Shown here one piece after another: positions 1-64,000 of a stretch of 64,000 bases of DNA; positions within the stretch are counted from its first letter, which is position 1; every line of letters begins with the position of its first letter. The position numbers and the translations under genes were made by a program. This DNA is from the human T2T-CHM13v2.0 reference genome, Homo sapiens. Location: assembly GCF_009914755.1 (NCBI RefSeq), contig NC_060945.1; one strand, written 5' to 3'. Under the pieces are notes generated by a model, which saw only the letters and a program-made list of their open reading frames with translations, ran no database searches and was not told the origin of the DNA.

Positions 1-79
1 TCATTTCCTGGATGTGGACTTCAAGATCCAGGCTTTTCCTTCAGTGCTGCGTGGGCTCTCCGCTGCCTCCCCTGTCATC

Positions 80-208
80 CGGGGCTGCGTGTCGTGAGCT
101 GCGCCCGTCTTCCTGGGCTGCGTGTCGTGAGCCGCGCCCGTCTTCCCGGGCCGCGTGTCGTGAGCCGCACCCATCTTCCTGGGGCTACGTGTCTTGAGCG
201 GCACCCAT
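80..208. repeat. Short CpG-rich tandem repeat, ~33-bp unit x ~4
   Basis: gggctgcgtgtcgtgagccgcgcccgtcttcct repeated. Confidence 0.85.
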
Positions 209-279
209 ATACCTGCTGTGCACTGGCTGGCCTCAAGCTTTGTCCTGAACCCTGCTGAGGTTTGGCTGTGATGGGTGAA

Positions 280-650
280 GTGTGGGTCTCTGTCAGTTTG
301 TCCTACTTGGAGTTCATTGAGCTTGTATGTGGGGATTATTATTTTTATTATTATTGTTATTTTCATCAAATTTGGGAGGTTTTTGGCCGTCGTGTCTTCA
401 AGGGTTCCTCTGCCCTTTTCTCTCCCTCTGTCTGGCTTGAGGGTGCCCCGCAGGCCTTGGAGACTGCTGAGTTTTCTTCATGTTTCTTTCTGTTCCCTGA
501 CTGGATCGTCTTAATTGACCTATCTTCCAGCGTGTGAATTCTGTCTTCTGCCTGCTCGAGTCTGCTGCCGAACCCCTCTCTAGTGAATTTTTTTTTCTGT
601 GATTGTATTTTTCAGCTCCAGATGTCAAGGGAGCTCTATTTCAGTCTTTC
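280..650 (-). mobile_element. Old L1 fragment (antisense)
   Basis: Resembles antisense L1M ORF1 region (ttcatcaaatttgggag...gtatttttcagctcca). Confidence 0.55.
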
Positions 651-996
651 TCTCTGCTGAGGGCCCTGCGTGCATTGTGCCCTCAGGGCTCTGGCGGGCG
701 GTGGACAGCCTGGCCCTGGCCTTCACCCCTGCTGTGCCAAGCCACATGGTCACTGCAGCCGGCCCAGGACCTCTTGGGCCTTTCCAGCGTGGGCACAGCC
801 CTGCACGTGTTCACACCTTGTAGAGTCCCAGAAGATGTCAGAGCTTTCCAGAGGCCCCTGTGGACATCGCATTCTCAAGTGTTTTCTTTTGTTTTTCTGG
901 CAGTCCCTTATTAGTCCCAACTGGTTTCTCTACTGTGGGCAGTGCGGCTATTAAACACTTGACACTGACTGTTTCCAACCGGTGCCCTGGGGTAGA

Positions 997-1298
997 TTTT
1001 TTTTTTTTTTTTTTTTTTTTTTGAGACAGAGTCTCTGTCGCCCAGGCTAGAGTGCAGTGGCGCAATCTAGGCTCACTGCAAGCTCTGCCTCCCAGGTTCA
1101 CACCATTCTCCTGCCTCAGACTCCCGAGTAGGTGGGACTACAGGTGCCCACCACCACACCCAGCTAATTTTTGTATTTTTAGTAGAGATGGGGTTTCACC
1201 ATGTTAGCCAGGATGGTCTCGATCTCCTGACCTTGTGATCTGCCCGCCTTGACTTCCCAAAGTGCTGGGATTACAGGCGTGAGCCACCGCGCCCGGCC
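997..1298 (-). mobile_element. Alu (Y/Sc-like)
   Basis: poly-T plus reverse Alu consensus. Confidence 0.95.
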
Positions 1299-1721
1299 AA
1301 CCCTGGGTAGAATTTTTGACACCGAGAGCTCTGACCCAGTCACGGCAGCAAGGTGCCCGGCAGGTGGGCTCGGGCAGTTGTGCATGGAAATTTTGGGGTG
1401 CTCCAAATCCATTCTGTCCCCCACCCCACCCCAGCAGCTACTGGTTTTCAGGGCTGTTAGATTGGAGAGGAGATATGGAGTCAGGGCAAAGTTAAGCACC
1501 TGAAGTTTGTTCTTATGGACACTCAGCCTGTGTTTTCCATAAACACTCTTCGGATGATTGCAAACCTGACCAGATTTCCACAGCTCTGAAAACACTGGTT
1601 TTGATGGTTTTTACCACTTTTTCTTTTATAGAGGAACAGATTTTGGAGGTCCTTACTTTGCCATTCTAGAAGTGCTACCTCTGGAAGTTTAAAAAAATAA
1701 GCTTATTTCATTAATTTAATT

Positions 1722-2084
<363 letters not shown>

Positions 2085-2521
2085 CTATTGAACCTTATTT
2101 AAAAGGTTTTGTTATTTAGAAAGAAGGTTTAATCTTTTAAAAGGGAAGGAACCTAGGTTTCCAAATATCTTGGGTTTTCATGGCTGTAATTCCTTGATGG
2201 TGAACTTCTTAGTGTGACTCTTAAAGATGTTACAGGAGCCATTTGGGAATGGTAGTGAGCAGTTGCTTATGACACGCAGCTGTCACCAGTGCGAACTTGT
2301 GTCTCCTTAAGTGTTTTATCCCCGAAACCAGGACTTTGTGTTCCCAGTGAAGTCCTTGAACCCATGTTTTCTTTGATGGGGGCTGTGGTCTGGCTCATCC
2401 CGGCTCTTGGTGCAGAGTGGGGGCTCCATGCATATCTGCTGAATGTGCTGAATTCCGGCTAACAGCAAAGAAAGTATTTTTCTAGCTTACTGGTATTTTT
2501 TATTGTTATTGATGTGTACAG

Positions 2522-2668
2522 GGTGAATTTGGAAGTGAAAAGAAAACTGCTTTGCATGAAAAAGAGGAGACACTTCGGCTTCAGAGTGCACAGGCACAGC
2601 CTTTTCACCAAGAGGAGAAAGAGTCTTTGTCTCTGCAGCTTCAAAAGAAGAATCACCAAGTCCAGCAG
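2522..2668 (+). CDS. PCNT: PCNT exon 16 (147 nt) GEFGSEKK...NHQVQQ
   Basis: tgtacag|ggt ... cag|gtgtgt; phase 0-0, open. Confidence 0.93.
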
Positions 2669-2745
2669 GTGTGTGGAATACGCTGTTCCCTTGTGATAAG
2701 ACGTGTATAGCATAAAAATCATTTTCACTTTATTTCAGTGCACAG

Positions 2746-5700
2746 TTCAGTGGCAGGAGTGCACTCATGGTGTTGTGCATTTATAGTGTTGTACATTCAG
2801 TGGCGGAAGCGCATTCACAGTGTTGTAGATTCAGTGGCGGAAGCGCATTCACGGTGTTGTGCATTCAATGGCGGAAGCGCATTCACCATGTTGTATATTC
2901 AGTGGCGGAAGCGCATTCATAGTGTTCTGCATTCAGTGGCAGAAGCACATTCACGGTGTTGTGCATTCAGTGGCGGAAGCGCATTCATAGTGTAGATTCA
3001 GTGGCGGAAGCGCATTCATAGTGTAGATTCAGTGGCGGAAGCGCATTCATAGTGTTCTGCATTCAGTGGCGGAAGCCCATTCACGGTGTTGTGCATTCAG
3101 TGGTGGAAGCGCATTCATGGTGTTGTGCATTCAGTGGTGGAAGCGCATTCACAGTGTTGTATATTCAGTGGCGGAAGCGCAATCACAGTGTTGTATATTC
3201 AGTGACGGAAGCGCATTCACAGTGCTGTGCATTCAGCAGCAGAAGCGCATTCACGGTGTTGTATATTCAGTGGCGGAAGCGCATTCACCATGTTGTATAT
3301 TCAGTGACGGAAGCGCATTCACGGTGTTGTGCATTCAGTGGCAGAAGCTCATTCACAGTGTTGTGCATAGTTCAGTGGCGGAAGCACATTCACGGTGTTG
3401 TATATTCAGTGGCGGAAGCGCATTCACGGTGTTGTGCATTCAGTGGTGGAAGCGCATTCACGGTGTTGTGCGTTCAGTGGCGGAAGCGCATTCACGGTGT
3501 GCGTTCAGTGGCGGAAGCGCATTCACAGTGTTGTATATTCAGTGGCGGCAGCGCATTCACAGTGCTGTGCATTCAGTGGCGGAAGCGCATTCACCGTGTT
3601 GTATATTCAGTGACGGAAGCGCATTCACGGTGTGCATTCAGTGGCGGAAGCGCATTCACGGTGTTGTGCGTTCAGTGGCGGAAGCCCATTCATGGTGTTG
3701 TGCATTCAGTGGCGGAAGCGCATTCACGGTGTTGTGCATTCAGTGGCGGAAGTGCATTCACAGTGTTGTATATTCAGTGACGGAAGCGCATTCACAGTGC
3801 TGTGCATTCAGTGGCGGAAGCCCATTCACGGTGTTGTGCATTCAGTGGCGGAAGCCCATTCACAGTGCTGCGCATTCAGCAGCGGAAGCGCATTCACAGT
3901 GTTGTATATTCAGTGGCGGAAGCGCATTCACAGTGCTGTGCATTCAGTGGTGGAAGCCCATTCACGGTGTTGTGCATTCAGTGGCGGAAGCGCATTCACA
4001 GTGTTGTATATTCAGTGGCGGAAGCACATTCACCATGTTGTATATTCAGTGGCGGAAGCGCATTCACAGTGTTGTATATTCAGTGATGGAAGCGCATTCA
4101 CAGTGCTGTGCATTCAGCAGCGGAAGCGCATTCACGGTGTTGTGCGTTCAGTGGCAGAAGCGCATTCACGGTGTGCATTCAGTGGCGGAAGCGCATTCAC
4201 CATGTTGTATATTCAGTGACGGAAGCGCATTCACGGTGTTGTGCATTCAGTGGCAGAAGCGCATTCACGGTGTTGTGCGTTCAGTGGCAGAAGCGCATTC
4301 ACAGTGTTGTATATTCAGTGGCGGAAGCGCATTCACCATGTTGTATATTCAGTGGCGGAAGCGCATTCACAGTGTTGTATATTCAGTGATGGAAGTGCAT
4401 TCACAGTGCTGTGCATTCAGCAGCGGAAGCGCATTCATGGTGTGCGTTCAGTGGCAGAAGCGCATTCACGGTGTTGTGCATTCAGTGGCGGAAGCGCATT
4501 CACAGTGTTGTATATTCAGTGGCGGAAGCGCATTCACAGTGTTGTATATTCAGTGATGGAAGCGCATTCACAGTGCTGTGCATTCAGCAGCGGAAGCGCA
4601 TTCACGGTGTTGTGCGTTCAGTGGCAGAAGCGCATTCACGGTGTTGTGCGTTCAGTGGCGGAAGCGCATTCACCATGTTGTATATTCAGTGACGGAAGCG
4701 CATTCACGGTGTTGTGCATTCAGTGGCAGAAGCGCATTCACAGTGTTGTGCGTTCAGTGGCAGAAGCGCATTCACAGTGTTGTATATTCAGTGGCGGAAG
4801 CGCATTCACCATGTTGTATATTCAGTGGCGGAAGCGCATTCACAGTGCTGTGCATTCAGTGGCGGAAGCCCATTCACGGTGTTGTGCATTCAGCGGCGGA
4901 AGCCCATTCACAGTGCTGCGCATTCAGCAGCGGAAGCGCATTCACAGTGTTGTATATTCAGTGGCGGAAGCGCATTCACAGTGCTGTGCATTCAGTGGTG
5001 GAAGCCCATTCACGGTGTTGTGCATTCAGTGGCGGAAGCGCATTCACAGTGTTGTATATTCAGTGGCGGAAGCACATTCACCATGTTGTATATTCAGTGG
5101 CGGAAGCGCATTCACAGTGTTGTATATTCAGTGATGGAAGCGCATTCACAGTGCTGTGCATTCAGCAGCGGAAGCGCATTCACGGTGTTGTGTGTTCAGT
5201 GGCAGAAGCGCATTCACGGTGTGCATTCAGTGGCGGAAGCGCATTCACCATGTTGTATATTCAGTGACGGAAGCGCATTCACGGTGTTGTGCATTCAGTG
5301 GCAGAAGCGCATTCACGGTGTTGTGCGTTCAGTGGCAGAAGCGCATTCACAGTGTTGTATATTCAGTGGCGGAAGCGCATTCACCATGTTGTATATTCAG
5401 TGGCGGAAGCGCATTCACAGTGTTGTATATTCAGTGATGGAAGTGCATTCACAGTGCTGTGCATTCAGCAGCGGAAGCGCATTCATGGTGTGCGTTCAGT
5501 GGCAGAAGCGCATTCACGGTGTTGTGCATTCAGTGGCGGAAGCGCATTCACAGTGTTGTATATTCAGTGGCGGAAGCGCATTCACAGTGTTGTATATTCA
5601 GTGATGGAAGCGCATTCACAGTGCTGTGCATTCAGCAGCGGAAGCGCATTCACGGTGTTGTGCGTTCAGTGGCAGAAGCGCATTCACGGTGTTGTGCGTT

Positions 5701-6863
5701 CAGTGGCGGAAGCGCATTCACCATGTTGTATATTCAGTGACGGAAGCGCATTCACGGTGTTGTGCATTCAGTGGCAGAAGCGCATTCACAGTGTTGTGCG
5801 TTCAGTGGCAGAAGCGCATTCACGGTGTTGTATATTCAGTGGCGGAAGCGCATTCACCATGTTGTATATTCAGTGGCGGAAGCGCATTCACAGTGTTGTA
5901 TATTGAGTGATGGAAGCACATTCACAGTGCTGTGCATTCAGCAGCGGAAGCGCATTCACAGTGTTGTATATTCAGTGGCGGAAGCGCATTCACAGTGTTG
6001 TATATTCAGTGATGGAAGCACATTCACAGTGCTGTGCATTCAGCAGCGGAAGCGCATTCACGGTGTTGTGCGTTCAGTGGCAGAAGCGCATTCACGGTGT
6101 TGTGCGTTCAGTGGCGGAAGCGCATTCACAGTGTTGTATATTCAGTGGCGGAAGCGCATTCACAGTGCTGTGCATTCAGTGGCGGAAGCCCATTCACGGT
6201 GTTGTGCATTCAGTGGCGGAAGCGCATTCACAGTGTTGTATATTCAGTGACGGAAGCGCATTCACGGTGTTGTGCATTCAGCAGCGGAAGCGCATTCACC
6301 ATGTTGTATATTCAGTGACGGAAGCGCATTCACGGTGTTGTGCATTCAGTGGCAGAAGCGCATTCACGGTGTTGTACATTCAGTGACGGAAGAGCATTCA
6401 CGGTGTTGTGCGTTCAGTGGCGGAAGCCCATTCACGGTGTTGTGCATTCAGTGGTGGAAGCCCATTCACAGTGCTGTACATTCAGTGGCAGAAGTGCATT
6501 CGTGGTGTGCATTCAGGGGCGGAAGTGCATTCACGGTATTGTGCATAGTTCAGTGGCAGAAGCGCATTCACGGTGTTGTGCGTTGAGCGGCGGAAACACA
6601 TTCATGGTGTTGTGCGTTGAGCGGCGGAAGCGCATTCACGGTGTTGTGCGTAGTTCAGTGGCGGAAGTGCATTCATGGTGTTGTGCGTTGAGCGGCGGAA
6701 GCGCATTCACGGTGTTGTGCGTTCAGTGGCAGAAGTGCATTCACAGTGTTGTGCATAGTTCAGTGGTGCAAGTGCATTCATGGTGTTGTGCGTAGTTCAG
6801 TGGTGCAGGCACATTCACGGTGTTGTACATTCGGTGATGGAATCACATTCACAGTATTGTGCA
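2746..6863. repeat. 4.1-kb minisatellite, 34-bp unit (ttcagtggcggaagcgcattcacggtgttgtgca), ~120 copies
   Basis: Direct reading; 31- and 37-bp variant units; 1,048-bp higher-order duplication. Confidence 0.98.
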
Positions 6864-6950
6864 GCCATCACCACCATCCATCTCCAGAAGTCTTCATCTT
6901 GCAAAACTGAACTCTGTCCCCATTAGACTCTCACTCCCCATTTGCCCTCC
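6864..6950 (-). mobile_element. L1MB-like 3' end fragment, continuation of the element containing the VNTR
   Basis: gccatcaccaccatccatctccagaag...aactgaactctgtccccatta. Confidence 0.75.
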
Positions 6951-7240
6951 CCTGGCACCATGGCTCACACCTGTAATCCCAGCACTTCGGGAGGCTGAGG
7001 CAGGAGGACCACTCCAGCCCAGGAATTCGATACCAGCCTGGGCAACATAGGGAGACCCTGTCTCTATAAAAAATTAAAAAAATTAGCCGTGTGTGGTGGC
7101 ACGCACCTGTAGTCCCAGCTTCTCAGAAAGCTGAGGTGGGAGGATTGTTTGTGCCCTGGAGTTTGAGGCTACAGTGAGCTGTGATTGTGCCACTGCACTC
7201 CAGCCTGGGCAACAGAGTGAGACCCTGTCTCAGAAAGAAA
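6951..7240 (+). mobile_element. Alu (J-like)
   Basis: Diverged dimeric Alu. Confidence 0.9.
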
Positions 7241-7707
7241 GATCTTTGCCTGCCTGGCAACTGACTTTTGTGAATGACCAGATACAGTGACTTATTTCGA
7301 ATTGCTGTTTGAGTGGTGGATCTCTGATGAACTGGCCCCTTCCCTCCCCTAGCCTCAGGTTCCACCTGGGGATGTTTGTGTATTCTTTTGTAAATGATGA
7401 ATAATGGAGGAAAAACCGTATCAATAATTTTCACCTTTAATCAGCACCTCGTTCACCTTTGCCGTATTTTTATTAAATGTGCAGGTGCTCCTTGGCCTTT
7501 GCTGAGGTCACGCCTTTGACCACTGTCAGTGGAAGGCGTTGTGAGTCGAGGAACGTGCCGAAGTGCCTGCTCCTTTTGCCCCATCACCAAGCTGAAAAGT
7601 CCTAAGTCAGAGACTCTCAAATACTGAAATTGTGTTGAAAGTCCCTTACAGCCATTTGCTTTTAACCAAATTGTTTTAACGAAAGCTTTAACCATTTTTC
7701 TCGATAG

Positions 7708-7859
7708 CTGAAAGACCAGGTTTTATCCTTAAGTCACGAGATAGAAGAGTGCCGCTCCGAGTTGGAGGTGCTGCAGCAGAGGCGGGAGCGGGAGAACCGG
7801 GAAGGCGCAAACCTCCTCTCCATGCTCAAGGCCGACGTCAACCTGTCCCACAGCGAAAG
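7708..7859 (+). CDS. PCNT: PCNT exon 17 (152 nt) LKDQVLSLSHEIEE...LSHSE
   Basis: ctcgatag|ctg ... aag|gtcagt; phase 0-2. Confidence 0.95.
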
Positions 7860-8789
7860 GTCAGTGTGTCCTCGGCACCGAGGCTGCCTTGTGGCCGCCA
7901 GCACCCGCTGGGTCATGCAGATGCCATTGGTCCCCACGGCTCCTGGCCCCGTGGCTGCTGCCACCATGCACGCTGGCTCCTGGTGGACGGGGACCCGGCT
8001 TCCTTCTTCTCTCAGTTAGAAAGATTGTAAGCACCGGGAAGAAATCGCCTGCTGTGTCTCATCTCCCAGCCCCCGTGCCCTCCTCCCACCCTGCCTGCTG
8101 TGTCTCATTTCCCCATCTGGCCAGATTAAAACCAGCCGTTATCTCCCACACAGAGCCCGACCCCTCCCCTTTAGTGTCTGCGTCCCCGCAGCGTGTCCTC
8201 GTCCCCGGCACGGGGTGCAGGCCCACATGTCTCGTGGTTCCTGTGCTTTGGACTGTGTGCAAGTGTCGTGCCTCATGCATCTCTCTCTGTGACGTGTGTT
8301 TCTGAGACCGGCCCGAGCAGGGGCCGTAGCCCTGTCCGTTCCTTTCTCCATTGGGAGCCTGTGCCTGGGGAGCTGCAGGCACTGGGCTGAGCGCCCAGCC
8401 CCGAGGGCTCTCCCAGGGCGGGGTGTGGGTCTGCTTACCACGGGCCGTGGGGCCGCCTTCCCTGAACGCATGGGTCCAGGCCACATCCTGCCTTGGTGCC
8501 TCCTCACCTGCAGTGATGCTGTCCAGCAGGCTTGTCTGCCCTTTTGTCGCGTGTGGGGTCTTGAGAAACTTTTTGCTCCTCTGACACCATGGAGGTTTTT
8601 CCCAGGTCACCTCACAGGGTTTTAAGTTTTGCTTTTGTGTGACTCTGGAGTGAGCCTGCAGAGTTGTTCTTGCTTGCACCTGTCTGGGCAGTGGACTCGG
8701 CACTGTGTTGCCAAACGCAGCCTCCCCTTGGTGCGCGTCCTCCCCGTCCCCTTGTGTGGGTCTTTGGCTGCTCCCATTGGCGTGTCCCC

Positions 8790-8945
8790 GCCCGAGGCCT
8801 CTGTGTCCTGCTGCTGCTCCCATCTGTGTGTCCCCGCTGAGGCTTCTGGGTCCAGCCACTGCTCCCGTCTGTCTGTCCCCGCCCCAGGCCTCTGAGTCCT
8901 GCTGCTGCTCCCGTCTTTGTGTCCCCACTCGAGGCCTCTGGGTTG
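8790..8945. repeat. Degenerate ~47-bp tandem repeat x ~3
   Basis: gaggcctctgtgtcctgctgctgctcccatctgtgtgtcccc variants. Confidence 0.7.
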
Positions 8946-9804
8946 TGCTGCTGTGTCCTGAAGCTCTGAACTGGTTTGGCTCTGCTCTGGAGACCACCCA
9001 GGGTCCGGAGACCAGGTCGGGCTTATGGGACCCTCTGAGCTCACAGCTGTTTCTGGAGCATTGGTGTCTGTCATGCTGAGGGTCCATCCGTGTGTGGGGG
9101 GTGTCTGTGCAGGTCTCTCTTTGTTCTTTTCATCAAGTTTTGTGATTTTTCTGTGAGGACCTTGCCTTCTGTAGCACTTGGCTGTGGGTGTCTCGTAGCT
9201 TGGTGCTGACTCTCTCCAGTCACCCAGGTCAGTGGGCGAGCGAGAGCTCTAAACCGAGGGGCACAGCGGCCAGTGGGGCGGTCTGTGCTCTTAACTCGAG
9301 GGGTGCAGAGGTGGGTGGTGGGCGGGGTAGTCCCAGGCTCTAAACACAAGGGGTGCAGAGGTGAGCCCACGGTCCCTGGACACTGGAGAGGCTGCCTGTC
9401 TTGAGGTGGGGTGGCTGCAGACGCCCTGATGCCTGCAGGAGTTGGGCATTTTGGGGGGTGGAAGTGTGCTGGGGAGCAGGTGGCATTCTCTCCGTCAAGC
9501 CCCTCCTCAGGACTCCCCCTCCCTGTTATTTGCCCAGAATCTTCGGTTTCGCGGGGCCTGCACGACACTGCCTCCCGTTGTCACCTCACGGTCCCCACGA
9601 ATGAGTCCTCATCGTCTGCTCCTCAGGGTTGGGCTCTCTGGGGACAGAGCTGTGAGCAGAGTAGAGGGAGGGCTGGCTGTGTAGTCACTGGGTCAACGTG
9701 CCTGTCCTCAGCGGCGTCACAGCTCCTAAATCATAGTGCAGGGAGCGAGATGTGGAGGGGCCTGTGGCCTCGGGAGCCCCTGTGTGTAAAAACAGAAGCA
9801 TCCC

Positions 9805-10367
<563 letters not shown>

Positions 10368-10617
10368 TCAGAAATGGCATCAGGAAGACCTCACCTAGGA
10401 AAGCCCGTGTCCCTGAGTGGGCTCCACGTGGTTGTCTTGTCTGTGGCCTCAGCTTCCTGTGCTCACATGGGCATGAGGATCATGTCTTCCGGCCCCGTGG
10501 GGACAGGCAGCCGTGGGCCGAGGTGTGCAAACTGGTGGGCGGCCCCTCAGCAGCATCCAGGGTGGGGGTTCTTATGCCGTGACCAGCTTGCCTGATGATG
10601 GGTGTCTCCTGTCTCAG

Positions 10618-10760
10618 AGGGGCCCTCCAGGACGCCCTGCGCAGGCTGCTGGGTTTGTTTGGAGAGACGCTGAGGGCAGCCGTCACCCTGAGGAGCCGGA
10701 TCGGGGAGCGCGTGGGGCTCTGCCTGGATGACGCGGGCGCAGGCCTGGCCCTGTCGACAG
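10618..10760 (+). CDS. PCNT: PCNT exon 18 (143 nt) GALQDALRRLLGLFGETL...
   Basis: gtctcag|agg ... cag|gtgagt; phase 2-1. Confidence 0.95.
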
Positions 10761-11074
10761 GTGAGTGTGCCGGGACCAGCTGCCCAGCCCTGTGCTTGCA
10801 GCCCCTCTGTGGTCCTGGAGCTCTCTGAGAGGAGCCTCCGTATTGGGCGATGCCCTTGGGAGCACTGCCGTCCTGGTTTCCTGCTAGTTTCCGCACTTAC
10901 AGAAGGCCGAGACCGGGGTTTGGGCTAAATTTGTCAGCTCCCGTGGACGTGGCGCTGACTCATCTCGGCTGGGGCGACGTTCTGAGTTCTGTGGCTTCCT
11001 TGTCGTCTTGGCTGCCATGGCCGCGGCCGGCTTGCTCACTGAGCCGCGTGTGCCGGCATCTGCTCATCTTGTAG

Positions 11075-11307
11075 CTCCGGCGCTGGAGGAGACATGGTCT
11101 GATGTGGCCCTCCCGGAGTTGGACAGAACTTTGTCTGAATGTGCAGAGATGTCTTCCGTGGCTGAAATTAGCAGCCACATGCGTGAAAGCTTTCTCATGA
11201 GCCCAGAAAGTGTGCGGGAGTGTGAGCAGCCCATCCGGAGGGTCTTCCAGAGCCTCAGCCTGGCCGTGGACGGCCTCATGGAGATGGCCCTGGACTCCAG
11301 CAGGCAG
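11075..11307 (+). CDS. PCNT: PCNT exon 19 (233 nt) PALEETWSD...ALDSSRQ; contains the Ser codons matching PLK1 sites S1235/S1241
   Basis: cttgtag|ctc ... cag|gtgagg; AGC codons at 11170 and 11188 fall at codons 1235 and 1241 by my numbering. Confidence 0.96.
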
Positions 11308-11676
11308 GTGAGGCCCAGGCTCCCGGGGTCCTGTGGAGATGTGAACAACTGAGTAGCTGATGATGCCACACGAGCCTGGTGGATGCCGGTGCCAACGACG
11401 CTCGCACGGGTTTCTCCCCAAGGAGGAGGCTTTTCTGAACCAGATCTTTGAGGAAGTGGGCTTGCTACGAATGAGAGAATCTGTTTGTTTAATTTGGATA
11501 ATAAACAGGCCCATTTTCTTTACTTCATGCACTGTTGCAATTCCATGTGGAGTGTTTTCATATTTAGAGATTATCACTAAGAAAGGAAATTTTTTGTAAC
11601 CGTTTTAGAACATTTTAGACAATTAAAAAAGACATTAAGTAGGAATACACGGAAAGCAATCAAAGATCTTTTTTTC

Positions 11677-12201
<525 letters not shown>

Positions 12202-12542
12202 TTCTTTTTTGCTAAGTTTTGAGTTCAGAGGTAACTCTGGGTCTCAGCCTGTAGATGGCCTGGGAGCCCCAGACTGGACACAGTTGCCAGGGGAGTGTCT
12301 GGAGGAAGGGAGAGGGGCCCAGGGCTGAACTGGGAGGCTGAGGAGGGGTCCTCATTGGAGACTGTGGCCACAGTGTCTCGGAGGGTGGCTGAGATGTGCT
12401 CAGGTCCCGTCACCCTGGCCTGGCCCTGCCTGGGTGGTGACGGCCTGAAGGGTCTGGGGGTAGAAGTGGCGTTCTCTTGGTCTTAATGTAGGCTTCAGTT
12501 ATTTTTGATCTGGAGTTTTGATTTGCAAATGTGTTTTAACAG

Positions 12543-12705
12543 CTGGAAGAAGCACGCCAAATTCATTCTCGTTTTGAAAAAGAATTTAGTTTTAAGAATG
12601 AGGAGACAGCACAGGTTGTCAGGAAGCACCAGGAGCTGCTGGAGTGTTTGAAGGAGGAGAGCGCAGCAAAGGCAGAGCTGGCGCTGGAGCTGCACAAGAC
12701 TCAGG
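12543..12705 (+). CDS. PCNT: PCNT exon 20 (163 nt) LEEARQIHSRFEKE...
   Basis: ttttaacag|ctg ... cagg|gtgagc. Confidence 0.95.
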
Positions 12706-13036
12706 GTGAGCAGCATGAGGCCTCGGGGCACCTGGAGCACAGGCACGGGGAGCAGGCCTGGCCTCACTGAGGGAAGGAAGCCTTCAGAATAGGGTTTTTA
12801 AAGTGAAATGTAAAAACAAAGCCAACATGGGAGGCACCCATGGTTTGGGAGGAATGGGGTGGTCGGGAGCTGCTGCGGCCAGCAGGGCTGTTGGAGGCCT
12901 ACACCTGGGTCCTGGAAGCTGCTGGCTCTTAGCTCTGCTGCTCTCAGGGGCAGTGGCCCCGTCCCTTCCTCCAAGCAGGCTCTCCTCAGTTACACCCAGG
13001 ACTGGCTTTGTCAGAGCATCTGTGTCTCCCACAAAG

Positions 13037-13249
13037 GTACCCTTGAGGGATTCAAGGTGGAGACAGCAGATCTGAAGGAGGTGCTGGCCGGGAAGGAGGA
13101 TTCCGAGCACCGTCTGGTGCTGGAGCTGGAGAGCCTGAGACGGCAGCTGCAGCAGGCGGCCCAGGAGCAGGCGGCGCTGAGGGAGGAGTGCACCCGTCTG
13201 TGGAGTCGGGGGGAGGCCACAGCCACGGATGCCGAGGCCAGAGAAGCTG
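13037..13249 (+). CDS. PCNT: PCNT exon 21 (213 nt) TLEGFKVETADLKE...EAREA
   Basis: cacaaag|gta ... ctg|gtaagg; phase 1-1. Confidence 0.95.
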
Positions 13250-13724
13250 GTAAGGAGCGCGGGCTGTGGAGGGTGGTGCGAGCTGTGGGGCGCGGATACA
13301 GCTGCCACGGTTTCCCCAGCTCCCAAGGACACTCAGTGTCTCTAGAGGGTCAAGTGTAAACCAGCACGCAGCTTCTCCTGGAACACTGGGCATGGGAAGC
13401 TTGTGCGGATCAGGTGAGGCATCCACTGGCTTTGCTGCCCTTTCAGAGAAGGCGGGTTGTCTGTCGGTCCTGCTGGTTGGAGGGTCCCCACCTCTGTGAG
13501 GTGGAAATAAGAGGGGCTCTGAGTCCAACAGCAGCAGCTGGAGGCAGAGCCGAGTGCGGCAAACAAGAGCTACTTTAAAATTTCATTTAAAATAACCAAG
13601 TGCCTGATATTAACCCTCATTAGGAAAACATAGTGTTAACAATATTAGTTTGTATCTTTTCAGATTTTTAGATATTTTAGTCTCAAAGGTATTTAAAATG
13701 AAAACTGTCAAAACATAAGTTTAA

Positions 13725-14393
<669 letters not shown>

Positions 14394-16376
14394 AGCTCCT
14401 ATGGTTTCTCACTGCCTTCGTTGGGTTGGACGCTTTTGGACATGTTTGCTGCCTTTCACAGGATGTGGGGTTCAGGTCGTGCCTCCTCGTGGTGCCCCAG
14501 CCTTTCCACCTGTGGTGCTCGTGTTGACATCTGGGTCCCACAAGCTTATAATTCTTTGGCCCAGGGGGCGTTTTCCAGGGTGGAAGACATTGGTCCCACG
14601 GGATGTTTTAAACTCTGCCTATGACTGTGCCCACACTTTGTCCTCTCCTTTTCTTGGTTCATTTCTGTCATTCTCGTTTATCCCGTTCTATTTTTTATAT
14701 AAATTTCTGATGCTGAAGGATTAGCCTGGTGTTTTTCCCCTCGTGTATCTTTTCTTGTCCTTTTATTTTAAGTCTTTTTTAATACTCTGTTTTAGTTGTG
14801 CCTTGTATGGATACCATATTCATGACTGTTTTTTAAAAGCCTGTCTGTGAGTATCTTCTTTTAGTCATTTAGCCAAGTTTTATTTGCCGCACCTCCTGGC
14901 GTTGGGCCCTTGCTCGGGGGTGGATTTTCCTTGGCCAGCTGTGAAGTCCTCACTGCGGTGTTGCCTGCTGCCAGGCTCAGGGCGGCGTCATCTCCCCACG
15001 GGCCTCTAAGCCCTGTTGCCCCCGCACTCTGTGTGTCCACAGGGGGAGTGCGGGGGAACCTCCAGGGCCAGGAGGGCCTGGAGTCTCTTCAGGTCCCTTC
15101 CTCCACCAGTGAAGTGGTGCTGGAGACATGACTCGAGATCCTGTTTCTTTTCCTTTGACGCCCTCGTTTTCCTGCATCTCCTCAGGATTTTTCAGGGTGT
15201 TTTCAGGAACGTCTCTGACGTCCTGCATCGCTCTCAGCATCTTTGCCCTGGCGGTGCTGTTGCATCTGGGCGTCCGTTGTCGCTGTTTCTCCGATGCTTT
15301 CTCTGCTTGTCCTCTGCTGTCCGGGGGCAGCCTCATGGTCGGGCCCCTCCCTGTAGACTCTGCTGCCCCATTTCCAGTGTCTTCGCGCCCAGCCAGCCGG
15401 CGCTGGGCCACACCCCGCCGGGGGAGACCACCTGGTGTTTCATCACCTCGAGCCCTTGGACTTCAGCCAGTCACTTCGTTTGTCAGGCCTCCGGGCAGAT
15501 AAAGGGGTGTGTGGCCTGCATTCTGTTGAACGGCCCGGTGAGGCCGGGGCCCTGTGGCTAGCGCCCCCGTGTCAGGTGCCTGTGTCGTGCCCTGGGCCTG
15601 AGCCCGTGGGTCTGAGCACTGCAGGGCTTCTTCCCAAGGCTGTGGTGGCCCGTCTGCTGCCTTGCCTCTGGTTCACCTCCTGCCACAAAGCCTGGCCCAC
15701 CAGGGAGTGTCGTGACAGGTGGATGTGGGCCCTGGGTGTCCATAGCCTGGCTGGGCTCCCTGCAGGCCCCAGGATTGAAGCTGAGGCTTACCATGGGCCT
15801 TGCAGTGGCAGGCGCCTGGCATGCCGGGAGTGGATCTCATGGAGCCCTTTCGCAGGCTCGGGCCAACTTTGTCACTGGGAAATTCTCGTTGTTTCTCTGG
15901 GGTCCTCTTTGTTTGCTTTCCTTTCGACATGGTTAACCCTGCCCTAGTTTCTCACTCTGGTTTGTTTTCTTTCCTTTCACCCTGGCTCTGCGGTTGTGTG
16001 ACTCTGCGCCAGCTACCGGCCCTGACCACTCTCCCGGCAGGGCCTAGGCTCTGACGGTGGCGTGAACCCGGCCCTGGTGTGCAGCGGCCCTGCCTCGCCG
16101 TGTTGCGTGACGCCCCCTTCGCTGTGTGGTGTTTTGTGGCTCTCTTCAGGTGTTGCCATCTGTCCCTTTTGTTCTCTTTGTCTCCTTGAAAAGTTGATGG
16201 GCCTGCAGCCGCACAGGCAGTTGTGGGCATGGTGGGCGCTGAGTCTGGAGGTTGTTCAAGGCCAGCAGCGTTGCCCGGAGCCCTGCTGCTGACGCTGCCG
16301 TCACTGGTTCTAGCTCTCACATTCTCAGCTGCACGTTTCTGTTTCCACCTCAGTAAACGCAAACTCTTGTTCATAG

Positions 16377-16409
16377 GCACAGCTGTCACTGCAGCACACA
16401 AGGACTCAG
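16377..16409 (+). CDS. PCNT: Candidate alternative 33-nt PCNT micro-exon (G)TAVTAAHKDS in intron 21
   Basis: ctcttgttcatag|gca ... cag|gtttgt; phase 1-1, in frame between exons 21 and 22. Confidence 0.65.
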
Positions 16410-17187
16410 GTTTGTAAAGACAAACGATTGATTTGTGTGTGACGTGCTGTTTGTTTGCACTGGATTTTGCAAATTATTTACTAAAGAAAAGTACTTCAGA
16501 CCTTTTGTGGCAAACAATAAATACAGCGATACTCTAATCTTCAGTATTCATAAAAATGGGTGGAGTTGTCCCATTTTAACGCCCCAGCAAAACAGGAGCA
16601 TTTCTCTAACGGTCTTTACTACAGTGCCTAAGCTACAGTTTGTGCTGCTTTTCAGAAACTGATGTCTTGTGATAGTTACAGCTGTTCTTGGGCTGGGTCC
16701 CAGCTCTGGTCTCCAGGGAGGGCCTGGGCCCCCTGGATCCCCTGTGCCTGTTCAGCGTGGGTGTCACCTGCTTCGCCAGCTGGGATTGCGATCCTCGTGT
16801 GCCTCCCTGAGTCTGCGTGCATGTCAGCAGGCACCCTGCCCCAGTGCCCCTGGCCCTGAAGATGGTGATGTTCTGGGCCAAGCACAGCCCAGGTCGTGTC
16901 CAGGCCCAGGGAGTGCAGTCAGGGGAGCAGCTGCCCTCAGGCCTCGCCGCACGTCTCAGGTTGTGAATGTTACCGCAGCAGCATGTTTACAGCGGAGTCG
17001 CCGTTAACTGCTGACAGTGGCATCAACATTTATTGAGAATGTTACTTGCATTGGTCATGATAGTTTGTGATAAAAGACTTAACACTTTTACAAATCAAAA
17101 TGATTTTTTGGAAGCTGGTGAAATGTCAGTTAACATGTATGAATTTAATATTTTAGTTTTTGGGTGGCTTAAAGACTTCAGGATTCA

Positions 17188-17897
17188 GGCCGGGAGTGGT
17201 AGCTCACACCTGTAATCCCAGAACCAGACTCCATCTCAGAAATAATTATAATAAAATAGAGACTTCGGGACTCAGCAGCAGAGACTCCATCTCAGAAATA
17301 ATAGTAATAAAATAGAGACTTCAGGACTCAGCAGCAGAGACTCCATCTCAGAAATAATAATAAAATAGAGACTTCAGGACTCAGCAACAGAGACTCCATC
17401 TCAGAAATAATAGTAATAAAATAGAGACTTCAGGATTCAGCAGCAGACACTCCATCTCAGAAATAATAGTAATAAAATAGAGACTTCAGGATTCGGCAGC
17501 AGACACTCCATCTCAGAAATAATAGTAATAAAATAGAGACTTCAGGATTCGGCAGCAGAGACTCCATCTCAGAAATAATAGTAATAAAATGGAGACTTCA
17601 GGACTCGGCAGCAGAGACTCCATCTCAGAAATAATAATAATAAAATGGAGACTTCAGGACTCGGCAGCAGAGACTCCATCTCAGAAATAATAGTAATAAA
17701 ATAGAGACTTCAGGACTCAGCAGCAGACACTCCATCTCAGAAATAATAGTAATAAAATAGAGACTTCAGGATTCAGCAGCAGAGACTCCATCTCGGAAAT
17801 AATAGTAATAAAATAGAGACTTCAGGATTCAGCAGCAGAGACTCCATCTCAGAAATAATAATAATAAAATGGAGGCTTCAGGACTTAGCAGCAGAGA
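17188..17897 (+). repeat. Collapsed Alu plus 56-bp minisatellite x12 built from the Alu 3' end, tail and TSD
   Basis: Unit agactccatctcagaaataatagtaataaaatagagacttcaggattcagcagcag; ctccatctc recurs at 17229, 17285 ... 17842. Confidence 0.95.
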
Positions 17898-17959
17898 GCC
17901 CCTTTTTCCAAGACGCTTTTTCATCTGCAGTTTCCACTTGGGCCGGGGCTTCGCCACCC

Positions 17960-18350
17960 CAGGTCTCAGGCTGGTTTTGCTGCTGGAAGAGAATTTTTGA
18001 GGCTAGGCGATTTATCACAGACACACGTTTGTGACTTACAGTTCTGGAGGCTAGAAAGCCTAAGGTCAGGGTGCCAGCAGGTTTGGTGTCTGGTGAGGTA
18101 CCCATCTCTGCTTCTAAGGCAGAGCCTTGCACACTGTATCCTCCGGAGTGGAGGGCTGGATCATCCTGGGGCAGAGGCAGAAGGGCCGAGTGGGAGGACC
18201 ACTCCCAAAGCCGCTTATTGAGGCATTAAAACTGCTGTGAGGGTGGAGCCCTTGCGGCCTCGTCACCTTTTCAAGGCCCTTCCAATACCATCACTCTGGC
18301 AGTTAAATTTCAACATGAGTTTTGGAGGGGACAGAAATTTAAACTGTGGT
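17960..18350. mobile_element. ERVL-MaLR LTR (MLT1/MST-like)
   Basis: cttacagttctggaggctagaaag...ggtgccagcaggtttggtgtctggtgagg...tttcaacatgagttttggagggg. Confidence 0.75.
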
Positions 18351-18359
18351 ACCCAGTTA

Positions 18360-18663
<304 letters not shown>

Positions 18664-19025
18664 TAGATTCGCTTTTGATTTACCGATGGGGCGTTTGCCT
18701 TTCCCCTAGACACGTCACAACCCCAGGCTCTCAGCACCGTCCGTCGTCTGCTGGGACTGGGCTTAGTCGTGTGTTTCTGTCTGGGAGACTGTACTGAAGA
18801 CAGAATTCCTAGAGAATCACCCACATGTCACTCAGAAGTATTCTTCTCAGGCTTCAGAAATTTGCTTTAGCCAATGTTGTTTTAAAAGATGGGCGTTTTA
18901 CCCCGAATTGAAGTGACTTCATTTTCGGTGGGTTTTGACTGAATCACCATCAGGAGATGCACGTGTCATGCACCAGCCTCTGAGGTGCGGGGGTGTCCCC
19001 GTGTCTGTCCTGTTTGCATCCTTAG

Positions 19026-19255
19026 CTCTCCGGAAGGAAGTGGAGGATCTGACCAAAGAACAGTCGGAGACCAGGAAGCAGGCTGAGAAGGACCGCTCAG
19101 CCCTGCTCTCCCAGATGAAGATTTTGGAGTCTGAGTTAGAAGAACAGCTGTCTCAGCATCGCGGGTGTGCCAAGCAGGCGGAGGCCGTCACTGCCCTGGA
19201 ACAGCAGGTGGCATCTCTGGACAAGCATTTGCGCAACCAGCGGCAATTCATGGAT
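19026..19255 (+). CDS. PCNT: PCNT exon 22 (230 nt) LRKEVEDLTKEQ...QRQFMD
   Basis: atccttag|ctc ... gat|gtaaga. Confidence 0.95.
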
Positions 19256-19774
19256 GTAAGAATTCTGAATAATACATTTTTTTGCATCACTAAAAGTTGC
19301 CGTTACAGCATGAACTTCTTTCCAGATCGTTACGTAAGCTTCTGCAGTAGGATGTTGAAGAGGGCGCCCCACACCTGCTGCACAGGTGCACCCAGGTCGC
19401 TGACTCTTGGTGGGTGTCTTCTTGCCCACATGTTGTGGCGCAGCCCTCTGAGGGCCACCTCCCATGGTCTTGCCATGCTCCTTCTCACAGTCACGGAGGC
19501 GTCACTTGGGGCCCGGGCTGGGCCTGTGCTGCAGCTCTCACTGGTTCTTGTCCTCCCACCCACCAGTCTCAGACGTTCCTCTGTGTTCCATGCAGAGAGC
19601 TGTTTTTCTTTACTTAACTCCATTTTACAAAGTGACTGTGATGAGGGGGGTATTTGGAGTCTGAGCTGCTGGGCAGTTGCACTTGTACGTGCAGTGGAAG
19701 CCTGGGTGGACCTTCGCTGCAAGGGGCACGCCAGCCCCGTTGGGGTGGTCCCAACACGCTGCCTCTCCTCCCAG

Positions 19775-19891
19775 GAGCAGGCAGCCGAGCGGGAGCACGA
19801 GCGCGAGGAGTTCCAGCAGGAGATTCAGAGGCTGGAGGGGCAGCTCCGCCAGGCGGCCAAGCCGCAGCCCTGGGGCCCTCGCGACAGCCAG
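19775..19891 (+). CDS. PCNT: PCNT exon 23 (117 nt) EQAAEREHERE...PRDSQ
   Basis: cctcccag|gag ... cag|gtgagt. Confidence 0.95.
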
Positions 19892-19995
19892 GTGAGTCAG
19901 TGCAGCGTGCAGTGCTGCTGGTTGCTGTCTTTCACTGTGTTTTTAAGCTTTAACTTTCTTTAAATTTTTGCCTTCCATGTACATGAAATCGGCAG

Positions 19996-20016
19996 CAGGC
20001 GCCGCTGGATGGAGAG
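19996..20016 (+). CDS. PCNT: PCNT micro-exon 24 (21 nt) QAPLDGE
   Basis: ggcag|cag gcg ccg ctg gat gga gag|gtgagg; matches the remembered PCNT peptide DSQQAPLDGEVELL. Confidence 0.88.
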
Positions 20017-20472
20017 GTGAGGAGGCGTCAACGAGATGGGCACTCCCTGCGCTGGCGCCCAGGCTCCCCTGCGCTCGCTGGGACTGTCCTGCCACCCACT
20101 CGCTTTTCTTGCTCTTGTTTGGGCTGCAGCCATCTGCTTTCTCTCGTCTGAGGAAGCTGTAGTAGGTTCGTTTATTTTTTTAAAAAATTAATGGTGGATT
20201 CACACACAGTTGTAAGAGGTAAGACTCGGATCCCTCGTGCCTGGCACGTGGTTCCCCAGAGGTCTCATCCACAGAGCCGGAATGCAGTGTCACAGCCAGT
20301 ATGGGCAGGGATCTGGTGACGCTGCAGTGCCTTCTGCCCCCCACGGACCCTCGTGTACTGGGTCACGGCCATGCCGCCGTCCTTTCTCGGGCAACCACTC
20401 ATCTGTCGTCTATTTCTAAAACTTTACCATCTTCCTGATGGGTGAAGCGTGCCTGTCATCTTGGGGGATTGA

Positions 20473-20878
<406 letters not shown>

Positions 20879-20984
20879 GTAGTATTCCATTCTTTTCTAT
20901 CAGAATAGATTTCATTTTCCTAACAAATTCTGTATTATAGAGAATGCCTTTCTTAACACAACATCACCCTATACTTCCTTTAGA

Positions 20985-21790
20985 TCTCTGTTCAGCCTCT
21001 GGGTCTAGGTCTCCCTGTGCAGCCTGTGGGTCTTGGTCTCCCCGTGCAGCCTGTGGGTCTGGGTCTCTGTTCAGCCTGTGGGTCTAGGTCTCCCTGTGCA
21101 GCCTGTGGGTCTAGGTCTCCCTGTGCAGCCTGTGGGTCTAGGTCTCCCTGTGCAGCCTCTGGGTCTGGGTCTCTGTGCAGCCTGTAGGTCTACGTCTCCG
21201 TGCAGCCTGTGGGTCTAGGTCTCCCTGTGCAGCCTGTGGGTCTGGGTCTCCCTGTGCAGCCTGTGGGTCTAGGTCTCCCTGTGCAGCCTGTGGGTCTGGG
21301 TCTCTGTTCAGCCTGTGGGTCTAGGTCTCCCTGTGCAGCCTGTGAGTCTGGGTCTCCCTGTGCAGCCTGTGAGTCTGGGTCTCTGTGCAGCCTGTGGGTC
21401 TAGGTCTCTGTGCAGCCTGTGGGTCTAGGTCTCCCTGTGCAGCCTGTGGCTCTAGGTCTCTCTCTGCAGCCTGTGAGTCTGGGTCTCTGTGCAGCCTGTG
21501 GGTCTGGGTCTCTGTGCAGCCTGTGGGTCTAGGTCTCCCTGTGCAGCCTGTGGGTCTAGGTCTCCCTGTGCAGCCTGTGGGTCTGGGTCTCTGTTCAGCC
21601 TGTGAGTCTGGGTCTCTTTTCAGCCTGTGGGTCTAGGTCTCCCTGTGCAGCCTGTGGGTCTAGGTCTCTGTTCAGCCTGTGGGTCTGGGTCTCTCTGTGC
21701 AGCCTGTGGGTCTAGGTCTCCCTGTGCAGTCTTTGCGTCTGGGTCTCCCTGTGCAGCCTGTGAGTCTAGGTCTCCCTTTGGGTCTAGGGG
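20985..21790. repeat. Minisatellite, 27/25-bp unit (gtgcagcctgtgggtctaggtctccct), ~30 copies
   Basis: Direct reading. Confidence 0.96.
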
Positions 21791-21901
21791 AGGGCATAGG
21801 GCATCTATTTTGTCTCTGTTGTTTTGGGTACTTTTTTGTTTGGAAAATGGGTTTTTATAAAACATTCTATTGTATTCCTCAAGCATTTTTTGTTGTTTTA
21901 G

Positions 21902-22108
21902 GTTGAGTTGTTACAACAAAAGTTGAGAGAAAAGTTGGATGAATTTAATGAATTGGCTATACAGAAAGAGTCGGCAGATAGACAAGTGTTAATGCAGGAA
22001 GAAGAAATTAAACGTCTGGAGGAGATGAACATCAACATCAGGAAAAAAGTGGCCCAGCTCCAGGAAGAAGTGGAAAAACAGAAAAACATCGTGAAAGGGC
22101 TGGAACAG
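21902..22108 (+). CDS. PCNT: PCNT exon 25 (207 nt) VELLQQKLREK...KGLEQ
   Basis: gttttag|gtt ... cag|gtaaag. Confidence 0.95.
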
Positions 22109-22824
22109 GTAAAGCGTCTCCATGTTGTGGTTGGGCACGTGGTGAGGTGTCCCGCAGGCATGGCTTCATCGCTGAGCTGGCAGGGAGTGGGCAGGGCGTC
22201 CTTCTTCACTGGCAGCCACCACGTCTGCACCAGAAACACTGGCGTCAGGGAGAAACAGAAGTCATTGGTGACGGGTAGCAAGAGTACTTTGACCTTTCTG
22301 GAGATTGTTGATTTTATTTACTGTAGTAGGATTTATACAATTTCTTTATGTCTCAAGAACTCTGAATTTATCCTTAATATTTCATAAAGTAAACATTTAA
22401 GATTTTAGGTTTAAAAAAATCTTAGCTTATTAAATACTTTGATGAGAGCCCCTTGTAATTGTTTCAATCTTTGAGCTCAGGAACTCATGTCAGCTCCCAG
22501 TGAAGAGATCTCCAGTGATGGTTTTGCATTGCTGGTGTTTGCCGTGTTGTGTGTGTTCGTTTGTGTCTGAGAGTTTAAAGAGGGGCTGGAGCACTGAGCC
22601 AGGTGGGCCATCTCATGGCTGGAGGGGGCAGGGCTGCCTGTCTGCATTTCTGGGTAGCGGCTGTGCCCTCCATTGTGAGCATTTAGCTAAAAGGAATTCA
22701 GCTGACTTCTATGAGGTTAAAAGGTTACTTGAAAAGAGGCTCAGTAAGAAATTTGATTTTAGAATTAGTAGTTTGGCCTCAGACACAGATGAGAGGAGGA
22801 GTCTTTCTCAGGTGTGTCTGATTC

Positions 22825-23155
<331 letters not shown>

Positions 23156-23861
23156 TGATGAGAATTATTAAACTGGGGCCTTTCCTCAGGCCCTGACGTG
23201 TTTCCGTTCCGCTGTCGCAGGGAGGACCGCTGAGCATCACCTGCACTTGGAGCGGAGTTGTCCCCCTGGCCGGCCACTGCACACATTTCAGTGACAGCTG
23301 CTCCAGGGCGGCTTCACCCCTTCTGCCTTCACTCAGCGAACGTTTACTGAGCTTAGTAGATGCCAGGGTTAGAAAATGTGTTTTTATCCCTTCGTGAAAT
23401 TTGGACTGTGTATGCAATTTTATATGTCATGCTCTTGCGCATGTAACGTATTGTGACCATTTTCGTCATATTAAATATTGTTTGAAAAATTTTTTCTAGG
23501 CAGGTAATATTCATTATATGAGCATACCATCAGCCATTGCCCTATTTTTTTTGGCAAGTTCTTGTCAGTTTTGAAAATATTGGTAATAGTTTGGTGAATA
23601 TTACTGTAGATAAATTCCTCACAGTGGACTCGGGCACAGGCTGTGGCTCTCAGTCACGTCCTGCACCAGGCAGGCCTCTGCTGGGAGGTGGCTGGGTCCT
23701 GGGTGCCAGTGTTGCCTGGTGTGTCACTGAGTGCAGGGGCGTGCAGGTCCACCTGCTCTGCTTCAGGTGCAGCTAAAGATGGTCTGTGCTTTAACAGGCA
23801 GCAGTTGAGGTACTGAATTCCCAAATATTTGCCTAAAATAGAGTTCTTTTTTTTTTAATAG

Positions 23862-24032
23862 GATAAAGAGGTGTTAAAGAAACAGCAGATGAGTAGCTTG
23901 CTTCTGGCGTCCACGTTGCAGTCTACACTAGATGCAGGCAGATGTCCCGAGCCTCCTTCGGGCAGCCCTCCTGAGGGTCCAGAAATACAGTTAGAGGTGA
24001 CACAGAGAGCACTCCTGCGGCGCGAGAGCGAG
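23862..24032 (+). CDS. PCNT: PCNT exon 26 (171 nt) [10 protein letters not shown]...RRESE
   Basis: tttaatag|gat ... gag|gtgagt. Confidence 0.95.
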
Positions 24033-24137
24033 GTGAGTGCAGAGTGGGGCCATGGGACTGCCAGCCCTGGGTCAGTGTCCAGTGGGCTTCTCTGTGGCAG
24101 ATCCGATGTCCAGATAACACAGACGATGGGCTTGTGA

Positions 24138-24464
<327 letters not shown>

Positions 24465-24642
24465 GACCACTGTGTATTCTTTGCAGTTTTACCATTTGTG
24501 TGCGGGTACAGGTACAGGGTAGTAATTGCTTTAGGCATGTGCATTTAAATATCTCAAAGCTATTTTAATAATGTCTTAATTATTAATATTAATAGAATAT
24601 TAGATGACTTTTAATACTTTTCTTCTTTTGTTTTAATGAAAG

Positions 24643-24795
24643 GTTTTGGACTTAAAAGAACAGCTAGAAAAGATGAAAGGTGACTTAGAAAGTAAAAATG
24701 AAGAAATACTACATCTGAACTTAAAATTGGACATGCAGAACAGCCAGACTGCTGTCAGCCTCAGAGAACTTGAGGAAGAGAACACGAGCTTGAAG
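24643..24795 (+). CDS. PCNT: PCNT exon 27 (153 nt) VLDLKEQLEKM...ENTSLK
   Basis: aatgaaag|gtt ... aag|gtaagc. Confidence 0.95.
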
Positions 24796-25404
24796 GTAAG
24801 CTACCAAAGGTCCACGTGACGCCCGAGTTCATGTTGCTTATGCCGGTGCCGAGCGGCCACCAAGACCCTCATCGGGGAGGCGAGTCTCTGGTCTTCACAG
24901 ACGCCCGTGGCCCCCATGTGGCAGACAGTGCAGAGAGCGCCCGATTCTGCCTGGGGACATGTGCATGGAAGCAGCTTTCTAGGGATCTTGAGTGAGGAAC
25001 CAGCGACCCCTGCCCCAAACTGCTTTCTGATTGCAGCACTGATAGGGATCTGAGGAGAGGCACTTCCCTAGGGCAGCACCCCAGGGCTGTGAGAGGCGTG
25101 AAGCTATTGGGCTGTTGGTGGCTTGCTCTTCTCAAGGAGGTGACTTGAGTAAGTGGCTACTCACTGTTTCTCTTCCCACTGGCATGATGGGAAAAAAATC
25201 TTAAGAACAAATTTTTTTTTAAATTTTTGTGAGTACATAGTAGGTGTATATTAAAAAATCTATTTTTAAATCTTTTATTTTAATGTAGCCGTGCTTTTGA
25301 AGCAAAAAAGAAAACCAAAACCAACCTGTTTATAGTAGAGATGATATTCAAAATTGCAGAGCATTCATAACTTCACAGATGCCCTTGAAAGACCTTGTGT
25401 AGAA

Positions 25405-26358
25405 TCGTGTGTGTGGTGCCCACACAACACGTGCTCAGTGAATGAACACAGCGTGGGAGAATTAGTGTGTGTGGTGCCCACGCGGCGCGTGCTCAGTGAA
25501 TGAACACAGCGTGGGAGAATTGTGTGTGTGGTGCCCACGCGGCGCGTGATTGGTGAATGAACACAGCGTGGGAGAATTGTGTGTGTGGTGCCCACGCGGC
25601 ACGTGCTTGGTGAATGAACACAGCGTGGGAGAATTGTGTGTGTGGTGCCCACGCGGCGTGTGCTCGGTGAATGAACACAGCGTGGGAGAAGTGTGTGTGT
25701 GTGGTGCCCACGTGGCACATGCTCGGTGAGTGAACACAGCGTGGGAGAATCGTGTGTGTGTGGTGCCCACGTGGCACATGCTCGGTGAATGAACACAGCG
25801 TGGGAGAATCGTGTGTGTGTGGTGCCCACGCGGCACGTGCTTGGTGAATGAACACAGCGTGGGAGAATAGTGTGTGTTTGGTGCCCACGCGGCGCGTGCT
25901 CGGTGAATGAACACAGCGTGGGAGAATTGTGTGTGTGGTGCCCACGCGGCACGTGCTCGGTGAATCAACTCAGCGTGGGAGAATCGTGTATGTGTGGTGC
26001 CCACGTGGCGTGTGCTCGGTGAATGAACACAGCGTGGGAGAATTGTGTGTGTGGTGCCCACGCGGCGCGTGCTCGGTGAATGAACACAGCGTGGGAGAAT
26101 TGTGTGTGTGGTGCCCACGCGGCGCGTGCTCGGTGAATGAACACAGCGTGGGAGAATTGTGTGTGTGTGGTGCCCACGTGGCGCGTGCTCGGTGAATGAA
26201 CACAGCGTGGGAGAATTGTGTGTGTGGTGCCCACGCGGCGCGTGCTCGGTGAATGAACACAGCGTGGGAGAATTGTGTGTGTGTGGTGCCCACGTGGCGC
26301 GTGCTCGGTGAATGAACACAGCGTGGGAATGCTCCCTGAGTGAACACAGCGTGGGAGA
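25405..26358. repeat. CpG-rich minisatellite, 57/59-bp unit, ~16 copies
   Basis: tgtgtgtgtggtgcccacgcggcgcgtgctcggtgaatgaacacagcgtgggagaat. Confidence 0.96.
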
Positions 26359-26542
26359 GTCTCAAAAAACAACAACAATAACAACAAAAAAAATTTTCAA
26401 ATTGATTTTCCATTTTTCCAATTTAAAACTGTAGGCTTATTTAATTAGGACATTTCATATCTGTAGGGTCAGTGGAATATTTCCCTATTAAGGTTCTGTC
26501 GGCTCTGTTTTGATATGGTTGTTGTTATTACCATTTCCACCG

Positions 26543-26620
26543 GCATTTCTGCCCAACAAAGAAGAGGAGATAGTGCGTGTGAACGAGCAGCTCTGGGCAC
26601 CGCAGGTTTACCTCGGCGAG
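26543..26620 (+). pseudogene. Putative fossil PCNT exon (78 nt) AFLPNKEEEIVRVNEQLWAPQVYLGE with broken acceptor
   Basis: Open, phase 0-0, donor gag|gtacgc. The acceptor position reads ttccacCG instead of ttccacAG. Confidence 0.6.
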
Positions 26621-26804
26621 GTACGCCACTCCCTGGTGCTGGGGGAGAAGGGGCTCTTCTCACGCTTCTGGCTACGCCTGCGTCTCCTGTACGAAGTCCT
26701 CATAGTTTCTGGGTGTGATTGACTGGGGCCTTGGCTTTCCAGGATGACAGTCTTCTGTTTCCTCATACAATATTTATAATACTTTTCAAAATTAATTTTA
26801 TCAG

Positions 26805-27841
<1,037 letters not shown>

Positions 27842-27849
27842 GAATGCCT

Positions 27850-32040
<4,191 letters not shown>

Positions 32041-32639
32041 CAGTTCACTGATTTCAGGTTTTGGTGTTTTACATTTAGAGCTACCTTCGTATGCTGGCTC
32101 CAGTATTTTAACGTGATATATGCGTTGTGATTATGACCGTCTTCAGTGCGCACCCCTTGATTCCAGTTTATTTAGTGCATTTAGGGAATGAGCAGAAGCT
32201 GCGTATAATCAGAATTGTCCTCGAAATTCCTTCGCGTGCCTGTAGAGTACAGAGACAACGGCCGGTGCCGCACACAGTAAGGCACGCGACGGGGAGCAGA
32301 ATGTGCAGCGGGCATTCCTAGCCCGCAGCTGGGAGGCTGCTTTTGCTAAATGCATGGTGTTGTTCATCGGTGGTAAATGCATAGGAAGGTGTTGTTGACA
32401 GCGTCCAAACCAAAGCCACAGGTTCATCCGGTTCCTTTGTTTTTTTTCTGTAGGCCAGATTTGCATTTGAGTCCAGAGTAATTGTGAGGTAGTTCCAGAG
32501 AAACCTGGAGTTGTTATGAAACCCTCAGTTTTTTGGAAGAACATATTAGTCTATAACAAATAGTTTTAAAATTGTTAGAGCACAAATGGATTAGAATTTT
32601 TCTATTTTTTGTCATTACCAGGAATGTTATCTTAAGAGA

Positions 32640-32830
32640 ATAGAGTTTGGAGCTATATTGACATACATCTCAATCCTAATTTTCCACTTACTGTTTTTAT
32701 GGGTTTAGAAAGATGTTTAATATCTCAGTTTCAATTTTCCTGTCTTTAAAGTGGAAACAATCGTATTTCCTTACATGGCTGAGGATTATGTTTCATGGCA
32801 CAAGTAAACTCACTTCGATGCCTGGTGTCA
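32640..32830. mobile_element. MIR-like fragment
   Basis: ctcagtttcaattttcctgtctttaaagtgg...gaggatta core-like similarity. Confidence 0.45.
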
Positions 32831-33334
32831 CCGAGTGGCAGTGGCAGAGACGCCTCATCACCAGCGTCACCACGAGCAGTGTTGGGATGGAAGGGGAGCG
32901 TGCCCGGCTCACCGCTTTGTTGGTGCAGATTCTCTGCCTAGGTTTCTTACTTTCCTCCTGGAGTCAGAATGACACCTAAAATCTAATGCACCTTCAGGAA
33001 AATCAAACAAATCAAAGTTGTTTAAATATTAACAAAATAACATTTAAAGGGTGGTGAAAGCATCATTCTGTAGACGTCCTTGCATGGAAAATGACTGCAT
33101 TAGAGCTTCGTCCCACGATCAGACGTGGAGCACAAGGTGTGCACCAGGGCCCAGTGGCAGCCAAGGTGGGTGTGGAGTGCATCCGGCACCAGCAGTTTGC
33201 TTCTATGGCTGCTTTGTTTTTCACGCTATGGAGTCTTCACTCCAAGAATGCATTCAGGATGTAACGTGCCCTGAAGTAGGGACATTCGGAAGTGGATACA
33301 TTTAATTTGCCTCTGAAATGTCCTCTCTCTTCAG

Positions 33335-34213
33335 GTCATATATACCAGAAGTTCTGAGATTGAAGAGCTGAAAGCCACTATTGAAAATCTGCAAGAGAAT
33401 CAGAAACGATTACAAAAGGAGAAAGCAGAGGAAATTGAACAACTCCATGAAGTCATTGAGAAGCTGCAGCACGAGCTGTCCCTCATGGGGCCTGTGGTGC
33501 ACGAAGTCAGCGACAGTCAGGCTGGCAGTCTGCAGAGCGAGCTGCTCTGCTCCCAGGCCGGGGGCCCTCGTGGGCAGGCCCTACAGGGCGAGCTCGAGGC
33601 TGCGCTGGAAGCCAAGGAGGCCCTGAGCCGGCTGCTGGCTGACCAGGAGCGCAGGCACAGCCAGGCCCTGGAGGCCCTGCAGCAGCGCCTCCAGGGCGCA
33701 GAGGAGGCTGCGGAGCTACAGCTGGCTGAGCTGGAGCGCAATGTAGCCCTCAGGGAGGCTGAGGTCGAAGACATGGCCTCCCGGATCCAGGAGTTCGAAG
33801 CGGCCCTGAAAGCAAAGGAAGCGACGATTGCCGAGAGAAATTTAGAAATCGACGCTCTGAACCAGCGGAAGGCGGCCCACTCTGCCGAGCTGGAGGCCGT
33901 CCTGTTGGCCTTGGCCCGCATCCGCCGCGCCCTGGAGCAGCAGCCCCTGGCAGCCGGGGCGGCGCCTCCCGAGCTGCAGTGGCTCCGAGCGCAGTGTGCC
34001 CGCCTCAGCCGCCAGCTGCAGGTGCTGCACCAGCGGTTCCTGAGGTGCCAGGTGGAGCTGGACAGGCGGCAGGCCCGCAGAGCCACAGCTCACACACGGG
34101 TGCCCGGGGCCCACCCACAGCCTCGCATGGATGGTGGCGCCAAGGCCCAGGTCACCGGCGACGTGGAGGCCTCCCATGATGCTGCTTTGGAGCCGGTTGT
34201 CCCTGACCCACAG
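33335..34213 (+). CDS. PCNT: PCNT exon 28 (879 nt) VIYTRSSEIEEL...VVPDPQ
   Basis: ctcttcag|gtc ... cag|gtgggc; long coiled-coil ORF. Confidence 0.97.
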
Positions 34214-34982
34214 GTGGGCTCCCCCCGCGGGCCATGGCAGGGTATTTTTTTTTACTCTCCTTTTCTCCTTTGATGTCAATGACTTCTCTCTGCGCTGGGC
34301 ACTGGGGGCTGCAGTTGTCATGGTGGCTCATGACACAGCGGAGAAAGGGGGCCTGAAGCTCGGGCCAGCCTGGGCCTGTTCCGTGTCAGTACGCAGTGAA
34401 GCTGGGCTGAGGATTTCACTGTTTTGTACCATTTTAAGCTTATCGTTTTAAGCTTTTAAAAACAATTCTTTCTTTCACATAATAGGGACTGTCCAGTGAA
34501 ACGGAGCTCACTATGTGAGGAGGGTCCGCTTAAGCTGCTTCTCTGGTTTCTAACCAAATGGTTTGTCTGTCGATGAGCAGTGCCTGTGTGAGATGTGGCG
34601 AGCGAGCTCTTCTTTTGGAGCTGGAGGCCCTGTAGGGAGTCGTCTTTTAAGGCTTCCACTTGTATTTGAGCAGAACCTTGGGAACTTGGTGCCTACCACC
34701 CCCACACCAGCTGGGTCTTTGTAGAGTGGCTCCCACTCTCAGATGCCCCAGTCCACCTTGCTCTGTGGGGTCGTCCTGGGTCGGGGCAGCTTTCTGCTGG
34801 GTCCTCAGCCCCGTTCCCATGTGGCCTGCTGTGGACCAAGGTGCTCGGCTGTGGATGTCACTGCCACCTCCCTCTGGCATCCCTGCTGGCTGCCGTACTG
34901 GTTCCCAGCTCCAGGCCACCTGAGGGGCAGCCCCAGCAACAGCCTCCTGCATGCTCAGCTTTCCTCTGTCTCCTCTGTCAAG

Positions 34983-35138
34983 GGTGATCTGCAGCCTGTC
35001 CTGGTGACGTTGAAGGATGCACCTCTCTGCAAGCAAGAAGGCGTGATGTCAGTGCTCACCGTCTGCCAGAGGCAGCTGCAGTCGGAGCTGCTCTTGGTGA
35101 AAAATGAAATGCGCCTGAGTCTGGAGGACGGCGGCAAG
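34983..35138 (+). CDS. PCNT: PCNT exon 29 (156 nt) GDLQPVLVTL...EDGGK
   Basis: ctgtcaag|ggt ... aag|gtgtgg. Confidence 0.93.
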
Positions 35139-35541
35139 GTGTGGGGAGGGGGGAAGGCGCGAGGTCCCCCCGGGAGAGGCTGGACACGCGGCAGCAAGGT
35201 GTGGGGAGCGGGGAAGGCACAAGGCCCACCCGGGAGAGGCTGGACACGTGGCAGCAAGGTGTGGGGAGCGGGGAAGGCGCGAGGTCCCCCCGGGAGAGGC
35301 TGGACACGCGGCAGCAAGGTGTGGGGAGCGGGGAAGGCACGAGGCCCACCCGGGAGAGGCTGGACACGCAGCAGCAAGGTGTGGGGAGGGGGAAGGCGTG
35401 AGGCCCCCCTGGGAGAGGCTGGACACGCGGCAGCAAGGTGTGGGGAGCGGGGAAGGCACGAGGCCCACCCGGGAGAGGCTGGACACGCGGCAGCAAGGTG
35501 TGGGGAGGGGGAAGGCGTGAGGCCCCCCTGGGAGAGGCTGG
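35122..35541 (+). repeat. G-rich 60-bp minisatellite x ~7 that includes the exon-29 donor
   Basis: caag|gtgtgggga recurs with GT at 35139, 35199, 35259, 35319, 35379, 35438, 35498. Confidence 0.97.
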
Positions 35542-35983
35542 GTGCAGAACATGTGGGTCTTGCCCTGGGCAGAGGCGGGTATTCTGCTGAGGTGAGGAGC
35601 ACAGTCCGTGCCTGCAGTGACATGTTCTCTGAATCCTTTCTGTTCTGTAACGAGCTGTCCATAACTGTTGTGAAATTTCGTACGTGCTTCATTTAAGCCA
35701 CTCTGTAGAAACAATCAGTTGGGTTTTTTTCTTGTAATTGATCCAAATGGATTTAACTGTGCTCGAGGGTTAGTCCTGGTTTGTCTTTTCATGGGAGGAC
35801 CACATCGCCCCCGTGGGCCTCACCTCAGCTCAGGACTTTGATGGCCAGCGTCTGTTTTACTTTGAAAGGCCTCAGATTTATTCTTGTAATCTGTTCACCT
35901 CACTCCATATTGTCACTTGAAAAAAAGCTGGCACTTCTTTTCCCCGGGGAAGGAGGTTGCACCTTGACCATCTCAAATTGTAG

Positions 35984-36436
<453 letters not shown>

Positions 36437-36497
36437 TAGATGGCACCTTTTGATGCACTGTCTGCACCTCGCCTCCTCCAGTCCAAGGCCCAGCGCA

Positions 36498-37038
36498 GCC
36501 TCCCTGGACACACAGCCACCCACCCTTCTCCTCCTTCTCCTCTGGGACACACATCTGTCCACCCTCCTCCTCCTCCTCCTCCTGGACACAGTCGCCCACC
36601 CTCCTCCTCCTCCTCCTCCTGGACACACAGCCGCCCACTCTCCTCTTCCTCCTCCTTCTCGACACACAACCACCCACCCTGCTCCTCCTCCTCCTCCTCC
36701 TGGACATGCAGCCGCCCACCCTCCTCCTCCTGGACACGCAGCCGCCCACCCTGCTCCTCCTCCTCCTCCTGGACACACAGCCGCCCACTCTCCTCCTCCT
36801 GGACATGCAGCCACCCACCCTGCTCCTCCTCCTCCTCCTGGACACACAGCTGCCCACACTCCTCCTCCTGGACACGCAGCCGCCCACCCTCCTCCTGGAC
36901 ACACAGCCGCCCACTCTCCTCCTCCTGGACATGCAGCCGCCCACCCTGCTCCTCCTCCTCCTGGACACACAGACACCTACCCTCCTCCTGCTGGACACAC
37001 AGCCACCCACCCTGCTCTTCCTCCTCCCCCTCCTCCCT
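36498..37038. repeat. Pyrimidine-rich compound repeat: cctggacacacagccgcccaccct plus variable (cct)n
   Basis: Direct reading, ~14 units. Confidence 0.93.
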
Positions 37039-37486
37039 GCTGTTTGCTAAATGTGCCCCAACTACTCCTCCAGGCTCTGAAACCCAGAGGCTCTAACACC
37101 AGAAGTGCTGGGCAGGTGTTTTATGGTCTCTAGGGTGGCACGGAAGCATGCTTGGTGCTGAAGCCTGCTGAGACCTGGGCTCACCCGAGCCCCTCGCAGC
37201 CCTCGTGAGTGTCCCGCACGTCGCTGGGACGTTTCTTGCATGAGTGCAGGTGCCGCCTGTTCCTGGGTCCACACTGCGTGCACCTCATTGGCGTTTAGAG
37301 CCTGAAAGATTCTTAATTCCACAGAAATCAGGGAAGGATGGGCCTAGGCCCGCAGTTCTGAGGAGACCCATGAACCTGGTTCGTGTGCTTGTCATGTGCT
37401 CTCGGGAAATACATCCTGTGTGGAGAGCCCTTCGCATCTCCTGCGGCAAACAGTCTTGGGGCCCTCATGACAGGAACGTTTCTTTG

Positions 37487-37488
<2 letters not shown>

Positions 37489-37519
<31 letters not shown>

Positions 37520-37806
37520 AGACAGAGTCTCGCTCTGTCGCCCAGGCTGGAGTGCAGTGGCGAGATCTTGAGATCTTGGCTCACTGCAACCTCCACCTCC
37601 TGGGTTCAAGCAATTCACTGCCTCAGCCTCCCGAGTAGCTAGGATTACAGGCACCCGCCACCATGCCTGGCTAATTTTTGTATTTTTAGTAGAGACAGGG
37701 TTTCACCATTTTGGCCAGGGTGGTCTCGAACTCCTGACCTCGTGATCCACCTGTCTCAGCCTCCCAAAATGCTAGGATTACAGGCGTGAGCCACTGCACC
37801 CGGCCC
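37489..37806 (-). mobile_element. Alu (S-like)
   Basis: poly-T plus reverse consensus. Confidence 0.94.
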
Positions 37807-38191
37807 AATTTTTTGAATTCTTAAGAGAAAGCTCAGCCCTGCCTGCCAAATTCTTAGAAGTTACACACACAGAAACTCCAAATTCATCACATAAACCACA
37901 ATTTTGTGTTTTCGGTGCTCAGATATAGAACCTTCCCATCCTTTTTCCCTTGTATGAAGCTTGTGTCCTCAATCACCGCAGAAATAGGTTATGACAGTTG
38001 CCTTTTAAGCAAGGAGATGTAAGCCTTGGTTCTGTTTCTCATAGAATTAAATAAACTTGAAATGTGCAGGGCTCATTGTGGAATCACCCGAGTGCTCCGA
38101 AACTCCCTGAAATCCACTCATTAACACCAGACAGGTGCGACTCCTGGTGAGCCAGGTATTCCACCGTGCACCTGTTCTGTTTCACCTGCAG

Positions 38192-38962
38192 GGTAAAGAA
38201 AAAGTACTGGAAGATTGTCAGCTGCCGAAGGTCGATCTCGTAGCTCAGGTGAAACAGCTTCAGGAAAAACTGAACCGTTTGCTGTATTCCATGACCTTCC
38301 AGAATGTGGATGCTGCCGACACCAAATCTCTGTGGCCCATGGCCTCAGCACACCTGTTGGAGAGCAGCTGGAGTGATGATTCCTGTGACGGAGAAGAGCC
38401 TGACATATCACCCCACATAGACACATGTGATGCCAATACAGCCACGGGGGGTGTAACTGATGTTATCAAAAATCAGGCCATAGACGCGTGTGATGCCAAT
38501 ACAACCCCAGGGGGTGTAACTGATGTTATCAAAAATTGGGATTCCTTGATACCAGATGAAATGCCAGATTCTCCCATTCAAGAAAAATCAGAATGTCAGG
38601 ACATGTCTCTTTCTTCACCGACCAGCGTACTTGGTGGCTCCCGCCACCAGAGCCACACTGCAGAGGCTGGGCCCCGGAAGAGCCCGGTCGGGATGCTGGA
38701 CCTGTCTTCCTGGAGCTCCCCTGAGGTCCTCAGGAAGGACTGGACCCTGGAGCCCTGGCCCAGCCTCCCCGTGACACCCCACTCAGGAGCCCTGAGCCTG
38801 TGCAGTGCCGACACATCCCTGGGGGACAGGGCGGACACCTCGCTGCCACAGACCCAGGGGCCGGGGCTGCTTTGTTCCCCAGGCGTGTCTGCAGCAGCGC
38901 TGGCACTGCAGTGGGCCGAGTCTCCGCCGGCTGACGACCACCATGTGCAGAGGACGGCTGTG
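38192..38962 (+). CDS. PCNT: PCNT exon 30 (771 nt) GKEKVLED...VQRTAV; includes the separase site ExxR (R2231, codon 38732-38734)
   Basis: cctgcag|ggt ... gtg|gtaggt; SWSSPEVLR motif at codon 2231 by my numbering. Confidence 0.96.
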
Positions 38963-39307
38963 GTAGGTGCCTGCTCTGCTCCCAGGCCTGCTGTTCCCGT
39001 GGGAATGTGGTCTGCCCGGCGCCACGGCAGCTGCCATTGTTTGTTCACCTCCTGACAGCACACACCTCGCAGTGCTGTGTGGGGCCAGCTCTGCAGGACT
39101 GGCATCATGGGCGCATTTAGATTATTTCAGTTGTTCAGGTATTTTTAAAATGCCTGAGATGCATTTGCCTGCCTCAGACATACCCTGGGCATGCTTCTCC
39201 ACTGACGCTGACTCCAACGGGCATAGCCCAGACACGTCTTCGTGTGTGATGGGCATAGGGTTCTTTGTCCAGAATGGTTTTTTAGATTTATTTTTAGGAA
39301 TGCTTCC

Positions 39308-40038
39308 TTTTTTTTTTTTTTTTTTTTTTTTTTTGTGAGATGGAGTCTCGCTCTGTCACCCAGGCTAGAGTGCAGTGACGCAATCTCGGCTCACTGCAGC
39401 CTCCGCCTCCCCAGGTTCAAGCAAATCTCCTGCCTCAGCCTCCCTAGTAGCTGGGACTACAGGCACACGCCACCACACCCGGCTAATTTTTGTAGTTTAG
39501 TAGAGACGGGGTTTTACCTTATTGGTCAGGCTGGTCTCGAACTCCTGACCTCATGATCCACCCACCTCAGCCTCCCAAAGTGCTGGGCTTACAGGCGTGA
39601 GCCACCATGCTCAGCCAGAAATGCTTCATATTTTTAACAGGTTTCACATATGCTAATTAATTTTAATTTATGAGTTAGATCGTATTATTTCTAACATAAT
39701 CATTTTGGGATTTTGTGTATCTTGAGTAAGATAAAATTAAAAATCAGGTATGGTTGGGCTCATGCTTGTAGTCTCAGCACTTTGGGAGGCTGAGGCGGGA
39801 GGATTGCTTGAGCCCAGGAATTTGAGACCAGGCTGGGTAACGCGGTGAGACCCTGTCTCTACAAAAAAAACACAAAAAATTAGCTGGGCGTGCTGGTGCC
39901 GCCCATGGTCCCTGCTCTTCAGGAGGCTGAGGCAGGAGGATCACTTGACCTTGGGAGGTTGAGGATGCAGTGAGCCAAGATTGAACCACTGCACTCCAGC
40001 CTGGGTGACAGAGTGAGACCCTCCCTCAAAAAATAATA
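39308..40038. mobile_element. Divergent Alu pair (39308-39616 minus; 39745-40038 plus)
   Basis: Alu consensus blocks. Confidence 0.92.
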
Positions 40039-40328
40039 ATTTAGCAGATACATATTATCTGAAACATCCATATACTATCATTTCATGCAAAACAATTTAA
40101 ATCTGAAATATTTACTATTGGCTACATTAAAATATTCCTAAAGAGCTGTGGGTGAATCTGATTAAATTGTTGGAAGCATTCGACCTGTGTGTTCACCAGT
40201 TTTGAGTTGTTTCATCTGGGGTCTATGTGGGAAGATAAATTCAGGCCTTTGAAAGTTTTCACCTGGCAAAGTCAGCGCTATGATGTAATTACTCATTATT
40301 TTATGACCATTTAAAAATCTCTTAACAG

Positions 40329-40431
40329 GAGAAAGATGTCGAAGATTTTATCACAACATCCTTTGATTCTCAAGAAACATTAAGTTCACCTCCTCCTGGA
40401 TTAGAAGGAAAAGCTGATAGAAGTGAGAAAA
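40329..40431 (+). CDS. PCNT: PCNT exon 31 (103 nt) EKDVEDFITT...DRSEK
   Basis: cttaacag|gag ... aaa|gtgagt. Confidence 0.94.
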
Positions 40432-41659
40432 GTGAGTTGGTTATCTTTCATTTTTAATTTTTTATTTCAGTGGTTTCCTAGCACAGAATAGTCAAAAGAA
40501 TTCCTGCATCCTTTGCCTGGTTCTGCGTCTGCCCCCCGCTGACCTCCACCCCGGCTCTGCGCTTTGTCGGGCGTGCACCTGGGGCCTCTTGACTTCTGAA
40601 AACACGCCTGTACCTTTCACAGAGCCAAGGTTGCTGGCCCGGGCCACGCTCCACCCTGGAATGTTCACCCTGATCCAAGGCTGGCATCTCAGCTACAGCT
40701 ACAGACCTTGCTCAGATTCACCCATTGTCCCAGTAGTGTCCTTTATGGAAAAGACACCCCAGCTCACAGGCTGTGTTCAGGTGTCTTTGGCAGGATGGAG
40801 ACTGGGGCGGTGCACGCCATGTTTCCAGGCTCTGCTGCCTTGCCTGCCCACCCTGCCTTTCCCTCCCCTTGGGGTGGACGTCCCTCTCTCTGCTGTGGGT
40901 TTCGGGGCACCGGCCCTGGAGAGGAGCCGAGGGGCCGCTGACTGTGGCGTGTCCTCGCGATGGTGCGTGGGGGGCTGCGTCTCCCCGGACCTCGTGGCGG
41001 GAGGTGCGTGGGCTTGACTTGGGCCTTTGTCTGTGATGGTGCCTGCCAGGTTTCCTCCACCTCCTTCTGTGGGAGATGCGGAGACTGAGTATTCTCTTCC
41101 CTCTCATGCTCACGCCCACTGGTCTCAGCCTCCCTTGGTTGCCCTGGCCCGCATCAGTTGTTGTGGCGGTTACCTGCCACACCGTCCTTTTTTTCATTTC
41201 ATAACTTTTTCTATAATTGTTGTCTTTTTACAAGTCAGTCACCTTTTGAGGTGCTCTAACTTTTTAAAAAATCTGTTGGATTTTTCAGCGATTTAGTGTT
41301 TTTTGAGAACATGGTCACAATTTAATTAGAAATTTTAGTATTTGCAGAGTAGGGCCAGCAGCTTTTTAATTTTGTTTTTATTTATTTGATGAATAGTGAG
41401 CACGCAGGGTGACAGTTATGGGTGCTGAGGGGACCGTTTCCTGAGCAGCCTGTGTCCCAGCTCCCCACTCAGGACTGCAGCTCCCTGGGGATGCCACATT
41501 CAACTCTCAGAAATGTCTTCTCGTATTTGCTTTATTTTCAAACTCTATTTGCTGTTTAAAGTGGCATCTTCAGCCCTCCTAGCCCCTCGCCACACGCCCC
41601 TTGCTACACGAGGTGCAGTCTGCACGCCCTGTGCTGTCACAGCCAAGGTTTGCCCTTAA

Positions 41660-42088
<429 letters not shown>

Positions 42089-42604
42089 TAGGTGCTTGTT
42101 TTTGAGAACTTCCTCGTCTCCCTGGTGGTTGTCGGTTGGTTGGCTGGGTGCAGACACTTGGGTTGGAAGGTATCGCGTGCCTGTCCACTGCCTCTGTGCC
42201 CGCGCCCTCCAGTGACGCACAACCTTTGAGGGGCCTGCGCGGTCAGGGTGTCCGCCGCCTCTGTGCCTGCGCCCTCCAGTGACACGCGACCTTGGAGGCC
42301 TGCGCGGTCGGGGTGGAGGATTTCCTCCTCGTTCGTCCTTCCTCCATTCACGTATCCTATGATTTTCTCTCTTCTTTTTGTAATTCCTGTTATTCAACTA
42401 TATCAGGCCTCCAAGATTGATTGTCAAATTTTCTTTCCTTATTTCTACTTCTTTTATTTTTGTTCTCATTTCTAAGAGGTTTTCTTTAGAACTTTATTTT
42501 TCAACATTTGTGCTGAGTGTTCTGTTTCTGTGCTCATATTTTAAATTTCTCAGAAATCTTTCTTATCCTAACTGTTCCTCTCTCCTTTAGCTTTAGCTCC
42601 TTGG

Positions 42605-43196
42605 TTTCTTTCTTTTTTGGAGGGCGTTCTTGAGTTTATTTTGGGCACAGCCAGGTGAGAGGTCCCTGCACCTGAAGGAAGGTGTTGGGCTCCGAGGTGA
42701 AGCATGGTTTGTGCTGAAGGCACAGGGTCCAGTGGGACAATGGGGAATGTGGTCTTGGACTTGTGGAGCTCTGACCACCCGCTGGCGGCACCTGCTGGCT
42801 GTGATCTCCTCTGGATGGAGTGGGCTGGGGCATGGTGCTGGGCACCCATGTCTCGGTGGCACTGGGTGACAGTGTCCGCAGCAGTCACATCCCAGAGTTC
42901 CTGGTACACGCTGTGGGAGCCGCAGCTCAGGCAGATGCAACATCCTTCACCCTCAGAGATTTCTCAAACACCTGAAGTAGATGATTTCCCCAAAGATTTC
43001 TTCGTTGTCATCTTTAGCTGAGATACACAGGGCAGAAGTAGGACTTGGCACCATTATTAGACACAAAGATTTGCAGGCGGTGGGTGGCCTGAGGCATTTT
43101 GAGGGGTACAGGCAGCAACCCAGCACCCTGCACCCTTGCACTGCTCCTGAGGCCTTCATGCTGCTCTCTCGGCACTTGCCGCCACTCACAAAAAGC
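42605..43196 (-). pseudogene. RPL18AP2: Processed pseudogene of ribosomal protein L18a (probably RPL18AP2) in intron 31
   Basis: Intronless minus-strand copy with 5'TOP-like ctttttg start and ATG at 43159 (MKASG...). Contains MYQELWDVTAADTVTQCHRDMGAQHHAPAHSIQ, similar to RPL18A [33 protein letters not shown]. Frameshifted; AATAAA at 42640-42635 and an A-tail remnant. Family is secure, locus symbol from memory. Confidence 0.9.
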
Positions 43197-44094
43197 ACTT
43201 TGTTGGTTCATTTTGTGAATGACGTGCCCGTTATTTCTCTGAGGGGGTCATCGTCATCCTCTGAGGTTGTACTCTGCCTGCATCGTTGGCCTCTACTCCT
43301 CCCCAGTGTGCCCTCTGCTCAGCAGGCTGTGCCGGGGCATCATCCCCCAGGTGCCCAAGTGCTGCAGCCTCCGCTCCCCAGGGAGCTTTGTCCACACGGG
43401 GGCCCCGTCTCGCTGGCATCCTCATCCTCCTGTTTTGAAGTCTAACACCCTTTTTCCAGGGCGCCTCCTCCTCGTCTGGGTCTCGTGTCCCTTACACGAT
43501 CCTGCCTCAGTTTCCAAAGCGCCCCCCTCCCTGTGGGCTGGCGCAGCTGCAGGTCTCTGGGATGGACCAGGGCCCTGGGAGGTTTTGAATTTTCCTCCTT
43601 GAGACCCCATGCCCACCTGACACAGGAGCTGCACCGCAGGGACCCCATGGCAGGCACGGTCAGCGTTTCCTGAGCAGTCATTGGATGCCCGTCCGCTGCC
43701 TGCCTTATCTCCGTGGCTGGCGTGGAGGGTGCAGGCCCCGCACGTCCCGCTGCTCTTGAGCTTGTCCAGGCCATCTGGGTTTTGTGGAGTCTTTGGGGGC
43801 CACGTCTGGAGAAGTGAGCAGAGGTCCCCTAAGATTGGCGCTGGAATCAGGGACTCAGGTGATGTTCTCAACCTGTGAAGTTGCGTTTTCTTACTTGACG
43901 TGCGTCTTTCTCACCAGGGTTATGTTTTTATGAAGCATTTTTGGGGCCATCAGTGTTTTCTCCGTGAGCAGAATCACGGTGTGGTTGTCGCTGGGGACTG
44001 CGGGCCGATCACCCCTGTCCTGCCTCTGCAGTGCGTCCCCTGGGGAACCCCCTGGAGAGCTGTGGGTGGGACCCTGACCCTGTGGTGTTTTTAG

Positions 44095-44249
44095 GTGACG
44101 GCTCGGGTTTTGGAGCAAGACTGAGCCCGGGGTCAGGAGGCCCTGAGGCTCAAACTGCTGGTCCTGTGACCCCTGCTTCCATCTCTGGAAGGTTTCAGCC
44201 GCTGCCGGAAGCCATGAAGGAGAAGGAAGTGCGTCCGAAGCACGTGAAG
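44095..44249 (+). CDS. PCNT: PCNT exon 32 (155 nt) DGSGFGARL...PKHVK
   Basis: gtttttag|gtg ... aag|gtatgg. Confidence 0.94.
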
Positions 44250-45065
44250 GTATGGCTGGCAGGGGCGGCCCTCACAGCTTCACATGTGCAGCCTCGGGGC
44301 ATCCCCCAAGCCCTGTGTCCTGCCTTGCCGGGGAGAGCCTTGGAGGGCCAGCTTTTCCTGGGTGCCTCTGAGCACCTGCATTTTAATGACTCACGGGAGG
44401 CAGCCCCACGGTGGCCCCGGAAGCCGCCCACCCAGCCCTGCACTGGCCCCTTAGGTGGCCGCCTCCCATCTGGGCAGGGAGGGTCCTGTGAGCCCGTGGG
44501 CAGGTGGTGTTGCCCCGAGTCGCAGAGCCGGCCTGTGCCTCTCTCCTGCCTGTGCCTCCCTCCTGCCTGTGCCCTGTAGAGAAGCCGAGGCACCAGACGC
44601 CGCAGTGCTCTAGGACTGAGCCGAGTTCTCTTCAGACGATGGGAGAGAAGCCACTCAGCCTCCTTGGAATCAACCTTGAAGGCAGAATTTTGTGGAACTT
44701 TTCATAGGTTTTCTTTCCTCTCCCAGTTTAGCAGATCATTTTATGGCAAAACCATTGACAAAAACTTGGCTAAACAAGTGAGTGATAGAATGATGCCACT
44801 ACAGGAGCTTAGTCAAGTGGTAAACATATTCCCAAACAAAACAGTCTTCACATCAGTGAAACCTCTTCTGAGACTGCGCAGTAAGTCCTCACTTAGCGTT
44901 GCCCCGAGGTTCCTGGAAACTGACCTTGTAGGAAGGACACTCCTGTGCTGCTGGCCGCAGCTCCCGTTGTCTCAGAGGGCCCTGAGGGTGCCTTTGTTAC
45001 ATGCGTTTAAAAGTCGCGGTTTCCAAAACCCATCCATGACGTTAAGTGAGGACTTACTGCATTCA

Positions 45066-45616
<551 letters not shown>

Positions 45617-45819
45617 CAAATTTTTATACAATATAAAACGTCAAGGAGATGTTTCTGTTAGTGTTTCCTATGGAAAACAACCTAATATTAGAATTCCTGA
45701 TTTTTAAGGAATAAATTTGATTAATGTTAACTCTTCATACTTAGGTTTCATAATTTAAAAAGAAAAGCACAAAAGGCAGGAAAGGCCTCCTGTAGCCCTT
45801 GAGGCAGCAGCTGCGAAGC

Positions 45820-46068
45820 AGAGGAGGAGGGGGAGGGGAGGAGGAAGAGAAGGGGAGGGGGAGGGGAGAGGGGAGGAGGAGGAAGAGAAGGGAGGGGGAT
45901 GAGGAGGGGGAGGGGAGGAGGAAGAGAAGGGGAGGGGGAGGGGAGAGGGGAGGAGGAGGAAGAGAAGGGAGGGGGATGAGGAGGGGGAGGGGAGGAGGAA
46001 GAGAAGGGGGAGTGGGAGGGGAGGAGGGGGAGGGGGAGGGGAGAGGGGAGGAGGAGGAAGAGGAGGAA
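45820..46068. repeat. Polypurine (GA-rich) low-complexity tract
   Basis: ~250 bp almost exclusively G/A. Confidence 0.95.
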
Positions 46069-48033
46069 CTGCTGTCCAGGGAGCACCTCCAGCTTTGAAA
46101 GGTCCCAAGTCCAGTTGAAAATCACAAGGAGTTTTTTTCATGGATGTCTCAGACTGTTTCAAACTCAGGGTTTTCCTTTATTGTCTTAATTTCTGGCCTG
46201 TGTTTTAGAGTGTGGAGCCCTGGGGTTGTGCCCACACTGACGCCGCAGTGGGGAACTGAGTGGAGCTGGGTGCTTGCCCCACTTGGAGGTGGCTCCAGGC
46301 GCGTGGGGGACACCCACTGCTCAGATGCAGCCACAGACGCCAAGAGTGTGGTCGACGCTCTAATAGCCCCTGTGGTCCCTATGCTGAGGAGGCTGAGAGG
46401 TCCTGAGCACGGGTGGGGCCCCGGCCACTCTTGGCCACCTCTGGCCGTGCCTGGAATTGAGCCATAAGTGGGCAGGGTAGGTGCTGGAGCTCAGGAAATG
46501 AGGACTCCCCTGCCTCCGCCGCTGCCACCACCACCACTGCTGACAGGCAGAGCCGCCTGGTCCTGAGTGTGGAGATGGCAGAACCTTCTCAGCCCTAGTG
46601 ATTGTGTCTGTGGGACCCCCCAGGCTGCCTCACAGGCCATGTTCTAAGGTACCCACTGGTCTCTGCCCCACTTCCCGGCCTCACGGGAACCCACCTGCAA
46701 GGGCCCCGTGTCACCTGGCGGGAAGCTGTGGCCCAGGGCCTCTGCATCTCTTCTTTGTAAGAGATGTTTTTTAAAATGCATTTTCTCCTCTATACAGAAT
46801 CTAGAAAAGCATATTAAAAAGAAGGAAATGGCCTGTCCTCTGCAGCTGGAAGAGAGGGGCCAAGCAGCTTCAGGGCCTGCCCGCCGCCCTGCTCCCCCGG
46901 CCCTGCTCCCACTGCGCCCCCCCCCAACCCTGCTCCCCCAGCCACGGCCTTGCTCCCCCCGTCTCCGCTCCTCCCCGCACCACCCCGCTCCCCTCAACCC
47001 CACCCTGCTCTGCCGCAGACCTCAGTTTGCATCCATCCTGTGCCACATACGTTATGTTTAAAGTAAAAGTGTTTTCAGTTGTTAGAGATGAACATAGTGT
47101 GCAATTTGGTTTCACACTTTAGTGTTAATATTTGACCTTTTTTGGCATATCGTTAAAATTACAGGAAAGCCTATTTTCAGTCAGTCACACCCGTCGTAGG
47201 CTTCATCATTGCCTCATTTTGCATTTCCCTCTTTTTGGACTTTATTAGATTATTTTTCTCTTCAGGTTTTTATGCAGACGTGTCCTGTGCTTGGGTGTGT
47301 GCTCATGTGGTGGTGACCGCGCTGAGCCTCTGGGCTCTGGGCTCTAGGCTGGTCGTGACACCAGCTTCTCCATAGGGCCGTCTGCTTACCCCTCAGCCTC
47401 TCTGGCGAGACAGTCAAGTGTGTGTCCGGACACCAGCTGCTGCGTAATCGGTGGGATAAAGCAGCCGCCTCGTGTTCACAGACCTGTGGGCAGGGCCTGC
47501 TGGGGATGGTTTTCTCTGCTCCCCGTGCCCAGCACAGGCAGCTTCACCCCACGCTGGTGGTCGGCACTGGCCTCAGCCGGACCACGCACAGAGGCCTCCT
47601 GGGTGGCCATCGTGTGGCCTTCTCGTAGCGTCCCAGGTGGGCAGGGAGTGTGTGATATGTTTGTGATCTCGCTGTGGACATTGGCCTAAAGCCCTGCCCT
47701 GAGCTTTGTCCAGGCTTAGGCGGGGGACGGTGTCCCCCTCAGGGAGCAGGTGGAGTGGAGGAAGTGGCGGGGCCATCTTTGGAGTGGCTTATAGAGAAAT
47801 TCACTCCAAGCCTGGCTTCCGTGTTGTCTCTCTGAAGGTCGGGAGAGGTGGGCTTGAAAACCTTGTAGCTTGAGAAGTGGGTGCCGCCTGTACGAAGCCG
47901 AGGCGGTGCCCTCCCTCTCCACAGCTGCCCGCCCTTCACAGAGTCCTGGCGGCAGCTCGGGGCCGCAGGTGGTGTAGAGCGTGGCTGTGTGGGGTGGCAG
48001 GCAACTCCCTTCTGACGCGCTTTCCCGCCACAG

Positions 48034-48174
48034 GCTTTACTGCAGATGGTGCGTGACGAGAGCCACCAGATCCTGGCGCTGTCAGAAGGCCTTGCACCCC
48101 CAAGCGGCGAGCCACACCCACCCCGGAAGGAAGACGAGATACAGGACATCTCGCTCCATGGGGGAAAGACGCAG
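48034..48174 (+). CDS. PCNT: PCNT exon 33 (141 nt) ALLQMVRDESHQIL...GKTQ
   Basis: cgccacag|gct ... cag|gtttat. Confidence 0.95.
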
Positions 48175-48264
48175 GTTTATTTTGCCCTTCACACACTTCT
48201 TTTCCAAAGGATTTAAGGAGCTTGTGGTAATGGCCGCGTCCTTAGGGCCACGTGGACACTAGGA

Positions 48265-48538
48265 TTTCTTTCTTTTTTTTCTTTTTTTTTTTTTTTTTTT
48301 TTGAGACTCGGCTCACTGCAACCTCCACCACCCCGGGTCAAGCAGTTCTCTGCCTCAGCCTCCCGAGTAGCTGGGATTACAGGTGCATGCCACCATGCCC
48401 AGCTAATTTTTGTATTTTTAGTAGAGACGGGCTTTCACCATCTTAGCTAGGCTGGTCTTGAACTCCAGACCTTGTGATCCACCCGCCTCAGCCTCCCAAA
48501 GTGCTGGGATTACAGGCATGAGCCACCGTGCCTGGCCT
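48265..48538 (-). mobile_element. Alu with ~40-bp internal deletion
   Basis: ttgagac joined directly to tcggctcactgc; TSD ctaggattt. Confidence 0.9.
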
Positions 48539-49493
48539 AGGATTTTTTTTAGCACGGCCAAAAAGACTGAGGTCCAAGAACCCTGGGGAGGCCTTCCCAT
48601 CTCCCACAGCCAGCGCAGGCTCTCGGGGCAGGTTCCCTGCGGGACGTGGAGGTGTGTGGGGGGCAGAAGGGCTCAGGGCTTTCAGGCCTGTGCCCTGTGT
48701 GAGCCTGCGGGGAGGCTGAGAGTGGTCCCTCCTGGCCATGTGGCCCTGCGGACTCGGCCCATTCCAGCACTTGTCCCCCAGGGCCTCTCCTCCTGCCACT
48801 CGGGTGACTTGCCCTCCGGCCTCATTCCTCCCCTTGGGTCTCTCCTACCTCCCCCTCCACACCCCAAGCCCCAGCAACTGGACCTCAGGGCCTCACCTCT
48901 GTGCTGTCGACCCCGCACCCCACTTTTCCCCAAGTCCTCCCCATCTCCCTGCCTGTCTGCTTCCATCACCAGGGCTTGTGGAGGTTGTGGAGTGGGTGCC
49001 AACTCCCATCACGCTCCCTCCCATCTCCGTGCCCACCCTGTCCTGCCCCTGTGCCTGCCTCTGACTGGGATCAAAGCTTTGTGAGGGAGGGAAGGGCTTT
49101 CTCCCTGTGCCTGGAACGCACAGGGTGTGCTGGTGCCATGGAGAGCCGGTGGGAGGGTCAGCCCCACCCGCCTCCGCTCGCCCCTCCAGCAGGCCCTGGT
49201 TGTGTGCGAGCGGCAGCCTGGCTGGCATTCAGGAGGCTCATTGGTGCTGCACGCTGCCCCTGGGGACCAGCGGGTAGCCCCTTGCAGCCTTAGGTCCCCT
49301 CCAGGCCCTGGGCCTTGAAGGCACAGCAGCAGGAAAAGAGGGAAGGAGCTTTGCTGACATTTTCCTGACCTTACTTTATCGTCTTTTTCAGTCTCTTCTG
49401 TGCTCATGATGGCAGCCTTTGCTTCTCGTGCCTTGAATGGCCCTGGGCAGTGTGTGTCTTCTCTTCTGTCAGGGTCATTTCTGTTTGAACGGC

Positions 49494-49790
49494 TGTCAGT
49501 CTGCTCAGCTGCCGTAACAGAACACCCCAGACCAGGGGGCTTAAACAGCAGACATTGATTTCACCTGTTGTGGCATCAGGGTGCCCACAGGGTTGGATTC
49601 TGGTGTAGGCGCCCTTCCTGGTTTGCGGACAGCGTCTCCGTGCTGTGTCCTCATATGATGGAGACAGCGAGTGAGCTCTGGTGTCTCTTCCTCTTCTTAA
49701 GAGGCCTCATTTACCCTGAATCACCTCCCGCAGGCCCCATCTCCAAACGCAGTCACACTGCGAACTTTAGGGCACAAGGATGCAGGTGCA
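49494..49790. mobile_element. ERVL-MaLR LTR (MLT1-like) ending just before the exon-34 acceptor
   Basis: gctgccgtaacagaacaccccagaccagggggcttaaacagcagac...gctctggtgtctcttcctcttctt. Confidence 0.75.
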
Positions 49791-49827
49791 TTTGTGAGGA
49801 CGCCACGTTTCTTCCTTCTTCCTTTAG

Positions 49828-50001
49828 GAAGTGCCCACCGCGTGCCCCGATTGGAGAGGGGACCTTCTGCAGGTTGTGCAAGAGGCCTTTGAAAAAGAGC
49901 AGGAGATGCAGGGGGTTGAGCTGCAGCCCCGACTCAGTGGCTCAGATCTGGGGGGTCACAGCTCCCTGCTCGAAAGGCTGGAGAAGATCATCCGTGAGCA
50001 G
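49828..50001 (+). CDS. PCNT: PCNT exon 34 (174 nt) EVPTACPDWRG...IIREQ
   Basis: tcctttag|gaa ... cag|gtgagt. Confidence 0.95.
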
Positions 50002-50600
50002 GTGAGTGTCAGCTCTGCCACCAGGCCTCAGTTTGCCCCAGGGGTCCAGCCCTGGCAGAGAGGGTGACACAGACTGTTTTGTGTGTGAATTTCGGTTTGT
50101 GTGTTTCTCTCGACCGCTGGAATGTGGCTGTCACTTACCCAGGCGTTGACGCTCAGTCCATGCAGGATGCTGCACTTTTCCACCTGCAGCTGTAACAGGA
50201 CAGGTGTGCTCGAGATGCACCCTCAGGCCTCACTCTTTTCTGAGATAGGTGGCTAAAGAAACGTTCTCCATTCCAAGTAGCCCCTCCTAGGTTGAGAGGT
50301 GCTCTGTGTGCAGGGCTGGGTGGCGTTGGTGCCGTGGGGACACTGGAAATCCTGTTCCTGCCAGCATACACGAGGAAACCTAGTGTTGAGAGTAACTGGC
50401 TTGCAGGCCTCACGCAGGGTAGTGCAGCCCAGCCCTGACGCCTGCAGGCCCCAGAGCTGAGGCCCAGCAGATACTGTGCACCCATCCCAGACTCAGCAGG
50501 CTTGTCCCGGCGGAGCTGGTTTTGAGGGCGGGCAGCAGGGAAGGCCGGGGCATGGGGTGGCTGCCCAATGCTCAGGCTGCTTGTCCCATTGTGCCCCCAG

Positions 50601-50796
50601 GGAGACCTGCAGGAAAAGTCCCTGGAGCATCTTCGCTTGCCGGACCGGAGCAGCCTGCTGTCCGAGATCCAGGCGCTGCGTGCCCAGCTGCGCATGACGC
50701 ACCTGCAGAACCAGGAGAAGCTGCAGCACTTGCGCACGGCGCTGACAAGCGCAGAGGCGCGCGGGAGCCAGCAGGAGCACCAGCTGCGCAGGCAGG
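50601..50796 (+). CDS. PCNT: PCNT exon 35 (196 nt) GDLQEKSLEHL...QLRRQ
   Basis: gcccccag|gga ... cagg|gtgggt. Confidence 0.95.
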
Positions 50797-51414
50797 GTGG
50801 GTGTCACTGTCTACACTGCCTGGGGCCCGGCCTCTGCACCTGCCCGCCCGACACTCACCTGTGTGGCCTTGGGAGCAGAGGGTGGTGACAGGGCATCATC
50901 TAGTCAAGCCCCTGAGTGTTGCCATGGTTGTCAGCTGATAGGACTGAGCAGAAAGGACCCTGGAGACAGGCAGCGCTGGGTGGGGCTGGCACGGAGGCCT
51001 CACTCTTGGGCCTGATGTGGGCAAGAGGGGCCTGGGTTGGGCTCTGAGTGCTGGCAGATTCTTGGGAGCTCATGCTAGAGTTCAGGAATGTCTCGTAGGT
51101 TTCTACATTTAATTTAGCTTCTTCGGGAGTTTTTATGTAGATGCTCAGGTCATCTGTGGGTAAGTAACGATTTTTTGTTTCTTGCCCGTGTTCTCTCACG
51201 TGCTGTGCCGTCAGCTGTGTGGGCAGATGCCATTCCCTGCTCTTAGTTTTGGGGGCAGGAGCTGGTCTCGTACCATCGCATGTGGGGTCAGGCGCCCTTG
51301 GTCAGCTTGGGCAAGTGCCCTCTGTTCCTAGTTTTGGATTCCGTCAAGGGGAACGGCCTTGCAGTTCAGCCCACGGCCCTTGTCCCGGCGCCCATGCCCT
51401 TTGTGCTCTCTGGG

Positions 51415-51655
51415 GCTGGGGGCCGGCGCTGTGCACATGCTCGTGAGGGGCATGGGTGGGGCTGGCGCTGTGCAAGCGCTTGTCAGGGGCACGGGCAGGG
51501 GGTGCCGGCGCTGTGCGAGCGCTCGTGAGGGGCATGGGGGGGCTGGCGCTGTGCACGTGCTCGTGAGGGGCACAGGGGGGCCGGCACCGTGCGATCGCTC
51601 GTGAGGGGCATGGGGGTGGTGGGCCGGTGCTGTCTGAGTGCTCGTGAGGGGCACT
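51415..51655. repeat. GC-rich ~39-bp tandem repeat x ~6
   Basis: gccggcgctgtgcacatgctcgtgaggggcatggg variants. Confidence 0.85.
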
Positions 51656-52134
51656 GGTCTGTTTTCTGTTGTGCCTTTTTGGTCTTGGTGCTGGGTAGCG
51701 CCAGCCCCACGGGGTGCGGGAAGTATTTGGGAAGTAGCCCCTCCGCCCTCCGTTGTCTAGAATTGGGGTTATTTCTTCCTTAAGTTTTGGGAGAATTTTC
51801 CAGTAAAGCCACCTGGGCCTGGAGTTCCCTCTGTTGGAGGCAGTTTAGGGTGTGAGTGGGGGTGAGGTGGCATTTTTAGGATGGCCCCAGGGCTATATCA
51901 CTCCTGGACTCTGTGTCTCCCGGCCAGGTGGGTGGGCCCTGGAAGGAAATGGGCCCAGAGGGCAGAATTGAGCATCCTGGTTCCACCCGCAGTGAAAGCT
52001 TCTAGTCCACAGAACCTCCTTTCTTCCCGAAGCACATACACCTCACGCCCCCACGAGTCTGTCTCTAACCTGGTGTCACTTGTGCAGCACGAGGAGCTCA
52101 TGGGGGCCTGTTACTGTTCTTTTGTCTTTCTCAG

Positions 52135-52357
52135 TTGAACTGCTGGCTTATAAAGTAGAGCAGGAGAAGTGCATTGCTGGTGACTTGCAGAAGACGCTGA
52201 GTGAAGAGCAAGAGAAGGCAAACAGCGTGCAGAAGCTCCTGGCGGCGGAGCAGACTGTAGTGCGAGATTTGAAGTCCGACCTCTGTGAGAGCAGGCAGAA
52301 GAGCGAACAGCTGTCCCGGTCCCTCTGCGAGGTGCAGCAGGAGGTCCTCCAGCTGAG
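52135..52357 (+). CDS. PCNT: PCNT exon 36 (223 nt) ELLAYKVEQEK...EVLQL
   Basis: tttctcag|ttg ... gag|gtgcgc. Confidence 0.95.
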
Positions 52358-52631
52358 GTGCGCCTGATCCCCCTTCCTGGGACACTGGCGGGAGTCCCCC
52401 CGTTGTGCCATGTTTTCTTGGTGATGAAGGGAGACAGAACCTCTGGTGGGCCGCAGTTGGGCAGCCCCAGGGGCACCGCGCCCTGCTGTCCCTGGGTTGA
52501 TAATCCTGTGGTGGGGGGTGAAGCACACGTGTGGGACCTGGCAGGGCTCTGCCTCCCCTCCTGGAGCTCCCAGCCCCCGGGAACACACTCTGGCCCACGT
52601 GGTCAGATTGTTCTGTGATGTCTCCACGCAG

Positions 52632-52782
52632 ATCCATGCTGAGCAGTAAGGAGAACGAGCTGAAGGCCGCGCTTCAGGAGCTGGAGAGTGAGCACGGGAA
52701 GGGGCGTGCCCTGCAGAGCCAGCTGGAGGAGGAGCAGCTGCGGCACCTGCAGAGGGAGAGCCAGAGTGCCAAGGCCCTGGAG
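52632..52782 (+). CDS. PCNT: PCNT exon 37 (151 nt) SMLSSKENELK...AKALE
   Basis: ccacgcag|atc ... gag|gtaaca. Confidence 0.95.
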
Positions 52783-53257
52783 GTAACAGGGTGTCAGGGC
52801 AAGGCAGCCGGCATGGGCTGTGTGCACTGGAAGCCTGAAGCCATGCTCCTCTTTCATCCTTCTTTTCCTGTTCTTCATGGCAGTGCACCCAGTTGACAGC
52901 AGTGTGACGTAGCAGGATAGGGCTGTGTTTGCAGGTAAAATTGCACCTTGGTGTAGTGGCAGCCACCACAGGGCGAAGAGTGCGATGACCCGTGGTGGCA
53001 CGATACCCCTGCTCGGAGCCCCCCCCCGTCCCTGAGCACTTGCTGTGGAGATGGACACAGCCTCCTCGCTGGCATCCAGACAGAGCACAGCCTCAGAGGT
53101 CTGTGCACAAGGCAGGCTGGTGGTGGGGCCTCTGCTTTGCATGGCGGAGGCCCAGCAGGCCTGCTGTGGCTTCTGAGCAAGTCTGTGCCAGTTCCATGGG
53201 TTATGGCTTTCAACAGCATGGAAGTGGTGGTTCCTAGCAAGCTGGGTGTGTATCTCT

Positions 53258-53366
53258 GAGCCTCTGGTGGAGTGATTTTCTGAAGAGGGGGCAGGAGCCT
53301 CTGGTGGAGTGATTTTCTGAAGAGGGGGCAGGAGCCTCTGGTGGAGTGATTTTCTGGAGAGGGGGC
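53258..53366. repeat. 37-bp tandem repeat x3
   Basis: gagcctctggtggagtgattttctgaagagggggcag. Confidence 0.9.
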
Positions 53367-53653
53367 GGGCAGGGGACATCTCTGAATCATTTTCTGGAGA
53401 GGGACAGACTGGGAACATCTCTGAACCCAGGACTCAACACCATTTCCGAAAAAAGTATGTCATCTCCGCAGTCTGGGTTTTTTGTTACTTGATGAACTAA
53501 CAAAAAAATGTTGTCCCTACATGTGGCTAATAGGGTGCATTTCAAAAGGTAGAATTGCTGGGCTAAAGTATATAAACAAATGTGGACAGGAAAACCATGT
53601 AGACACTTTTCCTCTTGATTCAGTGTCTCCCATCGTATGTGTTTGCTGTCTAG

Positions 53654-54340
53654 GAGCTGCGGGCGTCTTTGGAGACACAGCGTGCTCAGAGCAGTCGACT
53701 CTGCGTGGCACTGAAACACGAGCAGACGGCCAAGGACAACCTGCAGAAGGAGCTGCGTATCGAGCACTCACGCTGCGAGGCCTTGCTGGCTCAGGAGCGG
53801 AGCCAGCTCTCTGAGCTCCAGAAGGACCTTGCGGCTGAGAAGAGCCGCACCCTGGAGCTGTCAGAGGCCTTGCGGCACGAGCGGCTCCTGACCGAGCAGC
53901 TGAGCCAGAGGACACAGGAGGCTTGCGTGCACCAGGACACACAGGCCCATCACGCTCTGCTGCGGAAGCTGAAGGAGGAGAAGTCCCGGGTGGTGGACTT
54001 GCAAGCGATGCTTGAAAAGGTGCAGCAGCAAGCCCTGCATTCTCAGCAGCAGCTTGAGGCTGAGGCTCAGAAGCACTGTGAGGCGCTCAGGAGAGAGAAG
54101 GAGGTAAGTGCCACACTGAAGTCGACGGTGGAAGCCCTGCACACCCAAAAACGAGAGCTGAGATGCTCTCTGGAGAGAGAGAGGGAGAAACCAGCGTGGT
54201 TGCAGGCAGAATTAGAGCAGTCACACCCACGGTTGAAAGAGCAAGAAGGACGCAAGGCTGCGAGGAGGAGCGCGGAGGCCAGGCAGAGCCCAGCGACTGC
54301 GGAGCAGTGGAGGAAGTGGCAGAGAGACAAGGAGAAGCTG
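53654..54340 (+). CDS. PCNT: PCNT exon 38 (687 nt) ELRASLETQ...RDKEKL; internal alternative donor after 54103
   Basis: ctgtctag|gag ... ctg|gtgaga; internal gag|gtaagt. Confidence 0.96.
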
Positions 54341-54429
54341 GTGAGAGCCGCCTGCCGGCGGAGCGTCCACACCTAAAAACGATAAGCAATTGGAGTTAGG
54401 ATGGTTCACGTGGGGGACGCGAGATTTAT

Positions 54430-56202
<1,773 letters not shown>

Positions 56203-57334
56203 TCCAGAGTGTTTTTTACTGAGGATAGTGAATTTGATCTGGATTATAGAACCCTTCTCTAGCTGTAGCCATGGAAGCCTCCCAAGATAGTGGCATGCTG
56301 GATACAATTCCATCTTTTCTAAATAATACAATCTCATTAGTTCCTCTGTATCTTACTTTCCTTACTAGAAAATAGAAAAGATACTCATTCCTGTTTAAGA
56401 GGCCCGAGCATTGAGTGAGGCGCTGTCAGGAGGGTAGAGTTTGAGCTGCACCCTGGTCACCGCAGTGGCAGGGGCGCTGGTGCCACACAGTGCAGGCTCA
56501 GCTGTGGGTCCTCTGGGCTGGGAAGGCCTCAGCTCAGTGCTGGGGTTCCCTCCCTGACACGGCAAGCCGCCTCTGTGTGTCTGCATCTTGGGCCTCTTCC
56601 CGCTGGATCTGTCTTTGTGTTGTCACAAGGAAGCCCCAGCGGCGCTGCTGGGAATCAGAGGCCCTTCAGAGGCTGCTTCGTCCTTCCTTGCCCCATCGTG
56701 CAGTAGACCTTCTGTCCCCTGCCTGGTGGGAGTCGGGCCCTGGGCAGGGGCTCAGGCGCTTGCTGACACGCTTCTCCCGGGCACCAGACATGGCCTGTGC
56801 CCCCGTCCTGCAGAAGGAAAGGCTGCTGCTCCTTGAGGTCTGGCTTAGGAGCTCAGGCCCACGTGGCCACCCAGGCTCAGCCCCAGGGCTGCACTCAGGC
56901 TCATACGTGTGTGCATGTTCACATGCACAAATGTGCCTGTCTGTGTCTATGTTGGTATGAGCGTCTGGGCGTGTGCGTGTACATATGTGGATGAGTGGGA
57001 CCAGGGCACAGGGAAGCGTCATCCGGTCTGTTCTGTTTCAGCTTCTCAGGCTCCTCTCCTTTGGACCCCGCGTGCTTGCCCTGGGCCTGATGAAAGCCTG
57101 ATAGTTTTAAAAACTACGATGGAAACGCTTTTACCACTGAATCATTCTGGGGTGTGTGATTCAGCTGCCTCCATGCTGGAGGGACACAGAGCAGCACAGC
57201 ACGAGGGTGTGCAGTGTGTCAGCTGTGGGTCCCAGTACAGGACCACAGGGGCTGCCTGCCCGAGGGCCTGTTTCTGGTCTGTGAGGGGCCTCCCCTGTAA
57301 CGCGGCTGTGTGTTTTGGGCTTTTGCTTGGCAGT

Positions 57335-57966
<632 letters not shown>

Positions 57967-58028
57967 GGCAGTTTTGTTTTTGGACACTGACGTGAACGTC
58001 TTCTCTGTCTTTTTTCTGTTAACAACAG

Positions 58029-58273
58029 CGAGAATTAGAACTGCAGCGTCAGCGTGACTTGCATAAGATCAAGCAGCTTCAGCAGACAGTGAGAGACCTG
58101 GAGTCGAAGGACGAGGTGCCTGGCAGCCGCCTCCACCTAGGTTCTGCCCGCAGGGCTGCCGGCTCGGATGCGGACCACCTCCGGGAACAGCAGCGAGAGC
58201 TGGAGGCGATGAGGCAGCGGCTGCTCTCTGCCGCCCGGCTTCTCACCAGCTTCACCAGCCAGGCCGTGGACAG
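58029..58273 (+). CDS. PCNT: PCNT exon 39 (245 nt) RELELQRQRD...SQAVD
   Basis: aacaacag|cga ... cag|gtgtgc. Confidence 0.95.
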
Positions 58274-59105
58274 GTGTGCACCCACGCCACCTGGCGCTCA
58301 CTGGTCCCTTGCAGCCAACCCTCTGTCCCAGACCCGGCCCGAGGGCTGGGGCGCGTCTGGTGTGAGGCCCCTGCTCCTTTGCACTTAACGCTCTAGTCCT
58401 CTTTCTGAGACTTTGCTGAGGGATTCCGGATTGGCAAGATGGCATGTTCATATTCTAATGTCAGAGAAAAAAATCCTGTGATTCAAAATACGCCTGACGT
58501 GGGGCTTCCATGTTCCTTTGAGGGTTGGCTTGGTTCTCTTTACACTCTGTGTAGTTGCTCACCACCCACAGGGTCGGGTTTGGAGCCTCCTGTGCCCCCC
58601 CCCCCCCCCCCCCCGGCTGGCACTGCCCAGTGTCACTCAAGGCCACTCACACCCAGGATGACGATCGTGATATTTCATATGGGCAGAAAGGGTAATGCTA
58701 ATGTTTGTCTTTTTCCCTATACACAGAAACTCGGCAAACACAGTTCTCCTTTCTATACTTGGACTTAATGTATAGAGCAGCATGATTTCTAAGCAAAGTT
58801 TCACTTAGGACAGCATTTTAAATCATTCATTCCAGAGGAAAGCCACGGGGCCTGGCAGGCGGTGGCTTCCCGTGCTCGGTGGCGCGCCTCCCGGCTGGAG
58901 GTTTCTGAGCTCTGCAGAAGCGTCCAGCCACAGGCCTGTTGCCCCCGTGGGCCCCTGGCTCTGCCTCACGGCTGGACGAAGTGATTCACACACAGGCTCC
59001 TCAGAAACCTGTCTTGTCTCTCTTGAGCCGTGAGCTCTTGTTTAGTTTTGCATAATGGTCACTTGGGGCGCGTATGCAACTTTGAGTGCCCATTTATTTT
59101 TACAG

Positions 59106-59208
59106 GACAGTTAATGATTGGACGTCATCCAATGAGAAAGCAGTGATGTCTTTACTGCACACGTTGGAGGAGCTGAAGTCTGACTTGAGCAGGCCCACCT
59201 CCTCCCAG
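59106..59208 (+). CDS. PCNT: PCNT exon 40 (103 nt) TVNDWTSSNEK...PTSSQ
   Basis: ttttacag|gac ... cag|gtaagg. Confidence 0.95.
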
Positions 59209-60290
59209 GTAAGGGGTGAGCGCCCCCAGGTCCCTGGCCTGGCTCCTCCCCCAGAGGGGCCCTCTCGGCAGCTTTGTGGTTCTTTTTCACGCTTCCCCAT
59301 TGTTCTTCCTCCCTCGCTGCCTTCTCTGAATTCATGGTTGCTATCTGGGTGAGTGGGTGGGGTCGACCCTGTGGGCCGAGTGGGGACGGATGTCCTCCAT
59401 GTCCTGGGGCACTTGTGTGGTCTTCGGGGGCTGAGCCCTGCTGCCATGGGATGCTGTGTGACTGTGTGGTCTTCGGGGGCTGAGCCCTGCTGCCATGGGA
59501 TGCTGCGTGACTGGTAGAGCCCCCTCACATGCTGCTCGCTGTGCATGACCTGGACACATTGCAGGTCGCTGGTCAGGAGGGGCTATGGTTCTGCTCTGGT
59601 GCTGGCGGCCGATGTTCACCTCCACCTGGCCCAGCCTGCTGGCTTTGTGTTTGTGTTGACGGCCTTTGCTAGAAACAAAAACCCAAGTCCTCCTTGGAAA
59701 GTCTGAGCTCACTGTAAGCTGCCTCTGAAGGAGGTGGGAATCTGGCTGCTGGTATAAATTCTTGATGTGTGTTCTGTGGCATTTATGAAATCATGACTTT
59801 GATCGTGGAGCCCACGCATGTGAGGTGCAGGGGAGCTGCGCCGCTTACCCTCTGGCCCCGCCAGCTGAACGTCGTTGTGGGTGGGGTGCACCCTGCCCCC
59901 TGTGTTGGGCCCTGGTGACCTTTCAGCGTGCCCACCCTCCACAGGCTGAACGTCCTTTTGATGGTGGAAGTAATAAACCTGTTTTGAGGGGCTTCACATC
60001 CGCCCCCTTGGGATGAACTAACAACGGTCCAGCCACCTGTTAATTTCAGTGCTGTTAGAACAACCAAACGGGCTATGCTTTGTGACAGGCCTGCGTTGTT
60101 CATACAAGCCAGTTGCGTGCAAAGTCTGTGATTCAATGACTTTTACAATTTTCTGCCAGCTCCACAAGCTTCTCATTGAACCCCAGACACATTAATTACA
60201 ATCCCTAAAAATAACTGTTGACAAAAAACACAAGTAATGTTCATGCCCTTTAACAACAAATTCTTACAAATTTATTTTCTTTTCTCCAAG

Positions 60291-60464
60291 AAAAAAATGG
60301 CAGCAGAGCTGCAGTTCCAGTTTGTGGACGTCCTGCTGAAAGACAATGTTTCCCTCACAAAAGCGCTCAGCACGGTGACCCAGGAGAAGCTGGAGCTGAG
60401 CAGAGCCGTGTCTAAGCTTGAGAAGTTGCTGAAGCACCATCTGCAGAAGGGCTGCAGCCCAAGC
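60291..60464 (+). CDS. PCNT: PCNT exon 41 (174 nt) KKMAAELQFQ...GCSPS
   Basis: tctccaag|aaa ... agc|gtaggt. Confidence 0.93.
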
Positions 60465-60767
60465 GTAGGTGTCTGTGCTTAACTCTTACCTGCCTCAGCC
60501 TAACCCACCATGGTCCAGAGCAGCTCCACCCCACAAGAGGCCGGGCTCCCTTTAGGGACCTGGGGATGTGGGCGTCACCTTCTCCCTAACCGCCAGGCTC
60601 TGTTGCCTCTGTCTGAAGCCTTGCTAAATGTTGTGGGATGTTTGAACATCTCAGCCGACTTCCAGCTCCGCCACAGACGGCGTCCTCACTGACCCTGACC
60701 GCTACTTGATGTTTGGTGCATGTTCATAAAAGGGTATTTTGACTAAGAATATTATAATCTGATCTAA

Positions 60768-61096
<329 letters not shown>

Positions 61097-61591
61097 AAAG
61101 TGACTTATAATTTTCATAATGGTATAGTTGGATAGAGTTATCTTCCGGAATGTCTCATTTTTTTTTCTTTTGTATTTAGGCTATTTTGTTTGTGATTTGC
61201 TTTATTTTTTATAACTTTTTAAAAATTATTTTTAAATTTACATACAGTAAAATTTGCCCTTTCCTGGTGTAGTGTCATACAAGTTCACACACACACACAT
61301 CCCTGTAACCTTCATAAGTAACCACCATTCACAGAGCACACAGCGATGGCCCCCCCAAAAAGAGCAGCAGGCATCTCCGCCTGCCACAGGCCCTGGCTCT
61401 CTCCCAGAAAGGTGTGTCAGTGGAACCAGCCCGTCTGGGACCTCCTAAACTGGCTTTTTTCACTTTTTGGGTTTTTTTTCTGAGACAGGGCCTTGCTGCA
61501 TCTCCCAGGCTGGAGTGCAGTGGAGCAGTCACAGCTCACTTCAGCCTTGACCTCCCAGGTTCAGGGATCCTCCTGCCTCAGCCTCCTGACC

Positions 61592-61838
61592 TGCAGTGGT
61601 GTCAGCAGCAACCTGTGCACGTCCTCCCGTACACTCTTAAGTCATCTCTAAGATCACTTGCAGCACCTCATTCAGTGTAAATGCCACGTAAATAGTTGTC
61701 ATCCTGTATTGTTTAGGGTGTAGGGGCAAGAAAAGAAGCACACGTTTGGTACAGACACATCGTTTTTTCTGAATATTTTTCACCCACAGTTGGTTGAATC
61801 CATGGATGTGGAACCCACAGCTGTCGAGAGTTGACTGT
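61592..61838. mobile_element. MER2-like (TcMar-Tigger) MITE fragment
   Basis: aaatagttgtcatcctgtattgtttaggg...gttggttgaatccatggatgtggaacccac matches the remembered MER2 end. Confidence 0.75.
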
Positions 61839-62209
61839 GCTTGTAGTTACCAGTGGTTGGCATTTCTAGGACCGGAGAATATGAGAGTGTTTAAGGCTTA
61901 AAGCTTTGAATTTGGGGTGATTTTACAAAGAATTGGTTTTCTGTTTCTGTTAAAATGTACCTTTTTTGCAATCATACTTCAGCAAGTGGCATGTCGTAAT
62001 TACTCCATGTTAATTCTTTGGCTGATCACAGCACGGCGTAACCTAGGCCCTGCTGAGGGGGTGCTGAAGTTGAGGAGGGGCCAGGTGTGGTGTGGTCAGC
62101 CTGGCCTCCCCGCACATGGCCTTCTCCCTCACCTGCCCCCGGCTGCGTCTCTAAGATGCTCTTGTTGACGAGCAGCTCTGTAGACAGCGCTGGCTGTGCT
62201 TCCTTACAG

Positions 62210-62329
62210 AGGTCGGAAAGGTCTGCTTGGAAGCCAGACGAAACGGCTCCACAGAGTTCCCTGAGGCGCCCAGACCCCGGCCGGCTTCCACCAGCTGCCA
62301 GCGAGGAAGCACACACCAGCAATGTCAAG
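62210..62329 (+). CDS. PCNT: PCNT exon 42 (120 nt) RSERSAWKPDE...TSNVK
   Basis: ccttacag|agg ... aag|gtagga. Confidence 0.94.
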
Positions 62330-62982
62330 GTAGGAACGGTGCCACGAGTATAGAACTTTGGTGCTTTTTTAAGTCCTGGGTTTGCAAATTGCAGGCAAAG
62401 CATTTTTGTGACCACAAGGTTCTCGTCTGCCGGGTGTAGCAGTCACATCACTAAAGGAAAGGACGTTCACAGAATAAACTTCGGCTTGAATTTTGTTTTA
62501 ATTGTGCACAAATACTGAGTTTCTGTGCTTGTTAAGCGTGGAACGTGGAAGGCTTTGACAAAGTCAGCAAATGGCGGCCTCTGCAGCCTGAGGGAGGCCT
62601 GGCCCAGGGGCTTGCCGGGATTCGGCCCAAGATCTGCTGCAGTCTCCTGATGGCACACGGTCCCCACCCCGTGACGTCCATCTCATGCCCAGTTTGGACC
62701 TTACCTAAGGGGTGAAATGCAAGAAGCTTCATAGGGGCTCATTTGATGATGCTGTGGAGAGGAGCTTGTGGTCCTAGATCTTGTCTGACAAACACAAATT
62801 GATCTTCCAACAGCAAGGTTGTTTCTGGCCACAGATACTGTTGGAAGGCCGATGGCCTCTGTGATGATTTGATGGGAAAAAACAATCTGACTCTTTGGAA
62901 AGAGCAATGGTGTTAATGTGCTTTTGTCAGCAAGACAGTCTTTGTTTCCTATGATAAAATTTTACTGCTTTTTTTCTTCTAG

Positions 62983-63212
62983 ATGGAAAAATTGTACCTG
63001 CATTACTTGAGAGCAGAGAGCTTTAGAAAAGCTCTGATTTATCAAAAGAAGTATCTTTTGCTGTTGATTGGTGGATTCCAGGATTCTGAACAAGAAACAC
63101 TCTCCATGATTGCCCATTTGGGGGTATTTCCTTCCAAAGCAGAACGGAAAATCACATCTCGTCCTTTCACCAGGTTCCGCACGGCCGTCAGGGTGGTCAT
63201 TGCAATATTAAG
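62983..63212 (+). CDS. PCNT: PCNT exon 43 (230 nt), PACT centrosomal-targeting/calmodulin-binding domain
   Basis: tcttctag|atg ... aag|gtaaat; LYLHYLRAESFRKALIYQKKYLLLLIGGF...RFRTAVRVVIAI is the PACT signature. Confidence 0.98.
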
Positions 63213-64000
63213 GTAAATGCCATGACGTTCAGTCAGTGCGTTCCGCGTCTGTCTCCGTGAGTGGGCAGCACACTGCATGGTTTTTTGGTCATTTTATTCC
63301 TTGAAACTCCATAATATGTTCTTTTTAAAGATGAATGGCATTTGAGGCCTTAGAGAAAATACAGATGATGAACTTGTCTTCAAGAAGTCATGTGTATGAA
63401 TCTCTCACCTTCTAAAACTAAAGATTTAAGGGCACCTTTGTATTACAGAGGAACATCTTGACTTTTAATGGGTTTCGTGCCACAAAGAACGTGCTGAATT
63501 TCTAAAACTGTTTTTCCCCCTAAACACTGTGCGGCTGTGCCTGCTCCCTGATGCCACAGAGGTGTTTCCCAAGGCCACGCGCGGGCCTGTCTGGAGTAGC
63601 AGATGCAGCAGAGAGCAGCTAGGAATCCCGCTCCTTTCAGAGACCAGGTGCCGAGCCAGTTCAGTCATCGCGGCTGCAGGCTGGGCCAAAGTGGGGTGCA
63701 GGCGAGGCCTCCTGGGTTGCTGTACTCTCAGCTTCTCTGGTCCTGGGGCACTTTGTCTCCTCGTCTCTGAGCTCCCCTGACCGTAGGCCTCCACCGTCCA
63801 TCCTTCCACCCACCCATCTGTCCATCCTGTGTTCATGGGGAGAACACCCTGCAGGAGGAAGCATTTTAGGCACTAGATAGGGGAGGTAAGCAGACCCAGA
63901 TCCTACCTCCTGTCGAGGAGGGGAGATCTTTTGAAGGCAGTGGTGTCCCAGAAAGGAGCAGTCTCTGTGTCCCTGTGAGGGCACTGCCTAGGGTAGCTGC

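What the first reader, a model, noticed from the sequence alone, without database searches (positions are those of the whole stretch)
26493..26626. Fossil PCNT exon in intron 27, apparently killed by a single AG>CG acceptor change
Seen: a 78-nt open frame AFLPNKEEEIVRVNEQLWAPQVYLGE, exactly phase 0-0 like flanking exons 27 and 28, ending in gag|gtacgc. It is preceded by a 50-nt AG-free T/C-rich zone ending ttccacCG where ttccacAG is expected (position 26541). The peptide continues the coiled-coil style of ENTSLK...VIYTRSSEIEEL. I recall mouse pericentrin having an extra segment beginning roughly AFLQNKEKEI at this junction (memory, unverified). Inference: lineage-specific exon loss in a brain- and body-size gene. 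A C>A reversion at 26541 could resurrect it in frame.
Basis: partly seen in the sequence, partly recalled or inferred. Interest (0 to 1): 0.7.

Follow-up and report, generated by a model that had tools for sequence, protein, structure and literature searches.

The report
Decayed ancient exon in human pericentrin
An intron of the human centrosome gene PCNT holds the decayed remains of an ancient coding exon that New World monkeys, horses, seals and manatees still carry in their predicted proteins; it was likely switched off in the ancestor of apes and Old World monkeys and is probably dispensable, so it is a genuine fossil but not a human-specific, single-mutation loss.

Summary
The fossil exon is real. 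Window 26543-26620 is an open, phase 0-0 frame with a usable donor and C in place of A at the acceptor (26541). It aligns to a 31-residue insert at the exon 27/28 junction in New World monkeys, perissodactyls, seal and manatee. None of 59 catarrhine models (18 species) has it, so the loss likely dates to the catarrhine stem. It is not a one-lesion fossil: it also lacks 5 codons and has 7/26 human-unique residues (two prolines) versus 114/1954 in real exons. Strepsirrhine, tarsier, colugo, rodent and cetacean models also lack it, so it was likely lost repeatedly. The exon is ancient: the human chr7 paralog (AKAP9, name recalled) keeps it as a 60-codon exon. The intron just upstream still reads L-P-F-P in frame, so the mammalian acceptor likely arose from the Gln codon of an old F-P-Q motif. 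The junction (aa 1705/1706) lies in PCNT's recently reported dynein-activating segment, which works without the exon. Which mutation came first could not be tested. No description found in the papers searched. Verdict: new member of a known kind, modest interest.

The parts
26543..26620 (+). Fossil exon, 26 codons, phase 0-0; orthologue of a 31-codon PCNT exon (T2T chr21:44,790,543-44,790,620)
26541..26542 (+). Dead acceptor dinucleotide (CG; C at 26541 where A is expected)
   Evidence: ancestral A inferred from splice consensus and from the Gln of the F-P-Q motif
26528..26542 (+). End of the pyrimidine tract, reading L-P-F-P-P in frame; likely remnant of former coding sequence (L-x-F-P-Q in non-placental PCNT)
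   Evidence: control: 0 of 28 real acceptors read F-P at these positions
26493..26540 (+). 48-nt AG-free zone with a branch-point-like site at 26510-26514
26618..26626 (+). Donor site GAG|gtacgc, within the range of the gene's real donors
26606..26612 (+). Approximate site of the net 15-nt (5-codon) deletion that removed most of the Gly/Ser-rich hinge; exact break not resolvable from proteins
26552..26554 (+). Human-unique Pro at exon codon 4, inside the predicted helix
26600..26602 (+). Human-unique Pro at exon codon 20 (Gln in the New World monkey, perissodactyl, seal, manatee and tree shrew rows)
24643..24795 (+). PCNT exon 27, upstream flank, ends at aa 1705
   Evidence: gene table
33335..34213 (+). 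PCNT exon 28, downstream flank, starts at aa 1706
   Evidence: gene table

Best explanation
Window 26543-26620 is the decayed remnant of a PCNT coding exon, kept as a 31-residue segment in New World monkey, perissodactyl, seal and manatee protein models, which likely stopped being spliced in the catarrhine ancestor and has probably drifted neutrally since. Steps. (1, shown for the paralog, inferred for PCNT) An exon of about 57-60 codons existed before PCNT and its chr7 paralog split. (2, inferred) In the mammalian line an internal Gln codon became the new acceptor and cut the exon to 31 codons. (3, alignment plus predicted model) In placentals its second half turned from helix into a Gly/Ser/Pro-rich hinge, leaving a 24-residue helix extension plus linker. 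(4, inferred) Being symmetric and dispensable, it was dropped in several lineages. In catarrhines the acceptor change is today sufficient to keep it out (established: U2 introns end in AG). Exon 27 therefore splices to exon 28 in frame and the protein is 31 residues shorter at aa 1705/1706. Whether the acceptor change was the first hit or fixed after the exon was already skipped is open; I put it at about even.
For: Insert present in 4 of 6 platyrrhine proteins, 9 of 10 perissodactyl proteins (the tenth is partial and keeps the last 8 residues), seal 1 of 1, sirenians 2 of 2 (one partial), tree shrew 1 of 2, rabbit 1 of 1 (diverged). Absent from 59 of 59 catarrhine proteins, 18 species; a targeted search with the owl monkey exon found it only in the 4 platyrrhine proteins among 17 hits. 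Shuffle control 0/200 for 7 of 9 orthologues. Decay: 7/26 human-unique residues vs 114/1954 (Fisher p 7e-4) and vs 35/462 in exons 25-28 (p 0.004); 0 of 75 same-size windows reach 7; new prolines 2/26 vs 3/1954. Human chr7 paralog has an intact 180-nt phase 0-0 exon between the paralogues of exons 27 and 28. In-frame L-P-F-P before the dead acceptor versus [FL]-P-Q in 8 of 12 longer-form unnamed vertebrate proteins. AlphaFold2 model of seal: helix 31-126, break 127-138, exon 103-133. Human PCNT 1393-1780, which lacks the exon, moves peroxisomes as well as BICD2N (PMC13232285).
Against: All cross-species evidence is from predicted protein models, not RNA or genomic DNA. Models can skip a real exon: owl monkey and tree shrew each have one model with and one without it. 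Only cluster representatives were seen, and only 120 of 405 hits. Absence in lemurs, tarsier and colugo may therefore be annotation or isoform choice. One of the 7 human-unique residues sits next to the gap and depends on the alignment. The taxa of the non-placental proteins are inferred from a tree, not named. The F-P-Q reading was noticed after the fact, and pyrimidine tracts favour F, L and P.
Confidence: 0.82

Rival explanations
1. Recent human- or ape-specific loss caused by the acceptor change alone, possibly selected for brain or body size.
For: The acceptor change is the only splice-signal lesion seen; donor, pyrimidine tract and branch-like site remain in range. PCNT loss of function causes primordial dwarfism with microcephaly (PMC8153008 passages).
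Against: No Old World monkey or gibbon model has the exon. 7/26 changes is unlikely under coding-level divergence plus a short neutral period (P about 0.003 with an assumed, recalled neutral rate). Rodent, cetacean and lemur models lack it too.
Confidence: 0.04
2. The element is still used at low level in humans as a poison or minor exon, through an AG inside the old exon and the intact donor.
For: The donor is in range. The first two downstream AGs (26561, 26564) would give frameshifting 59- and 56-nt exons; those at 26566 and 26569 would give in-frame 54- and 51-nt exons.
Against: No such exon in the gene table or in 3 of 3 human protein records. These AGs have purine-rich upstream context. 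The decay pattern fits no coding constraint.
Confidence: 0.07
3. The exon was first silenced by nearby repeats (inverted-Alu loop-out as in TBXT, or the 57-bp tandem array upstream), and the acceptor change came later.
For: Three sense Alus start about 190 nt after the donor; antisense Alus at 22822-23125 and 24148-24451 can pair with them. A 16-copy 57-bp array ends about 215 nt upstream.
Against: No Alu was found between exon 27 and the fossil, so every inverted pair around the fossil also encloses exon 27, which 59 of 59 catarrhine models include. The repeats could not be dated.
Confidence: 0.07

Closest known systems
Lineage-specific exon loss in primates
   Same: Symmetric exon, coding in outgroups, splice-site lesion, skipped in the lineage.
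   Different: Older (catarrhine stem rather than human branch), likely lost repeatedly, and with an earlier 5' boundary shift that can still be read in the intron.
TBXT exon skipping by inverted Alu pair in hominoids (passage in 10.1101/2025.03.07.642063)
   Same: Primate-lineage skipping of an exon in a developmental gene with flanking Alus.
   Different: No Alu pair isolates this exon; it has a dead acceptor and is decayed; no phenotype is linked.
Pathogenic pseudoexons activated by one deep-intronic variant (PMC8819188, passages)
   Same: Latent exon-like tract one base away from a canonical acceptor, in a recessive disease gene.
   Different: No activating variant found in the papers searched; inclusion would be in frame; the tract is a former true exon.
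AKAP9 (AKAP450) paralogous exon, human chr7 (name recalled from position and PACT domain)
   Same: Same three-exon order, same phase 0-0, same helix motif and 3' boundary.
   Different: Intact splice sites and 60 codons long, i.e. the likely ancestral form.

Membership tests
Lineage-specific lost exon | Orthologous segment is coding in outgroups at the same junction | tested here: met
   (protein models only)
Lineage-specific lost exon | Same phase and boundaries as the live exon | tested here: met
   both ends align, phase 0-0
Lineage-specific lost exon | Inactivating splice lesion | tested here: met
   CG at 26541-26542
Lineage-specific lost exon | Absent from the lineage's protein models | tested here: met
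   0 of 59 catarrhine proteins
Lineage-specific lost exon | Absent from the lineage's RNA | not testable with these tools
   no RNA-seq available
Lineage-specific lost exon | Relaxed selection after loss | tested here: met
   7/26 vs 114/1954, p 7e-4; amino-acid level only
Single-lesion exon loss | Splice change is the only lesion | tested here: not met
   5-codon deletion and excess substitutions
Single-lesion exon loss | Splice change came first | not testable with these tools
   needs primate genomic DNA
Inverted-Alu loop-out skipping | Inverted Alu pair flanking only the skipped exon | tested here: not met
Spindly motif of dynein adaptors | JxxE-hydrophobic consensus (as given in PMC13232285) | tested here: inconclusive
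   0 of 13 placental-type exons, 9 of 14 more distant ones; but 4-9 of about 20 neighbouring windows per protein also match and the motif repeats a helix end in exon 28
Spindly motif of dynein adaptors | Binds the dynactin pointed end (p25) | not tested
   no binding prediction or assay run
Activatable pathogenic pseudoexon | A known variant causes inclusion | not testable with these tools
   no variant or splice-prediction tool; literature searches gave 0 papers

The most novel reading that the evidence does not exclude
The exon was a working part of pericentrin's built-in dynein adaptor. In non-placental vertebrates it carries a Spindly-consensus motif just before a coil break, downstream of the HBS1-like motifs. 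Its stepwise erosion (cut from about 57 to 31 codons, helix turned to hinge, then dropped in catarrhines, and with exon 27 in rodents and whales) retuned adaptor length and dynactin contact, and would explain why no Spindly motif could be mapped in human PCNT.
Probability: 0.08. Interest if true: 0.75.

Novelty: new member of a known kind. Interest (0 to 1): 0.4.

Why it matters
It is a clean record of one exon's life history in a microcephaly and dwarfism gene: intact in the paralog, shortened by a new internal acceptor, then lost in our lineage. Practically, marmoset and other model species would make a PCNT 31 residues longer inside the dynein-activating segment (aa 1393-1780), while rodent models lack 82 residues there; this gives natural length variants for testing how long that adaptor must be. 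Clinically it marks one deep-intronic base (T2T chr21:44,790,541) where a variant could add a proline-containing insert, though no such variant is known to me. It does not bear on human-specific brain evolution.

Tried and rejected
Human-specific loss: rejected (0 of 59 catarrhine models; rate check). Alu loop-out of the fossil alone: no such pair. Other fossil PCNT exons in the window: tblastn of the 132 orthologue proteins then held against the exon-masked window showed only this one; other hits were Alu-derived, low-complexity, intron run-ins of single models, or the exon 19 copy. The extra 52 residues after the exon in one owl monkey model had no match in the window. Solved structures: 5 weak hits, best E 0.055, none informative. 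ESM Atlas look-alikes gave only generic coiled-coil clusters and could not name the unnamed proteins. Pfam gave only PACT on 9 of 10 full proteins and nothing on the fossil or exon 28. Spindly consensus in placental exons: 0 of 13. The pseudo-exon filter returned only the fossil, but its thresholds were set from the fossil, so it is not counted as independent support. Two strepsirrhine rows flagged as inserts by length (P0018, P0091) were unrelated sequence and were counted as lacking the exon. Mouse was not retrieved.

Full report
Observation. Window 26543-26620 is a 78-nt open frame, phase 0-0 like its flanks, preceded by a 48-nt AG-free zone that ends in CG at 26541-26542, and followed by GAG|gtacgc. 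On a small matrix from the window's 28 annotated exons the donor outscores 7 of 28 real donors and the acceptor, ignoring the -2 position, outscores 16 of 28; one branch-like site lies 30 nt upstream. The stretch has one match in the genome.

It is a real lost exon. A search with exon 28 returned 11 proteins; manatee and Weddell seal had a 31-residue insert at the exon 27/28 junction that aligned to the fossil. A second search listed the best 120 of 405 hits, and the junction was read in all 130 homologues then held, plus two. With the exon: platyrrhines 4 of 6 proteins (owl monkey, marmoset, squirrel monkey; the two without are UniRef-only models of owl monkey and capuchin), perissodactyls 9 of 10 plus one partial tail, seal 1 of 1, sirenians 2 of 2 (one partial), tree shrew 1 of 2, rabbit 1 of 1 (much diverged). 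Without: catarrhines 59 of 59 (18 species), strepsirrhines 8 of 8, tarsier 1, colugo 1, rodents 19 of 19 (10 also lack exon 27), cetaceans 19 of 19 (18 also lack exon 27, one partial). A search aimed at the owl monkey exon scored 43 candidates, listed 17, and found the exon only in four platyrrhine proteins. Searched against all six frames of intron 27, 7 of 9 orthologous exons hit this exact place with 0 of 200 shuffles as good; tree shrew and rabbit did not pass. These are predicted models and cluster representatives, and two species have models both with and without the exon, so single absences are weak; the 59 of 59 in catarrhines is not.

It is not a one-lesion fossil. The human piece is five codons shorter than the live exon. 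Against three New World monkeys and four outgroup proteins, 7 of 26 residues are human-unique, versus 114 of 1954 in the real exons scored (p 7e-4; exon 34 had no scorable columns) and 35 of 462 in exons 25-28 (p 0.004). No one of 75 same-size windows reaches 7 (maximum 5). New prolines are 2 of 26 versus 3 of 1954. One of the seven depends on gap placement. With assumed neutral rates (recalled, not measured), 7 of 26 fits neutral drift over most of the branch since the New World monkey split and does not fit a human-only loss (P about 0.003). The loss therefore likely falls in the catarrhine stem. The acceptor change suffices to keep the exon out today, but no primate DNA was available to order the lesions.

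Deep history. A search with the seal fragment found 80 unnamed proteins. In a tree of the junction region (38 rows), a set of them falls outside the placental clade with full support; five form a long-branch group. One member of that group maps with 10 of 11 matches to human chr7 near 93.3 Mb, the AKAP9 locus (name recalled; PACT domain found). There the paralogues of exons 27 and 28 flank an intact 180-nt, phase 0-0 exon with AG and GT whose second half matches the lost segment. Most of the distant PCNT-like proteins also have up to about 26 extra residues before the segment, ending [FL]-P-Q in 8 of 12 and F-P-Q in 6 of 12, and the 31-residue mammalian exon starts right after that Gln. The human intron upstream of the dead acceptor reads L-P-F-P-P in frame; 0 of 28 real acceptors in the window read F-P there, though F alone occurs in 6 and P alone in 3. 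The likely reading is that the Gln codon became the acceptor in the mammalian line, which independently points to A at 26541. This was noticed after the fact and is inference.

What the segment did. In an AlphaFold2 model of the seal fragment (28-sequence alignment, mean pLDDT 57.6, but over 90 across residues 41-120), the exon (103-133) extends the upstream helix by 24 residues and supplies most of a low-confidence break before the exon 28 helix. In placentals the second half is rich in Gly, Pro and Ser, whereas in the distant proteins it reads as continued heptad helix. Arg1923 in exon 28 (PMC8153008) is residue 218 of that exon, so the junction is aa 1705/1706. A 2026 preprint (PMC13232285) reports that PCNT 1393-1525 is needed for dynein binding, that 1393-1780 and 1393-1910 drive peroxisome transport as well as BICD2N, and that no Spindly motif could be mapped. 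The human fragment lacks the exon and works, which argues for dispensability. The Spindly consensus is absent from 13 of 13 placental-type exons and present at one position in 9 of 14 more distant ones, but it is common in neighbouring windows and repeats a helix end in exon 28, so it is only a lead.

Rivals. Recent adaptive loss is contradicted by distribution and decay. Low-level use through internal AGs is possible but unsupported. Inverted Alus enclose exon 27 as well, which catarrhines keep.

Literature. Ten searches were run. Those aimed at this element gave 0 papers for PCNT with c.5115, c.5116 or intron 27 and 0 for deep-intronic PCNT cryptic exons; the other listings showed no title or abstract start on it. 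Seen: PMC13232285 abstract, results, first part of the discussion, figure legends, passages and supplement text, but not the figures, with 0 occurrences of 'exon'; 10.1101/2020.05.08.084749 passages only, whose 169-orthologue alignment figure and supplements I did not see and which may show the gap; PMC8153008 passages; PMC11228892 passages and 6 supplement files, 0 PCNT; 10.1101/2025.03.07.642063 passages, 0 PCNT in the main text, supplements not seen; PMC8819188 passages, 0 PCNT. The library lacks most subscription papers, and genome browsers that project other species' transcripts may already display the exon.

Verdict. A genuine fossil exon, new as far as searched, of a known kind. The three-stage history and its position in the dynein-activating segment lift it above routine, but repeated loss and a working exon-less human fragment point to a neutral event. 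Interest 0.4.

Noticed in passing
window 11763-12008 (+): A 246-nt copy of PCNT exon 19 and its acceptor (11062-11307), 239 of 246 identical, sits inside an Alu-like sequence in intron 19. It keeps the AG but has no GT at its end. It is not in the gene table; it is the only other copy in the genome. It could cause mis-mapped short reads and false exon 19 variant calls.
   Followed up: partly
window 25401-26328: 57-bp tandem array, 16 copies, 93% matches, ending about 215 nt before the fossil exon and overlapping the RefSeq enhancers 25583-26603.
   Followed up: partly
window 24643-24795 (exon 27): Exon 27 is itself missing from 18 of 19 cetacean and 10 of 19 rodent proteins and from loris and tree shrew models, so this part of the dynein-activating segment varies in length by up to 82 residues among mammals.
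   Followed up: partly
L008:2342-2521 (G000:C7:93318981-93319160): Intact 60-codon paralogous exon in the chr7 PACT-domain gene; five unnamed paralog-group proteins mostly have a shortened form like mammalian PCNT, suggesting a parallel truncation.
   Followed up: partly
protein P0101 residues about 1450-1482: The marmoset PCNT model contains an Alu-derived 33-residue segment (matches many window Alus): an exonised Alu or a model artefact.
   Followed up: no
protein P0063 after residue 1887: One owl monkey model has 52 extra residues after the exon with no match in the human window.
   Followed up: partly

What the first reader, a model, noticed from the sequence alone, without database searches (positions are those of the whole stretch)
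35122..35541. Splice-donor ladder: a VNTR amplified the exon-29 5' splice site in frame
Seen: the repeat unit straddles the exon/intron border, so the identical donor context gcaag|gtgtgggga occurs seven times (GT at 35139, 35199, 35259, 35319, 35379, 35438, 35498). The first four extra donors are 60 nt apart with no stop, so using them adds 1-4 copies of a 20-aa Gly/Arg/Trp-rich unit (VWGAGKARGPPGRGWTRGSK). After a 59-nt unit the last two donors (+299, +359) shift frame and would predict NMD. Each weak donor is followed by G-runs, which are known hnRNP F/H enhancers and G-quadruplex-prone. Inference: a genotype-dependent rheostat in which repeat number and the position of 59-nt units set the mix of normal, repeat-extended and degraded PCNT mRNA. 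It could also rescue mutations of the native donor. The insert would add a basic RG/aromatic low-complexity tract to a PCM scaffold protein.
Basis: partly seen in the sequence, partly recalled or inferred. Interest (0 to 1): 0.8.

Follow-up and report, generated by a model that had tools for sequence, protein, structure and literature searches.

The report
Minisatellite copying a PCNT splice donor
A 60-base tandem repeat that begins inside a pericentrin exon copies that exon's splice-donor signal six more times into the intron, a long-known kind of arrangement in which the extra sites usually stay silent unless the first one is lost.

Summary
The sequence observation is real. A GC-rich minisatellite lies at 35129-35541, with period 60 (6.9 copies) or a 119-nt dimer. 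It starts in the last nucleotides of the PCNT exon 34983-35138. The 14-mer GCAAG|GTGTGGGGA occurs exactly seven times. Donors at +60 to +240 are in frame. Donors at +299 and +359 shift frame and give a stop 49 nt into the next exon.

Several descriptors weaken on testing:
- The open frame comes from base composition: units 1-4 have no stop in any of six frames.
- No canonical G-quadruplex motif is present.
- The donor is mid-rank (11th of 28 in the window), not clearly weak.
- Copy-number polymorphism was not testable.

The architecture is a known class: minisatellites whose first monomer spans an exon-intron border (F7, CBS, IFI6, LMNB2, PDGF; PMC1557585). I found the F7, CBS and IFI6 arrays in the same genome. 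In that class the extra sites are silent (3 of 5), or only the two nearest are used (2 of 5). In F7 they are activated when the first site is mutated.

No RNA data could be consulted, and the RefSeq table lists no alternative exon end here. My best reading is a tolerated minisatellite with a dominant first donor and latent in-frame back-up donors. The "rheostat" is unsupported. No paper on this PCNT array was found.

The parts
34983..35138 (+). PCNT coding exon (156 nt, phase 0 at both ends) whose last ~10-22 nt form the first, partial monomer of the array
   Evidence: Coordinates come from the hub's RefSeq table. The exon contains no G>=3 run.
35139..35140 (+). Annotated (authentic) donor GT, context GGCGGCAAG|GTGTGGGGAG
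   Evidence: plus the hub annotation.
35129..35541 (+). GC-rich, G-skewed minisatellite of 6.9 x 60 nt. It is organised as alternating A/B unit types (a 119-120-nt dimer). Units 5 and 7 are identical 59-nt forms.
   Evidence: TRF; unit table and identity matrix; composition 73% GC and 50% G.
35199..35380 (+). Four in-frame copies of the donor, with GT at 35199, 35259, 35319 and 35379. They would add 20, 40, 60 or 80 residues.
35438..35499 (+). Two frame-shifting copies of the donor, with GT at 35438 and 35498 (+299 and +359 nt). They would give a stop 49 nt into the next exon.
35542..35565 (+). Decayed start of an eighth unit. The donor position reads AACA|TGTGGGT (AT at 35553 in place of GT), so it is not a donor.
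   Evidence: Alignment of the 3' flank to the unit.
35592..35593 (+). Best donor-like GT in the intron by the window's own weight matrix (GAG|GTGAGG, 10.11 bits against 8.79 for the repeated site). The extension would be 453 nt, in frame and open (151 residues). There is no evidence of use.
   Evidence: 142 intronic GTs scored; frame 0 has no stop up to 35591.
38192..38962 (+). Next coding exon and its acceptor, 3053 nt downstream of the authentic donor
   Evidence: Hub annotation.

Best explanation
This is a subtelomeric GC-rich minisatellite whose first monomer spans the exon-intron border of a PCNT exon. The donor sequence is therefore reiterated six times in the intron, and a seventh copy has decayed.

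I infer that the array is a tolerated by-product of local tandem-repeat turnover, not a regulatory device. I also infer that the first (annotated) donor is used almost exclusively.

Proposed reasons, all inferred:
- The first donor is the first 5' splice site met downstream of the exon's acceptor. This fits exon definition and the 5'-to-3' 'oriented scanning' shown for F7.
- It is the only copy with G-runs downstream and none upstream. For copies 2-7, the G-runs of the preceding unit would lie inside the would-be exon. From recalled literature, G-runs act as silencers in that position.

The copies are probably functional but latent. If the first GT were lost, the +60 copy would most likely take over. 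That would give an in-frame +20-residue insertion, alongside some in-frame skipping of the 156-nt exon. Low-level use of the +60 site in normal tissue is possible.

What is shown: the array, its register with the exon, the identity of the sites, the reading-frame consequences, and the existence of the class. What is inferred: which sites are used.
For: Architecture:
- Searches show the array, the seven identical 14-mers and the unit structure.

The class and its behaviour (PMC1557585; abstract, introduction, results section 6 and discussion read):
- In F7 (37-bp unit) only the first site is used. The copies are functional, and the next one is activated when upstream ones are mutated. Exon skipping rises with distance.
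- In LMNB2 (100 bp) and PDGF (81 bp) only the authentic site is used.
- In IFI6 and CBS (31 bp) the authentic site plus two copies are used.

The same architecture found in this genome:
- F7: 37 bp x 6.1, with CGCGGTGCTGG|GTGGGT reiterated.
- CBS: 31 bp x 17.8, starting at an exon ending ...KQFKQ|GTACCC.
- IFI6: 12 bp x 24.8, unit GTGCAG|GTAAGG.

G-run asymmetry: 0 G>=3 runs in the exon against 3 per unit in the array.

Annotation: the RefSeq table given with the finding has no alternative exon end at this exon.

Context: at TRF score >=150 the window holds 14 separate arrays covering about 13.6% of its bases (summed by hand). An array touching an exon is therefore not improbable here.

No sign of coding constraint on the units:
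- All six frames are open in units 1-4.
- 4 of 7 variable sites are synonymous against 27% expected, which I judged not significant.
Against: - No transcript data of any kind were available, so site usage is not shown.
- The PCNT +60 site lies within the distance over which CBS copies are reported to be used. Unit length therefore gives no clean rule.
- The seven sites are identical over 14 nt, and each is followed by the same G-runs. From recalled literature these enhance an upstream donor, so copies 2-7 are not intrinsically disabled.
- Recalled work on duplicated strong donors (Eperon and colleagues) found the downstream site favoured. That is the opposite of what I propose.
- Frame-shifted products would be removed by NMD and so be under-represented in annotation.
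Confidence: 0.65

Rival explanations
1. The copies are used at appreciable levels, and repeat number and the placement of 59-nt units set a genotype-dependent mix of normal, +20 to +80-residue and NMD-targeted PCNT mRNA.
For: - Sites are identical over 14 nt, with in-frame 60-nt spacing and a frameshift after the 59-nt unit.
- Three G-runs follow each site.
- Precedent exists for use of the two nearest copies in IFI6 and CBS (PMC1557585 introduction).
Against: - No alternative exon end appears in the RefSeq table.
- Three of five class members use only the first site, and the other two use only the two nearest copies, never a long ladder.
- In F7, 50 additional subcloned RT-PCR products examined for each transfection experiment showed no other splice variant.
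- Openness of the frame is compositional.
- Polymorphism was not shown.
- No PCNT repeat-splicing association turned up in the papers and supplements I could search.
Confidence: 0.1
2. The array is a functional intronic splicing enhancer. Its G-runs (hnRNP F/H) and repeated U1-binding sites would help recognition of a mid-strength first donor, so copy number would tune exon inclusion and not donor choice.
For: - G-run density is 52 per kb against 15 per kb in the window, with two runs within 16 nt of each donor.
- The donor has only 5 of 9 strict consensus matches.
- The enhancing role of intronic G-runs comes from recalled literature (McCullough and Berget; Xiao et al. 2009), which was not read here.
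Against: - In F7, the authors report excluding an autonomous regulatory element in the neighbouring intronic sequence (section heading; discussion).
- The donor ranks 11th of 28 in this gene, so it is not in special need of help.
- The RNA fold is less stable than shuffles (z = +2.44), so there is no structural element.
- No binding data were available.
Confidence: 0.15
3. The whole array plus its flank is an alternative coding extension. Splicing from the stronger donor-like site at 35592 would add 151 residues in frame.
For: - 35592 GAG|GTGAGG is the best-scoring of 142 intronic GTs.
- The extension is 453 nt, and frame 0 has no stop.
Against: - No annotation supports it.
- One frame in three is in phase by chance.
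- Stops are rare in this composition: only two TGA in the array.
- The exon would have to read through seven donor sites.
Confidence: 0.03

Closest known systems
F7 intron-7 37-bp minisatellite (Borensztajn et al. 2006, PMC1557585)
   Same: - The first monomer spans the exon-intron border.
- About 11 nt of exon tail plus the donor are reiterated.
- There are about 6 copies in this genome, against 6.9 for PCNT.
- The sequence is GC-rich and the location subtelomeric (1.2 Mb from the contig end).
- The copies are identical to the authentic site.
   Different: - The F7 unit is 37 nt, so use of the next copy shifts the frame and causes disease. The PCNT unit is 60 nt and in frame.
- The F7 unit has one GGG, inside the donor itself. 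The PCNT unit has three G-runs.
- Usage is experimentally known for F7 and unknown for PCNT.
CBS exon-13/intron-13 31-bp VNTR, c.1444_1467+7(16_21) (PMC2630376; Lievers et al. 2001, seen only as a citation)
   Same: - A tandem array starts in the exon tail and repeats the donor.
- It lies on the same chromosome arm.
- It was found here as 31 bp x 17.8.
   Different: - The CBS copies are not all donors. The second unit reads CAG|AT.
- The unit is not a multiple of three.
- Polymorphism is documented for CBS (16-21 copies) and not for PCNT.
- Two copies are reported as used.
IFI6 (6-16) exon-2/intron-2 minisatellite
   Same: - The unit length is a multiple of three, so the donor copies are in frame.
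- The array starts at the exon border.
- It was found here as 12 bp x 24.8.
   Different: - IFI6 has a 12-nt unit and a near-consensus donor, CAG|GTAAGG. PCNT has a 60-nt unit and AAG|GTGTGG.
- Constitutive use of the two nearest copies is reported for IFI6 and is not known for PCNT.
LMNB2 100-bp and PDGF 81-bp intronic minisatellites
   Same: They have long units spanning the donor, and only the authentic donor is used. I predict the same behaviour for PCNT.
   Different: I did not examine these two arrays in sequence. Their details come only from the introduction of PMC1557585.

Membership tests
Minisatellite whose first monomer spans an exon-intron boundary (F7 / CBS / IFI6 / LMNB2 / PDGF class) | Head-to-tail tandem array of a 10-100-nt unit, in several copies | tested here: met
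   TRF: period 60, 6.9 copies, 90% matches.
Minisatellite whose first monomer spans an exon-intron boundary (F7 / CBS / IFI6 / LMNB2 / PDGF class) | The first monomer contains the last exon nucleotides and the authentic donor | tested here: met
   The array starts at 35129 and the annotated exon ends at 35138 (and hub table). Homology reaches about 22 nt into the exon.
Minisatellite whose first monomer spans an exon-intron boundary (F7 / CBS / IFI6 / LMNB2 / PDGF class) | [quoted passage not shown] | tested here: met
   7 exact copies of GCAAG|GTGTGGGGA.
Minisatellite whose first monomer spans an exon-intron boundary (F7 / CBS / IFI6 / LMNB2 / PDGF class) | Copy number is polymorphic in the population (a VNTR in the strict sense) | not testable with these tools
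   Only one haplotype is held. PCNT does not appear in the VNTR supplements I could search.
Minisatellite whose first monomer spans an exon-intron boundary (F7 / CBS / IFI6 / LMNB2 / PDGF class) | Only the first site, or the first plus the two nearest copies, is used in mRNA | not testable with these tools
   There was no RNA data. The RefSeq table lists no alternative exon end here.
In-frame alternative-donor ladder (IFI6-like) | Donor copies are spaced by a multiple of three with an open frame | tested here: met
   +60, +120, +180 and +240 are in frame and open. All six frames are open, however, so the frame itself is not evidence of coding.
In-frame alternative-donor ladder (IFI6-like) | Transcripts or proteins carry the extra units | tested here: inconclusive
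   A protein search with the 80-residue repeat peptide found no hit at E <= 0.01. Only proteins of 232-2000 residues were candidates, so full-length PCNT isoforms were outside the search.
Canonical G-quadruplex-forming sequence | Four runs of G>=3 separated by short loops | tested here: not met
   0 matches with loops up to 7, 12 or 21 nt. The third-to-fourth run spacing is 28 nt.
G-run intronic splicing enhancer (hnRNP F/H type) | G>=3 runs within a few tens of nt downstream of the donor | tested here: met
   Runs start 4 nt and 9-11 nt downstream of each donor GT. Protein binding and effect were not testable.

The most novel reading that the evidence does not exclude
In some tissues or genotypes the in-frame copies (+60 to +240) are really used. 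PCNT would then exist as a ladder of isoforms carrying 1-4 copies of a basic Gly/Arg/Trp-rich 20-residue unit (net charge +19 over 80 residues). Alleles that move a 59-nt unit forward would divert part of the output to NMD. This would be a repeat-length splicing rheostat in a centrosome scaffold gene.
Probability: 0.08. Interest if true: 0.6.

Novelty: new member of a known kind. Interest (0 to 1): 0.3.

Why it matters
**Variant interpretation.** PCNT loss causes MOPD II (recalled). A +1/+2 variant at this donor would normally be read as loss of function. Here, both likely outcomes are in frame: use of the +60 copy (+20 residues) and skipping of the 156-nt, phase-0 exon (-52 residues). Such variants may therefore be hypomorphic or benign. 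The F7 precedent shows that take-over by the next copy really happens.

**A natural test case.** This array has seven identical donors, and its reading frame reports which one was used. The array could help resolve the disagreement between 'first site wins' and 'site nearest the acceptor wins' models of 5' splice-site choice.

**A practical point.** RNA-seq aligners can misplace junction reads among identical repeat copies. The authentic and copied sites differ at position -5 (G versus A), and this is what distinguishes them.

Tried and rejected

**Literature searches that found nothing on this array.**
- PCNT+VNTR gave 4 papers, none relevant by title or abstract.
- pericentrin+minisatellite gave 1 irrelevant paper.
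- PCNT+tandem repeat+sQTL gave 0 papers.
- PCNT+intron 29/exon 29/splice listed 15 of 30 papers, none on this site.
- PCNT+A5SS gave 4 papers. Their PCNT passages concern exon 19 skipping or antibody staining.

**Supplements searched for 'PCNT' with 0 occurrences.**
- PMC10078293: 10 files searched, 1 file not searchable.
- PMC11701250.
- PMC11975116.
- The PMC12993456 supplement was too large to read. It may list PCNT splicing events.

**A recollection I could not use.** I recalled that a large VNTR study described a repeat carrying splice donors in CUL4A. The searches did not find that paper, so I do not rely on it.

**Protein search.** The repeat peptide found no hit among proteins of 232-2000 residues. 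This is uninformative for full-length PCNT. A second attempt used a longer reference so that PCNT-length proteins would be candidates.

**RNA structure.** The fold of 35080-35600 is less stable than 100 of 100 shuffles (z = +2.44), so I rejected occlusion of the donors by structure.

**Other checks.**
- Rfam found no family in 34000-39000.
- Coding constraint on the units: 4 synonymous of 7 variable sites against 27% expected. I estimate a binomial P of about 0.09, worked by hand and not by any search, so this is not significant.
- The 120-nt dimer is found only at this locus in the genome (the tool notes that such counts are lower bounds).
- Donor strength by MaxEnt or SpliceAI could not be computed.

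Full report
**What is in the sequence**

Tandem Repeats Finder reports a single array at 35129-35541. It can be read as 6.9 copies of a 60-nt unit (90% matches) or as 3.5 copies of a 119-nt unit (95% matches).

I cut the array at each donor G and compared the units:
- Units alternate between two types. Units 1 and 3 are 98% identical, as are units 4 and 6.
- Units 5 and 7 are identical 59-nt forms that have lost one G from a G-run.
- The array is therefore a dimeric higher-order repeat, and its last expansion copied a 119-nt block.
- Past 35541 the flank still aligns to the start of a unit. At the donor position it reads AACA|TGTGGGT, which is a decayed eighth copy without a GT.
- Upstream, the last 23 columns of the exon align to the unit tail at 17 positions. 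That is far less similar than the intronic units are to each other. I infer that the intronic copies have been homogenised among themselves.

The 120-nt dimer matches nowhere else in the genome, although that tool warns its counts are lower bounds.

- The 14-mer GCAAG|GTGTGGGGA occurs exactly seven times in the window, with GT at 35139, 35199, 35259, 35319, 35379, 35438 and 35498.
- Joining the 28 annotated coding exons gives one open frame. The exon 34983-35138 starts and ends in phase 0.
- The +60 to +240 sites add 20 to 80 residues with no stop.
- The +299 and +359 sites shift frame and reach a stop 49 nt into the 771-nt next exon. By the usual 50-55-nt rule this predicts NMD.
- None of the other 27 annotated donors recurs downstream.

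**Which descriptors do not survive testing**

- Open frame: units 1-4 have no stop triplet in any of six frames. The whole array has only two TGA. Openness is therefore a matter of composition.
- Coding constraint: seven sites vary among the 60-nt units. Four are synonymous, against 27% expected. By my hand estimate this is not significant.
- Donor strength: the donor is not clearly weak. It matches 7 of 9 degenerate and 5 of 9 strict consensus positions. It ranks 11th of 28 by a leave-one-out weight matrix built from this window's donors. That is a small and crude reference set, and MaxEnt and SpliceAI were not available.
- G-runs: these are abundant, with 21 in 403 nt.
- G-quadruplex: the canonical four-run motif is absent even with 21-nt loops.
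- RNA structure: the region folds less stably than all 100 shuffles (z = +2.44).
- Rfam finds nothing in 34000-39000.
GAG|GTGAGG at 35592 scores best of the 142 intronic GTs. It would give a 453-nt, in-frame, open extension. Nothing indicates that it is used.

**What kind of thing this is**

A full-text search led to Borensztajn et al. 2006 (PMC1557585). I read its abstract, introduction, first results section and discussion.

The paper describes exactly this architecture as a known class: minisatellites whose first monomer spans an exon-intron boundary, so that the donor is reiterated in the intron. It lists five members:
- F7 (37 bp): only the first site is used.
- LMNB2 (100 bp): only the authentic site is used.
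- PDGF (81 bp): only the authentic site is used.
- IFI6: the authentic site plus the two nearest copies are used.
- CBS (31 bp): the authentic site plus the two nearest copies are used.

[quoted passage not shown] Knocking out sites one after another activates the next available copy, and exon skipping rises with distance. For each transfection experiment, 50 additional subcloned RT-PCR products showed no other splice variant.

PMC2630376 (passages) names the CBS array c.1444_1467+7(16_21). That is 24 exon nucleotides plus 7 intron nucleotides, in 16-21 copies.

**Three class members found in the same genome**

| Gene | Array found | Detail |
|---|---|---|
| F7 | 37 bp x 6.1 | 11 nt of exon tail plus TGG\|GTGGGT repeated six times |
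| CBS | 31 bp x 17.8 | on the minus strand, starting at an exon that translates ...GKVIYKQFKQ; the second copy reads CAG\|AT |
| IFI6 | 12 bp x 24.8 | unit GTGCAG\|GTAAGG |

The F7 array lies 1.2 Mb, the CBS array 3.6 Mb and the PCNT array 0.3 Mb from their contig ends.

The PCNT window is itself dense with minisatellites. At TRF score >=150 there are 14 separate arrays covering about 13.6% of the window (my sum). The PCNT array is the only one that touches a splice site.

**How it most likely works (inference)**

The first donor should dominate, for two reasons:
- It is the first 5' splice site downstream of the exon's acceptor. This fits exon definition and the F7 'oriented scanning' result.
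- It is the only copy with G-runs after it and none before it. The exon has no GGG, while each unit has three. For copies 2-7, the preceding unit's G-runs would sit inside the extended exon.

The second reason rests on recalled work that I did not read here. In that work, exonic G-runs and silencers placed between competing donors favour the upstream site (Wang and Burge laboratories). Intronic G-runs enhance the donor upstream of them (McCullough and Berget; Xiao et al. 2009).

The copies are probably latent, as in F7. Because the unit is 60 nt and the exon is 156 nt in phase 0, both likely consequences of losing the first GT would be in frame.

**What argues against my reading**

- I had no RNA data.
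- The +60 site lies within the distance at which CBS copies are reported to be used.
- The copies share the same downstream enhancer-like G-runs.
- Recalled experiments with duplicated strong donors favoured the downstream site.
- Frame-shifted products would be hidden by NMD.

I put about 0.65 on 'first donor dominant, copies latent'. I put about 0.1 on an appreciable ladder, and 0.15 on the array acting as an intronic enhancer. The enhancer reading is not exclusive of the first.

**Novelty**

The searches run here found no paper or readable supplement mentioning this PCNT array. One supplement file of PMC10078293 could not be searched, and the PMC12993456 supplement could not be read.

The kind is long known, so I file this as a new member of a known kind. 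Its one distinguishing trait is an in-frame unit combined with 59-nt variants. Whether it is a true VNTR, and whether any copy is used, remains open.

Noticed in passing
window 36503-37031: A second minisatellite lies in the same intron, with units of about 30-39 nt of the form CCTCCTCCT...CTGGACAC(G/A)CAGCC.CCCAC. It shares the 13-mer CTGGACACGCAGC, on the same strand, with unit 4 of the donor array. None of 191 random 529-nt window segments shared more than 11 nt with the array. The two arrays may have a common origin or share a minisatellite core.
   Followed up: partly
window 35141-35153 (minus strand): Unit 1 carries one perfect match to the 13-mer CCNCCNTNNCCNC, recalled as the human recombination-hotspot (PRDM9) motif. 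The window has 10 matches against 3.2 expected. The other units miss the motif by one base, judging by eye from the sequences. A link to array instability is speculative.
   Followed up: partly
window 2777-6863: A very large minisatellite (34-nt unit, about 120 copies, 4.1 kb) begins 109 nt after the PCNT exon ending at 2668. It is the largest repeat in the window and a likely length-polymorphic intronic array.
   Followed up: no
window 38416-38536: A 63-nt tandem duplication (1.9 copies, 91% matches) lies inside the coding exon 38192-38962. This is an in-frame 21-residue duplication within PCNT coding sequence.
   Followed up: no
window 35592: A donor-like site, GAG|GTGAGG, scores above the annotated donor. 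It would give an in-frame, open 151-residue extension covering the whole array. There is no evidence of use.
   Followed up: partly
L007 5140-5300 (minus strand; CBS array in the same genome): In the CBS 31-bp array of this genome the authentic site is CAG|GTACCC, but the second unit reads CAG|ATGCGC. It therefore lacks a GT, so not every copy is a potential donor.
   Followed up: no
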